Origin: Arcobacteraceae bacterium
Lineage (GTDB): Bacteria; Campylobacterota; Campylobacteria; Campylobacterales; Arcobacteraceae
Assembly: GCA_048268245.1 (NCBI GenBank)
Contig: JBLWVX010000009.1
Location: 1 to 64,000 of the forward strand
Length of the DNA: 64,000 nucleotides
Direction: 5' to 3'
Below the pieces are notes generated by a model. That model had not been told where the DNA came from and searched no databases. It saw only the letters and a program-made list of their open reading frames with translations. Positions 1-64,000 of the stretch are shown here, in pieces; within the stretch, counting starts at the first letter, position 1, and each line of letters begins with the position of its first letter. A program made the translations under genes and the position numbers.

Positions 1-1
1 T

Positions 2-88
2 AAACAAAACATTGTTGCTCAAGCTGGTACTTATGCTATGAGTCAAGCTAATGCTATGCAACAAAACGTTTTAAGATTACTTCAGTAG
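2..88 (+). CDS. Flagellin, C-terminal fragment (5' end outside window)
   Basis: Frame 2 reads KQNIVAQAGTYAMSQANAMQQNVLRLLQ*, the typical flagellin C-terminus; adjacent to maf and pse genes. Confidence 0.93.
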   Translation, partial: KQNIVAQAGTYAMSQANAMQQNVLRLLQ

Positions 89-154
89 TATTTCTTTAGC
101 TTGTGTTTAAATTAATATATTTAAATAACTATTAACTATGTAAGAGTTCTTCTC

Positions 155-2218
155 TTACATTGTTATAGTTTTACTTTTTTTTACAATATAAGCTAAATAC
201 TCTTCATATTTTTCAAATAATTCTATAAGTTTCTCTATCCAAATAATAATAATTTTATTCATCTTTATCTTCTCATTTTTCTTTTTTATGAGCATACAAT
301 ATGAAATATAAGGATTAAAAGCTAAAGAATAGCCAGCATATACTTCTTTTAAAAACTCTATTTTACTTTCATCATTCATTATTAAAACAAAAATATCATT
401 TGATAGTTGATTTAGTTGTTCATAAGTATCAAAAGATTTACTATTATTTAAATACTTTATTAATTTAGGAACTAAAGAAAGGTGTTTTTCTAAATTTTCT
501 AAACTCTTATCATCAAGTCTTTTAACCGTCAAGTTATCAAAATCCTTAATTAAAAAATCTCTTATATTACATTTATCTAAATTTTTTAAACTTTTTTTAT
601 CAAGAGAAGAGATTAAAGTAGGTTTAGTATTTTCTATAAATGCTCCATGATTTGATAAGTTATATATTTGTACTTGATCTGAAAAAGACTCTCTATTATA
701 GTATTTTAATGAAGCATAAAATAACCTACTAGTTAAAACTTCATCTTTTAAGTTTCCTTTAACTTTTATAAAATTTTCTCTTGCAGAGTAGTTTTCACTA
801 AATATTTGATTATTAGTATTTTTTAGATCTACTTTTTTACTATGTTCATAATCATCAGAATGAGTAGAACCTGTTTCTTGATTTAAAGCCATATCTAAAC
901 CAAGTAAATATATATCTTTTATATTATTAAAAGTTGAAATTATTGAGTATGTAATCTCTCCAACTGAATTACCTGTGAATTTTTTTTGACCAATTTGAAT
1001 ACTACCTAAAACTTCATATAAATATATATTTGTAAGATTTGATAACCTTTCTATCACTTCAGGATTTGTATTAATAGAAGCTATTACTATTGCTTTTTTT
1101 ATTAAACTCTCAATTCCATCTTTTGGGAAAAACTGTTTTTCTACGTGTTTCTGTGGATCTACTGTTGTAATTATATCAGGTTGAATATCATTCTCATATA
1201 GTATTTTTAATGCAGCAGCCATTGTAACTATTATAAACCTATCTTGATTTTCTTTAACCCATTGAATATTATCACCTAAAGAAGGTCCTGCACCAAGATA
1301 TAGAACAGATTTTTTTTCAAAAGTATCTAATTGTAAATGTATTTTTAGTTTTAATGTTTTATATTTATAAAAGTTTTGTGATAAGTTAAATACTACATTA
1401 TCTAAATGCATATAATAATTAAAAGATAAAGGATTTACATCTAATGCTTTATCTACTATTCTATCAAAATATTTTTCTACATTATAGTTAGTTGAATAAA
1501 ACTTTAAAAGAGAGTTGTTATATATATCTTGGTTAAAAAAAGTTGAAAATTTTGAACTAAAAACTTTTTCATCATCCATAACAGAAAATACAACTTTTCT
1601 TCCTTCAACAGCTAGAGCGCTATAATCACATACAAATAAAGATAGTCTAAATATCTCTAAATTATTCTCACATATAAAAAATCTTTTTGCATTTGTTTTT
1701 TTCAAAATCTTAGGAATATGTCTTCCTAATAATGTTCCAACAAAAATAAATTTATCAATTTCATTTATTTTTTTATGTTCTCTATCTATTTTTATATTTA
1801 GCTCTTTTTTAATACTATAAAAATCATTCATAAACTTTTTCATAGCAACAGAAAAAACACTTTCATTATCATAAACAACAAAGTCACCTTCATTATCAAA
1901 ATTATACTGCCCAGCACTAAGAGTATTAATACTATTTGTTAAATCAAAATTTGTTTGTACAACTGCTTTATTATTGAATTTTTTTGGTTTTTTATTATAA
2001 ATATACTTATCTTCATTGCTATCATATATATCAAAGTCTCCTGACTCTTTTATAAATTCAAGAAAATATCTTTCTTTATACTCCCCTGTACCAATTGTAT
2101 CTGTCAAACTACAAATTCTAAGAAAAAGTTCATTATCAAACTCCGATAAAAATAATAAGTTTAAATGATATGTGTCCATCATTGCTTTATGTAATTGCTC
2201 TTCAGCAGACAAATCCAT
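155..2218 (-). CDS. Motility-associated factor (Maf/DUF115) flagellin glycosyltransferase, copy 1
   Basis: FIFVGTLLGRH, LEIFRLSLFVCDY, GAGPSL, PDIITTVDP, LLGLDMA motifs; next to flagellin. Confidence 0.85.
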   Translation of the reverse strand: MDLSAEEQLHKAMMDTYHLNLLFLSEFDNELFLRICSLTDTIGTGEYKERYFLEFIKESGDFDIYDSNEDKYIYNKKPKKFNNKAVVQTNFDLTNSINTLSAGQYNFDNEGDFVVYDNESVFSVAMKKFMNDFYSIKKELNIKIDREHKKINEIDKFIFVGTLLGRHIPKILKKTNAKRFFICENNLEIFRLSLFVCDYSALAVEGRKVVFSVMDDEKVFSSKFSTFFNQDIYNNSLLKFYSTNYNVEKYFDRIVDKALDVNPLSFNYYMHLDNVVFNLSQNFYKYKTLKLKIHLQLDTFEKKSVLYLGAGPSLGDNIQWVKENQDRFIIVTMAAALKILYENDIQPDIITTVDPQKHVEKQFFPKDGIESLIKKAIVIASINTNPEVIERLSNLTNIYLYEVLGSIQIGQKKFTGNSVGEITYSIISTFNNIKDIYLLGLDMALNQETGSTHSDDYEHSKKVDLKNTNNQIFSENYSARENFIKVKGNLKDEVLTSRLFYASLKYYNRESFSDQVQIYNLSNHGAFIENTKPTLISSLDKKSLKNLDKCNIRDFLIKDFDNLTVKRLDDKSLENLEKHLSLVPKLIKYLNNSKSFDTYEQLNQLSNDIFVLIMNDESKIEFLKEVYAGYSLAFNPYISYCMLIKKKNEKIKMNKIIIIWIEKLIELFEKYEEYLAYIVKKSKTITM

Positions 2219-2245
2219 GTATTAGTCCTTTTTCAAATATAATTT

Positions 2246-2279
2246 ATTATACTAAGATTTTATTAAATAAAGGTATAAT
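2246..2279. promoter_or_regulatory. Back-to-back sigma70 -10 boxes for the divergent maf genes
   Basis: TATAAT on the - strand at 2246-2251 and on the + strand at 2274-2279, in a 68-bp intergenic gap. Confidence 0.5.
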
Positions 2280-2286
2280 AATAACC

Positions 2287-4104
2287 ATGCAAGAACTACA
2301 AGAAACAATAATTCAAATTTATCAAAAAAATATAACTTTTCTAAAAAAGAACTACTTTGAAATATACAAAAAAGTAGAAGATCTAGAAAAAAACTTAATA
2401 GAAACTTATCATCTTGATTTTATTAATAATCATTTTGAGTTAATTCATCAAGATAAAAAAATATATAATTGTGACCCTTTTTATGATGCACAATACAGAG
2501 CTAAAAATATATACAACAATGAAAATATAATTTCATTAATTGATCCAAATAAAACTCTTGTATCATATGGGAATATAGATGAAGAAGTAGAAACATCTGA
2601 ATTTATAAATGAGTATGTAGAGCAATTAAAAAATATTGAAATACCAAAAGAACAAAGTAATAAATTTATATTCTTAGGTACTTTACTTGGTGTTCATTTA
2701 AATGATATCCATAGAGTCTTAAACTCAAAAGTTTATTTAATAATAGAGCCAAATATAGAGATTTTCAGATTATCCCTATTCCTTACTGATTATGAAGAAA
2801 TTGCTCAAAATAGTCAAATATTTTTTAGTATTTCACAAAATGAAGAAGAACTTAAAAACTGTATTATTAATTTCCTAAAATATAAATCTATTTACAACAA
2901 CTTTATTAGATTTGAACTTGCAAGTCCTAATGAACTTGATTTAGTTTCAAAAGTAAGTGAAATATTAACTTTAGAAAATAAAATAAGATACCCTTTTGCA
3001 GAATATATCTATAGTTTAAAAAGAGGTTTTTATTACCTAAAAAACAACAAAAATGGCATTCTAAAAACTATAATAAAAAAAGATTTTTTACAAGAAAAAC
3101 CTATCTTATTTTTAGCAGCAGGGCCTTCTTTAGATAAAAATGTTGAGTTTATAAAAGAGTGTAAAGATAGGTTTATCATAGTTGCAGCAGCTGCTATTTT
3201 AAAGTTTTTGGAAAATCATCAAATACACCCTGATATTATAATCTCAATTGATGCTGGGGAAACAACGGTTAGAAACCAATTTGATGTAAACAAAGAGTTT
3301 TTTAAAGACTCTTTAATTATTAGTTCAATTAAAACTGACCCAAAAATCTATGAAGAAATAAACAATAATAATGTATTTTTTATTCAGACATCTATTGAAT
3401 TTTTGATAAATACAGGCTTGCTTCCTGGAGTTACAGTTGGAGATATTGGTTTAAAGATTTTACTTACTCTTGGAGCAAAAGAAATCTATTTATTAGGATT
3501 AGATGCAGCTATTGATGAAAAAACTGGAGAAACACACTTCTCTTCATACTATTATAATAAAGAGATTCAAAAAGAAGAAGAGAACAACTATAAAAATTAT
3601 CTAGTAGAGGTAAAAGGAAACTTCACAAAAAGTGTTAAAACTACTTTACTTTATAAAGATATGATTGAAAGTATAAATGAAATAAAAGAGAATTTAATCA
3701 AAGGCTCTTCTATATACAATCTATCTAAAGGGGCTTACTTTAATAATACAAAACCTTTAAAACTTTTAGATATAAATACTAGTAATTTCAAAAAATTTGA
3801 TAAAGACTCTTATATTAAATCTTTAATAAATCAATTAAAAACTATCACAAGAAAAGAACTTGAAAAAATTGATATAAATGAAATAAAAAAAGAGAGTAAA
3901 GTAATTAAAAGACTAAAAACATCTAAAGATATAGAAAAAGATTTTGAGAAATTAAAAAACAATTTCCCAACATCTTTTGTTATTCAAATATTAGATGAAT
4001 TTTTTCTTCTTACAAATCCTTATAGTTTTTATCTTGAAGATAAAAGTATTCAACTTTCACAAATAAATAAAATTTTAAATACCTTCGAAGAGATTTATAA
4101 CTAA
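2287..4104 (+). CDS. Motility-associated factor (Maf/DUF115) flagellin glycosyltransferase, copy 2
   Basis: FIFLGTLLGVH, IEIFRLSLFLTDY, AAGPSL, PDIIISID, LLGLDAA motifs; start moved to ATG 2287 (MQELQET). Confidence 0.85.
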   Translation: MQELQETIIQIYQKNITFLKKNYFEIYKKVEDLEKNLIETYHLDFINNHFELIHQDKKIYNCDPFYDAQYRAKNIYNNENIISLIDPNKTLVSYGNIDEEVETSEFINEYVEQLKNIEIPKEQSNKFIFLGTLLGVHLNDIHRVLNSKVYLIIEPNIEIFRLSLFLTDYEEIAQNSQIFFSISQNEEELKNCIINFLKYKSIYNNFIRFELASPNELDLVSKVSEILTLENKIRYPFAEYIYSLKRGFYYLKNNKNGILKTIIKKDFLQEKPILFLAAGPSLDKNVEFIKECKDRFIIVAAAAILKFLENHQIHPDIIISIDAGETTVRNQFDVNKEFFKDSLIISSIKTDPKIYEEINNNNVFFIQTSIEFLINTGLLPGVTVGDIGLKILLTLGAKEIYLLGLDAAIDEKTGETHFSSYYYNKEIQKEEENNYKNYLVEVKGNFTKSVKTTLLYKDMIESINEIKENLIKGSSIYNLSKGAYFNNTKPLKLLDINTSNFKKFDKDSYIKSLINQLKTITRKELEKIDINEIKKESKVIKRLKTSKDIEKDFEKLKNNFPTSFVIQILDEFFLLTNPYSFYLEDKSIQLSQINKILNTFEEIYN

Positions 4105-4106
4105 GA

Positions 4107-5162
4107 CTATTTTCTAACATATAGTCTTAGTTGAGAGTGGAAGTTATCTTCTGTTTTAAAACCAAAAACTTCTGAATCTACAGCTTTTAATTCATATTCA
4201 GGTAAGAACTCATCATAGTCATCCCCTAATATAGGAGTATCAACCCCATAAACTGTATTTTCATCTTTTTTCTTTTTCCCCTCTTCTATATTTCTTAGTA
4301 AAATAAATTTAGGTGCTAACTCTCTTATATATTTACAATAATTATTTACAACATCAGGCTCCATCTCTTGAAATGAGATAAAATTGACAAATAAATCAAT
4401 TTTACCTTTTAGCTTTTCAATTTGCCAAGAGCATAAATTTAAAGCTTTATATTTTTGTTTTAATTCTTCAATATCTAAAACTTCTTTTTTATGTAAATCT
4501 CCATAGTCTGCTATGTTTTCTTTACCAAATACTTCTTTTAAGTAATACGAAGAAACAAAAGAAACAGGAGGAATATCTGCATTTATATAAAAAATATCAT
4601 TTCTCTCATCACCAAGTAAAATTTCACCTAAAGTACCAAATCCACCACCTATTTCCATTACATTTTTTATATTAGAGGAATCAACATGTTTCTTTAAAAA
4701 ACTTAATCCCAATAAATAGTTTAAAAATGATCTTGAAAACTTTCTATTATCGAAAGTAAATTGTTCTAAAGGTTCTCCTACATTACTTTCAGATACTTTA
4801 TCTGTAAATGGTTTTATATTTTTTTCAGTGCTTTTTAAAACTCTAAAATCAGAAAAGGCATGAGCTGTTCCATCTAATAAATTATCTAACCTTTTATTCA
4901 TTTTAAAATCAGCTGTTACATTTTTTAGTTCTTCTTTTAATCCTTTGTACAATGAACTATTATCCAAAAAATTCAAAAAAGCATAAGTAGGAACAAAAAA
5001 GCTCCTCATAATTCTTATTGATCGAAAAGTATGAACTCCATTTGTTTCCAAATCATCAATAATCTTCTTTGAGCCTGCTTCCCAAAAAGTAGTAGGCTGA
5101 TAAACATCTTTTTGAAGCTTCATATCTTTTAACATTAAATCTAATAACTCATACTTATACAT
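4107..5162 (-). CDS. Putative sugar O-methyltransferase (SAM-dependent)
   Basis: EIGGGFG SAM-binding motif and DLFVNFISFQEM; GGAG RBS before ATG 5162; last gene of the pse operon. Confidence 0.7.
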   Translation of the reverse strand: MYKYELLDLMLKDMKLQKDVYQPTTFWEAGSKKIIDDLETNGVHTFRSIRIMRSFFVPTYAFLNFLDNSSLYKGLKEELKNVTADFKMNKRLDNLLDGTAHAFSDFRVLKSTEKNIKPFTDKVSESNVGEPLEQFTFDNRKFSRSFLNYLLGLSFLKKHVDSSNIKNVMEIGGGFGTLGEILLGDERNDIFYINADIPPVSFVSSYYLKEVFGKENIADYGDLHKKEVLDIEELKQKYKALNLCSWQIEKLKGKIDLFVNFISFQEMEPDVVNNYCKYIRELAPKFILLRNIEEGKKKKDENTVYGVDTPILGDDYDEFLPEYELKAVDSEVFGFKTEDNFHSQLRLYVRK

Positions 5163-6210
5163 TCTTCTCTCCATTTTTTTCAAAAATATCCCAACTTAAA
5201 GCTGTACCTTTTTTTAAATTTTGATTTACTTTTTTCCCTAATACCTCATCTAAATATTTAGGATGCAAACCTTTACCAGGTCTTATACTTCTAATGTTAT
5301 TTAAACTTAAAACTTCACCTTTTTCTATATCACTTACCACATATAAACTTCTTGATGATCTTCTACTTGATACTTTTTTTTCATTTAAAGAGTAGTTTAC
5401 TTTTCCTAATAACTTTTCAGTATCTCGTACTGCTGTAACCATTTGTTTAAATTCATTCTTATCTAAAGAGAAGTGAGAATCAGGTCCACCTAATGACTTA
5501 TCAATGATGAAATGTTTCTCAATAACTTTTGCACCAAGAGTTGTTGCTACAACTGGGGCTGTTATACCTAAAGTATGATCAGAAAAGCCGGAATAAACAC
5601 CAAAAGTTTGAGATAAATTAGGAATTGAAACTAAATTTGCTTCTTCTAAAGCAGCAGGATATGCACTTGTGCATTTTAATAAAAAAATATTATTATTACC
5701 CTCTTTTCTACAAATATCAACTACATCTTGTATCTCTTGAATAGTTGATATTCCCGTAGATATAATAATTGGTCTTTTTTTACTTGCAACATATCTAACT
5801 AGCTCATAGTCAGTAATTTCAAAAGAAGCAATTTTATAAGCGCTTGGATTGAATTGCTCTAAAAAATCAACTGCACTTTTATCAAAAGGTGAAGAGAAAA
5901 TATCTATTCCAATTTCTCTAGCATAATTAAAAAGCTTTTCATGCCATTCCCATGGGGTATGAGCTTCTTCATATAGATCATATAATCTTCTTCCTGCCCA
6001 AGGTCCAGACGGATTAGCTTCAAACTCTTCGCCATCTATATCTAAAGTCATTGTTTGAGCAGTATATGTTTGAAGTTTAATAGCATTTGCACCACACTCT
6101 TTTGCTGCTTTTATTGTATCTAATGCTATTTGCAAGTCACCGTTATGATTACCACTCATCTCTGCTATAATATATACTGCTTTATTTATATCAAAATTTC
6201 CTATTTTCAT
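5155..6210 (-). CDS. pseI: Pseudaminic acid synthase
   Basis: IIAEMSGNHNG, AIKLQTY, KIASFE, GFSDHT, IEKHF and C-terminal SAF domain (IRPGKGLHP). Confidence 0.92.
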   Translation of the reverse strand: MKIGNFDINKAVYIIAEMSGNHNGDLQIALDTIKAAKECGANAIKLQTYTAQTMTLDIDGEEFEANPSGPWAGRRLYDLYEEAHTPWEWHEKLFNYAREIGIDIFSSPFDKSAVDFLEQFNPSAYKIASFEITDYELVRYVASKKRPIIISTGISTIQEIQDVVDICRKEGNNNIFLLKCTSAYPAALEEANLVSIPNLSQTFGVYSGFSDHTLGITAPVVATTLGAKVIEKHFIIDKSLGGPDSHFSLDKNEFKQMVTAVRDTEKLLGKVNYSLNEKKVSSRRSSRSLYVVSDIEKGEVLSLNNIRSIRPGKGLHPKYLDEVLGKKVNQNLKKGTALSWDIFEKNGEKNV

Positions 6211-6219
6211 CTATACACC

Positions 6220-7083
6220 TTAAGATATTCTCTTTGCATAAATAACAACTTGTCTTGACATACCTATATTTGCACTTGATTGATAGTATTCTATATACTT
6301 TTCAATACCTTGCTCAAATAAAAAGTTATCCACTTTAACTCTTGCTTTGTGTGCATTTTTACCTAGACTTCTATCTTTCGCATAGTTTGAAGAATCATTA
6401 GCTAGAAAAATTTCTATTGGAAACTCTCCTAATTTATAAGATACTTCATACCCACAAGCTTCTAATAGCTTTTGTAAAGAATCAAATGTAAAATAATGTA
6501 AATGATCAGGAATAGTAACCCAAGTTATAGTTGTGTCTTTATTTTCTAACAAGAACTCTTGATATTTAGAAAAATCATTAGGTACGGATATTCTTAATAA
6601 AGAGTCTTCATCCAATAATGACTTTAAGTCTTCTAACAAAGAAACTGGATCTATTACATGCTCAAGAACATTTGATAGATTTACTAAAGAGTATCTTTTT
6701 TTATCAGCAATTACTTTTTTTACAGAATCAAAAATATCATTTTTTATCAAAGTATGTTTTATATCAGGATTGTGAGTCTTTATACCATAATCTGAATAAT
6801 CCAAAGTTGTTACACTCCACTTTTTCTTATGAAAATAGTTAGCGAAATAACCTTCTCCTGCCCCTACATCTAATAAAGTCTTTGTTTTTGTTTTAGACAC
6901 TAGATGATAGGCAACCTTTGCTTTTGTTTCAAAAAATCTAACCTCATCTTTTGAATATTCATGAGAATGAGCCGCTGCATTTTGTTGATAATATTTATTG
7001 CTATAGTACTCTTCAAGTTCTTTTTGAGAAGGTAAATTCTTTACACTGCAATAACCATATTCACTTAAAACTAAATCTTCCAT
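6220..7083 (-). CDS. Class I SAM-dependent methyltransferase
   Basis: LLDVGAGEG, NVLEHV.DP, ISVPND and PDHLHYF motifs. Confidence 0.85.
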   Translation of the reverse strand: MEDLVLSEYGYCSVKNLPSQKELEEYYSNKYYQQNAAAHSHEYSKDEVRFFETKAKVAYHLVSKTKTKTLLDVGAGEGYFANYFHKKKWSVTTLDYSDYGIKTHNPDIKHTLIKNDIFDSVKKVIADKKRYSLVNLSNVLEHVIDPVSLLEDLKSLLDEDSLLRISVPNDFSKYQEFLLENKDTTITWVTIPDHLHYFTFDSLQKLLEACGYEVSYKLGEFPIEIFLANDSSNYAKDRSLGKNAHKARVKVDNFLFEQGIEKYIEYYQSSANIGMSRQVVIYAKRIS

Positions 7084-8094
7084 TTACTTAAACCTACTTA
7101 TAAACTCTTCTTGTAAAACTATTGTAGGTCTATTGTCTTGTTCCCTAATAAATAGAACCTTAGGATCATCACTTAAAAAGCCAATATCCTCACCCCTTGC
7201 AGTTTTTAAAAAACATTCAAAAGCATTTACTTTTCCATAGTTAAATAGCTGCATATTATAATAGAATCTTCCAGCATTAATCTCAGTAATTGCCAATGTT
7301 TCATCTTCATAACACTTTATATCTATATCAAGAATACCATTTGGCTTATATCCTAATTTATTTATAGCATCTTCAACAAACTCTTTTACTCTTTCATCAT
7401 AAAAACTTTCAATAACATTTGGAGCTGATTCACCTGGCTGACCATTATATCTTACTCTTTTTGCCATCTTACACATTTTTAAATTACCATCTTTCCAAAT
7501 AGTCATAACAGCCATGTCTGTACCACCAAGAAACTCACTTATTAAAAACTCTTCTATAGGTATATTATATACTTTACAATTATGTTCTATATAAGATTTT
7601 GCATCTTCAACACTTATTACTTTCGAAGTATTTTTAGAACCTGCACCACTTCTTGTTCTACACCACAAAGGAGTAGTTTTTAAAGTATTAAAAGCAAGTT
7701 CTATATCATCATAGCTTTTTATGTTAAATGTCTTTGCAGATGAAATATTATGTTCTTGTAACTTTTGATGAAAACTCCATTTATCAAATGTTAAATCTAC
7801 TAAATCAAATTGAGGTATAAATGTTTTTGTTTTGATTTTATCGATATGTCTTGATACAACCCAAACTTCTAAATCAGAATTTGGTATAAACAATTCAATA
7901 CCATTTTCTTCAATTATTTCATTAACTGCTTTAATATACTCTTCTTCATTTGAGGCATGAGGTACTAATATATTTTGTTCAATAATAGATGCAAATATTT
8001 TATACTTATCATTTGTAATACCAAGAAACTCTTCTTTGCTATCTTGAATTAATCTATTTGTTCCTCCACTACCCGCAGCACTAATTAAAATCAT
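7084..8094 (-). CDS. ATP-grasp domain ligase
   Basis: FIPNSDLE, DKWSFHQKL, GAGSK loop, ISEFLGG and EINAGRF motifs of the ATP-grasp fold. Confidence 0.8.
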   Translation of the reverse strand: MILISAAGSGGTNRLIQDSKEEFLGITNDKYKIFASIIEQNILVPHASNEEEYIKAVNEIIEENGIELFIPNSDLEVWVVSRHIDKIKTKTFIPQFDLVDLTFDKWSFHQKLQEHNISSAKTFNIKSYDDIELAFNTLKTTPLWCRTRSGAGSKNTSKVISVEDAKSYIEHNCKVYNIPIEEFLISEFLGGTDMAVMTIWKDGNLKMCKMAKRVRYNGQPGESAPNVIESFYDERVKEFVEDAINKLGYKPNGILDIDIKCYEDETLAITEINAGRFYYNMQLFNYGKVNAFECFLKTARGEDIGFLSDDPKVLFIREQDNRPTIVLQEEFISRFK

Positions 8095-8852
8095 AAATTA
8101 TCTCCATGCATAGTAAGTAAAGTATCACTTCTTAAACCTAGCCTTAATGTCTCTAGCCCAATAATACTACTATATGCAATGTTTCCTAAGTTTACATTTG
8201 TCCCAAAGTTATTTATAAACCATGCTTGTTGTGCTTTTTGTGGAGCTTCAAAGATTAAATTTTCTATTGAAATTTCATCTAAAATTTCATCTACTAAGCC
8301 TGTTCTAATTTCCGAAGAGTCTCTATATAAACCTGCTTGTCCACTCTCTCTTCCTTCTGCTATGATTTTCCATGCACCAGCATCTAAAGTAGCTTTGATT
8401 TCTTCAACCCATTTTTTAGGTGATATTACTTTTCTTACATCTTTACTACCTACTTCTGATAAAACTTTAAAATCATCAGTAAAATATTTAATTAATTCTA
8501 TCTTCTTATCTAATGTTAACTCTATTGTTCCATCTGAAATTTCAATATAATTAATATCTAAAGATTTTAAATACTCTTTGAATTGAGGTAATTTATCTTG
8601 AATATAAGCCAGTTCAAAAAATGTTCCCCCTAAAGAAACAGGAATATTATAAGATTTATATAACTCTATCTTTTCTTTCAAATTTTGTGTTACTAAAGCT
8701 GTGCCCCAACCTAACTTTACATAATCAATATGATTACAACTCATATCAAGATAGTCTTTTACAGTATTTAAAGGGATACCTGTGTCAATAACCATTGATA
8801 TTCCTGTGTTTCTTGGCTTTGCTGTTCTTTGTGGTAGATTTAAACTATACAT
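8091..8852 (-). CDS. comA: (2R)-phospho-3-sulfolactate synthase
   Basis: DYVKLGWGT, GGTFFE, IEISDG, SEVGSK, AEGRESG, FEAPQK, NVNLGNI and LETLRLGLRSDT motifs. Confidence 0.92.
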   Translation of the reverse strand: MYSLNLPQRTAKPRNTGISMVIDTGIPLNTVKDYLDMSCNHIDYVKLGWGTALVTQNLKEKIELYKSYNIPVSLGGTFFELAYIQDKLPQFKEYLKSLDINYIEISDGTIELTLDKKIELIKYFTDDFKVLSEVGSKDVRKVISPKKWVEEIKATLDAGAWKIIAEGRESGQAGLYRDSSEIRTGLVDEILDEISIENLIFEAPQKAQQAWFINNFGTNVNLGNIAYSSIIGLETLRLGLRSDTLLTMHGDNL

Positions 8853-8883
8853 TTCTTATCCTTTGCTTATATTATATATTTTT

Positions 8884-9606
8884 TTAATTGAAACTACAAT
8901 ACTTTTTAACTTTAATTTGATTATTTTCTTTAGTTGCCTTCATTACAAAATCACTATGTTTTTTCACACAACATAAAGAAATATCTAAAATTGAAAAATC
9001 TTCATTCCCAATATCATAAAACTTATGAGCAGCTTCACTATTTACTATTCTATATACTGTCTCTTCTTCTAAAGATTTAAGTGACTTGAAATCATTTAAT
9101 ATAAGTTTTTTCATATATAAAGCGCAAGCTAAGTCATCATCACCACTTGGATGTGATGCAATAATATTTATTTTAATATTCTGTTTTTCAATTTGTTGTA
9201 TCAGTTTTAATATATGTTTTGATGTTGTGAAAGCATTAGAGTATCCAGTTACAAAAAGATTATCAGTATCAAGAGAATTTAATGCAACTTTTACCCCATT
9301 TGTTGTTTTCTGTACGAGTATCTTTTCTTTTATATCATTTATTGTCATATCATAAGGAGAATTTCCAAAATCAAAACTATCAATTTTGAATCCTTTAACC
9401 TCTCCAGCTAAAATAACTAATTCATTGTTTTTTTTTAAAAATAAAGCTTCTTCTTCACTATTTGTAAGAATGATCTCTTTTGCCTTATTTAAAAAAGCAT
9501 GATGTGAAACAGTAAATGCTCTAATTACATCAATTACAACATTTATATCAGAGTACTCTAAACTATTATTTCCTTGATAAATATTTACACTTATATTTTT
9601 ATTCAT
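8884..9606 (-). CDS. comB: 2-phosphosulfolactate phosphatase
   Basis: VVIDVIRAFT, LAGE, FDFGNSP, TTNG and DDLACA motifs; adjacent to comA. Confidence 0.9.
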   Translation of the reverse strand: MNKNISVNIYQGNNSLEYSDINVVIDVIRAFTVSHHAFLNKAKEIILTNSEEEALFLKKNNELVILAGEVKGFKIDSFDFGNSPYDMTINDIKEKILVQKTTNGVKVALNSLDTDNLFVTGYSNAFTTSKHILKLIQQIEKQNIKINIIASHPSGDDDLACALYMKKLILNDFKSLKSLEEETVYRIVNSEAAHKFYDIGNEDFSILDISLCCVKKHSDFVMKATKENNQIKVKKYCSFN

Positions 9607-10546
9607 ATTCAAACCTTTCTAAAAAGTTAACTAATTTTTCTTCACAATACTCTTCCATACACATATAGTTGTTCTCTTTTAAGTACCCATACATTCTATT
9701 TTGATTTGGAATAATTTTAATTCCAATAAAAGGAACATCCATAAATAGTAATTCATGAACCGTTGAACTTGTAGTTGTAATTGCTAAATCACTTTTATTC
9801 ATAAGTTTTGCTATCTCTTTTGAATTTATATGTAAAGATATATTTTCTTTACCATTACAATAATAAATTAACTCTTTTAGTTTTTTGTTAGCTGTTGTCG
9901 TAACTACATTAATTTTTAAGTTCTTAAAATTCTTTAATGCTTTTATAATTCTTGGATTTAAATTTTTAGGATCGGTTCCACCCATAATAAGTAATATACT
10001 TTTTATTTTTCCTGTTTTATTCACTTTTCTTTTTTTCTCTAAATAAAATTCTTCTCTAATAAGTGTATATTTACTACCACATTTTATTTTACAGAAGGCA
10101 GGAACTAGTTTTTTATACTCTTTTTCATTTGCACTAATATTATGATTAAGTAAAATATCACAATAATGTTTTATATGCTTATCATCAAAACATACAATTT
10201 TTATATTTGTTCTTTTTTTAATCTCTTTTTCATCATCATAAGTAATTTTATATGTATCAATTACTAGTACATCTATTTTTAATTTTTTAATTAAAGTTAT
10301 TAATTCATCAAGTAGTGAAGTTTTAAGTAGTTTTAATCTATAATTTTTTTGAGAGATAATACTGTTAATATTTCCTTCTAACTTCTGTTTAGCAAAAAAT
10401 ATTTTTGCTTTTTTATATCTTGAAGCTAAAACCAAATCTCTTACAACATGTCCTGCACCAATAGAAGAAGAAGAGTCTGTTCTAAAGAGTACTCTTTTTT
10501 TTAAATTCCCAATTTCTAATATATCTTTATTGCTTTTTTCGTACAT
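9599..10546 (-). CDS. pseG: UDP-2,4-diacylamido-2,4,6-trideoxy-altropyranose hydrolase
   Basis: FRTDSSSSIGAGHVVRDL and MGGTDP motifs; 315 aa, no fused GNAT domain. Confidence 0.9.
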   Translation of the reverse strand: MYEKSNKDILEIGNLKKRVLFRTDSSSSIGAGHVVRDLVLASRYKKAKIFFAKQKLEGNINSIISQKNYRLKLLKTSLLDELITLIKKLKIDVLVIDTYKITYDDEKEIKKRTNIKIVCFDDKHIKHYCDILLNHNISANEKEYKKLVPAFCKIKCGSKYTLIREEFYLEKKRKVNKTGKIKSILLIMGGTDPKNLNPRIIKALKNFKNLKINVVTTTANKKLKELIYYCNGKENISLHINSKEIAKLMNKSDLAITTTSSTVHELLFMDVPFIGIKIIPNQNRMYGYLKENNYMCMEEYCEEKLVNFLERFEYE

Positions 10547-10558
10547 TATTTTTAAACT

Positions 10559-11275
10559 TTATTTCTGAACTACATGAGAATTAATTTTTTCTATATCCTT
10601 ATTTTCTTCCAATAATGCTATTAGTTCCTCATAAGTAAAGTCTATTCTGTTATCAAAACTTTCATAAATTCTTTTTATACACTTGTAATCATCACCCTCA
10701 TCTAAGGTAAGCCTATACTGTGAGTGATCTTTACTATTTTTAATAAAGTCTATTTTTTTAACAACTCTTTTCATATATGAAGTAACATGTTCTTTATCAT
10801 AATCACTTGTAACTTCCCTATGGGTTCTTTCTAATAAAGAGAATTTAAAAATAGCTAACTCAAACCCTCTTGGGTAACCTGCAATTGCACCAGAATTCAC
10901 AAATTCACAATTTTCAGATATAAAATACTCAATTGATTTTTCTAAAATACTTCCATCTATTAATGGACAATCTGAAGTTAATCTTACAATAATTGTATCA
11001 TTAGTTGCTTTGTAATGAATAGCTGTTTTATAAAAACGATCTAAAACATTATGAACATCTCCTTCATAATAGTTTATCTCGTGTTTATTACATATATCTA
11101 ATATTGGTTGTTGATTTCCATCATCTGTAGTAGCAATAACTATATTTTCTTTAAATCTATCAAGTCTTTCAAGCATTACTTCTAAAGCAGTTTTATTGCA
11201 AAGGGGTAATAAAATCTTTCCTGGTAATCTTGTACTTGTTGTTCTTGCTTGTATTATAATTAATAAATTATTCAT
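10559..11275 (-). CDS. SpsF-type cytidylyltransferase, probable CMP-nonulosonate synthetase in the PseF position
   Basis: IIIQARTTSTRLPGK, VRLTSDCPLID, EHVT and RLTLD motifs; lies between pseC and pseG. Confidence 0.8.
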   Translation of the reverse strand: MNNLLIIIQARTTSTRLPGKILLPLCNKTALEVMLERLDRFKENIVIATTDDGNQQPILDICNKHEINYYEGDVHNVLDRFYKTAIHYKATNDTIIVRLTSDCPLIDGSILEKSIEYFISENCEFVNSGAIAGYPRGFELAIFKFSLLERTHREVTSDYDKEHVTSYMKRVVKKIDFIKNSKDHSQYRLTLDEGDDYKCIKRIYESFDNRIDFTYEELIALLEENKDIEKINSHVVQK

Positions 11276-12401
11276 CTAATAAATACTCCTTAAGAGATTT
11301 TATAACATAATCTAGTTCTTCAAATTTAAGTTTAGGATAAATAGGTAAAGAAATAGCTTTTTCATAGTAATCATCCATAATAGGAGTATTTTCATTGCCA
11401 TAACCCAAGGCTTCATAATACGGCTGTTTATTAATTGGTATATAATGATATTGTAAAAAGATATTTCTATTTCTTAAAAACAAAAACAACTCTTTTTTTG
11501 TTTTTTTAAATTTTTCAAAATCTATTTTCACCACATACAAATGATATGAAGAATTATTAGTATATTCGTATAAAGGCTCAATATTATTTATATCTTTAAA
11601 AATTTCATCATATCTTTTTGCTAAATCTCTTCTTTTTTCTATAAAACTATCAAGTTTTTTTAATTGTGACAAACCTAAAGCACATGAGATATCTGTAAGT
11701 CTATAATTATAGCCTAGTTCATTCATATCATAATGCCACGGTGCAATATCAGGTCTTGCTTTCATTCCATGATTTCTTAAAGATAAAATTTTTTCATAAA
11801 TTTCTTTACTATTTGTAAGTACTACTCCACCCTCACCAGTAGTCAGCTGTTTTACAGGATGAAAAGAAAAAACTGAAATGTCAGAGTTTTTACATGACCC
11901 AGTCTTAATACTATCAAATTTTGCTCCTATTGAGTGAGCACAATCTTCTAATATTTTAATATTAAATCTCTCTTTTAACTCTTTTAACTTCTTTTGATCT
12001 ACAGGATTACCTGAAAAATGAACTGCATAAATTGCTTTTATGGAAGGGTCTTCTTCCAAAGCTTCTTCACATAAATCCAAGTCAATATTTCCATTTTTTT
12101 GTATATCTACAAAAATTGGTTTTGCATTAGCATAAAGTATAGAATTTGTAGTTGCTAAAAAAGAATTTGGAGTAGTTATAACCTTATCTCCTTCTTTTAG
12201 TAAAACTAATGAAGATAAGTGTAAAGCAGCTGTTGCATTTGAAACTGCAACACAATACTTAGCTTGCGTATATTTGCATAAAGCTTTTTCAAACTCTTTT
12301 ACTTTTGGCCCTGTTGTTAAAAAGTCGCTTTTTAGAACTTCCACAACTGCATTTATATCATCATCGTCTATAGTTTGTTTTCCATATGGAATTATATTCA
12401 T
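11268..12401 (-). CDS. pseC: UDP-4-amino-4,6-dideoxy-N-acetyl-altrosamine transaminase
   Basis: IPYGKQ, LTTGP, SNATAALH, EDCAHS and FSFHPVKQLTTGEGG (PLP lysine) motifs. Confidence 0.93.
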   Translation of the reverse strand: MNIIPYGKQTIDDDDINAVVEVLKSDFLTTGPKVKEFEKALCKYTQAKYCVAVSNATAALHLSSLVLLKEGDKVITTPNSFLATTNSILYANAKPIFVDIQKNGNIDLDLCEEALEEDPSIKAIYAVHFSGNPVDQKKLKELKERFNIKILEDCAHSIGAKFDSIKTGSCKNSDISVFSFHPVKQLTTGEGGVVLTNSKEIYEKILSLRNHGMKARPDIAPWHYDMNELGYNYRLTDISCALGLSQLKKLDSFIEKRRDLAKRYDEIFKDINNIEPLYEYTNNSSYHLYVVKIDFEKFKKTKKELFLFLRNRNIFLQYHYIPINKQPYYEALGYGNENTPIMDDYYEKAISLPIYPKLKFEELDYVIKSLKEYLLDE

Positions 12402-12402
12402 T

Positions 12403-13413
<1,011 letters not shown>

Positions 13414-13497
13414 TTAATATAGTATAATATCAAATAAATTATTAATACTCTATATTAAGAGTTTATATGCAATAATAAACAAAAACTAGGTGTAGAT

Positions 13498-13710
13498 ATG
13501 GCTGAAAACAGTATTCCAGATAATATTATTAAAATTCAAAAAAAACTAGCTACTTTTGAAAAAGGTTCTAGAAACTACAAAAAGTACACTAAAATACTTG
13601 CAAAACATATTAAAAAACACTCTATGAAAAAAAGAGTGACTTCACATATAAAAACAATTGAAACTGTTGAGAAATTTACTGAAAAAAAGAACGAAAACAT
13701 AGAAAAATAA
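13498..13710 (+). CDS. Small basic hypothetical protein
   Basis: 70-aa Lys-rich ORF with host-like codons, upstream of recA. Confidence 0.6.
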   Translation: MAENSIPDNIIKIQKKLATFEKGSRNYKKYTKILAKHIKKHSMKKRVTSHIKTIETVEKFTEKKNENIEK

Positions 13711-13809
13711 AAAACATTACAATTTGCAATAAAAATATATACTTTATATTTTTTCTGCTAAAATTCCAACATATATAAAATAAATGAAATCTACACAGGA
13801 TAAAAAACA

Positions 13810-14844
13810 ATGGATGATAATCAAAAAAAATCTTTAGACTTAGCAATAAAACAAATTGATAAAGCATTTGGTAAAGGTACTTTAATTAGACTTGGGGATA
13901 AAGAAGTTATTCCAACTGAGTCTATTTCAACAGGATCTTTAGGACTTGATTTAGCACTTGGTGTTGGTGGTATTCCAAAAGGTAGAGTTGTTGAAATCTA
14001 TGGACCTGAATCATCTGGTAAAACTACACTTACACTTCATGCAATTGCAGAGTGTCAAAAAGCAGGTGGAGTTTGTGCCTTTATTGATGCGGAGCATGCT
14101 TTAGATACAAAATATGCAAGAGACATTGGAGTTGATATTGACAACTTACTTGTATCTCAACCTGATTTTGGTGAGCAAGCTTTAGAGATTTTAGAAACTG
14201 TTATTAGATCAGGAGCTGTTGATTTAGTTGTAGTTGACTCAGTTGCAGCACTTACTCCAAAAGTTGAGATTGATGGTGATATGGATGACCAACAAGTTGG
14301 TGTACAAGCAAGATTAATGTCAAAAGCTTTAAGAAAAATTACTGGTTTATTAAACAAAATGAACTGTACTGTAATTTTTATTAACCAAATAAGAATGAAA
14401 ATTGGTATGACAGGCTATGGAAGCCCAGAAACTACAACTGGTGGAAATGCTCTTAAATTCTATTCATCTGTAAGATTAGATATTAGAAGAATTGCTACAC
14501 TTAAACAAGCTGAAAATTCAATTGGTAATAGAGTAAAAGTAAAAGTTGTTAAAAATAAAGTAGCAGCACCATTTAAACAAGCAGAGTTTGATATTATGTT
14601 TGGTGAAGGTATTTCAAAAACTGGAGAACTTATTGATTATGGTGTGAAACTTGATATTGTAGATAAAGCCGGAGCTTGGTTCTCTTATGGTGATTCTAAA
14701 ATAGGTCAAGGAAAAGAAAACTCTAAAATCTTCTTAAAAGATAATCCTGAAATTGCAAATGAAATTGAAAAGAAAATTCTTGATGCAATGGGTGTAAATG
14801 ATGAAATCATCCAAGGTGAAGTAGAAGAAGATACAGAAGAGTAG
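13810..14844 (+). CDS. recA: Recombinase A
   Basis: [18 protein letters not shown] and GGNALKFY motifs. Confidence 0.99.
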
Positions 14845-14862
14845 AAAAAACTACTTATATAG

Positions 14863-14896
14863 AAAAGGGGAAGAATATAATTCTTCCCCTTTTTTT
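14863..14896 (+). terminator. Rho-independent terminator after recA
   Basis: Perfect 14-bp inverted repeat AAAAGGGGAAGAAT-ATA-ATTCTTCCCCTTTT running into a T tract. Confidence 0.85.
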
Positions 14897-14939
14897 ATAC
14901 CTATAAATTTGTAAAAGCAAAGAAAAATTTAATTTTAGC

Positions 14940-14945
14940 TATAAT
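14940..14945 (+). promoter_or_regulatory. Probable -10 box of the eno operon
   Basis: TATAAT about 30 nt upstream of the GTG start, with an AGGAG RBS in between. Confidence 0.5.
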
Positions 14946-14976
14946 GTAGCAAATTATATGAATATAGGAGACCTAA

Positions 14977-16251
<1,275 letters not shown>

Positions 16252-16269
16252 TTAGATATTTAGTAGTTT

Positions 16270-16512
16270 ATGAAAAAAAAGCAACGTGGACTAAAAAAGT
16301 TTTTTATAATTGTAATTATTTCAGTAATAATTACAATCTTTTTAAGTTACCATGTTGCAAATATTCTTTTTGGAGATAATTCTTTAAAGGTTTATAATTC
16401 TTTAAAACATAAAAGAGATTATCTTCAAAATGAAATAAAAAGATTGCAAAAAGAGAATGCATATTTACAAAAAGAGTATTTTGAATTAAAAAACTTGGAG
16501 CCAGAACAATGA
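16270..16512 (+). CDS. Septum formation initiator (FtsB/DivIC-like)
   Basis: Single TM helix plus coiled coil (LQKENAYLQKEYFEL), directly after eno. Confidence 0.75.
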   Translation: MKKKQRGLKKFFIIVIISVIITIFLSYHVANILFGDNSLKVYNSLKHKRDYLQNEIKRLQKENAYLQKEYFELKNLEPEQ

Positions 16513-17261
16513 AAACTTTATCTTTATTTACATCAGCGCTTATTTTAGCTGTAAGCTTAGAAGCAAGAGAAAATCCATTTGATACTACAGCTGCATACGA
16601 AGAAGAAGCAGCAAGAATTATAGAGCTTAATGAAGAGAGCTTATATAACCCGAGTGAAGAAGATTATGCTCAAAGAATGCAAGAAAAACTTGCAGTTGAA
16701 GGTGAAAATAAAAATGAAGTTGAGAAACAAATAGAAAAAATTGTTCCTATGATGCAAGAAAAAACAAAGCAAGAACATAAATACTCAAAAGATGAAGTAG
16801 AAAAACTTATCAAAAAAGCTCAAAAACAAACTGAATACAAAACAAAAAAACTAATAGAAAAAAAGCTTGAAGAAACAAAGAAAATTGAACCTAAACAAGT
16901 AGTATTTGTAAAACCTAGACCTGATGTAATAATTGAAAATACGACAAAAGAACTTCAAATTCTTCCTTTTGTAAAACTTGAATACTCAGATAGTGAACTA
17001 ATGATTCATACTGACTATAAAGTATCTAAAAAATTTAGTATAAACAAAGAGAACAAACTAATTATTGATTATAAAGCAAATGTAAACTTTTATACAAAAA
17101 GAGAAAACTTAGATTCAAAAAACTTCAAAAAGATTACAATTGGGAATCATAAAAAAAATGGATTCTTTAGAGTTGTAGTAGAACTTGATAAAAACCCATC
17201 TTCTTACAAAGTTGATTATAAAAACAACTTAATTACGATCTTTAATAGTGATGAAATGTGA
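16509..17261 (+). CDS. AMIN-domain periplasmic protein
   Basis: Signal peptide, ARENPF and C-terminal GNH..FFRVVVELD; typical eno-operon neighbour. Confidence 0.7.
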   Translation: MKTLSLFTSALILAVSLEARENPFDTTAAYEEEAARIIELNEESLYNPSEEDYAQRMQEKLAVEGENKNEVEKQIEKIVPMMQEKTKQEHKYSKDEVEKLIKKAQKQTEYKTKKLIEKKLEETKKIEPKQVVFVKPRPDVIIENTTKELQILPFVKLEYSDSELMIHTDYKVSKKFSINKENKLIIDYKANVNFYTKRENLDSKNFKKITIGNHKKNGFFRVVVELDKNPSSYKVDYKNNLITIFNSDEM

Positions 17262-18389
17262 TAGTATTCTAATTAATACCATCACTATTAATACTTCTAA
17301 AATAGCTGCTAAAATAAACGCATAATAATACTCTTGATCAATTGAATGATTATTATAAGCCAGTGTTGTTACTGCAATTAAAAGGGTGATTGGCATTGAG
17401 TGAGAAAGACCTATCATAAAGAACTTATTCCAACCCATCTCTTTTATAAATAACATAGAAGCTATAAATCTTATTCCAACCATTGCTGCAACTATTAATA
17501 AGGCTTTTATTAGTAAACCATCTTGTAATAAAGCTGTTAGCTCAAATGAAGCTCCAACGGAAATGAAGAAAATAGGAACTAACCAACCAAACCCAAAGTG
17601 TTCTAACTTATGAGATAATTGCTTATTATGCTTCTCAAAAAATGTTGTAATAAAAGTTCCTGCAATAAATGCTCCAAATGCAACTTTTAGATGTAATAAC
17701 ATCATTACAGCAATCATTAAAAAGAAAATTGCCATTGAAATTCTAATATCTTGTTCTTGATGGTCTTGCTCAGGCATCAAATAAGCTTTAATCTCAGGAA
17801 ACCACCAGATAAGATTATGAAATACTTTATATATTAAAAGCATTGATAATAAGAATGCTACAAATAAAAACATTGTTCGATAGAACTCAAAGTTTATTCC
17901 AAACTCTAGTGCAGCAGAAACCGTTGTAAGTGCAAAGATTGATACTATCTCACCTATAAGCCCTACTACTATGGATAATCTAATCCATTCAACATCCCCA
18001 TACTCTTTTTTTAATGCTGCTAATAAACCAATAGATATTAAAGGTAGAATTACGATAAATATATTTCCAAGCCCTAAATATACGGATATTAATGTGGATA
18101 AAGAAAAGAGAATTACATTGTAAATAAGGGACTTTTTTAGTATAGTAGGTGATATATTAGCAAGTTTTTTTAAATCTACTTCAAGTCCAGCTAAAAACAT
18201 CAAATATAAAAAACCAAGTTTAGAAGCTAAATCTAAAATGGCATGATCAGAGATAAAAGCAAAATAAGAAGCAATTGCTCCTAATATAATCTCCACAGTT
18301 ACAGTAGGAAGTTTTAATAACTTCCCTATTAATGGTGAAGAAAATATAATCAACGAAATTGTTATAATTATTAAAATCTCTTCACTCAT
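17229..18389 (-). CDS. Cation:proton antiporter (CPA2 family)
   Basis: Many TM helices; LMFLAGLEVD, GAFIAG and PIFFISVG motifs. Confidence 0.85.
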   Translation of the reverse strand: MSEEILIIITISLIIFSSPLIGKLLKLPTVTVEIILGAIASYFAFISDHAILDLASKLGFLYLMFLAGLEVDLKKLANISPTILKKSLIYNVILFSLSTLISVYLGLGNIFIVILPLISIGLLAALKKEYGDVEWIRLSIVVGLIGEIVSIFALTTVSAALEFGINFEFYRTMFLFVAFLLSMLLIYKVFHNLIWWFPEIKAYLMPEQDHQEQDIRISMAIFFLMIAVMMLLHLKVAFGAFIAGTFITTFFEKHNKQLSHKLEHFGFGWLVPIFFISVGASFELTALLQDGLLIKALLIVAAMVGIRFIASMLFIKEMGWNKFFMIGLSHSMPITLLIAVTTLAYNNHSIDQEYYYAFILAAILEVLIVMVLIRILSHFITIKDRN

Positions 18390-18418
18390 TAATTTAAACC
18401 TTTATATAATTACTAAAT

Positions 18419-19300
18419 CTATTTTTCGTTAGGCATTCTAACTACATGTTTTGCAATTTTATACCCTAAGGCTTCTAAAGCTGCTACATCATCTTTAGGA
18501 GTTTTACCCTCAGTAGTTAAGTAATCACCAATTACAAAAGCATTAGCACCTCTCTCAAAGATTTCATACTGTTGCTCACCAAACATTAACTCTCTTCCAC
18601 CTGCTACCATGATTTTATGTGCATTAGGAATCATTTCTCTTGCTAATTCGATTAATTCAAAAGCTTGTTCTCTTGTAATTGAATTCTCTACAAGAGGTAA
18701 TGCTTCATTTGGATGGAAGAAGTTTAAAGGTACATTCATAGGATCTAATGAAGCAATAGATTTTAACATAGAAATTCTATCTTCTTGAGTTTCACCCATT
18801 CCAAAAATCCCACCACATACAAGTTGTAAACCTGCTTCTTTAACATTTAAACAAGTTTGGTATCTTTCATCCCATGAGTGTGTTGTACAAATCTCTGGAT
18901 AATACTCTTTTGAAGCTTCTAAGTTGTGATTGTAGTTATCAACACCAGCAGCTTTTAGCTTTTTTAATTGTTCAACAGTTGCTGTACCATTACAAGCAAT
19001 TAATCTTAATCCTAAGTTTTCTGCTTTTACAGCCTTTGCAACTTCGGCAATATATTCAGTTTTTTTATCAGTAAGTCCTAATCCAGCTGTTACTAAACAG
19101 AACCCAACAGCTCCATTTTCTCTAGCTCTTTTAGCCTCTTCGATAATTTGCTCTACAGTTTTCATTTTATATCTTTGAATATCTGCTTTATATCTTACAC
19201 TTTGTGTACAGAATTTACAGTCTTCATTACAAGTACCACTTTCTACATTACAAATTGCACATAAAAATATTTCATCAGTCACTTTAAATTTTTCGTTCAT
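18419..19300 (-). CDS. bioB: Biotin synthase
   Basis: CNEDCKFCTQS radical-SAM motif, YNHNLE and GDYLTT. Confidence 0.95.
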   Translation of the reverse strand: MNEKFKVTDEIFLCAICNVESGTCNEDCKFCTQSVRYKADIQRYKMKTVEQIIEEAKRARENGAVGFCLVTAGLGLTDKKTEYIAEVAKAVKAENLGLRLIACNGTATVEQLKKLKAAGVDNYNHNLEASKEYYPEICTTHSWDERYQTCLNVKEAGLQLVCGGIFGMGETQEDRISMLKSIASLDPMNVPLNFFHPNEALPLVENSITREQAFELIELAREMIPNAHKIMVAGGRELMFGEQQYEIFERGANAFVIGDYLTTEGKTPKDDVAALEALGYKIAKHVVRMPNEK

Positions 19301-19802
19301 ATTTATACTCTTCTTTCTTAAAAAATTGTTCGTTTGTATTTTTAAAATAGTATGAGATTATATACTCATTTTCATTAATTTCTAAAAAGACACACTCAAT
19401 TAGTGGTTTTTCCCTTGCACAAACCTCCCCTGGGTTTACAAAAAGTGTCTTATTTTTATAATCATGCTCAAACATATGAGTATGTCCAAAAATAACCACA
19501 TCCGTATCAGGAGTTAGATGATAAGGTAAATGCATTAGTTTAAATTTTATATCTTTTATTTTAAAGTAGTACGGCTCTTGTTTAATTCTATACTTATTTG
19601 AAAAAGAAATTAAACCCATATCATTATTACCAAAAACTGAAACATAGACTAGACCTGATTGCTCAAGAAGTTTTAGGTTTTCTTCCACACATAAGTCTCC
19701 TGCATGGATTAAATATTGACTTCCTTTTTCTTTTAAAAAGTCAATTACTTCTTTTGTATAGCCCACCTGATGGTGGCTATCTGATAAAATTCCTATTTTC
19801 AT
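19284..19802 (-). CDS. YfcE-like metallophosphoesterase
   Basis: SDSH, HAGD, GNND, GHTH and NPG motifs. Confidence 0.88.
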   Translation of the reverse strand: MKIGILSDSHHQVGYTKEVIDFLKEKGSQYLIHAGDLCVEENLKLLEQSGLVYVSVFGNNDMGLISFSNKYRIKQEPYYFKIKDIKFKLMHLPYHLTPDTDVVIFGHTHMFEHDYKNKTLFVNPGEVCAREKPLIECVFLEINENEYIISYYFKNTNEQFFKKEEYKYERKI

Positions 19803-22171
19803 TAGCTTTTAGAAGGGCTCTTTTTTGCTGTCGTTTTTTTAGTTGTAGTCTTTTTTGTTGTTGTTTTCTTAGCTGTTGTCTTTTTTGCAGTAGCTTTTTT
19901 CGCTGTTGTTTTAGACTTTGGATCTTTTGCAATTATCTCTTGACACTCTTCTAATGTTAAATTTTCTGCAACTTTTCCTTTTGGTATTTTAAAGTTTTTT
20001 CTACCTTGTTTGATATATGCCCCATATCTTCCATTTAAGATTTGAATCTTTTCTTCTGCAAACTCTTTTATTGTAGCTTTTGCTTTTGCTTCATCAAGCT
20101 CTTTGATTACCTCTTTAGCTCTTGCTTCTTCAATAGTATATGGATCATCAGTTTTTAATGAATAATATTTACTTTTTACTTGTAAATACGGCCCAAATCT
20201 TCCAATGTTTGCTTTGATATCTTCCCCATCTTCTGTTTGTCCAACAACTCTTGGTAAAGTAAATAAAAATAGTGCTTCTTCAAGTGTAATTGTATCCATA
20301 TTTAAATGATCAGGAATTGCAACAAACTTTGGTTTTTCCTCATCATCTTTAGTACCAATTTGAACAAAAGGTCCATATCTTCCAACTCTAGCACTAATTG
20401 GCTTACCAGACTCTGGGTCTGTTCCAATCTCTCTTACTTGAAGATAATCTTCTTTATTAACACTCTCTTCTTTTTCAACAATTGTTTTTTTGAAATTTCC
20501 ATAAAAGTCAGTCATCACTTGTTCCCAAGCTATTTTACCCTCTGCAATTTCATCAAACTCTTCTTCTATTTTAGCTGTAAACCCTAAGTCAACAATATCT
20601 GAAAAATGATCATTTAAAAATGAGTTTACAATCTCTCCTGTTGGAGTTGGTGCTAATTTTTTATCTTCTGTTTTTACAACATATTCTCTTTGTTGTATTG
20701 TTGAAATAGTAGGAGCATAAGTTGATGGCCTTCCTATTCCTTCACTCTCTAATTTTTTAACTAGTGATGCTTCTGTATATCTTGCAGGTGGCTTTGTAAA
20801 TAACTGTTCTAACTCTAATTTTGAAAGATTTAAAACTGTACCTTTTTTGATTGTTGGAAGAATTTTTTCACTACTATCAAGTGCAGATTCAGGATTATCA
20901 CTTCCTTCTGTATATGCTTTCATAAAACCTGGGAATACTATTCTTTGTCCCTTTGTTTGGAACTCATATTCACCATCTTTTCCAGCTTGGATTTTATATG
21001 TAGTATTTGCAATTTGAGCCGGTGCCATTTGAGTAGCAAGTGTTCTTTTCCAAATTAAACTATAAAGTTTATATTGAGAAGCCTCTACATAAGGTTTTAT
21101 ATCACTTGGTTTTAAGCTTAGATTTACAGGTCTAATAGCTTCGTGAGCCTCTTGTGCTCCTTTTGCCTTAGATTTATAAACTCTAGGCTTACTTAATGAA
21201 TAGTCTTTTCCATATTCAGCTTCAATTACTTCTTTTGCAGCACTTGTTGCAACTTTAGAAAGGTTTAGTGAGTCAGTTCTCATATAAGTGATTAAACCAC
21301 CTGAATGATCTGGAATGTTTCCTACATTACCTTCATATAACTGCTGTGCAATAATCATTGTTTGCTTTACAGAATATCCAAGCTTTCTACTGGCTTCTTG
21401 CTGTAAAGTAGATGTTGTAAATGGAGCTGCTGGGTTTCTTTTTGAGTCTTTTTCCTCAATATCAACTAATGTGAAATTTCCAAGTTTTAAAGAAGCTTCT
21501 ATTGCTTTAGCTTGGGCTTCATTTGTTACTTTTACATTTTTACCATTCTCTTTAGCTAATTCTGATTTTAAAGATGGATCTATAAACTCAGATTTAATTT
21601 TCCAATATTCTTCTGGTTTAAACTCTCTAATTTCATTTTCTCTATCAACTATGATTTTAACTGCAACAGATTGAACCCTTCCTGCACTTAAACCATATCT
21701 TACTTTTTTCCATAATAATGGTGAAAGTTCATAACCAACAGCTCTATCTAAAATTCTTCTTGCTTGTTGGGCATCAACTAAATTTTGGTCAACATCTCTT
21801 GGGTTTTCTAATGCTTTTATTATTGCATCTTTAGTGATTTCGTGAAATACAATTCTTTTAATAGGGTTTTTTTCAATTTTTAGTGCGGGGATTAAGTGCC
21901 ATGCAATAGCCTCTCCCTCTCTATCCTCATCGGCCGCTAGATAGATTGTTGTATCTTTAGTAATCTCTTTTTTTAAATCGCTTATTACTTTCTTTTTATC
22001 AGTTGATACTAAATACTTTGGCTTAAAATTATCTTCTGGGTCAAACCCTAATTTTGATTTTGGTAAATCTCTTACATGACCCATAGAAGCCATTACCTTA
22101 AAATCTTTACCTAAAAATTTTGATATTGTCTTTGCTTTGGCTGGAGACTCCACTATTACTAAATTCTTCAC
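19802..22171 (-). CDS. topA: DNA topoisomerase I
   Basis: LVIVESPAKAK, DEDREGE, SAGRVQS and ITYMRTDS motifs. Confidence 0.98.
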   Translation of the reverse strand: MKNLVIVESPAKAKTISKFLGKDFKVMASMGHVRDLPKSKLGFDPEDNFKPKYLVSTDKKKVISDLKKEITKDTTIYLAADEDREGEAIAWHLIPALKIEKNPIKRIVFHEITKDAIIKALENPRDVDQNLVDAQQARRILDRAVGYELSPLLWKKVRYGLSAGRVQSVAVKIIVDRENEIREFKPEEYWKIKSEFIDPSLKSELAKENGKNVKVTNEAQAKAIEASLKLGNFTLVDIEEKDSKRNPAAPFTTSTLQQEASRKLGYSVKQTMIIAQQLYEGNVGNIPDHSGGLITYMRTDSLNLSKVATSAAKEVIEAEYGKDYSLSKPRVYKSKAKGAQEAHEAIRPVNLSLKPSDIKPYVEASQYKLYSLIWKRTLATQMAPAQIANTTYKIQAGKDGEYEFQTKGQRIVFPGFMKAYTEGSDNPESALDSSEKILPTIKKGTVLNLSKLELEQLFTKPPARYTEASLVKKLESEGIGRPSTYAPTISTIQQREYVVKTEDKKLAPTPTGEIVNSFLNDHFSDIVDLGFTAKIEEEFDEIAEGKIAWEQVMTDFYGNFKKTIVEKEESVNKEDYLQVREIGTDPESGKPISARVGRYGPFVQIGTKDDEEKPKFVAIPDHLNMDTITLEEALFLFTLPRVVGQTEDGEDIKANIGRFGPYLQVKSKYYSLKTDDPYTIEEARAKEVIKELDEAKAKATIKEFAEEKIQILNGRYGAYIKQGRKNFKIPKGKVAENLTLEECQEIIAKDPKSKTTAKKATAKKTTAKKTTTKKTTTKKTTAKKSPSKS
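19820..19912 (-). repeat. 15-bp-period repeats encoding the (K)KTTAK Lys-rich tail of TopA
   Basis: Translates to KTTAKKATAKKTTAKKTTTKKTTTKKTTAKK. Confidence 0.85.
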
Positions 22172-22230
22172 TAAAAAACCTCATTTCACTTTTTAAATTC
22201 GTGCATTCTAACATAAATTAATTAATATTT

Positions 22231-23010
22231 TTAATAAACTATAATCTCTTTTTTAATATCTATATTAAACTGCTCTTTTATCTTATCTTGGGCTAAACTA
22301 ATCATATAAATAGCCTCTTCATATGTTCCACCGCCATAATTCACTAAAAAGTTAGCGTGTTCTTGGGAAAATCCCATGCCACCTTTTTTAAAACCTTTTA
22401 GTCCAACTGCTTCTATTAATCTTCCTGCATAATCATCTTTCGGATTTTTAAAACAAGAACCTGCACTTGGCAATTGTGGCTGATTATCTCTCATCTTCTT
22501 AAATTTCTCGGCCATTTTCTTAGAATAGCCATATTCAATATTAAATACTACCTCATAAACAATAGTATCAATTTTTGTATTTCTATAAGAGTATTCTATA
22601 TTCTCTTTTTTAATATAACCTTTATTTGTCTTAATTGAATGAATATAATTGAAAATTTCCCATTCTTTTAATCCAGCATTCATTTTTACAAGACCACCAA
22701 GACAACCTGGAAGTTTTCCTAAAAACTCTAAATTTGCTAGGTTATTTCTTTTTGCATAAGATAAAAGCTTTCCTGATTTAGTAGCACATCCAACATATAA
22801 AAGTCCATCTTTTTGCTCAATATACTCAAATGCCTCACCTAAAACAGCAAATTTTGGTGGATTATTTGATATTAATGTATTATTAGCACGTCCTAGTATT
22901 TGGTAGTCCGGATACTCACCTATTTCATTTATTACTAAAACCTCACAAGTTGGTCCTATATGTAAAGATGAGTATTTACTAAAATCTATTTGTTTAAAAT
23001 AATTTTCCAC
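22231..23010 (-). CDS. murB: UDP-N-acetylmuramate dehydrogenase
   Basis: PGCLGGLVKMNAG, PSAGSCFKNP and HANFLVN motifs. Confidence 0.95.
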   Translation of the reverse strand: MENYFKQIDFSKYSSLHIGPTCEVLVINEIGEYPDYQILGRANNTLISNNPPKFAVLGEAFEYIEQKDGLLYVGCATKSGKLLSYAKRNNLANLEFLGKLPGCLGGLVKMNAGLKEWEIFNYIHSIKTNKGYIKKENIEYSYRNTKIDTIVYEVVFNIEYGYSKKMAEKFKKMRDNQPQLPSAGSCFKNPKDDYAGRLIEAVGLKGFKKGGMGFSQEHANFLVNYGGGTYEEAIYMISLAQDKIKEQFNIDIKKEIIVY

Positions 23011-23021
23011 TTATACCTTTA

Positions 23022-23885
23022 CTATCTTGCTCTTAACTCTTCATAATCATCAGGAATCAAATAATCTCCAGCTTTTATAAGGCTCTCATAAAAACCATGC
23101 TTATAACCCAATTCATATAGTTTATCTAAAGCTTTGTATTGAATATCACTTAATTTAACTGAATTATCATTTGCGTATAAATCTAAATAGTTATCTAAAG
23201 TATCAGCATCTACTCTAATAAGACCTTTTTCAAGTAACATAGGAGCTAAAACTTTTCTATTTTTATTTGCAACATCAACTGCTTTGATTAAAGTTTTTTC
23301 ATAATCAATAGCATTGTGTAAAGGAAGTGATCTTCTTAAACACATTCCACCAAGTGGTAGTGGTAAATCTCCACCACTTAACTCAACCCAAACATCCCAC
23401 ATCTCTTTTTCTACTTCTAGGGCATCATCATAAGTTAAAATTGATTCATGAATTAATACACCAGCATCAACTTCTCCATCAATTACAGCTTTTTCAATAT
23501 CTAGGAAGTTCATATAAGTAATTCTTGCATCAGGATAAGCTATTTTAAATAAAAGTGCATTAGTTGTAAACTCTCCACTAAGTGCTACTTTAAAATTTCT
23601 TTTAAGCTTAGTACCTTTTCTTTTCATAAGTTTAGGCCCATAACCCTCACCAAATGATACTGCTGTTTTTAATAGTGCATAATCATTTTTCACAAATGGA
23701 TATAAAGCAAAAGAGATTGCACAAATATCATACTGACCTTTTAATGTAGCTTTATTTAGTGTCTCAATATCATCTGCAATATTTTCAAATACAGCATCTT
23801 TTGGAGTAACCCAACCAAATTTTATTGCATAATACATAAAAATATCATCAGCGTCCGGTGAATGTGCAACAGTAATTTTTTTCAA
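23022..23885 (-). CDS. mqnD: Futalosine-pathway menaquinone enzyme, 1,4-dihydroxy-6-naphthoate synthase family
   Basis: HSPDADDIFM, GEGYGP, GVLIHE and LPLPLGG motifs. Confidence 0.85.
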   Translation of the reverse strand: MKKITVAHSPDADDIFMYYAIKFGWVTPKDAVFENIADDIETLNKATLKGQYDICAISFALYPFVKNDYALLKTAVSFGEGYGPKLMKRKGTKLKRNFKVALSGEFTTNALLFKIAYPDARITYMNFLDIEKAVIDGEVDAGVLIHESILTYDDALEVEKEMWDVWVELSGGDLPLPLGGMCLRRSLPLHNAIDYEKTLIKAVDVANKNRKVLAPMLLEKGLIRVDADTLDNYLDLYANDNSVKLSDIQYKALDKLYELGYKHGFYESLIKAGDYLIPDDYEELRAR

Positions 23886-23951
23886 AATCTTTCCTTATGA
23901 TTAATTAATTGGATTTTAGCAAGTTATGGTTTATCTTTTGGTTATATTAAC

Positions 23952-24437
23952 TTAAAGTCTGTATTCAAGCTTAAGTTTTTTGATAATTTTAAAAATACTA
24001 TTTGCATACTTAAAACCTGTTTTACTCTCATATCTCCAACCAGTATTATATGAAGCCCATGTTTTTGCCCAGTTATTATTATGGACTTTTCTCCAATATT
24101 CAAGCTCTATTATTGCATTTGCTGTTGCAAAAGAAACATCATTTATAAGTTTATTAGCAAAAAACTCTCTATTTTCTTTAGTATCTTTTACTTTCTGTCT
24201 TGATATTATAGTTTTGATATTTGCTTGAAAAAGTCCATAATCTTTTGTTTTATGATTTACTACAAACTTCCCAAGATTAGACTCTTTTATGGCTATTGCC
24301 ATAAGTGAATAAGATAACATTTCATCATCACTTAGTGATTTTATTTTTTTTAGAATATCTAAGTCCTTATTATCAAGATTTAAACTATTTGAAAAAAGAA
24401 ATGTTGAAAAAAGTAGTAAATAAAAAAAAGCTTTCAT
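23952..24437 (-). CDS. Secreted lytic-transglycosylase (SLT/lysozyme-like) protein
   Basis: Signal peptide; AIAIKES, DYGLFQ and ASYNTG match SLT motifs. Confidence 0.65.
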   Translation of the reverse strand: MKAFFYLLLFSTFLFSNSLNLDNKDLDILKKIKSLSDDEMLSYSLMAIAIKESNLGKFVVNHKTKDYGLFQANIKTIISRQKVKDTKENREFFANKLINDVSFATANAIIELEYWRKVHNNNWAKTWASYNTGWRYESKTGFKYANSIFKIIKKLKLEYRL

Positions 24438-24457
24438 AAATTGATTCTACTATATTC

Positions 24458-24484
24458 CTAGCCATTTAAATATTAAATGGCTAG
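24458..24484. terminator. Hairpin downstream of nuoN (probable nuo operon terminator)
   Basis: Perfect 12-bp stem CTAGCCATTTAA-ATA-TTAAATGGCTAG, 8 bp past the nuoN stop; no clear U tract. Confidence 0.55.
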
Positions 24485-24492
24485 ATTATATA

Positions 24493-25995
24493 CTAAAATC
24501 CTGAACTAGCTACGTAGTGAGAAATTATGTCTAGTAATGGTTGAATATAGAAAATTGAAGTAATTGCTAAAAATACTGCAAAACCAACAACTGATTTCAT
24601 TGGAGTTGTTGCATTTTGCATAAATTTAGTATTTGCCCCTTGCTCTGGGTCTCTTAAGAACATATAAGAAACTGGTCTTAAGTAATAGTATGCTGCAATT
24701 GCAGAGTTTAGTACAATAACAACTGCTAAAGCAATTTCACCTGCATTTACTGCACTTGAAACTAAATACATTTTTCCCCAGAATAATGCAAATGGAGGAA
24801 GTCCTGTAAGAGCAAATAAGAATAGTCCTAAGATTGCTGCTGTAAATGGTGAAATTTGAGCAAGCCCTGAGAACTTTTTAAATGAGTATGGAGAATCATA
24901 ATCTTTATACTCTTTACCTCTATTAAGCCATAACATACCAAAAGCACCAAAGTTAGTAACTGTAAATAAAATCCAATATAAGAATAGTGCATTTGTTGAT
25001 TGATGTGTTCCTATTAAAATTGCTGCCATTGCCATACCCGCATTTGAAATAGATGAGTAAGCAAGCATTCTTTTAATATCTGTTTGTTGTAATGCAATTA
25101 AGTTTGGAATAGTCATAGTTAAAATTACAGTGATATATAACATGAAGTAAATAATTGTATCTCCACTATGTACAAATACATCAAAAAATCTAAGTGCTAC
25201 AACAAAACCTGCCATTTTTGGAATAACAGACATAAATCCAGCTAATGCTGATGTTGAACCTTGGTAAACATCTGGAACCCATGTATGAAATGGGAATAAC
25301 GATAATTTAAATCCAAGTGCTGCGAACATAAATACAAATCCAACTAATACCATAACATAGTTAGAGAAATTATCACTTGATAAATAGTTTTGTTCACTTA
25401 ATACTTGAGAAATTTGTGCTAATTCAAAAGACCCTGTTAAGGCATAGAAAACCATAGAACCAAATACAAAGAAAGCAGCTGCTAGTGCACCCATTGTAAA
25501 GTATTTAATAGCAGCTTCAATTGAAACCATTCTATTATGCATTGCAATCATTGTATATAAAGCTAATGAAGCAGTTTCAAGTCCTACAAAAATCATAATT
25601 AAAGAATCAGAACTTACCATAAACTGGAATCCTGCTACCATAAATAAATATAGTGCAAAGTACTCAGCATGTCTAAAGTCTTGGAATCTTAATTTTGAAA
25701 GTCCTAAGAAAATAAATAGAATTGATCCACCAATAATAATACATTGAGATAGTATTGCAATACCATCAAGTAGCATTATGTCAAATAAACCTCTTTCATT
25801 ACCTGAAAAGGCTAATAGTGTAAATAAGTCAAATACTAAGAAAAGAATAACAATCATTACATATAATGATTTATGCTTATTTTTATTAAAAAGGTCTGTT
25901 AAAATAATACTAATTGCACCAATAATTGCAATAACCATAGGTGCTAAAGTACCTAGGTTTAAACTCTCTAAACTAATTGAAATAGGCTCTAGCAT
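24493..25995 (-). CDS. nuoN: NADH-quinone oxidoreductase subunit N
   Basis: EAAIKYF, FKLSLFPFHTWVPDVY and KRMLAYSSI motifs. Confidence 0.96.
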   Translation of the reverse strand: MLEPISISLESLNLGTLAPMVIAIIGAISIILTDLFNKNKHKSLYVMIVILFLVFDLFTLLAFSGNERGLFDIMLLDGIAILSQCIIIGGSILFIFLGLSKLRFQDFRHAEYFALYLFMVAGFQFMVSSDSLIMIFVGLETASLALYTMIAMHNRMVSIEAAIKYFTMGALAAAFFVFGSMVFYALTGSFELAQISQVLSEQNYLSSDNFSNYVMVLVGFVFMFAALGFKLSLFPFHTWVPDVYQGSTSALAGFMSVIPKMAGFVVALRFFDVFVHSGDTIIYFMLYITVILTMTIPNLIALQQTDIKRMLAYSSISNAGMAMAAILIGTHQSTNALFLYWILFTVTNFGAFGMLWLNRGKEYKDYDSPYSFKKFSGLAQISPFTAAILGLFLFALTGLPPFALFWGKMYLVSSAVNAGEIALAVVIVLNSAIAAYYYLRPVSYMFLRDPEQGANTKFMQNATTPMKSVVGFAVFLAITSIFYIQPLLDIISHYVASSGF

Positions 25996-27522
25996 CTATT
26001 TAACCTCCCCTACTGTATTTAAAGCTTTTAACTTCTCTTTTGTATCTTCATTTACTGCTTTTACTTGCATAACTTGAGTTAAATGATTTACAGAAGTATT
26101 AAGCGGATCTAGTACAACTTTTGGATAAACACCTAATGCAATAATTAAAGCAACTAAAGATCCAAGTGCAACTAATTCTCTTCCAAAAATATCTTTTAAA
26201 GGTTTGTTCTTTGGATTAGTTAACTCACCAAAGAATGTTCTTTTGTACATTGATAACATATAAATTGCACTCAATACAATAGTTAAAGAAGCAATAAATG
26301 TTAAAATTGGAGATGCTTTAAAGAATCCAAGTAAAGCTAAGAACTCACCAACAAATCCAGCTGTTAAAGGAAGTCCAACAGAACCCATTAAAACAACTGC
26401 ATATACAAGTGCAAACATTGGCATATTATGAGCTAATCCACCAAACTCTTTAATCATCTTAGTTTTTCTTCTATCATATAAAACACCTACACACATAAAC
26501 AGTGCTCCTGAAACAATAGCATGTCCAAGCATCAGATATACTGCACCTACAATACCTTCTGTGTTTAAAGCGAACACACCTAATGTAATAACACCCATGT
26601 GAGATACAGATGAGTATGCAATCATCTGCTTCATGTCTTCTTGAGCATAAGCAAGCATTGCTGTATATATAATAGCTATAATAGCTAGTGCTGCCATAAA
26701 CCACATAAAGTAAACTGCTGCATCAGGGAATAATGGAAGAGAGAATCTAATAAATCCATAAGTTTCCATTTTTAATAATACAGCTGCAAGGATAATAGAT
26801 CCAATTGTTGGTGCTTCACCGTGTGCTAAAGGAAGCCATGTATGGAATGGAATCATTGGAACCTTTACTGCAAATCCGAAGAAGAATGCAATAAATAACC
26901 ATAATTGAACATCAAATGGTAAAATCGCTCCATACCAATCAAGTAAGTTAAAGCTCCAAGTTCCTGTAGTTTGATGATATATATATCCAAAATATAACAT
27001 ACCTACAAGCATGATTAATGAACCAATGAATGTATATAAGAAAAACTTCATTGCAGCATAAAATCTTCTTTCAGCTCCCCAGAATCCAATGATATAGAAC
27101 ATTGGAATAAGTGTTAATTCCCAGAAAACATAGAACATGATTACATCAAGAGCAACAAATACACCAACCATTGTCATTTCTAAATAAAGCATAGTAATGA
27201 TTAGGTTTTTAATATTTCTTTTTTCAGTTAATCCAATAACAGCAATCATCGTCATAAATGTAATCATAATAATTAAGAATAATGATACACCATCAACACC
27301 AGCAACATAACCTATACCCATAGAAGAGATTATTGGTAAATTTTGAACAAACTGCATTCCAGCCATACTTGGATCAAAGTGATACCATAAAAGTAAAGCT
27401 AAAACAAACTCAACAACAGTTACAACTACACCATATTGTCTCATTGAATCCTTATGAATTAAGAATCCAACCGTTGCAGCTGCTGCTGGGAAGAATATCA
27501 GCATCGATAAAATATTTTCCAT
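25996..27522 (-). CDS. nuoM: NADH-quinone oxidoreductase subunit M
   Basis: FYVFWE, KVPMIPFHTWLP and IAYSSVSHMG motifs. Confidence 0.96.
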   Translation of the reverse strand: MENILSMLIFFPAAAATVGFLIHKDSMRQYGVVVTVVEFVLALLLWYHFDPSMAGMQFVQNLPIISSMGIGYVAGVDGVSLFLIIMITFMTMIAVIGLTEKRNIKNLIITMLYLEMTMVGVFVALDVIMFYVFWELTLIPMFYIIGFWGAERRFYAAMKFFLYTFIGSLIMLVGMLYFGYIYHQTTGTWSFNLLDWYGAILPFDVQLWLFIAFFFGFAVKVPMIPFHTWLPLAHGEAPTIGSIILAAVLLKMETYGFIRFSLPLFPDAAVYFMWFMAALAIIAIIYTAMLAYAQEDMKQMIAYSSVSHMGVITLGVFALNTEGIVGAVYLMLGHAIVSGALFMCVGVLYDRRKTKMIKEFGGLAHNMPMFALVYAVVLMGSVGLPLTAGFVGEFLALLGFFKASPILTFIASLTIVLSAIYMLSMYKRTFFGELTNPKNKPLKDIFGRELVALGSLVALIIALGVYPKVVLDPLNTSVNHLTQVMQVKAVNEDTKEKLKALNTVGEVK

Positions 27523-27534
27523 TTACATAACCCC

Positions 27535-29397
27535 TTATATAACCGCTAAAACTAAGGCGAATACAAGACCCATAATAAGTCCTATAACCATTAGTCTTAA
27601 TGATGTTGATAAATTACCTGATTGAATAACTCTAATATTTGTACCTAGTTTATAAATAAATCTAGCAATTGAATCAATCGTATTATCAATCATTTTAATT
27701 TCTATTACTTTAAAGAACCATACAGACATTGCATAATATGGTTTAGAAACAAATTTCTCATAGAACTGTGGAACATAGTATTGGTTAATTAAAAGCTTGT
27801 AAATTGCTTTATTTTCCCACTCTTTACTAAATCCATCACCTTTGAAGTACTTAACATAAGCAACTGCTATACCACCAAGGGCTACTGCAGTTGTAACTAG
27901 TATTAAAATCCAAACAGTTGAGCCTGCTGTATTTGAAGCTTCCCATGTTGGTAAAATCTTAGTTACAAAATCAATAAATGCATGTTCAAACCAACCAGCA
28001 ATTACTGCTAATACAGCTAATGGTAACATTGCAGCGATAACAAAACCTTTTGCTTCGTGAGGATGGAATTCATCATTACTGTAATTTTGTTTTCCAAAGA
28101 AAATTTTAAATACAAGTCTAAATGAATAAAATGCTGTTAAACCAGCAGTTATCCATAAAGTAGCCCATAAAATATAAGCATCAGCATTAAACGCAGCTTC
28201 TAAAATTTTATCTTTTGAGAAGAACCCTGCTAATGGGAAGATACCAGCAAGTGCAAGTGAAGCTACAAACATAATAATTGAAGTAGCTTTCATCTTTTCA
28301 TGTAATCCACCCATCTTTCTAATATCTAATTCATCATCCATAGCGTGCATTACATTACCAGCACCTAAGAATAATACTGATTTAAAGAAGGCGTGAGTTG
28401 CTAAGTGGAAAAGTGCTACCCAGTATGCACCAAGACCAGCTGCTACAAACATATATCCTAATTGTGATAATGTTGAGTAAGCAATAATTCTTTTCATATC
28501 ATTGTTTACTAAAGCCATTGTTGCTGCAAAAATTGCAACAAATGCACCTAAACAAGCAATACCATATCCAACTTCTGGAATTAGTGCATATAATTCATTT
28601 GATCTAATTACTAAGTAAACACCAGCTGTTACCATTGTTGCTGCGTGAATTAATGCTGAAACAGGAGTAGGCCCTTCCATTGCATCTGCAAGCCATGTAT
28701 GTAAGGGGAATTGTGCTGATTTACCCATAGCACCAACAAATAATAAGATACCAATCCAAGTAAGTGTAGAAGTCTCTAAATTTGCAACATTAGCAAATAC
28801 TACATCATATTGTAAACTTCCTATATTCCAGTAAATTAAGAACATACCAAGTAATAAACCTAAATCACCTACTCTATTCATAATAAATGCTTCATTTGCA
28901 GCCCATGATGCAGATTCTTTATGATACCAGAATCCAATTAGTAACCATGAACAAACACCAACACCTTCCCATCCAATAAATAGTACAGCAAAGTTATCAG
29001 ACATAACAAGTACTAACATTGAGAATACGAATGCTGAAAGGTAAGAGAAGTATCTATTAAAACCTTTGTCATGTTCCATATAACCAATTGAGTGAATATG
29101 AACCATTGTAGAAACCACAGTTACAACAGTCATCATTACAACTGATACATGATCAACTACAAATCCCATAGGTATATTTAAACTTCCTGATACAATCCAT
29201 TCAAATAAAACTACATTAAAAGTCTCATCTGTTGTATAAACATATTGTAAAAGGTTTAATGAAGCTACCATTGAAACAGCTAACATAAACGATGTAAACC
29301 AACCAGTGAAGGCATTTTTTGGCTGCATTGAGAATAATGCAGCTACAAGTGAACCAACAAGTGGGGCAAAAAGTGCTATATATATAAATTTTTCCAT
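27535..29397 (-). CDS. nuoL: NADH-quinone oxidoreductase subunit L
   Basis: GKSAQFPLHTWLADAMEGPTPVSALIHAATMV motif. Confidence 0.97.
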   Translation of the reverse strand: MEKFIYIALFAPLVGSLVAALFSMQPKNAFTGWFTSFMLAVSMVASLNLLQYVYTTDETFNVVLFEWIVSGSLNIPMGFVVDHVSVVMMTVVTVVSTMVHIHSIGYMEHDKGFNRYFSYLSAFVFSMLVLVMSDNFAVLFIGWEGVGVCSWLLIGFWYHKESASWAANEAFIMNRVGDLGLLLGMFLIYWNIGSLQYDVVFANVANLETSTLTWIGILLFVGAMGKSAQFPLHTWLADAMEGPTPVSALIHAATMVTAGVYLVIRSNELYALIPEVGYGIACLGAFVAIFAATMALVNNDMKRIIAYSTLSQLGYMFVAAGLGAYWVALFHLATHAFFKSVLFLGAGNVMHAMDDELDIRKMGGLHEKMKATSIIMFVASLALAGIFPLAGFFSKDKILEAAFNADAYILWATLWITAGLTAFYSFRLVFKIFFGKQNYSNDEFHPHEAKGFVIAAMLPLAVLAVIAGWFEHAFIDFVTKILPTWEASNTAGSTVWILILVTTAVALGGIAVAYVKYFKGDGFSKEWENKAIYKLLINQYYVPQFYEKFVSKPYYAMSVWFFKVIEIKMIDNTIDSIARFIYKLGTNIRVIQSGNLSTSLRLMVIGLIMGLVFALVLAVI

Positions 29398-29399
29398 TA

Positions 29400-29699
29400 T
29401 TACCCCTTCATCCCTTGAATATCATCTAAATTAATAGAACCCGTTCTTTTATACCAAAGAATTAATAATCCAAGACCAATAGCAACTTCAGCAGCAGCAA
29501 CTGCAATAATAAAGAAGGCAAACATTTGTCCAGATAAATCCCCATGGAATTTAGATACTGCTGCAAGTCCTACATTTACAGCATTTAACATAATTTCTGT
29601 TGAGAAGAAAAGCATTAGAACATTCTTTCTTCTAATTACTCCAATCAATCCTATACAAAATAGAAGTGTTGAAAGTATCAAATAGGCATTAAGTGTCAT
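29400..29699 (-). CDS. nuoK: NADH-quinone oxidoreductase subunit K
   Basis: EIMLNAVN and AAAEVAIGL motifs. Confidence 0.96.
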   Translation of the reverse strand: MTLNAYLILSTLLFCIGLIGVIRRKNVLMLFFSTEIMLNAVNVGLAAVSKFHGDLSGQMFAFFIIAVAAAEVAIGLGLLILWYKRTGSINLDDIQGMKG

Positions 29700-30292
29700 T
29701 TTGCCTCCTTAGATTCTTTTTGAGCTTCAGCTTGAGCTTCTGCTGCGATATGTGCATCAATTTCTTCTTCATGCATTTCAGAATAAGATTCGTTCATTTT
29801 CTTACCTGCAAGTACAATTCCACCAATCATTGCTACAAGTAACATAATACCTGCAACTTCAAATGGAACTAAGTACTTAGTAAATAGAACTAAACCAACG
29901 TCTGCTGAATTACCATATTCAGGGTTGATAGGATAATTTGCTTGAACATTTTCTCCAATTACTGGTGCCATAAAAACAACAACAACAATTAAAGCAACCA
30001 TTCCTGAAAGTAAAAATACTAACCTAGGATTATTTACTTTCTCTTTTACAACAGAAAGTGAGTCAAAGAACATCATACCAAAGGCATAAAGTGCCATTAC
30101 TGCACCTGTATAAACCACAATTTGTACGGCACCTAAGAAGTCTGCACCTAGTAAAAAGAAAAATGCAGAAATAAAAATCATTCCTGCTGCCATTGCACTT
30201 AGTGCATATAAGGCATTATTTGTAAGTACTGTTATTAGGAACATTCCTATTGTTAGTACTGAAAAGACTATAAAAGCTACTGTTTCAAACAT
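29696..30292 (-). CDS. nuoJ: NADH-quinone oxidoreductase subunit J
   Basis: QIVVYTGAV and PFEVAGIMLLVAMIG motifs. Confidence 0.95.
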   Translation of the reverse strand: MFETVAFIVFSVLTIGMFLITVLTNNALYALSAMAAGMIFISAFFFLLGADFLGAVQIVVYTGAVMALYAFGMMFFDSLSVVKEKVNNPRLVFLLSGMVALIVVVVFMAPVIGENVQANYPINPEYGNSADVGLVLFTKYLVPFEVAGIMLLVAMIGGIVLAGKKMNESYSEMHEEEIDAHIAAEAQAEAQKESKEAK

Positions 30293-30301
30293 TCAGACTC
30301 C

Positions 30302-30922
30302 TTAGTAAGATAATGGAGTTTTCTTGATTTTTTCATCAGCATCTGGAGATACTGAACCAAAACCTGCAAACTCTGTTTGTTGATTTAATTGATCAAATGG
30401 CGTTAAAATATCCTCTTTTAATGAGAAGTGTGCTCTTTGCTCAGAAGAGTTTTCATATCTTCCTCCATGAACGATAGCTAACTCAGGACAAACTTCAGCA
30501 CAATAACCACAGAAAATACATCTTCCCATGTTAATTGTATATTCTGTCACTGCCTTTCTTGAGTTCTCATCAATTTTAGTTTCCATTCTAATACAATTTG
30601 CAATACAAATCTTTTCACATAAACCACAACCAATACATCTTTCACTTCCAGACTCTAGAAGTACTAATAGTTTATGTACTGCTCTATATCTAGGACCAAT
30701 AGGTAATTTTTCAGCTGGATATTGAACAGTTGCCATTTCTCCTTTGAAAAGTGCTCCTGTCATCATTTTCCATGTAATTTTAAGACCTGTTAAAAGTTCA
30801 CCTTTTACAGATCTTTTCATTACTTGCTTAAAAGATTCCCATTCTGTTTTTGGATAATTATCTTCTTGAACTGTTACGTAATCTTCAGATATATTTCTAT
30901 TTTTAAACTCTTTAAAACTCAT
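30302..30922 (-). CDS. nuoI: NADH-quinone oxidoreductase subunit I
   Basis: Two CxxCxxCxxxC ferredoxin motifs (CIGCGLCEKIC, CIFCGYCAEVCP). Confidence 0.96.
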   Translation of the reverse strand: MSFKEFKNRNISEDYVTVQEDNYPKTEWESFKQVMKRSVKGELLTGLKITWKMMTGALFKGEMATVQYPAEKLPIGPRYRAVHKLLVLLESGSERCIGCGLCEKICIANCIRMETKIDENSRKAVTEYTINMGRCIFCGYCAEVCPELAIVHGGRYENSSEQRAHFSLKEDILTPFDQLNQQTEFAGFGSVSPDADEKIKKTPLSY

Positions 30923-30931
30923 AATTACCCC

Positions 30932-31924
30932 TTATATCATTATCACTAAACCAGTAACTAAAATATTTAGTACTGCTAGTGGCATTAATATTTTCCAACA
31001 TAACCACATTAACTGATCAGGTCTAACATGTGGCCACGCTGCTCTTGTCCATAAGAAAATGAAAATTAATAACATCACTTTTAAAATAATTGCTAATCCA
31101 CCAGGAATAAACCATAATGGCTCAAATCCACCTAAGAAGATAAGTGCAATTAAGAATGAAATTGTAAATAATGCAGCATATTCACCAATAAAGAACATAC
31201 CCCATCTCAAACCTGAATACTCAGTTGCATAACCTGCAACTAATTCAGCTTCATGCTCAAGTAAGTCAAATGGTGTTCTATTTGTTTCTGCAAATCCTGC
31301 AATTACAAATAAAATAAATGCTAAAGGCTGATACCAAATAATCCATTCAGAAATACCACCTGCTTGGTAGTTATTAATATCAATTAGTGATAATGAACCA
31401 ACCATCATAATAGGTGCAAGTAAAGCAAGACCTGATACAATTTCATATGAAAGCATTTGAATTGCTGTTCTAGCCCCACCAATTAAAGCCCACTTATTAG
31501 CAGAACTCATACCACCAAGTAATGGTCCATAAAGCCCAATAGCTCCAACTGATAATACAAATAAAACCCCAACATTTACATCTGAGATAATTGGTCTTAC
31601 TGTATATCCAAAGATTTCAAACTCTGGGAAGAAAGGAACTGCAGACATTGCTATAAATGCGGTAGCTGCTGTAATAATTGGTGCTATCATAAAGATTGGT
31701 TTATTTGCATTTGCAGGGATAAAGTCCTCTTTTGTAAATAGCTTAATACCATCTGCTGCAATTTGTAAAAGACCATAAGGACCTACATTTGTAGGACCAA
31801 GTCTTCTTTGCATAAATGCTAAAACTTTTCTTTCAATATACGTAGTAAATCCAGCTAGTGCAGAAAATACTAAGATTACTGTGAAAACTTTTACAATTGT
31901 TTCTATAATAATTCCAGTTTCCAT
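30932..31924 (-). CDS. nuoH: NADH-quinone oxidoreductase subunit H
   Basis: ERKVLAFMQRRLGP and AETNRTPFDL motifs. Confidence 0.97.
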   Translation of the reverse strand: METGIIIETIVKVFTVILVFSALAGFTTYIERKVLAFMQRRLGPTNVGPYGLLQIAADGIKLFTKEDFIPANANKPIFMIAPIITAATAFIAMSAVPFFPEFEIFGYTVRPIISDVNVGVLFVLSVGAIGLYGPLLGGMSSANKWALIGGARTAIQMLSYEIVSGLALLAPIMMVGSLSLIDINNYQAGGISEWIIWYQPLAFILFVIAGFAETNRTPFDLLEHEAELVAGYATEYSGLRWGMFFIGEYAALFTISFLIALIFLGGFEPLWFIPGGLAIILKVMLLIFIFLWTRAAWPHVRPDQLMWLCWKILMPLAVLNILVTGLVIMI

Positions 31925-31925
31925 A

Positions 31926-34400
31926 TTATACCTTTGTCACTTTTGCTTTACTATATCTGTAAGTGTTAAATAAAGCTCTTGAAGCTGAGTTTTTCTCAAA
32001 AGTAGATACATATGCAATTTCACCATTAATTTGGATATCAACATAAGCATTTAACTCTAAAGTTTGACCATTTGCTTCAATTTTTACCTTATCACCCTCT
32101 TGTAACTCTAACTTATCAAATGCACTTTGAGAGAAGAAAACACCTGATTTTAAATCATCTTTAAATTCATGAGCAATAGCTGTAAATTCATTGAATTGAT
32201 TAATTGGATTAGCTTTATAAACTACTATTTCATCTTCTGCAAGCTCTAATTTAGATGACAAGTTTAATTCAACTTCATCACTAGCCTCGCTTACTAATAC
32301 AGATAAATCATATCCTCTATACTCAACTCTATCATTTCCAAATTCATTTGGTAATGAATCAAATTCTACTGCTTTAAATCCACCTGTAAGTGGTAATTGC
32401 TCTGTGTATTCAATTGTATATTCAACTTCATCATTTAACACTATATTTGCAATATCATTTAAGTTATAACCTTTATGAGCAAGTGCAGCGTTTGTAGGAA
32501 TAACTTTCTTATCTACATTTGTGAAAGTTCCTTCTTGTTGATTAAGTGCAGGAATATCTAAATCTCCATCACCTAAAGCAGATAATTCAAAGTCAGCTTT
32601 TTCATTGTACCCTACAACAAAACCACTCTCTTCTTTTGCTAAGTCACAAATTAAAGATACTCCAAGAGTATTTGTTTGAGTTGGTAAAATTACAATATCA
32701 AAAGCAGTATATCTATCAATAATTCCACATAGTTTTGCTAAATTTGTTGCATTTGGATGAGTGATTAAATCTTCACCAACAATTAGTGAGAATTTATCTT
32801 TTTTAGCAAGCATTGAATCAACTAATTCTAAGAAAGTTTCGTCTTTTCCAAACTCTTCAATAAATACGTTGTATTCAAATTCAACTTCTTTTTCAACTTT
32901 CTTAGGAACCATTTTTGAAACTTCTTTTTCTTCACCTGTTTCTTCATCTTTTACAATTTCAACAACTTTTTCTTTTACAGTTTCAACTACAGTTTTAGTT
33001 CTCATTTCAGTTTTTGAGTCAATAAACTCTTTGATTGATGCTGGTAAATCTTTTCCAAATTTATATAAAATAAAGTATAAAATAGCTTCTTGTGCCATTG
33101 CATCATGATAAATAAAGTCTGTTGTTTTACCTTTTTTACCAATTTTTTCCATAACAGGATCTGCTACTGGGTGGAAGTATAAAGCAGCACCTTTATTCAT
33201 AATAACTGAATTATTAAAGGCATATCTTGCATTTGGTAAGTCAGATTTTAAATATGAACCAACAGAAATTACAAAGTTAGCTTGGTGAACATCAGTTAAT
33301 GTTGATGAGTATAAAGATCTTCCAGATGTTGATGCATAATTCTTTAAGAATTCTTGGTATCTTCTAGCATCTTCATTTACAAGTCTAGCACCTCTTTGTT
33401 TTGCAAGTTTTTGTAAGATTAAAGCTTCTTCATTTGTGATGTATGAGTTAAATTTAATAGTATCAGCTTTACTAAATGCTTCAATAGCTTTATTAAATGC
33501 TACTTCATCTTTTGCTTCAACTTTGTTTTCAAAATCATATGCAAATCTTCCAGCACCATTTACAGTAGAGAAATGAGGTTCATTTGTAACTCTATAAATT
33601 CTCTTTTGAGCATGGTTATCTATAGATTCTTGTTTGATTTCATAATACATAAATGCACAATCAGATGAGTGTGGATTAGCTGCTGGAATTTTCTTTAATT
33701 CCCAAGCATTTGAAGTATATTGGAAGTCATGAGATACTAAAGCACCTACTGGACAAGCTGAAATACACTCACCACAATCAGTACATGCATCACTGTCATA
33801 TCCAATTAATGATTTATTTAATTTATTCCACATTGCATAAGCATCTTTTGGCATTTCTGCTTTAAATGTCTTATCAATTGCATCTGCACCTCTTTTTACA
33901 GTAGATAGTGCGTTTGATCCAACCATATCTTTACATACAGTTACACATCTTTCACATACAATACAAAGTGCTGGATCATAGTTCATAACACCCCAGTGTT
34001 GTGTTGGTCTATGAATATCTTTTATACTATAGCTTTGTGAGTCAACATTCATGTATAAAGAGTAGTTTTGTAATTCACACTCTCCACTTTGGTCACAAAC
34101 ACCACACTGTAATGGATGGTTTACATCGTAAACTTCCATAATTGCACGTCTTTCTTTAGCAATATTAGGAGTAACAGTTGAGATGTCCATCCCCTCTTTA
34201 ATCTTAGTATTACAACCATAAACTTGTTTTCCATCTGCTTCAACAAGACATAGTCTACATGCTAAAGTTGGTGAACATCTAGTTAAATAACAAACCGCAG
34301 GAACAAATATATCATTTGCTCTTGCTGTATTTAAGATAGTTTCACCATCTTTTGCCTCTACAGACTTACCATCTATTGTTAATGTAATCATATCACTCAT
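31926..34400 (-). CDS. nuoG: NADH-quinone oxidoreductase subunit G
   Basis: ACRLCLVE, NHPLQCGVCDQSGECELQ, CIVCERC and CTDCGECISACPVGAL motifs. Confidence 0.95.
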   Translation of the reverse strand: MSDMITLTIDGKSVEAKDGETILNTARANDIFVPAVCYLTRCSPTLACRLCLVEADGKQVYGCNTKIKEGMDISTVTPNIAKERRAIMEVYDVNHPLQCGVCDQSGECELQNYSLYMNVDSQSYSIKDIHRPTQHWGVMNYDPALCIVCERCVTVCKDMVGSNALSTVKRGADAIDKTFKAEMPKDAYAMWNKLNKSLIGYDSDACTDCGECISACPVGALVSHDFQYTSNAWELKKIPAANPHSSDCAFMYYEIKQESIDNHAQKRIYRVTNEPHFSTVNGAGRFAYDFENKVEAKDEVAFNKAIEAFSKADTIKFNSYITNEEALILQKLAKQRGARLVNEDARRYQEFLKNYASTSGRSLYSSTLTDVHQANFVISVGSYLKSDLPNARYAFNNSVIMNKGAALYFHPVADPVMEKIGKKGKTTDFIYHDAMAQEAILYFILYKFGKDLPASIKEFIDSKTEMRTKTVVETVKEKVVEIVKDEETGEEKEVSKMVPKKVEKEVEFEYNVFIEEFGKDETFLELVDSMLAKKDKFSLIVGEDLITHPNATNLAKLCGIIDRYTAFDIVILPTQTNTLGVSLICDLAKEESGFVVGYNEKADFELSALGDGDLDIPALNQQEGTFTNVDKKVIPTNAALAHKGYNLNDIANIVLNDEVEYTIEYTEQLPLTGGFKAVEFDSLPNEFGNDRVEYRGYDLSVLVSEASDEVELNLSSKLELAEDEIVVYKANPINQFNEFTAIAHEFKDDLKSGVFFSQSAFDKLELQEGDKVKIEANGQTLELNAYVDIQINGEIAYVSTFEKNSASRALFNTYRYSKAKVTKV

Positions 34401-35209
34401 TATGCATCAACCTTTTCTATTTTTACTTGCTTATATCTATAACCTTTAAAAAGTTCACTCTCACAGTTTAAACTTTTTGCTATTGATACAGTACCATTTA
34501 ACTTATCATCAACTTTTAAAACTCTTTTTGTTTTTTCACCTGCAAAGTTAATAAAAACTTCATTACCATCTTGAACTTTTGCAATATTAGCAAAAGATTG
34601 ACTACAAGATAAAATATCATTCTCTTCTTCATCAATCAATCTATAAACTAATGTTCCGTTATATGATTTTAAGTCTTCTATTTCTTCTAAGTCAAAGTTT
34701 TCACAAGAGTTAACTTTTTGTTCTAAATCCTTATTTAAAACTACAATATTTAAATCTGAATACTTTTTAATTACAGCTAGAAGTTTTACAATATTCTCAA
34801 TTCTATCATGTTCAATAATATCATCACCAACAATTAGTGTTTTGAAAGAAGACTCTTTTGATGCCTCATAAACTTCTTCAAACTCTTCTTCCCCTGCACT
34901 ACTTTCTGCTGAAACATACCCTAAATCTAAATCATCAATATAAGCTTTTACTTCTTTATCACAATCTTTTACAAAAGCATCAAGAAGTAAAGCGCAAATA
35001 CCTTCTTCACTTCCTACTTCATATTTTATAAACTGTGTATAATAAAGCTTAATATCAATATTATCAATTGGATGCATATAAACAAATTTTGCGTTTGTTT
35101 TTGCTATTGATTCAATAATTGAGTCTCTGTAAGCCTCTTTATTATTAGAAAGCATTGTTCCTAAAGTAATTACAAAATCACTTTTAGCAATTAGCTCTTT
35201 TTTATCCAT
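34400..35209 (-). CDS. Campylobacterota-type complex I subunit in the NuoF position (no FMN/NADH or Fe-S motifs)
   Basis: Position between the NuoE-slot gene and nuoG; YEVGSEEG and LDLGYVSAES; lacks canonical NuoF signatures. Confidence 0.75.
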   Translation of the reverse strand: MDKKELIAKSDFVITLGTMLSNNKEAYRDSIIESIAKTNAKFVYMHPIDNIDIKLYYTQFIKYEVGSEEGICALLLDAFVKDCDKEVKAYIDDLDLGYVSAESSAGEEEFEEVYEASKESSFKTLIVGDDIIEHDRIENIVKLLAVIKKYSDLNIVVLNKDLEQKVNSCENFDLEEIEDLKSYNGTLVYRLIDEEENDILSCSQSFANIAKVQDGNEVFINFAGEKTKRVLKVDDKLNGTVSIAKSLNCESELFKGYRYKQVKIEKVDA

Positions 35210-35484
35210 TATTTAGCATCCTGTGAAGCTTCTTCTTCAACTTCTTTTGGTTCAGGCTTAACTTTCTTTACAACTAAAGTCCAATCAACTTCATTGAATT
35301 TAATAGAGTTCATTAAAGTATATCCTGCTTCATAAATAACATCAGCAGATTTTTGGATATTTTCAAAATCACCAATCTCAAACATAATAATAGCCGTTTC
35401 ACCATCAGCAATTTGAGTATCCATAAGCTCTAACATTCTGTCATAGAAGTCGTTTTTTAAATGTCTTAAATCAAATCTTTTCAT
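35209..35484 (-). CDS. Campylobacterota-type small complex I subunit in the NuoE position
   Basis: MKRFDLRHLK..F, FEIGDF and LMNSIKFNEVDW; no cysteines. Confidence 0.8.
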   Translation of the reverse strand: MKRFDLRHLKNDFYDRMLELMDTQIADGETAIIMFEIGDFENIQKSADVIYEAGYTLMNSIKFNEVDWTLVVKKVKPEPKEVEEEASQDAK

Positions 35485-35496
35485 ACTTCTATTCCC

Positions 35497-36729
35497 CTAT
35501 CTATCAATTTCACCAAATACGATGTTTAGGTTACCAATAATAGTAACAACGTCAGCTAATTGTGTTCCTACTAGAATCTCTTCTAAGATTGCAGTATGTT
35601 GGAAACTTGGTGTTCTCATTTTAAGTCTATAAGCGTATGGTGTTCCATCACTTACTACATAATATCCTAACTCACCCTTTGGTGATTCAGTTGCAACATA
35701 AACTTCACCTTTTGGTGGTCTCATACCTTGTGTTACAAGTACAAAGTGTTGCATTAAAGAGTAGTTTTGAGTCATAATTTGCTCTTTTGGAGCTGAAATA
35801 TACTCAGGAGCGTGAGCCATAAGTTGAGATTCACTTTCCATGTACATTGGGAATAATTGTCTTAAAATTTTAGCAGACTCTCTAATCTCAGCAATACAAA
35901 GTTTGTATCTACCATAAGAGTCACAAGTTTCAGAAATTGGAACATCAAAATCTAATTCATCATAAATACCATAAGGCATCTCTTTTCTTAGGTCCCATTT
36001 AATACCAGCACCTCTTAAAGGAATACCTGAACATCCCCAATCTTTTGCCATTTGAGGTGTAATAACTCCTACATTTTCAAGTCTCATTTTCCAGATTCTA
36101 TTTTCTGTTAATAAACCTTCATATTTTTCTAACTCTTCATGTAAGATCTTTAAGAATGACTCACAATCATCAATCCAGTTAGATGGTAAGTCTAAAGGAA
36201 CTCCACCAATTCTAACAGCTGAGTGTGTAAGCCTTGCACCACAATAGTCTTCAATTAAGTCCATTGCGTATTCTCTTTCTCTAAAACAGTATAAGAACAT
36301 CGACATAGCACCAACATCAAGTGCATGAGTTGCTAACCAGAATAAGTGAGAAGTAATTCTATTTAATTCTAAAAGCATAGTTCTAATAATCTCTGCTCTT
36401 CTTGGTGCTTCAATACCAAGTAACTTTTCAATAGCTAAAGCATAACCATAGTTATTAGAAGTTGCAGCGATATAGTCCATTCTGTCTGTAGTTGGTAAGA
36501 ATTCATTATAAATCATATTCTCAGCCATTTTTTCCATACCTCTATGAAGGTATCCAATTAATGGTCTTGATTTTACAACTTCCTCACCTTGTAATTCTAA
36601 AGCAAGTCTTAACTGACCGTGAGCTGATGGGTGTTGAGGCCCAAAGTTCACCATCATTGTGTTATCTTCTCTCTCGAAGTTTATATTTTCAAAAAAAGGT
36701 TTTAATCTATTTGGTTGTTGTGTTTGCAT
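35497..36729 (-). CDS. nuoD: NADH-quinone oxidoreductase subunit D
   Basis: [24 protein letters not shown] and FGEIDR motifs. Confidence 0.98.
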
Positions 36730-36735
36730 ACTTTA

Positions 36736-37539
36736 TTACCTTCTTCTTTTTAAAACAACTGATTCTTCAGGTTTTAATTTTTTCATAATTGGTGTGGCAT
36801 TATCTTCTTGATAGTTAATAGCTGTTTCAGGCTCAAACTGTGAAATATCTGTATCATAAGGTACTTCATGTCCAAGTCTTGCAAATCTAGTTGTGTCATA
36901 TCTATCAATTGCTGCTGGATCTCTTTGTTCAGGTCCTATAATATCTCTAGCTTCTTTTCCGAAGATTTTATCAACTTCATACCATGAAGCTGCCTCATCA
37001 CCTTGAAGTGGATAAGTTTTTCTAAGTGGGTGATCATACCAATCATCTGGCATAATAATTCTTTTCATATTAGGATGATTTACTACTTTTACACCTAACA
37101 TATCATACATTTCTCTCTCAGACCAGTTTGCTGATTTAAATACAAAAGTTACAGATTCAACAGCATCATCTTTTTGTAAGAAACATTTGATTCTTAATCT
37201 TTTATGTTTTGATAATGATAGCATTTCATAGAATAGTTCATAACCATCTCTTTTAGCTAAGTAATCAATAGCTGATAATTCCATTAACATATCGTACTCA
37301 AGCTCATCTTTTAAAAGAGTCATTGCATCAACAATAGAGTTTTTATCTATGTGCATTACTAAATGAGTATGTTCAATATAAGCTTCTTTTACATCAATCT
37401 TTGATGAGAAAGACTCATAATCTTTTGCAAACTGCCCATCTTCATTTACATCAAGTCTTGGTAAACTTGGTGTTACATAAAATCTATCTGAGAAGTATGA
37501 TTTTCTTTGTACATCATCTTTTGGTTTATACTGTCTCAT
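36736..37539 (-). CDS. nuoC: NADH-quinone oxidoreductase subunit C
   Basis: ANWSEREMYDMLG and HPLRKTYPL motifs. Confidence 0.96.
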   Translation of the reverse strand: MRQYKPKDDVQRKSYFSDRFYVTPSLPRLDVNEDGQFAKDYESFSSKIDVKEAYIEHTHLVMHIDKNSIVDAMTLLKDELEYDMLMELSAIDYLAKRDGYELFYEMLSLSKHKRLRIKCFLQKDDAVESVTFVFKSANWSEREMYDMLGVKVVNHPNMKRIIMPDDWYDHPLRKTYPLQGDEAASWYEVDKIFGKEARDIIGPEQRDPAAIDRYDTTRFARLGHEVPYDTDISQFEPETAINYQEDNATPIMKKLKPEESVVLKRRR

Positions 37540-38048
37540 TAAACTAACCTTTTTTTCTTCTTAGCTCTAAAGATTGATTCTCTTCTAATCTTCTTTTGCA
37601 GAGTCATTAATGCATACTGTAATGTTTCTGGTCTTGGAGCACAACCTGGTAAATAAATATCAACAGGTACAATTCTATCTGCACCTTGAACTGTTGCATA
37701 AGTATTAAACATACCACCTGTATTAGCACATGATCCCATAGAAATCACCCATTTTGGATCAGGCATTTGATCATAAAGCCTTCTCATGAATTCAGCGTGT
37801 TTTTTAGTTAATGTACCAGCAATAATAATACAGTCAGATTGTCTTGGAGATGCTCTAAAGATAGTACCAAATCTATCGAAGTCATATCTTGAAGCACCAG
37901 TAGCCATCATCTCAATGGCACAACATGCTAATCCATAAGTCATAGGCCATATTGAGTTTGACCTACCAAAATTTACAAGCTTATCAATAGTTGTTAATTT
38001 TATAGGCGCTCCGCCATCTTGTAAATAATTTACTTTATGCTGTGCCAT
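37539..38048 (-). CDS. nuoB: NADH-quinone oxidoreductase subunit B
   Basis: [23 protein letters not shown] and PGCAPRPE motifs; start set at ATG 38048. Confidence 0.98.
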
Positions 38049-38419
38049 TCTAAGGCTCCTTTCTTCCATTCATATAGGAATCCTATTGATAAAATCGTGA
38101 TAAATAAAATCATTGCTACAAACCCAAACCAACCTAAAATTTTAAAGTTGATAGCCCATGGGAACATAAAAATAATTTCAACATCAAATAGAATGAATAG
38201 TAATGCAACTAAGTAGAACTGTGTAGAGATTGTATTTGGTTGCTTTGTAACCTCTGGTCCACACTCATATAGTGTAGTCTTAAGTTTCTCAGTATCAAGT
38301 CTAGCAATTTTCCTACTAATAAACCTTGATAACCATACAGTAGCACCAAATGCAGCAAATGTTACCACAAACATAACAAATGCACCGAAATAAGGATGTG
38401 CAAAATCCATATGTGTCAT
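38030..38419 (-). CDS. nuoA: NADH-quinone oxidoreductase subunit A
   Basis: YECG, FILFDVE and [10 protein letters not shown] motifs. Confidence 0.97.
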
Positions 38420-38704
38420 ATCGTATATCCTTTATAAAACTTTCTAAAAAAGTTTACTTGAAGCTTAAATATAGTACCTAAATAGTATTAAATAGCCACT
38501 TTAATAGTTATGGTATGATATTTCTATCCCAATAAAAAAAAGCTTATGGGCTATTTTTTTGCTACACATGTAATCAAATTGACACCAAATGAAACACTAT
38601 ACTTCTATACCAACTTTTTATAGTCTTTTAGAACCATTATAAAAGAAGTATCTAAAATTGGTATGATAAACTTACATATAATTATTACAAAAAATACACT
38701 TTTC

Positions 38705-38736
38705 ATGTTTCAAAATCTCAATGTTTCAAAATTTCA
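38705..38736. repeat. Tandem 16-bp direct repeat upstream of nuoA
   Basis: ATGTTTCAAAATCTCA followed by ATGTTTCAAAATTTCA (15/16 identical). Confidence 0.7.
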
Positions 38737-38900
38737 CATATTTACTTTTTTTTCTAACTTTATATATTCTTTAAATTTTTACATTAGTTTATTTTTTTAA
38801 TTTGAGCTGTTTTGAACAAAAAAGTATTTTTTTTAGTTTTTCTTTGGAGAAGATGAGAATATTTTTCAAAGAAGTAAAAGTTTACTTCTTTGTTTTTCGA

Positions 38901-40634
38901 TTAAAAAAAGCCTACTTTATTTTCAGAATCAAACTGACCTTTTTGCTCTTTTTGAATCTGTTCTTTGAAGTCTTCAACTTTAAATATTGGATCATCACTA
39001 ACTGCTAATTTATATGCAGTGTTTTTTATAATAAGCTCAATTTGTCCACCTGTTAACTCATAAGAAGCTAACTCTTCTAAATCAAAGTTTTCATCAAGTG
39101 GTAAAGCCTCAGGTAAAAGCTTTTTCCAAAGTAATACTCTTTGAGCTTTATTTGGTTTCATAAACTCAATTTTGTAGTTGAATCTTCTTGAAAATGCTTT
39201 ATCTAAGTTTTCAAGTAAGTTAGTTGTTGCTATTAAAATTCCATCAAATCTCTCAATTTGTTCTAAGAAAATATTTTGCATTTGGTTGTGCATTTTATCA
39301 CTACCACTTCCAGCACCTGTTGTTCTTGAACTTAAGAATTGATCTGCTTCATTTAAAAGTAAAATTGGCTCTGATTTGGAGATTTCTCTAAGTTCGTAAT
39401 ACTTATCAAAAATAGCTCTTACATTCTTTTCACTCTCACCTACATACATAGAAAGTATTTTTGAACAATCAAAACTAAGAACTTCTTTTTTAAGTGATTT
39501 AGCCATTGCTAAAGCTGTTAAAGTTTTACCAGTTCCTGCAACACCATAGAAAATGATTTTTGCATCAATTCCTCTTTTTTTATCTTTAATTCCCCATTGC
39601 TTTAATCTGTTTGCAACTGTTTTATCTACTTGCTGTAGTAAAGCCTCTAAAGTCTCTTTTGTTTTATCATTTAAAACCACATCATCCAAGCTTTTAGATG
39701 TATTTACAAGCTCAAACATATCTTGGTCTTTGATAACTGAGTCTAGTTTGATTTTTGTTCTTCTAGTTTTTTTCTTTGTTGGGTGAGAGATTTTATATAA
39801 AATCTCATCAGGAATATAGAAGTTTCTGTTTATTCCACCAAAAGCTGTAAGAACTTCATCATAATCAACTAAACCTTTTGATACTAAGTTTGAACTTTCT
39901 TCAAGTAAACTTCTATATTTTATTTTTTCATAGTCATCAGATGAAATTAGTTCAATTAAGGCATTCATATCTCTAATCGAACCATCACCACCTGAATACT
40001 CTTCTTTTAATAAAGCTAAAAATAGTGTTTGTTCTTGATCACCTAAATCATTCTCTTTAAAAAAATCTTCAAGCATTATTGAACTATTTGTTACTTTTAC
40101 TCTCTCTTTAATTCTATTTTCTAGTAAAACAAGTTTTGATTTTAACCTATTTGAACTAGGAGAATTAATATCAAAGTTCTTTCTAACTACATTTAGTTGT
40201 TGTACTAAATCTATCTTGAAAAATTGATCTTGTAAATACTCTAAATGATCGCTGTAGCTTTTGATTTCAGGAAGAATAAAATCCCCTGAGATATTCTCAA
40301 ATAGTTTTAAATATGAACTAGAAAGTGCAATATTTGAGTTTAATAATTCAAGTTTTGAAACTTCATTTAACTTTATTTGATCAAAAGCAACTTGAACTAA
40401 CCAGCCACATTCTAAAAGGGATTTGATTAAGTCTAATTTATCTAAGTGTTCATACTCTTTTATGTCGCAAAATTCAGATAATACATCTATTACTATTAAA
40501 GTGTCTCTACCTTTCACATACTCTTTTGTTAAGTATTGAAGTAAAAGACCTTCATCTTTTTTACATTTTAACCTTTTATAAAAATTTGTCTTTGTAATAT
40601 CCGAAGCTTTTATAAAATTAACTAATTCTTTCAT
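38901..40634 (-). CDS. AAA+ family ATPase
   Basis: Walker A GVAGTGKT, SMYVGESEK, Walker B variant LLLNEAD, ATTN and DKAFSRRF. Confidence 0.9.
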   Translation of the reverse strand: MKELVNFIKASDITKTNFYKRLKCKKDEGLLLQYLTKEYVKGRDTLIVIDVLSEFCDIKEYEHLDKLDLIKSLLECGWLVQVAFDQIKLNEVSKLELLNSNIALSSSYLKLFENISGDFILPEIKSYSDHLEYLQDQFFKIDLVQQLNVVRKNFDINSPSSNRLKSKLVLLENRIKERVKVTNSSIMLEDFFKENDLGDQEQTLFLALLKEEYSGGDGSIRDMNALIELISSDDYEKIKYRSLLEESSNLVSKGLVDYDEVLTAFGGINRNFYIPDEILYKISHPTKKKTRRTKIKLDSVIKDQDMFELVNTSKSLDDVVLNDKTKETLEALLQQVDKTVANRLKQWGIKDKKRGIDAKIIFYGVAGTGKTLTALAMAKSLKKEVLSFDCSKILSMYVGESEKNVRAIFDKYYELREISKSEPILLLNEADQFLSSRTTGAGSGSDKMHNQMQNIFLEQIERFDGILIATTNLLENLDKAFSRRFNYKIEFMKPNKAQRVLLWKKLLPEALPLDENFDLEELASYELTGGQIELIIKNTAYKLAVSDDPIFKVEDFKEQIQKEQKGQFDSENKVGFF

Positions 40635-40816
40635 CTATTTAAAATATCCTATATAATATATGTGTAATCTTTGATAATACATTAAATTCTCTTAACTACT
40701 AATGAGCTGTTAAAATTAACTTAAAAATTATAATATTGTTGCATATAAATTATTATTTAAGAATAATTTATCTAAGATATCATATTTTTAAATTATAATT
40801 ATAATAAGGAATACTC

Positions 40817-43195
40817 ATGAAGAATAGTCTTATAGCTTTATTTGCTTTGATTTTTTTTACTGCTTGTTCGATCTCTAACATAAATCAAAATAGCATTAGT
40901 CCAAAAGAAGAGTTAATAAAAGCTTCACAAAATGGTGATTTAAATGCTATGTATCAATTAAAAGAACATTATAAATTTCCAGAAACAAAAGAAGGATTAT
41001 ACTATTTTGATAAATGGTATAAAAATATCAATAGTAAAAACAATGCCCAAGAGATTACAAAGGTAGCAAAAATCTATGATGAATATGCTGATATGTTTAT
41101 CAATGGAAACCAAAAAGCTCATGAACTTTTTAAATTAGCAGCAAGCCTTGGTGATAATGGTGCAAATATAGAACTAATAAAGTCTTATTTAAAAGTTTAT
41201 AAAAGAGAAGAAGCTAAAGCTTTAGAAGATAAAATAATTAACTCTTTAAACGAAAAGCAAATGCAAGAACTATACTTATTTTATTCTAAGAACTACTTTT
41301 CAAGACAAACTGAAAATATCGAAAAGATTATGAAAGAAAAATCTTTTGAACTTCCTATTGAAGCTATCATAACAAAGATTAGAAGAAGCAGTTATAGAAA
41401 AAGTGAAGAAAAAAAAGTCAATGAGCTAATAAACTCTATTTTAGATAAAAAAAATAGTGAAGACATTTATAAAGTTGCAAATTTATTTTACAAAAAATAT
41501 AGATTTAAAAAAGCAATACCTCTTTATGAAAAGGTACTTGAACTAGACCCTAAAAACCAAAAAGCTCTAATTGAGTTAGGAAGTATTTATAATAAAGGGA
41601 ACTATAGAGAGAAACTTGAAAAAAGTAGTGACAAAGCCCAAGAGTATCTTGAAAAAGCTTCAGTTTTAGGAAATGAGGAAGCAACTTCTAAACTTCTAAA
41701 AAGTTATGCATATGATAAAAAATATTTAGATAAATACTTTACATTAAAACAGAATCTTGAAAAATCACAAGATGGCAAACTAATGCTTGCTAAATTTTAT
41801 AAAGAAAAAAGAGAATATACAAAAGCTTATAATATTTTTGAAGAATTAGCAAATGATGGAATTCATGAAGCAATTGTAGAACTTGCAATAAATAGAAATT
41901 CTAGGTATAGATTTAATCCAGAAACTCATGCTAGAACAAAAAAATGGCAAGACTATATCTACAACTCAAAAGATGAAAAACTAAAAGAAAAATATAAAAA
42001 GATAATTTCAGACCCTTATAAAAAAAGATACTTTAAAGAAGAAAATGAAAAATACTCTACAAATAAACTTGAAACAGATAATATCTTTGAATTAAGAAAT
42101 GTTTTTAGAGATTATAAATACAAAGACAAAGATTTAGCACTAAAGGCTATAAAAAAAGCTGTAGAATTTGGAGATGTGAAAAGTACTTACTCTCTTATTA
42201 ACTTTTACAAAAGAGATAGTAAATACAAAGATTTCAATAAAGCCTTAGAGCTTTTAAAATCTTTAGAAAAAAGAGGTGAGAAAAAAGCGACTAAAGAGCT
42301 TGCTGATTTATATTTCAACCCTCCATATGGACTTAAAAAGTATAAAGATGAAGAAAAAGCTATCAAGCTTTATGAAAAACTTGCAGAGCAAGGAAACTAT
42401 CAGGCTTTAAGAAAACTTGTAGATATATATCTTTGTGGAAGATGTGAAGGAAATAGAACAGACCATAAAAAAGCAAAATACTTCCTTGAGAAGTTAGCAC
42501 CAAGAGGATACTCTTATGACTTAGCTAATTTAGGTTGGGTAAATCAATATGGTGTTGGAGTAAAAAGAGACCTTCAAAAAGCAAAAGAGCTATATGAACA
42601 AGCTGCTCAAAAAGGCTATACTACTGCTTATTATTATCTTACTTGGCTTTACTATCAAGATGAAGAATCGCCAAAAGATACAATGATAAAACTTGATTAT
42701 AAAAAAGCCTTAGAATACTTAAAAAAAGGTCATGAAAGAAAAGACTACAGAGCTACAAATCTAATAGGTGTTTTTTATGAAAAAGGTTTTGGAGTAAAAA
42801 AAGATAGAGAAAAAGCTGTATCTTACTATAAAATGGCTGCTTCAAAAGATATGTTTGCGGCTTATCATTTAGGACAATACTACTATGATATAAAAGATTA
42901 TGAAAAAGCTGCTAAACAATATAAGCAAGCTGAAGATAAGGGACATAAAGCAGCTATTGTAAAACTTGGAATTATGTATGAGAAAGGTCTTTTAGGAAAA
43001 GTTGATATAGAAAAAGCATTAAACTATTACACAAAAGCTTATAAACAATATGATGATAAAGTTGCAGCATATAATATTGGTCTTATTTTCCATTATGGAA
43101 AAGGTGGTACAAAAAAAGATGTTAAAGTAGCTAAGCAATGGTATGAAAAAGCAGGTACAGAAAATGCTAAAAAGCAACTAAAACTTTTAAAATAA
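40817..43195 (+). CDS. Sel1/TPR-repeat lipoprotein
   Basis: Lipobox FTAC; repeated LG..Y..G.GV.KD..KA..Y..AA units. Confidence 0.88.
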   Translation: MKNSLIALFALIFFTACSISNINQNSISPKEELIKASQNGDLNAMYQLKEHYKFPETKEGLYYFDKWYKNINSKNNAQEITKVAKIYDEYADMFINGNQKAHELFKLAASLGDNGANIELIKSYLKVYKREEAKALEDKIINSLNEKQMQELYLFYSKNYFSRQTENIEKIMKEKSFELPIEAIITKIRRSSYRKSEEKKVNELINSILDKKNSEDIYKVANLFYKKYRFKKAIPLYEKVLELDPKNQKALIELGSIYNKGNYREKLEKSSDKAQEYLEKASVLGNEEATSKLLKSYAYDKKYLDKYFTLKQNLEKSQDGKLMLAKFYKEKREYTKAYNIFEELANDGIHEAIVELAINRNSRYRFNPETHARTKKWQDYIYNSKDEKLKEKYKKIISDPYKKRYFKEENEKYSTNKLETDNIFELRNVFRDYKYKDKDLALKAIKKAVEFGDVKSTYSLINFYKRDSKYKDFNKALELLKSLEKRGEKKATKELADLYFNPPYGLKKYKDEEKAIKLYEKLAEQGNYQALRKLVDIYLCGRCEGNRTDHKKAKYFLEKLAPRGYSYDLANLGWVNQYGVGVKRDLQKAKELYEQAAQKGYTTAYYYLTWLYYQDEESPKDTMIKLDYKKALEYLKKGHERKDYRATNLIGVFYEKGFGVKKDREKAVSYYKMAASKDMFAAYHLGQYYYDIKDYEKAAKQYKQAEDKGHKAAIVKLGIMYEKGLLGKVDIEKALNYYTKAYKQYDDKVAAYNIGLIFHYGKGGTKKDVKVAKQWYEKAGTENAKKQLKLLK

Positions 43196-43205
43196 AGAAG
43201 TAACT

Positions 43206-43559
43206 TTACTTCTTTATTTCATCTTTTAAATCTTCATAAAACTTATAAAGTTCATCTTTAGACTTGAACTGTAACTTTTCTTTATCATTTAATAAAATAT
43301 CTAATTTTTCTACTTTGATATTTGTAATATTACTATAGCTATACTCTTTTGTATTTTTCTTCAAATCAATAGTAAAACTATTTGCCACATCTAAAATTTT
43401 ATCATTACATAAAGCTTTATATGAACCTTTTGAGTATGTTATAGATGTACAGTTTTTTGATTTTAAGTAATCTTCTATTTGCTCTAAGTTTGATGAGTTC
43501 ATCATATTTAAAGATACTGCAATTAAAGCTATAAATAAAAAGAAACCTATAAAAATCAT
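43206..43559 (-). CDS. Hypothetical membrane-anchored protein
   Basis: N-terminal hydrophobic helix; AGGAG RBS. Confidence 0.65.
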   Translation of the reverse strand: MIFIGFFLFIALIAVSLNMMNSSNLEQIEDYLKSKNCTSITYSKGSYKALCNDKILDVANSFTIDLKKNTKEYSYSNITNIKVEKLDILLNDKEKLQFKSKDELYKFYEDLKDEIKK

Positions 43560-43681
43560 ATAAAATCTCCTAAATAAATATATGTAAATATTACAAGAAT
43601 AACTCTTAACTTCGTATAATTATCTAAAATTAGATAAAATATTATCAAAAAATTACAAGTTGTATCTACAAGGAATAAAAT

Positions 43682-44299
43682 ATGTTAAAAAGCACTACAA
43701 AACTTTTAGTGACTTCTGCAATAGCTTCTATACTTTTAACAGGATGTAACAACTATGAGCAGTCACTAAAAGTTTTACCAACAGAATTAGCCCAAGCAAA
43801 TCAGTGTATCAGTCAAGATAAAGAGTTTGAAGAGAACTGCTACGATTTAATCTCTTACAAAAATACTATTGCTATTTTAAGACTTGGTATTAAGAAGTAT
43901 TCAGAAGGTAAATATAAAGATGCTTTTACTCTTTATACTTTAGCTCAAGAAAGAGGTAATTTCTATGCAAATGCACTACTTTCAGAGTTATACCTGAAAG
44001 GAAGAGGTGTAATAAAAAATGAAGAACTTGGGATAGACTTACTAAAAGATACAAAAAAAGTAGACCCAATGGCTGCTTATAAACTATCTTTTTATTATAT
44101 GAATGAAAAAGATTATGATGAAGTAATAAAGCTTTTAACTTTTGCTGCAAATAACAATGTAAAAAATGCCCAGTTAGAACTATCAAAAATCTATGCAAAC
44201 GGGAAAATAGTAAAACCAGATACTCAAAAGAGTATCTTCTGGTTAGAAAAGTTTGAAAACAAAACAAATAGTTTTATGATGAAAATCTACGGTATCTGA
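43682..44299 (+). CDS. Sel1-repeat lipoprotein
   Basis: Lipobox LTGC; LYLKGRGV and AQLELSKIYANG Sel1-like units. Confidence 0.8.
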   Translation: MLKSTTKLLVTSAIASILLTGCNNYEQSLKVLPTELAQANQCISQDKEFEENCYDLISYKNTIAILRLGIKKYSEGKYKDAFTLYTLAQERGNFYANALLSELYLKGRGVIKNEELGIDLLKDTKKVDPMAAYKLSFYYMNEKDYDEVIKLLTFAANNNVKNAQLELSKIYANGKIVKPDTQKSIFWLEKFENKTNSFMMKIYGI

Positions 44300-45219
44300 T
44301 AACCTTCAAGTATCATAAGTATTGCTGAAATTGAAAATATCGAAAGTAATGTCTGCATAGTAATAATTGCGGACATTAGCTTTAAATCTCCTCCCAATTC
44401 CCTTGCCAAAATATATGCACTTGAAGCCGTAGGCATAGCCCCAAAGAGTACAAGAACTAATAACGGAAGTCCCGTAACACCTAAATTTACAGCTGTAAAG
44501 AAAATAAGTACAGGGAAAAGAGCAAGCTTTATAAATACAGATGAGAATAACTCAAACTTCACTTCTTTTAAATGAGTGATATGTAAACCAACCCCAACAG
44601 ATAAAAGACCCAAAGGAAGTGCAGCAGCACTTAAAATAGAAAGAGTTTTTTCCACAGGAGCAACAAGTGAAATATCTAAAAAGTTTAAACCTCCACCTAT
44701 TATACAAGCTACAATCAATGGATTTTTGAAAATAGATTTTACAAAAGAGATGAAAGTAATCTTATCACTTGAGGCATAAATAGAAAAAATCCCTATACAA
44801 AATACATTTATACTAGGTATTAAAAAGGTCATAAGTAAAGCAGCTAAAACTAAACCACTATCACTATAAATAGCATCTGTTAAAGCTAAAAACACGTAAG
44901 TATTAAACCTAATTGAGCCTTGATAAACAGAAGTAAAAGAAGGGCCATCAAAAAAGAACATAATCTTATCAGCTATCATAAGTAAGCCTGTGATAATTCC
45001 AATAGTCAAAAGAGCTGAAAAAACAAAGTTTACCCCATCTATGTCATCTAAAGAAGCAGTTGAAAGCTTATAAATCAAAAGAGCAGGAAATAGTATGTAA
45101 TAGGTAAACTTATCAGCATATTGCCAAAACTGTTCATCAGGGAATTTTATACGCTTTAAAAAGTATCCTAAAGATATAAGTAAAAAAATTGGTATTAGTG
45201 CTAGTAGTATGTTTTGCAT
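44287..45219 (-). CDS. AEC (auxin efflux carrier) family transporter
   Basis: YYILFPALL, RFNTY, KNPLI and MPTASSAYILARELGGD motifs. Confidence 0.88.
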   Translation of the reverse strand: MQNILLALIPIFLLISLGYFLKRIKFPDEQFWQYADKFTYYILFPALLIYKLSTASLDDIDGVNFVFSALLTIGIITGLLMIADKIMFFFDGPSFTSVYQGSIRFNTYVFLALTDAIYSDSGLVLAALLMTFLIPSINVFCIGIFSIYASSDKITFISFVKSIFKNPLIVACIIGGGLNFLDISLVAPVEKTLSILSAAALPLGLLSVGVGLHITHLKEVKFELFSSVFIKLALFPVLIFFTAVNLGVTGLPLLVLVLFGAMPTASSAYILARELGGDLKLMSAIITMQTLLSIFSISAILMILEGYQIP

Positions 45220-45302
45220 GTTTATCCTAATAATTTATATAATTAAGATATTATATTTAAGTAGTTTTATTTTTTGTTTAAAGTATTAGCAAAGAAGTAA
45301 AA

Positions 45303-46148
45303 CTACTTCTCTACTAAATCATATAAGGCTTGAATTTCCTCAGCCCAGATAGTTTCATCGATTGTTTCTAGTACTAATGGAATATCATCCATTCTATCAT
45401 CATTCATGATAAACTTAAATGCATCCCATCCAATCTGTCCCATACCTAAACTATGGTGTCTATCTACTCTACTCCCTAGTTCTGGTTTTGAGTCATTTAT
45501 ATGCATTCCCATAAGATACTCACGTCCTACTACCTCATCAAACTCTTTCCATGTTTTATCATAAGCTTCTCTTGTTCTGATGTCATAACCAGCTGTAAAC
45601 ATGTGACAGGTATCTATACATACACCAATTCTTGATTTATCTTCAACTTTATCAATTAAGTATGCTAAATGCTCAAACTTATAACCTAAATTACTTCCTT
45701 GACCGGCTGTGTTTTCAATAACTAATTTTATATCATTTGTAGCATCAATTGCTTGATTTAAAGATAATGCAATTCTATCTAAACACTCTTCTTCACTTAT
45801 CTTTCTAAGATGAGAACCTGGGTGAAAGTTAAGTCTATCAAGCTTTAAAATTTCACATCTTTCAATCTCATGTAAAAACCCATCAAGTGACTTTTGTCTT
45901 TTCTCTTCTTCTGGGTGACCTAAGTTGATTAAGTATGAATCATGTGGCAAGATATGTTTTGCTTCGATTCCTGTTTCTTCCATCTCTTTAAACCACTTAT
46001 CTAAAACCTTTGTTTCAAAGTCTTTTGCTCTCCATTGTCTTTGGTTTTTTACAAAAAGAGCAAAGGCCTTACATCCAATCTCTCTTGCGTTTATTGGGGC
46101 ATTAAATACTCCACCAGTTGCGCTTACATGTGCTCCTACATATTTCAT
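45303..46148 (-). CDS. nfo: Endonuclease IV
   Basis: [35 protein letters not shown] and DRH motifs. Confidence 0.97.
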
Positions 46149-46462
46149 ATATTTATCCTATTAATTTAATATTATTTACACTTATTAGATTTATAATATA
46201 AGCTTAATTTAATAAGTGATTTTTGTTTCATGATTTTTGAATTATTATAAGCTTATATAAAGTGTCATTTATTAACACTAGTTAAGAAATTTACAATCTT
46301 TAGCAAGTTTTTATCATATCCTAAAATGGCTAAGTATAGAATAATTGAATATTTTAAGTTTGAGGCTCGCTATATATGGGCTATAAAAATTTAGTAACAT
46401 TTCAAACATATATTTGTAAAAGTTTATCTTACAAATAAAATAGTGAAAAAAAGGTTTATTTG

Positions 46463-47665
46463 ATGGAAAAAGTTGTAATAATTGGTGGTGGTTATGCGGG
46501 TATTTATGCATTAAGAGAATTAGTTAAAAATAAAAATATAAAAATCACATTGATTGATAAGCATACATTTCATAATCTTCAACCAGAAGTTTATGATCTT
46601 ATTGCAAACAAGTCTAATATTGCTGATGTTACTATTGATTTAACTACTTTATGTTTAGGATTTAATCACAACTATTTAGAGTATAAAAACTTAAAAGTAA
46701 GAAAAATAGACCAAGAATCAAAAAAAATATTCACAGAAGAACAAGAAATAGTTGAGTATGATTATTTAATCATGGCAGCAGGTACTAGAACATTTTTCCC
46801 ACCACAAATTCCTGGATTAAATAATGCCCACGATATCAAAAAACTTCACTGGGCTATGTTCTTTAAACAAAGTTTTGAAAACCAACTTTTCAAAAAAATC
46901 CAAGATGAAGCCAAAAAATGTGATGATACTCATATCGTAGTTGTTGGAGCTGGTTTATCAGGTGTAGAAATTGCAGCAGAGATGGCATATAACTCAAAGA
47001 TGTTTTTTCAAAGAGGTAATTTCTCTTGTGATAACCTAAAAATTTCCCTTGTAAGTAGTTCTGATACTATTCTTCCAGGTCTTACTCCTGAATTAATTAG
47101 TATTTCACATAAAAGACTTAAATCCCTTGGTATTAATGTAATTACTAATACAAAACTTCAAAAGTGTGAAGATGGTTTTGCTTATCTTTCAAATGGAACA
47201 AAAATCTATAACTCATTTTTAATCTTTACAGGGGGAATTGAAGCCAATAAAATCACAGAAGAACTTGATGTAGCTAAAAACCCTAAAGGACAAATAATAG
47301 TAAATGAGTTTATGCAAAGTGATAAAGACCCTAAAATTTTTGCTATTGGGGATGCAGCTGAAATCAAAAATAAAAAGGGCGAGATTATGCCTCCAAATGT
47401 TACTATTGCTAGAATCAGTGGAACAAATGCAGGTAAAAATATTTTAAGAATGATAGAGAAAAAAAGATTAGTAAAATGTGATCCAAAGCTAGATGGTATT
47501 TTAATTGCCCTAGGTGGAAAATACGCAGCTGGTAATATTGCTGATTTATTCCATGTAAAAGGAAGACTTGCTTACGAAATCAAAAAGTATGTATTTAGCT
47601 CATATAGAAAACCTCTTCTAAAACTTATTAAAACAGGTTATTCAAAACTAAAAAAAATGGCATAA
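46463..47665 (+). CDS. NAD(P)/FAD-dependent oxidoreductase (type II NADH dehydrogenase-like)
   Basis: IIGGGYAG, VVGAGLSGVEIAAE and FAIGDAA motifs. Confidence 0.8.
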   Translation: MEKVVIIGGGYAGIYALRELVKNKNIKITLIDKHTFHNLQPEVYDLIANKSNIADVTIDLTTLCLGFNHNYLEYKNLKVRKIDQESKKIFTEEQEIVEYDYLIMAAGTRTFFPPQIPGLNNAHDIKKLHWAMFFKQSFENQLFKKIQDEAKKCDDTHIVVVGAGLSGVEIAAEMAYNSKMFFQRGNFSCDNLKISLVSSSDTILPGLTPELISISHKRLKSLGINVITNTKLQKCEDGFAYLSNGTKIYNSFLIFTGGIEANKITEELDVAKNPKGQIIVNEFMQSDKDPKIFAIGDAAEIKNKKGEIMPPNVTIARISGTNAGKNILRMIEKKRLVKCDPKLDGILIALGGKYAAGNIADLFHVKGRLAYEIKKYVFSSYRKPLLKLIKTGYSKLKKMA

Positions 47666-47677
47666 AGAAAAGACTTT

Positions 47678-48061
47678 TTAGTCTTTTCTTATTTTTATAA
47701 GTATTCTATTATCTCTATCCCTATGAGTTATCTCTTTTTCATTTTTATTAAAAAGTTCTCTTAAAAAATCTTTATTATATGACTTATGTAAATTCTTTGC
47801 ATTAAAAACTTCTAGTTTTTCACATCTAAAAGTTGAACTACAAACTCTATCCTCATAGATTTTCATATCAAGAACTGCTGTACCTGCACTAAAAATTTGA
47901 ACTTGTGTATAATCGTCATATTTAAAAATAAAGCCTTTATCATAAAACTTCATAGTTGGTGTTTTTATAAGTATTGTAGCACTTGATGTAATTGTTGGCT
48001 TTTGATTAAAACATCCTGTAAAAAGGAAGATAGTAATAAGTAATAATGATAAATTTTTGAT
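47678..48061 (-). CDS. Hypothetical lipoprotein, probable non-canonical ATC start
   Basis: Frame stays open 36 codons upstream of the track's ATG and encodes IKNLSLLLITIFLFTGC (signal peptide plus lipobox); AAGGA RBS 6 nt before ATC. Confidence 0.65.
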   Translation of the reverse strand: MKNLSLLLITIFLFTGCFNQKPTITSSATILIKTPTMKFYDKGFIFKYDDYTQVQIFSAGTAVLDMKIYEDRVCSSTFRCEKLEVFNAKNLHKSYNKDFLRELFNKNEKEITHRDRDNRILIKIRKD

Positions 48062-48127
48062 GCCTAATCCTTTGTTTTGAAATATTTTACTATAATATCC
48101 ATAAATTATAAAATCAAAGGTTATTTA

Positions 48128-49201
48128 TTGTTAGTACATATTTGTTGTGCAGTCGATAGTCACTATTTTTTAGAAAGAATACAAGAAGAATATCCAGATG
48201 AAAAGTTAGTAGGATTTTTTTATGATCCAAACATTCATCCATATAGTGAATATAGGCTAAGATACTTAGACGTAGAATACTCATGCCAAAAACTAGGAAT
48301 TGAATTAATTGAAGGTCCTTATAACCTAGAAGCATGGCTAAAAAAAGTTAAAGGTATGGAGCATCTTCCCGAAAAAGGTGATAGATGTACAGTTTGTTAT
48401 GATGATAGACTTGATAACACAGTTGCAAAAGCAAAAGAGTTAGGACATGATAAATTCACAACTACACTTCTTATCTCACCTAAAAAGTCTCAAGAAAAAC
48501 TTGATAAGATTGGTCACAATCTTCAAAGTTTACATGGAATAGAGTTTATTTTTAGAGATTACAAAGCTGGAAATGGTGCAGAAATTCAAGGTAAAAAAGT
48601 AAAAGAAAACCAACTTTATAGACAAAACTATTGTGGTTGTTTATTTGGTCTTTCAGCGCAAAGAGAAGCCCAAAAGAAAATCATGGATGAGATGTTTAAT
48701 CCTATCTCAAATCAGATTTTACCTGAGTCAATTGAAGAGCGACTTGAGCTATATAAAAGAAGAAATACTCTTGAAGCAAATGGTGATGAGTATAAAATCA
48801 TAAAAAATAGATTTCTAAACTATAGACTTTTAAGTGGAAAAGTTTTAGTAAAAAAACAAATCAAACCTTCATATATCTTCCCTTACTCGATAATAAATAG
48901 AGGAAAAACAAATGGAAGAATTGATTATAAAAAAGATGGGGTTAACTATCTAAACAGAGATGAAGTAAAAATCATAAGTTTGGAAAAATACAATGAACTT
49001 AGCAATACAAATTATGCAAGTGTAAAAGAGCTTATGTATAACCCTCCACTATTTGAAGAAGAAATTCAAATAAGAGCAAAAATAATCAAAAGCCCTTATG
49101 ATTTAAGTGCAATTATAGTCTTAGATGAAATTCTTGATGAAAAGTATGAGATTTTTATGGATGCTCAAACATATGATGACGTAAGGGAAGAGATAATATG
49201 A
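48128..49201 (+). CDS. queH: Epoxyqueuosine reductase
   Basis: LVHICCAVDS, PNIHP, RCTVCY and YRQNYCGC motifs; TTG start after AAAGG. Confidence 0.9.
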   Translation: MLVHICCAVDSHYFLERIQEEYPDEKLVGFFYDPNIHPYSEYRLRYLDVEYSCQKLGIELIEGPYNLEAWLKKVKGMEHLPEKGDRCTVCYDDRLDNTVAKAKELGHDKFTTTLLISPKKSQEKLDKIGHNLQSLHGIEFIFRDYKAGNGAEIQGKKVKENQLYRQNYCGCLFGLSAQREAQKKIMDEMFNPISNQILPESIEERLELYKRRNTLEANGDEYKIIKNRFLNYRLLSGKVLVKKQIKPSYIFPYSIINRGKTNGRIDYKKDGVNYLNRDEVKIISLEKYNELSNTNYASVKELMYNPPLFEEEIQIRAKIIKSPYDLSAIIVLDEILDEKYEIFMDAQTYDDVREEII

Positions 49202-50241
49202 AACTTTTAGTATGTGCTATGGAAACTTCTTCAAATATTCACTTAAAGGAGCTTAAAAAGCACCTTAGTGATGATATAGAGCTTGTAGGAGTGTTTGATA
49301 AAGAACTTGGTAACCCAATGTATGATTTAACTGCTTTGGCTATTATGGGCTTTATAGATGCTCTAAAAAAGCTTCGATTCTTTTTTAAGTTAAGAGATGA
49401 ACTTGTAGAAGCTGCTGAAACTTGTGATAAAGTTCTTTTGATGGATTCATCAGGGTTCAATCTTCCTCTAGCAAAAAAACTAAAACAAAAGTATCCAAAC
49501 AAAGAAATTATTTACTACATCCTTCCTCAAGCATGGGCTTGGAAAAAAGGAAGAGTTAAAAAACTTGAAGCTTACTGTTCTAAACTTTGCTCTATCATAC
49601 CTTTTGAAAGTGAACTTTATACACAAAAAGATAAAATCACTTATGTAGGTCATCCTTTGCTTGATGAAATACATCACTTCAAAGAAGAACTTACACAAAG
49701 CAATAAAATTGCTTTTATGCCAGGAAGTAGAAAAACAGAGATTAAAAATCATATGCCAATCTTTAAAAGCCTAGCAAAACATATTCCTAACAAAGAACAT
49801 ATTTTAATAATTCCTTCAAAATTTGATGATGAATATATTAATAGAACTTATGGAGATATATCAGATTTTACTATTTCAAGACAAGCTCATGAGACCTTAC
49901 AGGAAAGTGAATATGCCTTTATATGTTCAGGAACAGCAACCCTAGAAGCTGCACTTATTGGAACACCATTTACACTAAGTTATATAGCTAAAAAACTGGA
50001 TTATAAAATAGGGAGAACCTTTGTAAAACTACCATATATTGGCCTTGCAAACATCTTTTTTGATAAGATGGGTAAAGAGTGTATACATAGTGAATTTTTA
50101 CAAGAAGATGTAAGTGTTGAAGCTTTATTAAATGATTATAAATCAATGAAAAAAGACAAATTTTTTGAAGATTCAAAACTTTTAAGAGAGTACTTAAAAA
50201 ATGGAAGTTCAAAAAACGTAGCAAACATAATTCAAAACTAA
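49198..50241 (+). CDS. lpxB: Lipid-A-disaccharide synthase
   Basis: DSSGFN, PQAWAWK, VGHPL, PGSR, SGTATLE and GLANI motifs. Confidence 0.93.
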   Translation: MKLLVCAMETSSNIHLKELKKHLSDDIELVGVFDKELGNPMYDLTALAIMGFIDALKKLRFFFKLRDELVEAAETCDKVLLMDSSGFNLPLAKKLKQKYPNKEIIYYILPQAWAWKKGRVKKLEAYCSKLCSIIPFESELYTQKDKITYVGHPLLDEIHHFKEELTQSNKIAFMPGSRKTEIKNHMPIFKSLAKHIPNKEHILIIPSKFDDEYINRTYGDISDFTISRQAHETLQESEYAFICSGTATLEAALIGTPFTLSYIAKKLDYKIGRTFVKLPYIGLANIFFDKMGKECIHSEFLQEDVSVEALLNDYKSMKKDKFFEDSKLLREYLKNGSSKNVANIIQN

Positions 50242-50290
50242 TTTTTTTTTCGATAAAATATCTACCATTAATTAAATTTTAGGATAATAA

Positions 50291-50734
50291 ATGTTAGATG
50301 TTACAGAAATTCAAGAAATTCTTCCTCACAGATACCCATTCTTATTAGTTGATAGAATCACTGATATGGAAAAAGGTAAAAACATTGTAGGTTTTAAAAA
50401 TATCTCAATTAGTGAGCCAGCGTTTATGGGACATTTCCCAGGTCACCCAATTTACCCAGGTGTTTTAATCTTAGAAGGTATGGCTCAAGCTGGTGGTATT
50501 TTAGCATTAAAAAGTAATGACTTAACAGCAGAAGAGTTAAAGAACAAAGTTATTTACTTCATGAGTATCGACAAAGCAAAATTCAGAACGCCTGTAAAAC
50601 CAGGTGATCAATTAGAATACAGAATCGAAGTTAAAAAACTAAGAGGTACACTAATTGTTCTTGAAGGTAAAGCTTATGTTGATGATGCATTAGTTGCTGA
50701 AGCTGAACTAAAAGCTATGGTAGTAGACAAGTAA
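50291..50734 (+). CDS. fabZ: 3-hydroxyacyl-ACP dehydratase
   Basis: [11 protein letters not shown] and [16 protein letters not shown] motifs. Confidence 0.97.
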
Positions 50735-50745
50735 TTAGGTAAAAA

Positions 50746-51525
50746 ATGAGTAATATACACAAAACAGCAATAATTGAAGATGGTGCGAAACTAGGTGAAA
50801 ATGTAACTATAGGTGCATATACAATTATTGGTAAAGATGTAAAAATCGGTGATGGAACTATCATTGATTCACATACAGTTGTAGCGGGTAAAACTACAAT
50901 TGGAAAAAACAATCATATTTTTTCACATGCAGCAATAGGAACTATTCCACAAGATTTAAAGTTTGATGGTGAAGATGTAGAGCTAATTATTGGAGATAAC
51001 AATAAAATTAGAGAATTTACACTATTTAATCCAGGAACTAAAGGTGGTGGTTCTATCACAAAAATTGGAAGTAACAACTTATTTATGGGTTATACTCATG
51101 TAGCTCATGATGTAATAGTTGGTGACAATTGTGTATTTGCTAACTGTGCTACTTTAGCAGGACATGTAGAAATAGATGATTTTGTTGTAGTTGGTGGACT
51201 TACTCCAATACACCAATTTTGTAAGATTGGTACACAAGTTATGATTGGTGGTGGTTCTGTAGTAACACAAGACATTCCTCCATTTTGTTTAGCAGAGGGA
51301 AATAAAGCTGTTCTAAGAGGTCTTAACTTAAATGGTTTAAGAAGAAGATTTGATAATAGAGAAGATATAAATGCAATTAAAAATGCATACAAAGCTTTAT
51401 TTGAAAGTGGTAAACCTTTAGCTGATGTAGCAAATGAATTATTAGAAAATGAAAATAAATATGTAAAAGAGTTAGCATCTTTTTGTTTAGGTACAAAAAG
51501 AGGAATTCCTTACAACAGAAAATAA
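50746..51525 (+). CDS. lpxA: Acyl-ACP--UDP-GlcNAc O-acyltransferase
   Basis: Hexapeptide repeats; PQDLKF, HVAHD, LAGHV and HQF motifs. Confidence 0.97.
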
Positions 51526-51542
51526 AAAATAGGTTTGGTAGA

Positions 51543-52772
51543 ATGAGTAAAGTAACATGCGATTTTTGTGGAGCAACAGATAGCCCTAGCAATCCAGTAA
51601 TAGCAGGTGATAACGCTTGTATTTGTAAAGCTTGTGTTGGTGCTGCACATGAAATAATGAATGGTGGTGCCCCTGAAGATATGGAGCATTTACCAGCAAC
51701 AGTTGAAGAAGAAAAAGTTCAAGAAGAGATAAAACTTAGAACTCCGGCTGAATTAAAAGCTATTTTAGATGACTACGTAATAGGTCAAGAAAGAGCAAAA
51801 AAAGTTTTATCAGTTGCGGTTTATAATCACTATAAAAGAATTTTTAGACACAATGAGATTGATGATGATACAGAGTTAAACAAATCAAATGTTCTTCTAA
51901 TAGGACCAACAGGTTCAGGTAAAACACTATTAGCTCAAACTATCTCTAAATATTTAGATGTACCTTTAGCAATTGCTGATGCTACTTCTTTGACAGAAGC
52001 TGGTTATGTTGGTGATGATGTTGAAAATGTGGTTACTAGATTAGTTCAAGCTGCTGATGGAGATATTGAAAAAGCTCAAAGAGGAATTATCTTTATTGAT
52101 GAAGTTGATAAAGTAGCTAGAATGAGTGAAAATAGATCAATCACTAGAGATGTTTCAGGTGAAGGTGTTCAACAAGCTTTACTTAAAATAGTAGAGGGTT
52201 CTGTTGTAAATGTTCCACCAAAAGGTGGAAGAAAACATCCTGGACAAGATGCACTTCAAGTTGATACTACAAATATTCTATTTGTTTGTGGTGGAGCTTT
52301 TGATGGGCTTGAAGATATTATCAAGAAAAAACAAGGTGCAAACGTACTTGGGTTTAATCAAGATAAAAAATCTAAAAAAGAAGAAGAGAAAATCATCTCT
52401 CAAGTTGAAACTGATGATTTAGTAAAATATGGTTTAATTCCTGAATTAATCGGTAGATTACATATGGTAGCCACTTTAAATGAAATCACAGAAGATGATA
52501 TGGTACATATCTTAACTGAACCAAAAAATGCCCTTATCAAACAATACATCAAACTATTTGAAATGGATGATGTAAACTTAGAGTTTGATAAAGAAGCCCT
52601 AAAAGAGCTTGCTAAACTTGCAATTGAAAGAAAAACAGGTGCAAGAGGTCTTAGATCAATTTTAGAAGATATTATGCTTGATATTATGTATGATCTTCCA
52701 AAATATAAAGACAAAACAATTACTATTACAAAAGATGTAGTAAAAAAAGAGAAAGAACCAAAAATCGCATAA
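51543..52772 (+). CDS. clpX: ATP-dependent Clp protease ATP-binding subunit
   Basis: CDFC..CKAC zinc domain, [15 protein letters not shown] and [13 protein letters not shown]; start set at ATG 51543. Confidence 0.98.
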
Positions 52773-52792
52773 TATAAGAGAGGGAAAACAAA

Positions 52793-53824
52793 GTGTTTTT
52801 AGATAAATTAATTGGTCTATTTTCAAGTGATATGGCAATTGACCTTGGAACTGCTAATACTATTGTTTCTGTAAGAGGAAAAGGTATTATCATAAATGAA
52901 CCATCTGTTGTTGCTGTACAAAATGATAAATATGGTAGAGATAAAATTTTAGCAGTTGGTCAAGAAGCTAAACAAATGATTGGTAAAACACCACTTAATA
53001 TTCAAGCAGTTAGACCTATGCAAGATGGTGTTATCGCTGATTTTGAAATGACTGAAAGAATGATAAGATACTTTATTGAAAAAGCCCACTCTAGAAAATC
53101 TTTTATTAGACCTAGAATTATCATATGTATTCCATATGGTATTACACAAGTTGAAAGAAAAGCTGTTGAAGAATCAGCAATGAGCGCAGGAGCTAGAGAA
53201 GTATTCTTAGTAGAAGAACCAATGGCAGCTGCTATTGGTGCTGGTATTCCTGTATCTGACCCATCTGGGTATGTTGTTGTTGATATTGGTGGTGGTACTA
53301 CTGAGATTGGAGTAACTTCTCTTGGTGGACTTGTGCTTTCAAAATCAATCAAAGTTGCAGGTGATAAGTTTGATAAATCAATTATTGATTATGTAAGACA
53401 AAACTACAACTTATATATAGGAGAGCGAACTGCTGAGAATATCAAGATAGAAATTGGTACTGCAATTAAACTTGATACTGAACTAAAAATCAAAGTAAAA
53501 GGTAGAGATAACTCTGGATTACTTTCAACAATTGAACTTGGAAGTGAAGGTGTTAGAACTGCTATAAAAGAACCATTAAAAGAGATTGTTTCTGCTGTAA
53601 GAAGTGTCTTAGAAGATATGCCACCTGATTTAGCAGGAGATGTTGTAGATAATGGTGTAATTCTTACTGGTGGTGGTGCTTTAATTAGAGGAATTGATGA
53701 ATATATCGCTGATATTGTAAAACTTCCTGTTAAAGTTGCAGAAGATCCACTTCTAGCAGTAGCTTATGGTACAAGCAATGTATTAGATGAGGACGCACTT
53801 TTAAAACTAATCACTAATGCGTAA
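52793..53824 (+). CDS. mreB: Rod shape-determining protein MreB
   Basis: IDLGTAN, EPMAAAIGAG, DIGGGTTE and LTGGGAL motifs. Confidence 0.98.
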   Translation: MFLDKLIGLFSSDMAIDLGTANTIVSVRGKGIIINEPSVVAVQNDKYGRDKILAVGQEAKQMIGKTPLNIQAVRPMQDGVIADFEMTERMIRYFIEKAHSRKSFIRPRIIICIPYGITQVERKAVEESAMSAGAREVFLVEEPMAAAIGAGIPVSDPSGYVVVDIGGGTTEIGVTSLGGLVLSKSIKVAGDKFDKSIIDYVRQNYNLYIGERTAENIKIEIGTAIKLDTELKIKVKGRDNSGLLSTIELGSEGVRTAIKEPLKEIVSAVRSVLEDMPPDLAGDVVDNGVILTGGGALIRGIDEYIADIVKLPVKVAEDPLLAVAYGTSNVLDEDALLKLITNA

Positions 53825-54635
53825 ATTCTTCTTTATTCTACTTTTTTTAGTAGTTGGTTTATCTTACCTATTCGAGGTAGATAAACTAGTTGCTAGAAAC
53901 TTCACTTTTTTAAACGACATAAAACTATCATACATTAACTCTGTTATAGATATTTCAACAACTATTGAAAAATATTTTGACCAAGTTACAACTATAGAAG
54001 AACTAGAAAAAGAAAATGATGAACTTAAAAACTACAAAGCCTTATATCTTACTACCCAAAAAAAACTTGACAGTATAGATAATTTTCTTACTACAAATGA
54101 GCAACATCAAACAAGAATAGATATAAAACAAACAAAAGTTTTATCATATATAAACTTCAATGACTTTACAAAAGTATGGCTTGATTATGAAAAAGAAGAT
54201 GATGCAATTTTAGGACTTATTAGCCAAGATTATGCAGCAGGAATTGTAGTAAAAGAGCAAGGAAGAGCAGTAGCACTTCTAAATGGTAACCAAAAATGCT
54301 CTTACGCTGTATTTATAGGAGAGAGTAAAACTCCTGGTATTCTCACAGCAAAAAAAGATGGAACTATCTTAATAAAATTTATTCCTATGTGGTCTGAACT
54401 AAATGTAGGTGATGAAATAGTAACATCAGGTATGGATAACATTTTCGTAGAAGGTCTAAAAGTAGGAAAAGTAAAAGATATACAAATACTTCCACAAATG
54501 AAAACAGCAACAGTAGAAATGTATGCAAACGTACTAAAGAAAAAATACTTTTATGTGTACAAAGAAGCTCCTACAACTTCAAGTAAACAAGAAAATTTAA
54601 CTAAAGAAAAAGAGGAAGAGACTACCAATAAGTAG
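53817..54635 (+). CDS. mreC: Rod shape-determining protein MreC
   Basis: TM helix, coiled coil and GDEIVTSGMD.IF..G..VG motif; follows mreB. Confidence 0.92.
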   Translation: MRKFFFILLFLVVGLSYLFEVDKLVARNFTFLNDIKLSYINSVIDISTTIEKYFDQVTTIEELEKENDELKNYKALYLTTQKKLDSIDNFLTTNEQHQTRIDIKQTKVLSYINFNDFTKVWLDYEKEDDAILGLISQDYAAGIVVKEQGRAVALLNGNQKCSYAVFIGESKTPGILTAKKDGTILIKFIPMWSELNVGDEIVTSGMDNIFVEGLKVGKVKDIQILPQMKTATVEMYANVLKKKYFYVYKEAPTTSSKQENLTKEKEEETTNK

Positions 54636-54646
54636 CCATAAGCCTA
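54627..54646. repeat. Direct repeat, left copy (relic of the ribE 3' end)
   Basis: AATAAGTAGCCATAAGCCTA; 18/20 identical to 56464-56483, first 13 bp identical. Confidence 0.75.
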
Positions 54647-55534
54647 ATACTTTTTTATAAATTTAATATTATTTAAAATTTTCACCGCAATTATTGTTAA
54701 AACTGTTCCTAATAATATTGAAATAGTAATCTGTTCATCTAAAAATAGTCCACTTAAACTTATTGCTGCAAAGGGAACTAGAAATATAAAAGAACTTACT
54801 TCGCTTGCACCTAATTTTTCAATCCCTAAAAAATAAATTGTATTTGAAAAAGTTGATGCCCCAATTGATAATACTAACATGTTAATCCAAAATATAGAAT
54901 CTAATTTTGAATATTCAATACTTATTAAATCTACAAAAAAGAATAAATTTAAAATGCAAATTATTATATATAAATAAAAGGTAAATACAATTGGAGAAAT
55001 ATTAGAAGCTTTTGAGCTTAGTATTGTAACCATTGCCCAAAGAAAAGCTGCTAAAATAAAATAAAGATTTTGTATTACTAGAACTTCATCTATATTAAAA
55101 GACCAAATATCTAACATTGTCATCACACCTATGGCACCTAAAGAAAGTGCAAAGAAATCTTTTTTTGTAATTTTTTTTGTTCCTAGTAAAGCTAAAATCA
55201 CAAATGTAATAATAGGGATTAAACTAGTTACAAATGCTCCACCTAAACTTGCTGTACCATATTTTGTACCTAAATAAAAATACTTCATATAAGCTATCAA
55301 TGCAATTGACGTAATAAAGACCCATATAAAACTTTTTAAATCTATTTTAAATGATTTTTTTAGAAATATAATAATTGGAAGCATTGTTATAGCTGTTATA
55401 AAAAATCTAAAAAACATTGTTTCAAACTCATTTAAATAACTACTTAATACTTTGATATTTACCCAAGATGCACCCCAACCTATCATGGCAAAAAAAAGTA
55501 AAAAATAAAATATATTTTTATTTGTTGTTTTCAT
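54644..55534 (-). CDS. DMT/EamA family transporter
   Basis: Highly hydrophobic; GWGASW, RFFI and GIEKLGASEVSSFIFLVP motifs. Confidence 0.88.
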   Translation of the reverse strand: MKTTNKNIFYFLLFFAMIGWGASWVNIKVLSSYLNEFETMFFRFFITAITMLPIIIFLKKSFKIDLKSFIWVFITSIALIAYMKYFYLGTKYGTASLGGAFVTSLIPIITFVILALLGTKKITKKDFFALSLGAIGVMTMLDIWSFNIDEVLVIQNLYFILAAFLWAMVTILSSKASNISPIVFTFYLYIIICILNLFFFVDLISIEYSKLDSIFWINMLVLSIGASTFSNTIYFLGIEKLGASEVSSFIFLVPFAAISLSGLFLDEQITISILLGTVLTIIAVKILNNIKFIKKY

Positions 55535-55575
55535 AATACCTCTTTATAATTAATAAAAAAGTCTATCTAAGCTTG

Positions 55576-56376
55576 TTAATTTTTGTATAGAATAAAGTTG
55601 CGGTTTTCATTTATCCATGTTGGTGAGAAATCAAAGATTCGTTTAAAGTTTCTATTAAAGTGAGATTGATCATTAAACCCAGATTCAAGTGAAGCATCTA
55701 CTATACTATATCCTTTTTCTATTAAGGCTCTTGCATTTTCTACTTTTGTATTTATTATATATTGATGCGGAGTTAGTCCAGTTTCTTCTTTAAATATTCG
55801 TATAAAGTGATATTTACTTAAACCTATGTTTCTTGATAACTCATCTAAAGTTGGAGAATTATATAAAGTATCATTTATAAACTCTATACTTTTTGAAATA
55901 ACTTCATTATTATTAAAATTGCTATCTAAATCTTTGCCAACACTTGTGTAGTTTTTAATTAAATAAGCTAAAGCATCAATACAATGTGTTTCTAACACAA
56001 TATAATGTTGTTTATAAATTATCGACTTAAAAACATTTTTTAGTTTAGAATATAATGTAAAATCATCAATAATATGCTTTTCAAATATAGGTATTTTCTT
56101 TTCATCAAAAATCTCAAAATAAATTTCACTCATTAAGTCAATAGATGGATAAAAATAATGATTAAACCAATCTTGGGATAATCCTCCATGAAGTTCGTAT
56201 GGATTATTTACTCTTGTTGAATTTGCATAAAAAGTGAAAGTATTATTTTTATTTTTTGATTTATATAATCCCTTATGAGTAATACCTATTGAGTAAGTAT
56301 TATGGAAATGCATATCAAAATTTTTATTTGATTGTTTAACATTAGTAAAAAGAATATTATTCAATAACTTATTCAT
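55576..56376 (-). CDS. AraC family transcriptional regulator
   Basis: HFHNTYSIG cupin; LSKYHFIRIFKEETGLTPHQY and GFNDQSHFNRNFK HTH motifs. Confidence 0.93.
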   Translation of the reverse strand: MNKLLNNILFTNVKQSNKNFDMHFHNTYSIGITHKGLYKSKNKNNTFTFYANSTRVNNPYELHGGLSQDWFNHYFYPSIDLMSEIYFEIFDEKKIPIFEKHIIDDFTLYSKLKNVFKSIIYKQHYIVLETHCIDALAYLIKNYTSVGKDLDSNFNNNEVISKSIEFINDTLYNSPTLDELSRNIGLSKYHFIRIFKEETGLTPHQYIINTKVENARALIEKGYSIVDASLESGFNDQSHFNRNFKRIFDFSPTWINENRNFILYKN

Positions 56377-56461
56377 TTTTTATTGTACTATAAAGAAAGT
56401 GATTTTTACTATTTGACACTTCTACTTTATATTTATTAAATAAATATAAATACATACAAAT

Positions 56462-57082
56462 TTAATAAGTAGCCATGATCCTATCTACATCATTCCAAGA
56501 AAGTTCATCTTTTTTATCTTGAGTTCCTTTGAACATATTATAAACATATCTAGCAAACATATCTGTTTCTAGGTTTACTTTTGTTCCAACTTTATATCTT
56601 TTAAATAAAGTATTCTCAATTGTATGTGGAATGATTGTAAGTCTAAATGAGTCTTTCATCACATCATTTACAGTAAGTGAAACTCCATCTATCGTCACAC
56701 TTCCTTTTGGAATAATATATTTTGAGTATTCACTTGGAAGTGATACATAAAAATCAGTTGAATTTCCATTGTTTTTAATAGCACTAATAGTTCCTAAACA
56801 ATCAACATGACCTTGAACAATATGCCCTTCAAACCTATCACCCATCATCATAGCAGGTTCTATATGAACCTCATCTTTGTAGTTTTCCATGGCTAAAATC
56901 TTTTGAGATTCAGGTGAAAGCTCAACTGTAAAAGTATCACTTGTATATCTAACTACCGTTAAACATGCACCATTTACAGCTATAGAATCCCCTATTTTTG
57001 GGCTATATTTTGCTTTTAATGTTAAGAAGTTATTTTTAAGACTCACTACCTGAGCCATCTCTCTTATAAGTCCAGTAAACAC
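56462..57082 (-). CDS. ribE: Riboflavin synthase (alpha chain)
   Basis: MFTGLI, GDSIAVNGACLTV, GHIVQGHVD and KGSVTIDGVSLTV motifs. Confidence 0.96.
   Translation of the reverse strand: MFTGLIREMAQVVSLKNNFLTLKAKYSPKIGDSIAVNGACLTVVRYTSDTFTVELSPESQKILAMENYKDEVHIEPAMMMGDRFEGHIVQGHVDCLGTISAIKNNGNSTDFYVSLPSEYSKYIIPKGSVTIDGVSLTVNDVMKDSFRLTIIPHTIENTLFKRYKVGTKVNLETDMFARYVYNMFKGTQDKKDELSWNDVDRIMATY
56464..56483. repeat. Direct repeat, right copy (current ribE 3' end)
   Basis: AATAAGTAGCCATGATCCTA. Confidence 0.75.
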
Positions 57083-57307
57083 TGTATTCCTTCATATTTT
57101 ATATACGATATAGTATCTAATAACATTTAATTTCTAAATTAAGCATTAAATCTTAAAAAAAATTAAAATATATTTGGAATAATCATATTTTTTTGGTATT
57201 ATACGAAAAAAATATTCTGAAGCTTATTTTCAATAAAATCACTATTCAAAAATGCTTCATTTAACTTAAAATATATTAATAATTACTATTCAATTTTTGG
57301 AGAACTT

Positions 57308-59179
57308 ATGAAATACGATATTATCGTTGTGGGTGGAGGACATGCTGGTATTGAAGCAGCCTTAGCATCTGCAAGAATGGGTAAAAAAACCCTACTTATT
57401 ACAATGTTAGTAGAGCAAATTGGTGCTGCTTCTTGTAATCCTGCTATTGGTGGACTTGCAAAAGGGCACCTAGTTAGAGAACTAGATGCCTTAGGTGGAG
57501 AGATGGGTCTATGTACTGATGCTACAGGTATCCAGTTTAGAATCCTAAATGCCTCAAAAGGTGCAGCAGTCCAAGGAAGTCGAGCTCAAATTGATATGGA
57601 TAAATATAGAGAGTATATGAGAAAGGTTTGTCATAACACTGAGAACCTTGAAGTATACCAAGATGAAGTGAGTGAACTTCTAATAAATGAAAACAAAGAA
57701 GTTTACGGTGTAAAAACTAGACTTCAAGAAGAGTTTGAAGCTTCAAAAGTTATCCTTACAACTGGTACATTTATGAAAGGACTTATTCACATTGGTGAAA
57801 ATAAGTACGATGCAGGTAGAGCATGGGAGCTTCCATCATCAACTTTATCTATTCAGTTAAAAGAGCTTGGATTAAATGTAGGAAGACTAAAAACAGGAAC
57901 ACCTGCAAGAATTGATGGAAAATCAATCAACTTTGAAAACATGGAAATGCACGGGGGAGATGTAAACCCAGCACCTTTCTCTTTTAGAACAAATAAAGAA
58001 GAGTTTAGCCCTACTCAATACCCATGTTATATCACATACACAAACCTTGATACACATGAAACTATTAGATCTAACTTTGATAGAACTCCACTATTTACAG
58101 GTCAAATAGAAGGTACAGGTCCTAGATATTGTCCTAGTATAGAAGATAAAGTAAATAGATTCGCTGAAAGAGATAGACACCAACTATTCCTAGAACCACA
58201 AACATCTATGTGTACAGAATACTACATAAATGGTCTTTCAACTTCACTTCCTATTGATGTACAAAAAGAGATGATACACTCAATCGTTGGACTTGAAAAT
58301 GCAAAAATCATTAGATATGGATATGCTATTGAGTATGATTATGTTGATCCTACTGAGTTAAAACACACCTTAGAAACTAAAAAAGTTAAAAACCTTTACA
58401 ACGCAGGTCAAATTAACGCAACTACAGGTTATGAAGAAGCTGCAGCACAAGGACTAATGGCAGGTATCAATGCATGTTTAGCAATAGATGGAAAAGAACC
58501 ATTTGTACTTAGACGTGATGAAGCCTACATTGGAGTTTTAATTGATGACTTAGTTACAAAAGGAACAAATGAACCATATAGAATGTTCACAAGTAGAGCA
58601 GAATACAGACTTCTTTTAAGAGAAGAAGGTGCTGATTTAAGACTTAGTCCTTATGGTTATGAATTAGGTCTTATCAATGATGAGACAATTGAAAAAGTAA
58701 ACTTCAAACAAAAAGTTATTGATGAATCAATAGAATTTATGAAAAATGAATGGTTTACATCTAAAAAAGAGAACCTTGAACTGCTTGAAAGATTAGGACA
58801 AGATAAAATCAAAGATAGAGTACTTTTAATTGATATTGTTGGAAGAAGTACTGTTAAAATTGAACATCTTGATGAGTTCTTGCCACAATATGCTGACTTA
58901 TCAGACTATTTAAAAGAGCAAATCTTAGTAGAAGCAAAATACTTTAGATATGTAGAAAAACAAAAAAAGCAAATTGATAAGATGAAAAAAATGCTTAAAA
59001 TGACAATTCCAGAAGACTTTGACTTTAGTCAGATTTCAGGCTTATCAAATGAAGCAGTGGAAAAACTTCAAAAGTTCAGACCACCTACTCTTTTCAATGC
59101 AAGTGAGATTTCAGGAATTACACCTGCTGCTATTGATGTTATTCATATGTATATGAACCTTAAATGTGAAAAGCAGTAA
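57308..59179 (+). CDS. mnmG: tRNA uridine-5-carboxymethylaminomethyl synthesis enzyme MnmG (GidA)
   Basis: [41 protein letters not shown] and [14 protein letters not shown] motifs. Confidence 0.98.
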
Positions 59180-59232
59180 AAATTGATAATGTGCAGTAAA
59201 AAATGATAATATATATGCTAAAACTTGATAAT
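59165..59232 (+). repeat. Tn7-like transposon end: terminal TGT plus three TnsB-type binding repeats
   Basis: TGTGAAAA (59165-72), then GCAGTAAAAATTGATAAT (59173-90), GCAGTAAAAAATGATAAT (59193-210) and ATGCTAAAACTTGATAAT (59215-32). Confidence 0.75.
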
Positions 59233-59248
59233 GAAAGTTTAAAATAAC

Positions 59249-60946
59249 ATGTCACAGAATAAAAGTATCATCCCTGAATTTATGTCAAATAATCCAACTG
59301 ATACTTTTAAATTTCTATTCCCTCTAAAACTTAAACTTGATGAAGATAAGTTTGGGAATAGTCATTATGAAGTTGTTGTAAAAAACCTTACAAAAAAAGA
59401 AGTTTTTACCTACGAAGTTTCCCCTGAATTATTATTTACACACTTTCCTTTACATAAATCATTTAAAAATGGTGATAATACAGGTGATGAAATACATGAA
59501 GATACTTTCACTATAAATTCAAAAAATATAAATAGTGAAAAAGAAAAAAAACTAAAAAATATACTCTCAAAAAATCAAATTGGAACACTTCTTGGTTGGA
59601 GTTTTAAATACATTGATATTGCAAAAAATATTAATTGCTATTTAGTTGAGCATGAAAACTTTAAATTAATAATCCCTCATTATGCTATAGGAATCTACTA
59701 TTACTTTAGATTTTCAGAGTTAAGAGAAGCTGCATTAGAATGTAATATTGAAGATTTATATGTAATGTGTGACGATAATAGAAGTAATGCAAAAATCGTA
59801 TTATCTAGTCCTAGAACAGATGCAGATGCAGCCTTCATTCATAGGTTTGCTTGTCAAAAAAACGCTTCTAATGAATTTGATAATATTGGTAGATATATAC
59901 ACAATTATTTATCTTTTATGAGACATGAAGATATAGATAAAGAACCTGGAGATATTCATTTAAAAATTAATTTTCCTACTAAAGAGATCTTCCAAATTGA
60001 TGCAAGAGTGTCTCATTTTAAAGATGAAAAAACAGAAGAAGAATATTACTATATTCATGAAATAACAAATGATAATTCAGATATTGGATTTGATAAATTT
60101 ACAAAAATTATTGAACAAAATAAAAATATCACTTCTATTGATAATTTAGAAAATTTATCAAAAGTAGACAGAGAAGTACCAGATGAAACAACAGAAAAGC
60201 TAAAAGTAATTGATGCTAATAAAAAGTACGCCAGAACAAAGCATCATAAAGATAGAAAAAAAAGTTGTGGAAGTTTAAACAATATAGAAATTAATCATGA
60301 AACATTAACAAAGGCTGTTGTTGAAGACTTATTAAAAATATATAAAGAGCAAGAGGATGGGAATAAGGTTGACCAAAGCCTTACAGAATCATCTAATAAA
60401 GGTGATGTTAATACTAGAAGAGTAATCATATCAAGTGAGTTTCTAAAAAAAGAACAAAAACCTCTTAATGAAATAGAAAACTTCAATGTTTTTAGACAGT
60501 ATATAAACTTTTTAAAACAACAATCTAATATAAAAGAATTAATAATATTTGATGTTAAAAACTTACCTGAGTTTAAAATTAAAAAAAATGGCGAGGAAAA
60601 AGTCAATACTAAATGTAAAATAAAAAGACGTTTAAGACAATATTTAACTTGTACCTTCAAATATGAAAATTTATATGTTGGACTATTAGAATTAGAAAAC
60701 TACCCTTCATCTGCTGCTTCGTCATGGGTTATAATTTCAGATAAACCTGTAAATAGTTATACTTTTGAAAAGTTTATTAAATTATATATAAAAGATAACA
60801 TGTCTATTCCTGAGATTGTATCAAAATATAAAAATTCTAACCCTAAGTTTTCGAAAAAGAACCATGAAAGAAATAAAAAGCTAGATAAGATGCAACTTGC
60901 AAGATGGTACATAGGGTTATTAGGAAAAATTAATTTAGGTGGTTGA
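59249..60946 (+). CDS. TnsE-like Tn7 target-selection protein
   Basis: 565 aa; colinear blocks recall Tn7 TnsE (FTHFPL, LIIPHYAIGIYYYF, YYIHEI, NFNVFRQYINFLK, GLLELE, KNH, LARW), compared from memory only; sits next to the transposon end. Confidence 0.62.
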   Translation: MSQNKSIIPEFMSNNPTDTFKFLFPLKLKLDEDKFGNSHYEVVVKNLTKKEVFTYEVSPELLFTHFPLHKSFKNGDNTGDEIHEDTFTINSKNINSEKEKKLKNILSKNQIGTLLGWSFKYIDIAKNINCYLVEHENFKLIIPHYAIGIYYYFRFSELREAALECNIEDLYVMCDDNRSNAKIVLSSPRTDADAAFIHRFACQKNASNEFDNIGRYIHNYLSFMRHEDIDKEPGDIHLKINFPTKEIFQIDARVSHFKDEKTEEEYYYIHEITNDNSDIGFDKFTKIIEQNKNITSIDNLENLSKVDREVPDETTEKLKVIDANKKYARTKHHKDRKKSCGSLNNIEINHETLTKAVVEDLLKIYKEQEDGNKVDQSLTESSNKGDVNTRRVIISSEFLKKEQKPLNEIENFNVFRQYINFLKQQSNIKELIIFDVKNLPEFKIKKNGEEKVNTKCKIKRRLRQYLTCTFKYENLYVGLLELENYPSSAASSWVIISDKPVNSYTFEKFIKLYIKDNMSIPEIVSKYKNSNPKFSKKNHERNKKLDKMQLARWYIGLLGKINLGG

Positions 60947-61318
60947 TTTTTTATATATTCTAACAAAACCTTTCTTTTTCAAGTATTTAATAACTTTTAT
61001 TACTTCTTTTTACTTTATTTTCTATGAGGATCAAATATTACATAGAATCATATATGAATGATAAAGATAAAATTAGAGGATATTCAAATAAACAAAAAAA
61101 TAAAACTACTAAGTTTTATAGATAATAAGTAAAAGTAAAGTAAGTGATAATACTTTCAAGTTTTTTAAAGTACTATTTTGAGAAGGATCTATCGATATTA
61201 ACTGTAAAAAGAATGTTAACCTAAAATTTAAAATTAAATATCATAAAAGAGTTAACCTTTTAGAAAAAACATATATTGACTTGAGATATAAATATTCCTA
61301 GTAAAATCACTATATAAC

Positions 61319-61909
61319 TTATTTAAGACTATTTGAAAAATCCATCATTAAATGAAATAATTTTAATGAGGAATGATTTGATGAATATAATTTATTAGAT
61401 TCTATAGAATTTAAAGAAATAGACATTTTATTTAAATTTTCATCAATATCTATTTTTTCTACTATAAAGCCAAGCATAGCATTTAATCCATAATAACTTG
61501 AATAATATCCTGTTAAAAACCTATCTACACCATTAGTAATATAGTGATTATTTAAAGTTGACTTTCCATCTAACCTTTTACATTCAATTATGTAGTAAGC
61601 CTTATAATTCTCAAAATCATTAATATCTTTAATTTTTAAATCTACTCTTCCTGTCTTCTCATCAACTTCTTTATCTAATAAAAAGCCATAAATATTACAA
61701 ATTTCATTCCTAATTTTTGTCTCAGAAATATATTCATATAAAGTATCTCTAATTTTATTTTCATCATTCTTAGGTACTTTTACCTTATCAGCAATCATAT
61801 ATTCATAGCAACTATAAATATTAAGTAATAGGTTTTTAAATGTATTTTCATATATTGTCTCTGATTGAATAAAAGCAGTAGCATCTAAATCTAATTCTAA
61901 TTCTTCCAC
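61319..61909 (-). CDS. PD-(D/E)XK-fold putative nuclease
   Basis: E....GRVDL...IIECKRL catalytic-type motif; overlaps the 3' end of the methyltransferase gene. Confidence 0.55.
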   Translation of the reverse strand: MEELELDLDATAFIQSETIYENTFKNLLLNIYSCYEYMIADKVKVPKNDENKIRDTLYEYISETKIRNEICNIYGFLLDKEVDEKTGRVDLKIKDINDFENYKAYYIIECKRLDGKSTLNNHYITNGVDRFLTGYYSSYYGLNAMLGFIVEKIDIDENLNKMSISLNSIESNKLYSSNHSSLKLFHLMMDFSNSLK

Positions 61910-64000
61910 TGATTTCTCCCTGCTTTTAATATCGCATTTTTAAACTCATTAAAATCCAAATAACCTACAGCTTTGTGCCAGTTTTTATACTCATTAGGTT
62001 TAACTACATAAAAACCATTCTTTTCAAAACCTTTAATATCCTTCTGTATAAATAAACTTTCTAAAGATTTGGATCCTGATAGTTTTATAAAATTATCTAT
62101 ACTTTTTTCTTCAACCCAGTCTATATTTTTTGAACTATCGCAACTGTTAGTAATTGAAAAAAACATACAGATAGCATATTTATTATAGATAACTTTTACA
62201 TTTAAATACTTTTTTTCATTTTTAAAAATATCTGAAAAATAATTAATATAAATATCCAAATATTCTATTAACATATTTTTATCTCTTTGTTTTGATAAGT
62301 TTAAACCTTTAAAAACTTTAGAGAAATCTTTTTTCATAATCCAAGGTATTAACACCTCTTGAGAATAAGATATTAATGTTTTTTCTTGTTCATTTAAATT
62401 AAAATCATTTAATACACTTTTATCCAAGTCATTTTTTAGTCTTCTAAGTTTTGTCTCGTCAGGTAATAAAATTTCTTCTTTAAAAAAATTTTCAATTTTC
62501 TTTACTAAATTAATAGTTTTTTTACTAAAAATAAAAGGAACACCAAACTTCTCAAAATTATGAACCTGTTCCCTTTCTGTTCCAATTGAAGATGCTGTAT
62601 GAATCATAATATACTTAAAAATAGATGAATTTAAGATACCCATAATATTGTATAAAGTATCTTTATCTTTGCATTTCACAGCTGTAATGGAATCTTTAAA
62701 AATCGAATCTCTATTTAAAACTCCCATTTTTAATTCAAGCTCTCTACTTATTCCTTTTGATATCAATAAAGAGGGTGCCTTAAACAACTCTAAATCTTTA
62801 GCCCTATGAACTGATTTTGTTTCCCACTTCTTATCACTTTCTCCAATATAGCAGATTTTAAACTGTTTTGTTTCTACAAAAGGCATACCAATATATTTAG
62901 TTGCATCATTATCATCACAGCCATTCTCGATAATTCCCTGTTTTGCATCTTCATAATTATTTTCAATATTACTGTAACTTTTAAATTTCTTTATCAATTC
63001 AAAATCTAAATAGTTTCCATAAATTAATGTTTTCCATAAATAATCATTTTCAATCAGTTTTTGCTGTAAAACTTTTTTATAATCCTGCTTTGAAATAAAT
63101 AACATTTTTAATTTATTAAAAAATGGAGTTGGTTTTACGGATATATATTTTATCAACTGATTTTCATTTGTTCCTAGCTTGTAAAACATTACTAAAACAG
63201 GTGTTGTCGCTGTAGGAAAAACTTCATTTCTTACAGAAGATAACTCTAATATATGATCAATTGAATAATTTGATAAGAAATATCTTCTAAAATCTCTAGA
63301 TTGTACATTATAAAAATTTTTACTGTTTAAAATAAACGCAATTTTTGATTTTTTTATAATATCACTTGCTCTAAGCATAAAAGCTTGAGAAATTTCTTTA
63401 TTTCCAATTTTTACATTATCATATGATTTTTTTCTATAATTCAAATATTCAGTTAAAATTTTAGAATTCCCAGCACCTCTTTTATATGGAGGGTTTCCTA
63501 TCATAAAATTAAAATCTATATTTTCTAGAATTTTATTGTAATCTGCAGAATAATCAAAAAAATCTGCATTAAAAAAATTTGCTTTAGGGTTTTTATTACT
63601 TTCAAGTAAATAAGGAAATTTAAACTCTTCTATATCTTTAGGTTTTAAATAATCTAACATTGTTAGATATAATGAAAAAACACTAATCATTACTGCATTT
63701 TTATCCTTATCTATTGCATATATATTCTCTTCTACTAAATGCTTGATTTCAGAAGGCTTAATTAACCTTTTTTTAATTTTCTGAAACTGATGAATTAACT
63801 TTCTTAATGTTTCCACTAAAAAAATTCCACTTCCACATGCAGGGTCTATAACTTTACAAGAATATTTCTCTGGGTTATTATTAAAATATTCGTCAACTGT
63901 ATGTTTTAAAATATAGTCTACTAAGAAAGTTGGGGTATAAAACGCTCCATTTTTAGATTGTGTTTCTTCTCCTATGAAGCTTTCATAAACATTTGATATA
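61897..64000 (-). CDS. N6-adenine DNA methyltransferase, type IIG/Eco57I-like, with C-terminal specificity region (5' end outside window)
   Basis: Frame is open to the window edge: GAFYTP, motif I VIDPACGSGIFL (63817-63852, upstream of the track start) and motif IV IGNPPY. Confidence 0.88.
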   Translation of the reverse strand, partial: ISNVYESFIGEETQSKNGAFYTPTFLVDYILKHTVDEYFNNNPEKYSCKVIDPACGSGIFLVETLRKLIHQFQKIKKRLIKPSEIKHLVEENIYAIDKDKNAVMISVFSLYLTMLDYLKPKDIEEFKFPYLLESNKNPKANFFNADFFDYSADYNKILENIDFNFMIGNPPYKRGAGNSKILTEYLNYRKKSYDNVKIGNKEISQAFMLRASDIIKKSKIAFILNSKNFYNVQSRDFRRYFLSNYSIDHILELSSVRNEVFPTATTPVLVMFYKLGTNENQLIKYISVKPTPFFNKLKMLFISKQDYKKVLQQKLIENDYLWKTLIYGNYLDFELIKKFKSYSNIENNYEDAKQGIIENGCDDNDATKYIGMPFVETKQFKICYIGESDKKWETKSVHRAKDLELFKAPSLLISKGISRELELKMGVLNRDSIFKDSITAVKCKDKDTLYNIMGILNSSIFKYIMIHTASSIGTEREQVHNFEKFGVPFIFSKKTINLVKKIENFFKEEILLPDETKLRRLKNDLDKSVLNDFNLNEQEKTLISYSQEVLIPWIMKKDFSKVFKGLNLSKQRDKNMLIEYLDIYINYFSDIFKNEKKYLNVKVIYNKYAICMFFSITNSCDSSKNIDWVEEKSIDNFIKLSGSKSLESLFIQKDIKGFEKNGFYVVKPNEYKNWHKAVGYLDFNEFKNAILKAGRNQWKN

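Follow-up and report, generated by a model that had tools for sequence, protein, structure and literature searches.

Tn7-family transposons are valued because each target selector sets a precise and harmless landing site, and such sites are the basis of the mini-Tn7 tools and inform research on programmable insertion. In Tn7 itself, tnsA abuts the compact right end, the selector TnsD is about 500 aa long (versus 390 aa for the selector described below), and TnsE serves a non-site-specific pathway. Insertion occurs downstream of the glmS stop codon, and TnsD binds in the coding end of glmS (PMC2918618). The Tn6022/AbaR elements, as described in the accessible part of Faure et al. (2023), combine a Tn7-like core and a short TniQ with a tnsE on the opposite strand and insert within a coding sequence; Tn6022 disrupts comM by means of the selector TnsF, an inactivated tyrosine recombinase.

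We analyzed a window of 64,000 nucleotides, the whole stretch of forward-strand DNA at the start of a contig (C9, so that window position 59165 is C9:59165) of an Arcobacteraceae genome (G000), together with C36, another contig of the same genome. The original prediction held that a Tn7-like element targets mnmG and leaves the gene intact by supplying a stop codon. This claim is supported by the tns genes, a second end, target duplications, and related elements in other genomes, and positions 59140-59248 are very probably the junction of mnmG with the compact end of a cut-and-paste Tn7-family transposon that homes to this gene.

Table 1 Features of the mnmG junction and of the part of the element on C9.
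Feature	Position	Strand	Evidence
mnmG, 623 aa	57308..59179	+	ORF list; Pfam GIDA (E 6.4e-164), GIDA_C_1st, SAM_GIDA_C
Conserved mnmG coding block, candidate recognition site for the TniQ/TnsD-type selector	59112..59155	+	Alignment; spans about -53 to -10 relative to the site of insertion
First copy of the target-site duplication, TTAAA	59160..59164	+	Present as its reverse complement next to the second-end TGT (C36:23816-23820)
mnmG-proximal end, compact, Tn7R-like	59165..59233	+	8-bp TGT terminus; three TnsB-type sites with TGATAAT cores at +20, +40, +62
tnsE-like gene, 565 aa	59249..60946	+	Fold search, source names, synteny
Cargo ORF, 196 aa, weak PD-(D/E)XK nuclease signature	61319..61909	-	Pfam PDDEXK_9 (E 0.0016, short of the curated cut-off)
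Cargo Type IIG restriction-modification enzyme, 970 aa	61897..64000, on to C9:64809	-	PADLOC REase_MTase_IIG (2e-192, residues 3-966)
tniQ (TniQ/TnsD-family selector), 390 aa	C9:65188-66360	-	Pfam TniQ (3.4e-22)
tniB/tnsC (AAA+ regulator), 289 aa	C9:66363-67232	-	Pfam TniB (8.2e-53)
tnsB (DDE transposase), 625 aa	C9:67242-69119	-	Pfam Mu-transpos_C (6.8e-14, above cut-off); rve (1.2e-4, below cut-off)
tnsA (endonuclease), 220 aa	C9:69119-69781	-	Pfam Tn7_TnsA-like_N (1.3e-08; 35.8 bits, cut-off 26.5)

The mnmG ORF crosses 59164/59165, as had been read from the letters, and ends in the element with the codons TGT GAA AAG CAG TAA (CEKQ-stop); its final four codons and stop (59165-59179) are transposon DNA. 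The last Pfam domain of the protein stops at residue 612. The reading frame stays open because the transposon end gives 4 to 13 replacement codons and a stop codon. When 27 mnmG 3' ends are aligned, the coding block listed in Table 1 stands out by its conserved first and second codon positions, and the 9 nt immediately before the junction show no conservation.

The TGT of the compact end lies at 59165-59167, and its 8-bp terminus is followed by three closely spaced 18-bp repeats with the positions, identities, and spacing initially reported: 59173-59190, 59193-59210 (17/18 identical to the first), and 59215-59232 (13/18), with starts 20 and 22 bp apart. Allowing up to 3 mismatches, the 18-mer is expected 0.51 times per window, versus three matches found, two of them adjacent at the junction. 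Scanning the genome, all 57 contigs of it, for TGT, 16 nt, a TGATAAT-like core, and further cores within 180 nt yielded four matches, and the same scan on five shuffled genomes gave 2, 2, 2, 0, and 0; three exact cores were found at C9:59165 and C36:23821 only.

The C36 match has the properties of the other end. It begins with TGT, carries cores at +20 and, as dispersed inner sites, at +111, +132, and +166, and is flanked, immediately outside the TGT, by the reverse complement of TTAAA, the 5-bp duplication that had been predicted, so the anticipated inverted end closing in ACA and then TTAAA is present. Beyond TTAAA, the mnmG frame reads K-E-E-S-N-stop, which resembles the KREE-stop tail of G004, a genome of the same genus. 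The adjoining gene, encoding a pyridine-nucleotide-disulfide oxidoreductase, directly follows mnmG in G004 and in G005, also of this genus; the suggested comparison with empty-site relatives thus agrees with an insertion. We infer that the element starts at C9:59165, runs past the end of that contig, and finishes at C36:23821, with TTAAA on both flanks and a length of at least 16.4 kb. Its ends lie on different contigs that share no overlap; therefore, the interior is incomplete and the C9-C36 linkage is indirect. In particular, k-mers of 15-127 nt from the ends of C9 and C36 are absent from the starts and ends of the other contigs, and a contig-end search for the rest of the ORF truncated at the end of C9 gave nothing usable. 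A candidate second end in the 153-bp gap upstream of tnsA (L006:12783-12935) was rejected, as it has two inner-type sites only and no terminus, and an inverted-repeat search returned 787 pairs of AT-rich noise.

The three repeats fall within the 69 nt that separate the mnmG stop codon from the next ATG, a place for a promoter or operator, and could accordingly be operator sites for a regulator encoded by the 565-aa gene, or native intergenic repeats, with no relation to transposition. We give this reading almost no credence, as the cores recur inverted at the second end with a TGT and a matching 5-bp duplication, and travel with tnsABC-tniQ across genera. They are also missing after mnmG in island-free relatives of the same genus, where finding the repeats had been named in advance as evidence against a transposon end. 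The mnmG gene, also called gidA, is often origin-proximal; the possibility that the repeats are DnaA boxes near oriC was dropped in view of the second end and the duplications.

The genes proposed as a check of the transposon reading, tnsA, tnsB, tniB/tnsC, and tniQ, are all located on the same contig, 6-10.6 kb downstream of the junction. Each is a full-length ORF present as a single copy in the genome, and together they form an operon at the far, dispersed-site end that reads towards mnmG. The tnsA product additionally matches NCBIfam TnsA_like under the cut-off of that family. Residues D232, D316, and E352 of TnsB, invariant in the three sequences compared, are the putative DDE triad as read from motifs. 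The intact ORFs, ends, and duplication suggest recent activity of this element.

The gene adjoining the mnmG-proximal end is tnsE-like rather than tnsA, reads in the same direction as mnmG, and has the same placement in related elements. By sequence, its 565-aa product matched nothing in Pfam, NCBIfam, PADLOC, or the PDB sequences, and UniRef labels several of its 272 homologues "TnsE C-terminal domain-containing protein". The top 7 PDB matches of its AlphaFold model (Foldseek) are all TnsE C-terminal domains, including 5d17, 5d16, and 9d5l, with a probability of 1.00, TM scores of 0.57-0.64 on the target, and modest E-values of 0.011-0.048. Given E-values of about 1e-2, together with the source names, we refer to the protein as TnsE-like; by analogy with Tn7, it probably provides an alternative, non-site-specific pathway.

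In order to survey related elements, we used an even sample of 401 species genomes of the order Campylobacterales. A close TniQ was found in 13 of them, spread over five family groups; it lies beside mnmG in 11 of the 12 carriers other than G000. Within this close group, TnsB is 61-68% identical and TniQ at least 49%, and TnsB relatives beyond it reach at most 42%; a second family of TniQ shows about 30% identity. The junction is shared by ten elements from several named genera, all with the arrangement mnmG, terminus, site cores, and start of the tnsE-like gene, and all inserted in one orientation 44-45 nt past the conserved mnmG motif ACNCCNGC. The compact terminus is TGT in 9 of the 10 junctions and TCA in one (L116); cores occur at +40 in all ten, at +20 in nine, and, within one mismatch, at +61 or +62 in eight. 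Dispersed ends have a core at +20 in 6/6 elements and more from about +111 in 5/6. Of seven further loci, five have an exact 5-bp duplication with a dispersed-site end behind it (TGAAA, TGAAC, TCGGT, ATTGC, and TGAGA), and at the remaining two the distal end lies outside the available DNA. The proposed check of mnmG-adjacent islands therefore revealed related elements at the same mnmG position in other genera, with duplications of their own. The G017 element has a good distal terminus (L027:15652-15677), but its flank is TCTGT versus the expected TAAAA, and no better distal end was seen within 40 kb. Gene order in G017 and G011 is the same as in the G000 element.

A shared position could also go back to a single ancient insertion that was passed on vertically and no longer moves, rather than to repeated homing. 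Decayed copies do exist: the G257 element is without tnsA and tnsB, tnsA of G011 (L038) is split over two frames, and solo or degenerate ends follow mnmG in five relatives (G014, G007, G002, G019, and G016). Nevertheless, among the five other species in the genus of G000, the site is empty in four and holds a degenerate remnant in one, and the close TniQ has the patchy distribution described above, both of which speak against vertical inheritance. Cargo varies among the elements and the distance from tniQ to mnmG ranges from 1.8 to 21 kb, contrary to a single ancient insertion, and the five intact tns genes and perfect duplication of G000 argue against immobility. We therefore judge an ancient immobile insertion to be very unlikely and favor repeated homing to mnmG.

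The element carries tnsA, tnsB, tnsC/tniB, the 390-aa TniQ/TnsD-type selector, the tnsE-like gene, and defence cargo (Type IIG restriction-modification and others). Under the homing explanation, the TniQ/TnsD protein would most likely bind the conserved mnmG coding DNA about 10-53 bp upstream of the insertion point and recruit TnsC and TnsAB, the latter binding the TGATAAT-core sites at both ends, with insertion in one orientation at the fixed distance past the motif, within the last few mnmG codons. That TniQ reads mnmG coding DNA we infer from family analogy and from there being no other conserved gene. A more specific proposal, which we consider evenly balanced between right and wrong, is that the 390-aa TniQ alone reads about 40 bp of mnmG and directs one-orientation insertion, and that the end evolved to finish the host ORF. 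The latter part is proposed because the cores bound by the transposase also read as TGA TAA stops, in one frame at +20 and +62 and in another at +40. If this proposal is correct, an inserted mnmG depends on the first bases of the element for its stop codon, which would explain deletions that leave solo ends, or the first ~15 nt only (G014 and G016), and the element would serve in Campylobacterales as a compact "safe-harbour" system for integration that is ready-made.

The selector at mnmG might instead be something other than TniQ alone, such as the TnsE-like protein, a host factor, or an unrecognised factor of the element, with TniQ as an adaptor. At 390 aa, TniQ falls under the usual size of more than 400 aa of the larger protein in dual TniQ-TnsD loci, which the accessible part of Faure et al. 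(2023) links to a direct choice of the target, and the same part describes TniQ as the hub for a separate selector, as with TnsF in Tn6022. Furthermore, every full element also has the tnsE-like gene, always at the mnmG-proximal end, and no further gene is conserved in all of them. Against such an arrangement, the predicted TniQ model (pLDDT 72.9) aligns over most of its length with TniQ and TnsD chains (8fcu_P, 2.1e-06; 8v32_J, 3.5e-05), including TnsD in a TnsD-TnsC-DNA complex, and the protein has ~230 residues beyond its Pfam TniQ domain. The C-terminal domain of the 565-aa protein resembles TnsE, which acts in the non-site-specific pathway of Tn7, and a scan of 11 ORFs revealed no TnsF-like tyrosine-recombinase gene. 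A separate selector hence appears improbable to us, and direct reading of mnmG by TniQ is preferred.

The element resembles Tn7 in its heteromeric TnsA/TnsB transposase, TnsC-type AAA+ regulator, TniQ/TnsD-family selector, and TnsE-like protein, in its TGT...ACA termini, whose site arrays are compact on one side and dispersed on the other, in its 5-bp duplication, in its single orientation with the compact end adjoining the conserved gene, and in a constant spacing between the insertion and conserved coding DNA close to the 3' end of a housekeeping gene. In contrast to Tn7 proper, defined by TnsD-directed insertion downstream of glmS, the target is mnmG and insertion takes place inside the ORF, replacing its last codons and providing the stop; in addition, tnsABC-tniQ is located by the dispersed sites and points towards the target gene, with the tnsE-like gene next to the compact end on the opposite strand. 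It shares with Tn6022/AbaR the features given at the outset, but mnmG stays open and the ORFs scanned include no TnsF-like gene. CASTs carry cas effectors and a CRISPR array inside the element, whereas Pfam and NCBIfam searches revealed no cas family among the 11 ORFs of C9:59249-75147, the C9 part of the element. Tn5053/Tn402 elements lack TnsA and have a TniR resolvase, whereas TnsA is present here and the C9 ORFs that were scanned showed no resolvase.

Transposons of this kind are already known; the mnmG landing site appears to be new, as we could not find it described. Table S1A of Benler et al. (2021, mBio) includes, in its accessible part, Arcobacter and Sulfurimonas TnsB genes under "clade3", so elements of this host range have already been counted as Tn7-like. 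The main text and accessible supplement of that study do not mention mnmG or gidA, nor describe the site or the in-ORF junction, and both names are absent from the supplements of Faure et al. (2023). A Pseudomonas aeruginosa GidA paper mentions GidA without attachment-site or TniQ content, the islands in the genome paper on A. butzleri RM4018 are integrase islands and not the present element, and Tn7409, which surfaced as a "Tn7" match, is unrelated. The initial impression that mnmG had not been described as a Tn7 attachment site thus holds for the searchable literature.

The mnmG gene, which functions in tRNA modification, is present in nearly all bacteria. An mnmG-specific selector would add a landing site in Arcobacter, Sulfurimonas, Sulfurovum, Campylobacter, and their relatives, and with a different "do no harm" answer: insertion inside the ORF with a rebuilt end, as opposed to insertion after the stop. 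Recognisable scars at mnmG should help in these genomes to annotate islands as well as the ends of mnmG. The site also acts as a hot spot for defence cargo, represented here by the Type IIG enzyme, which matches Pfam Eco57I and N6_Mtase. The neighbouring 196-aa ORF, with no NCBIfam or PADLOC match, overlaps the end of the Type IIG gene.

The mnmG gene (57308-59179, + strand) encodes an unambiguous GidA/MnmG protein (Pfam GIDA, 6.4e-164) whose final domain stops at residue 612 of 623. Direct reading of the sequence confirmed the arrangement described at its 3' end: a TGT at 59165 opens an 8-bp terminus, followed by three repeats (59173-59190, 59193-59210, and 59215-59232; the last two match the first at 17/18 and 13/18 positions) with start spacings of 20 and 22, and the mnmG frame crosses 59164/59165 to close as CEKQ-stop in the DNA of a Tn7-like element. 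With up to 3 mismatches, 0.51 occurrences of the 18-mer are expected per window. In a genome-wide scan, three exact copies of TGATAAT, the core of the TnsB-type site, with the end signature were found only at position 59165 of this contig (C9) and at position 23821 of a second contig (C36), and five shuffled genomes gave 0-2 weaker end-signature matches each.

C9 is 75,367 bp long and the window covers its first 64 kb. The tnsA, tnsB, tnsC, and tniQ genes, anticipated by the original prediction, are all present beyond the window (C9:65188-69781), each as a single copy in the genome. From the order and strands of the ORFs, the tns operon is distant from the mnmG junction, and its transcription runs towards that junction.

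Genes of the mnmG-associated element on contig C9
Feature	Position	Strand	Profile match	Status
565-aa ORF, TnsE-like	C9:59249-60946	+		full length
196-aa ORF, weak PD-(D/E)XK signal	C9:61319-61909	-		full length
970-aa Type IIG restriction-modification enzyme	C9:61897-64809	-	PADLOC 2e-192	full length
tniQ	C9:65188-66360	-	Pfam 3.4e-22	full length
tniB/tnsC	C9:66363-67232	-	8.2e-53	full length
tnsB	C9:67242-69119	-	Mu-transpos_C 6.8e-14	full length
tnsA	C9:69119-69781	-	1.3e-08	full length
830-aa AAA/STAND-like ORF	C9:69935-72427	+		full length
500-aa ORF	C9:72533-74035	-		full length
370-aa NA37-like ORF	C9:74035-75147	-		full length; last complete ORF before contig end

A motif scan of all contigs located the same site cores at the extreme end of C36. 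Read inward from C36:23821, this end has TGT, a core at +20 (counted from the terminus), and more cores at +111, +132, and +166, the contig ending 183 nt in; it thus supplies the inverted second end that had been sought. Outside its TGT, the adjoining 5 bp read TTAAA in reverse complement; TTAAA, the target duplication predicted from the C9 junction, thus borders the element on both sides. In reverse complement, the C36 flank carries a gene for a 456-aa pyridine-nucleotide-disulfide oxidoreductase starting 197 nt out, a homologue of which directly follows mnmG in two same-genus genomes, G004 and G005 (76-77% DNA identity over ~1.4 kb). In the mnmG frame, the flank after TTAAA reads K-E-E-S-N-stop, near the G004 tail KREE-stop, and is followed by an inverted repeat that could be the native mnmG terminator. 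No sequence overlap joins the ends of C9 and C36, hence the element is at least 16.4 kb long with an interior piece unassembled; from the duplication, the end architecture, and the synteny we infer that the two contigs are linked.

Several smaller features of this element were observed. The 196-aa ORF overlaps the 3' end of the Type IIG gene by 13 nt (61897-61909), which suggests translational coupling within a putative two-gene defence cargo unit. An ORF that begins at C9:75281 and is interrupted by the contig end at 75367 opens the unassembled interior. Upstream of tnsA, a 153-bp gap (C9:69800-69900 region) contains two inner-type TnsB sites and no TGT terminus; one of the two has 13 nt in common with an inner C36-end site. 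Because the working distal terminus lies at least 5.6 kb beyond these two sites, one possibility is that the distal-arm cargo (AAA/STAND-like, 500-aa, and NA37-like ORFs) was acquired within an older end; another is a fusion of two elements.

The 3' end of mnmG in the source genome was set against those of 19 relatives. Empty sites had been proposed as the informative comparison, and in four of five same-genus genomes (G001, G003, G004, and G005) mnmG ends in unrelated native tails without repeats. Two relatives, G011 and G017, are occupied, with the order mnmG, tnsE-like gene, cargo, and then tniQ-tniB-tnsB-tnsA reading towards mnmG. Five others carry end-like DNA after mnmG and no tns genes in the next 10-20 kb: G014 has a solo compact (mnmG-proximal) end with three sites, immediately followed by an endonuclease-IV-like gene; G007 retains a compact end and, from the 5' region of the tnsE-like gene, ~130 nt; the compact ends of G002 and G019 are degenerate, and G016 has only about the first 15 nt, these last three being more tentative scars. 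At the G017, G007, and G002 junctions (loci L016, L013, and L009), the compact end has just two cores, and after them comes a conserved inverted repeat (stem of ~10 nt) located ~55-110 nt into the end, which may act as a terminator against read-through from mnmG into the element.

Ten mnmG/element junctions were compared. In seven cases (the source genome, G017, G011, and loci L035, L046, L042, and L044) the element begins 45 nt past the first base of the conserved ACNCCNGC motif of mnmG, and in three (L036, L041, and the genome G257) 44 nt past it. The compact end has a core at +40 in all ten elements, at +20 in nine, and a third core at +61/+62 in eight, G017 and L042 having two cores only within one mismatch. 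The core reads TGA TAA, and the copy in the mnmG frame is that at +40 for the 45-nt position and that at +20 for the 44-nt position; in every junction compared, mnmG thus terminates after 4 to 13 codons supplied by the element. Translation of the junctions gave tails such as CEKQ, CKKQ, and CKTQK, and 13-residue tails in L035, L046, L042, and L044. As the residues that are replaced fall after the final Pfam domain of MnmG, loss of function appears unlikely. At one junction, L116 from the parent genome of L045, the compact end opens with TCA instead of TGT although its three sites and the tnsE-like gene are intact, and this end may be inactivated.

In seven loci, the 9.5 kb lying upstream of tnsA were searched for TGT preceded by the reverse-complemented 5 bp that abut the mnmG junction. 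A single match was obtained in each of five loci, with duplications TGAAA, TGAAC, TCGGT, ATTGC, and TGAGA (the last, found in G011 and L038, counted once); all five matched ends have a core at +20, and four have further cores (up to one mismatch) past +110. No such match was present within this stretch in L035 and L041, whose far end probably lies outside it. Overall, a core at +20 is present at 6/6 distal ends, and further cores from about +111 to +150 at 5/6, L036 having the +20 core only. The distal terminus of G017 (L027:15652-15677) has TGT and a core at +20, but is flanked by TCTGT where the mnmG junction would predict TAAAA; no better distal end was found within 40 kb, and the mismatch may reflect a tandem element or a later rearrangement.

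The 14 TniQ sequences of the group share 47-66% identity and conserved Cys/His clusters. Over most of its length, the AlphaFold model of TniQ (pLDDT 72.9) aligns with TniQ from type I-B and I-F CASTs and with TnsD in a TnsD-TnsC-DNA complex (E 2e-06 to 1e-03), with low TM-scores, as expected for multi-domain chains. Besides the tns set and the tnsE-like gene, no gene is conserved across full elements, and in L042 and L044 the distal end is only ~220-280 bp from tnsA; TniQ is therefore the likely reader of mnmG. The 565-aa protein had no profile match and no PDB sequence match. Its 272 homologues come mostly from Aliarcobacter records, and UniRef names some of them TnsE C-terminal domain-containing; the seven best PDB matches of its model (pLDDT 72.2, disordered at 302-409) are TnsE C-terminal domains (probability 1.00, E 0.011-0.048). 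On the basis of these fold matches and names, we label it TnsE-like with moderate confidence.

Judged from sequence, membership of the Tn7-like family is secure, as every defining feature testable in this way is present. Tn7 proper is excluded because the target is not glmS, a Tn5053-like element because TnsA is present, and a CAST as far as the assembled part of the element shows. As in Tn7, the compact end faces the target gene, and the asymmetry of Tn7R and Tn7L resembles that of the compact and dispersed ends described here. In contrast to Tn7, which targets glmS, this element targets mnmG, inserts inside the ORF and completes it with its own end, has its tns operon, directed towards the target, at the dispersed end, and carries the tnsE-like gene alone at the compact end. 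The parts, ends, and duplications of the element are shown by the sequence, as are its fixed position and orientation. On the Tn7 paradigm, TniQ would bind the conserved mnmG coding block (about -53 to -10), TnsC would bridge to end-bound TnsA/TnsB, and insertion would proceed by cut-and-paste, the target being cut with a 5-bp stagger; the TnsE-like protein would act in a second pathway. Tn6022-like elements are reported to have tnsE on the opposite strand (Faure et al. 2023), and the bulk catalogue of Benler et al. 2021 lists TnsB genes from Arcobacter and Sulfurimonas, so such elements have been counted before. No text naming mnmG/gidA as a Tn7-family site was found in the openly searchable literature, including part of the Benler et al. 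2021 supplement.

Scanning a species-representative genome collection with a TnsB alignment gave 80 loci, 13 of them close (61-68% identity) and originating from Sulfurovum, Sulfurimonas, Arcobacter, Sulfurospirillum, Poseidonibacter, Campylobacter showae, Sulfurimonadaceae, and Arcobacteraceae. The remaining 67 loci have at most 42% identity and no adjoining mnmG within 10 kb, with one weak partial match. Linkage to mnmG was examined for eight of the 13 close loci; contig ends cut some of the remaining five. Two (L035 and L041) extend as far as mnmG, and for five more the tns operon and mnmG share a contig in every parent genome and are convergent, with mnmG 15-25 kb from tnsB. L038 ends short of mnmG, and may duplicate the G011 element, given their common TGAGA duplication.

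Among 401 genomes of the order, sampled evenly from the same collection (the matches overlap those of the TnsB scan and are not additive), 13, including the source genome, contained a close TniQ (at least 49% identity), and one more had a partial copy. In 10 of the 12 others, tniQ is 1.8-21 kb from the mnmG 3' end and convergent with it; in G310 the two genes are on separate contigs, and in G190 the tnsE-like gene adjoins mnmG and the tns operon is inverted. Another TniQ family, ~30% identical, occurs in 15 genomes of the sample, including G001; as the G001 copy (C1:2814842-2815900) lies 249 kb from mnmG, this family presumably belongs to Tn7-like elements with another attachment site.

G190 is the most divergent member (TniQ 49% identical; L131:3417-8001 and 18477-19997), its tnsA-tniQ operon being inverted relative to the rest of the family. 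G257 (L130) has a decayed copy that keeps tniB, tniQ, the tnsE-like gene, and the compact end, with no cargo between tniQ and the tnsE-like gene and no tnsA or tnsB in the 8 kb upstream. In G011 (L029:13497-14149) and L038 (L038:9344-9996), the tnsA match is split into two overlapping segments that lie in different frames, pointing to a frameshift or a sequencing error in an element whose ends and duplication are otherwise perfect.
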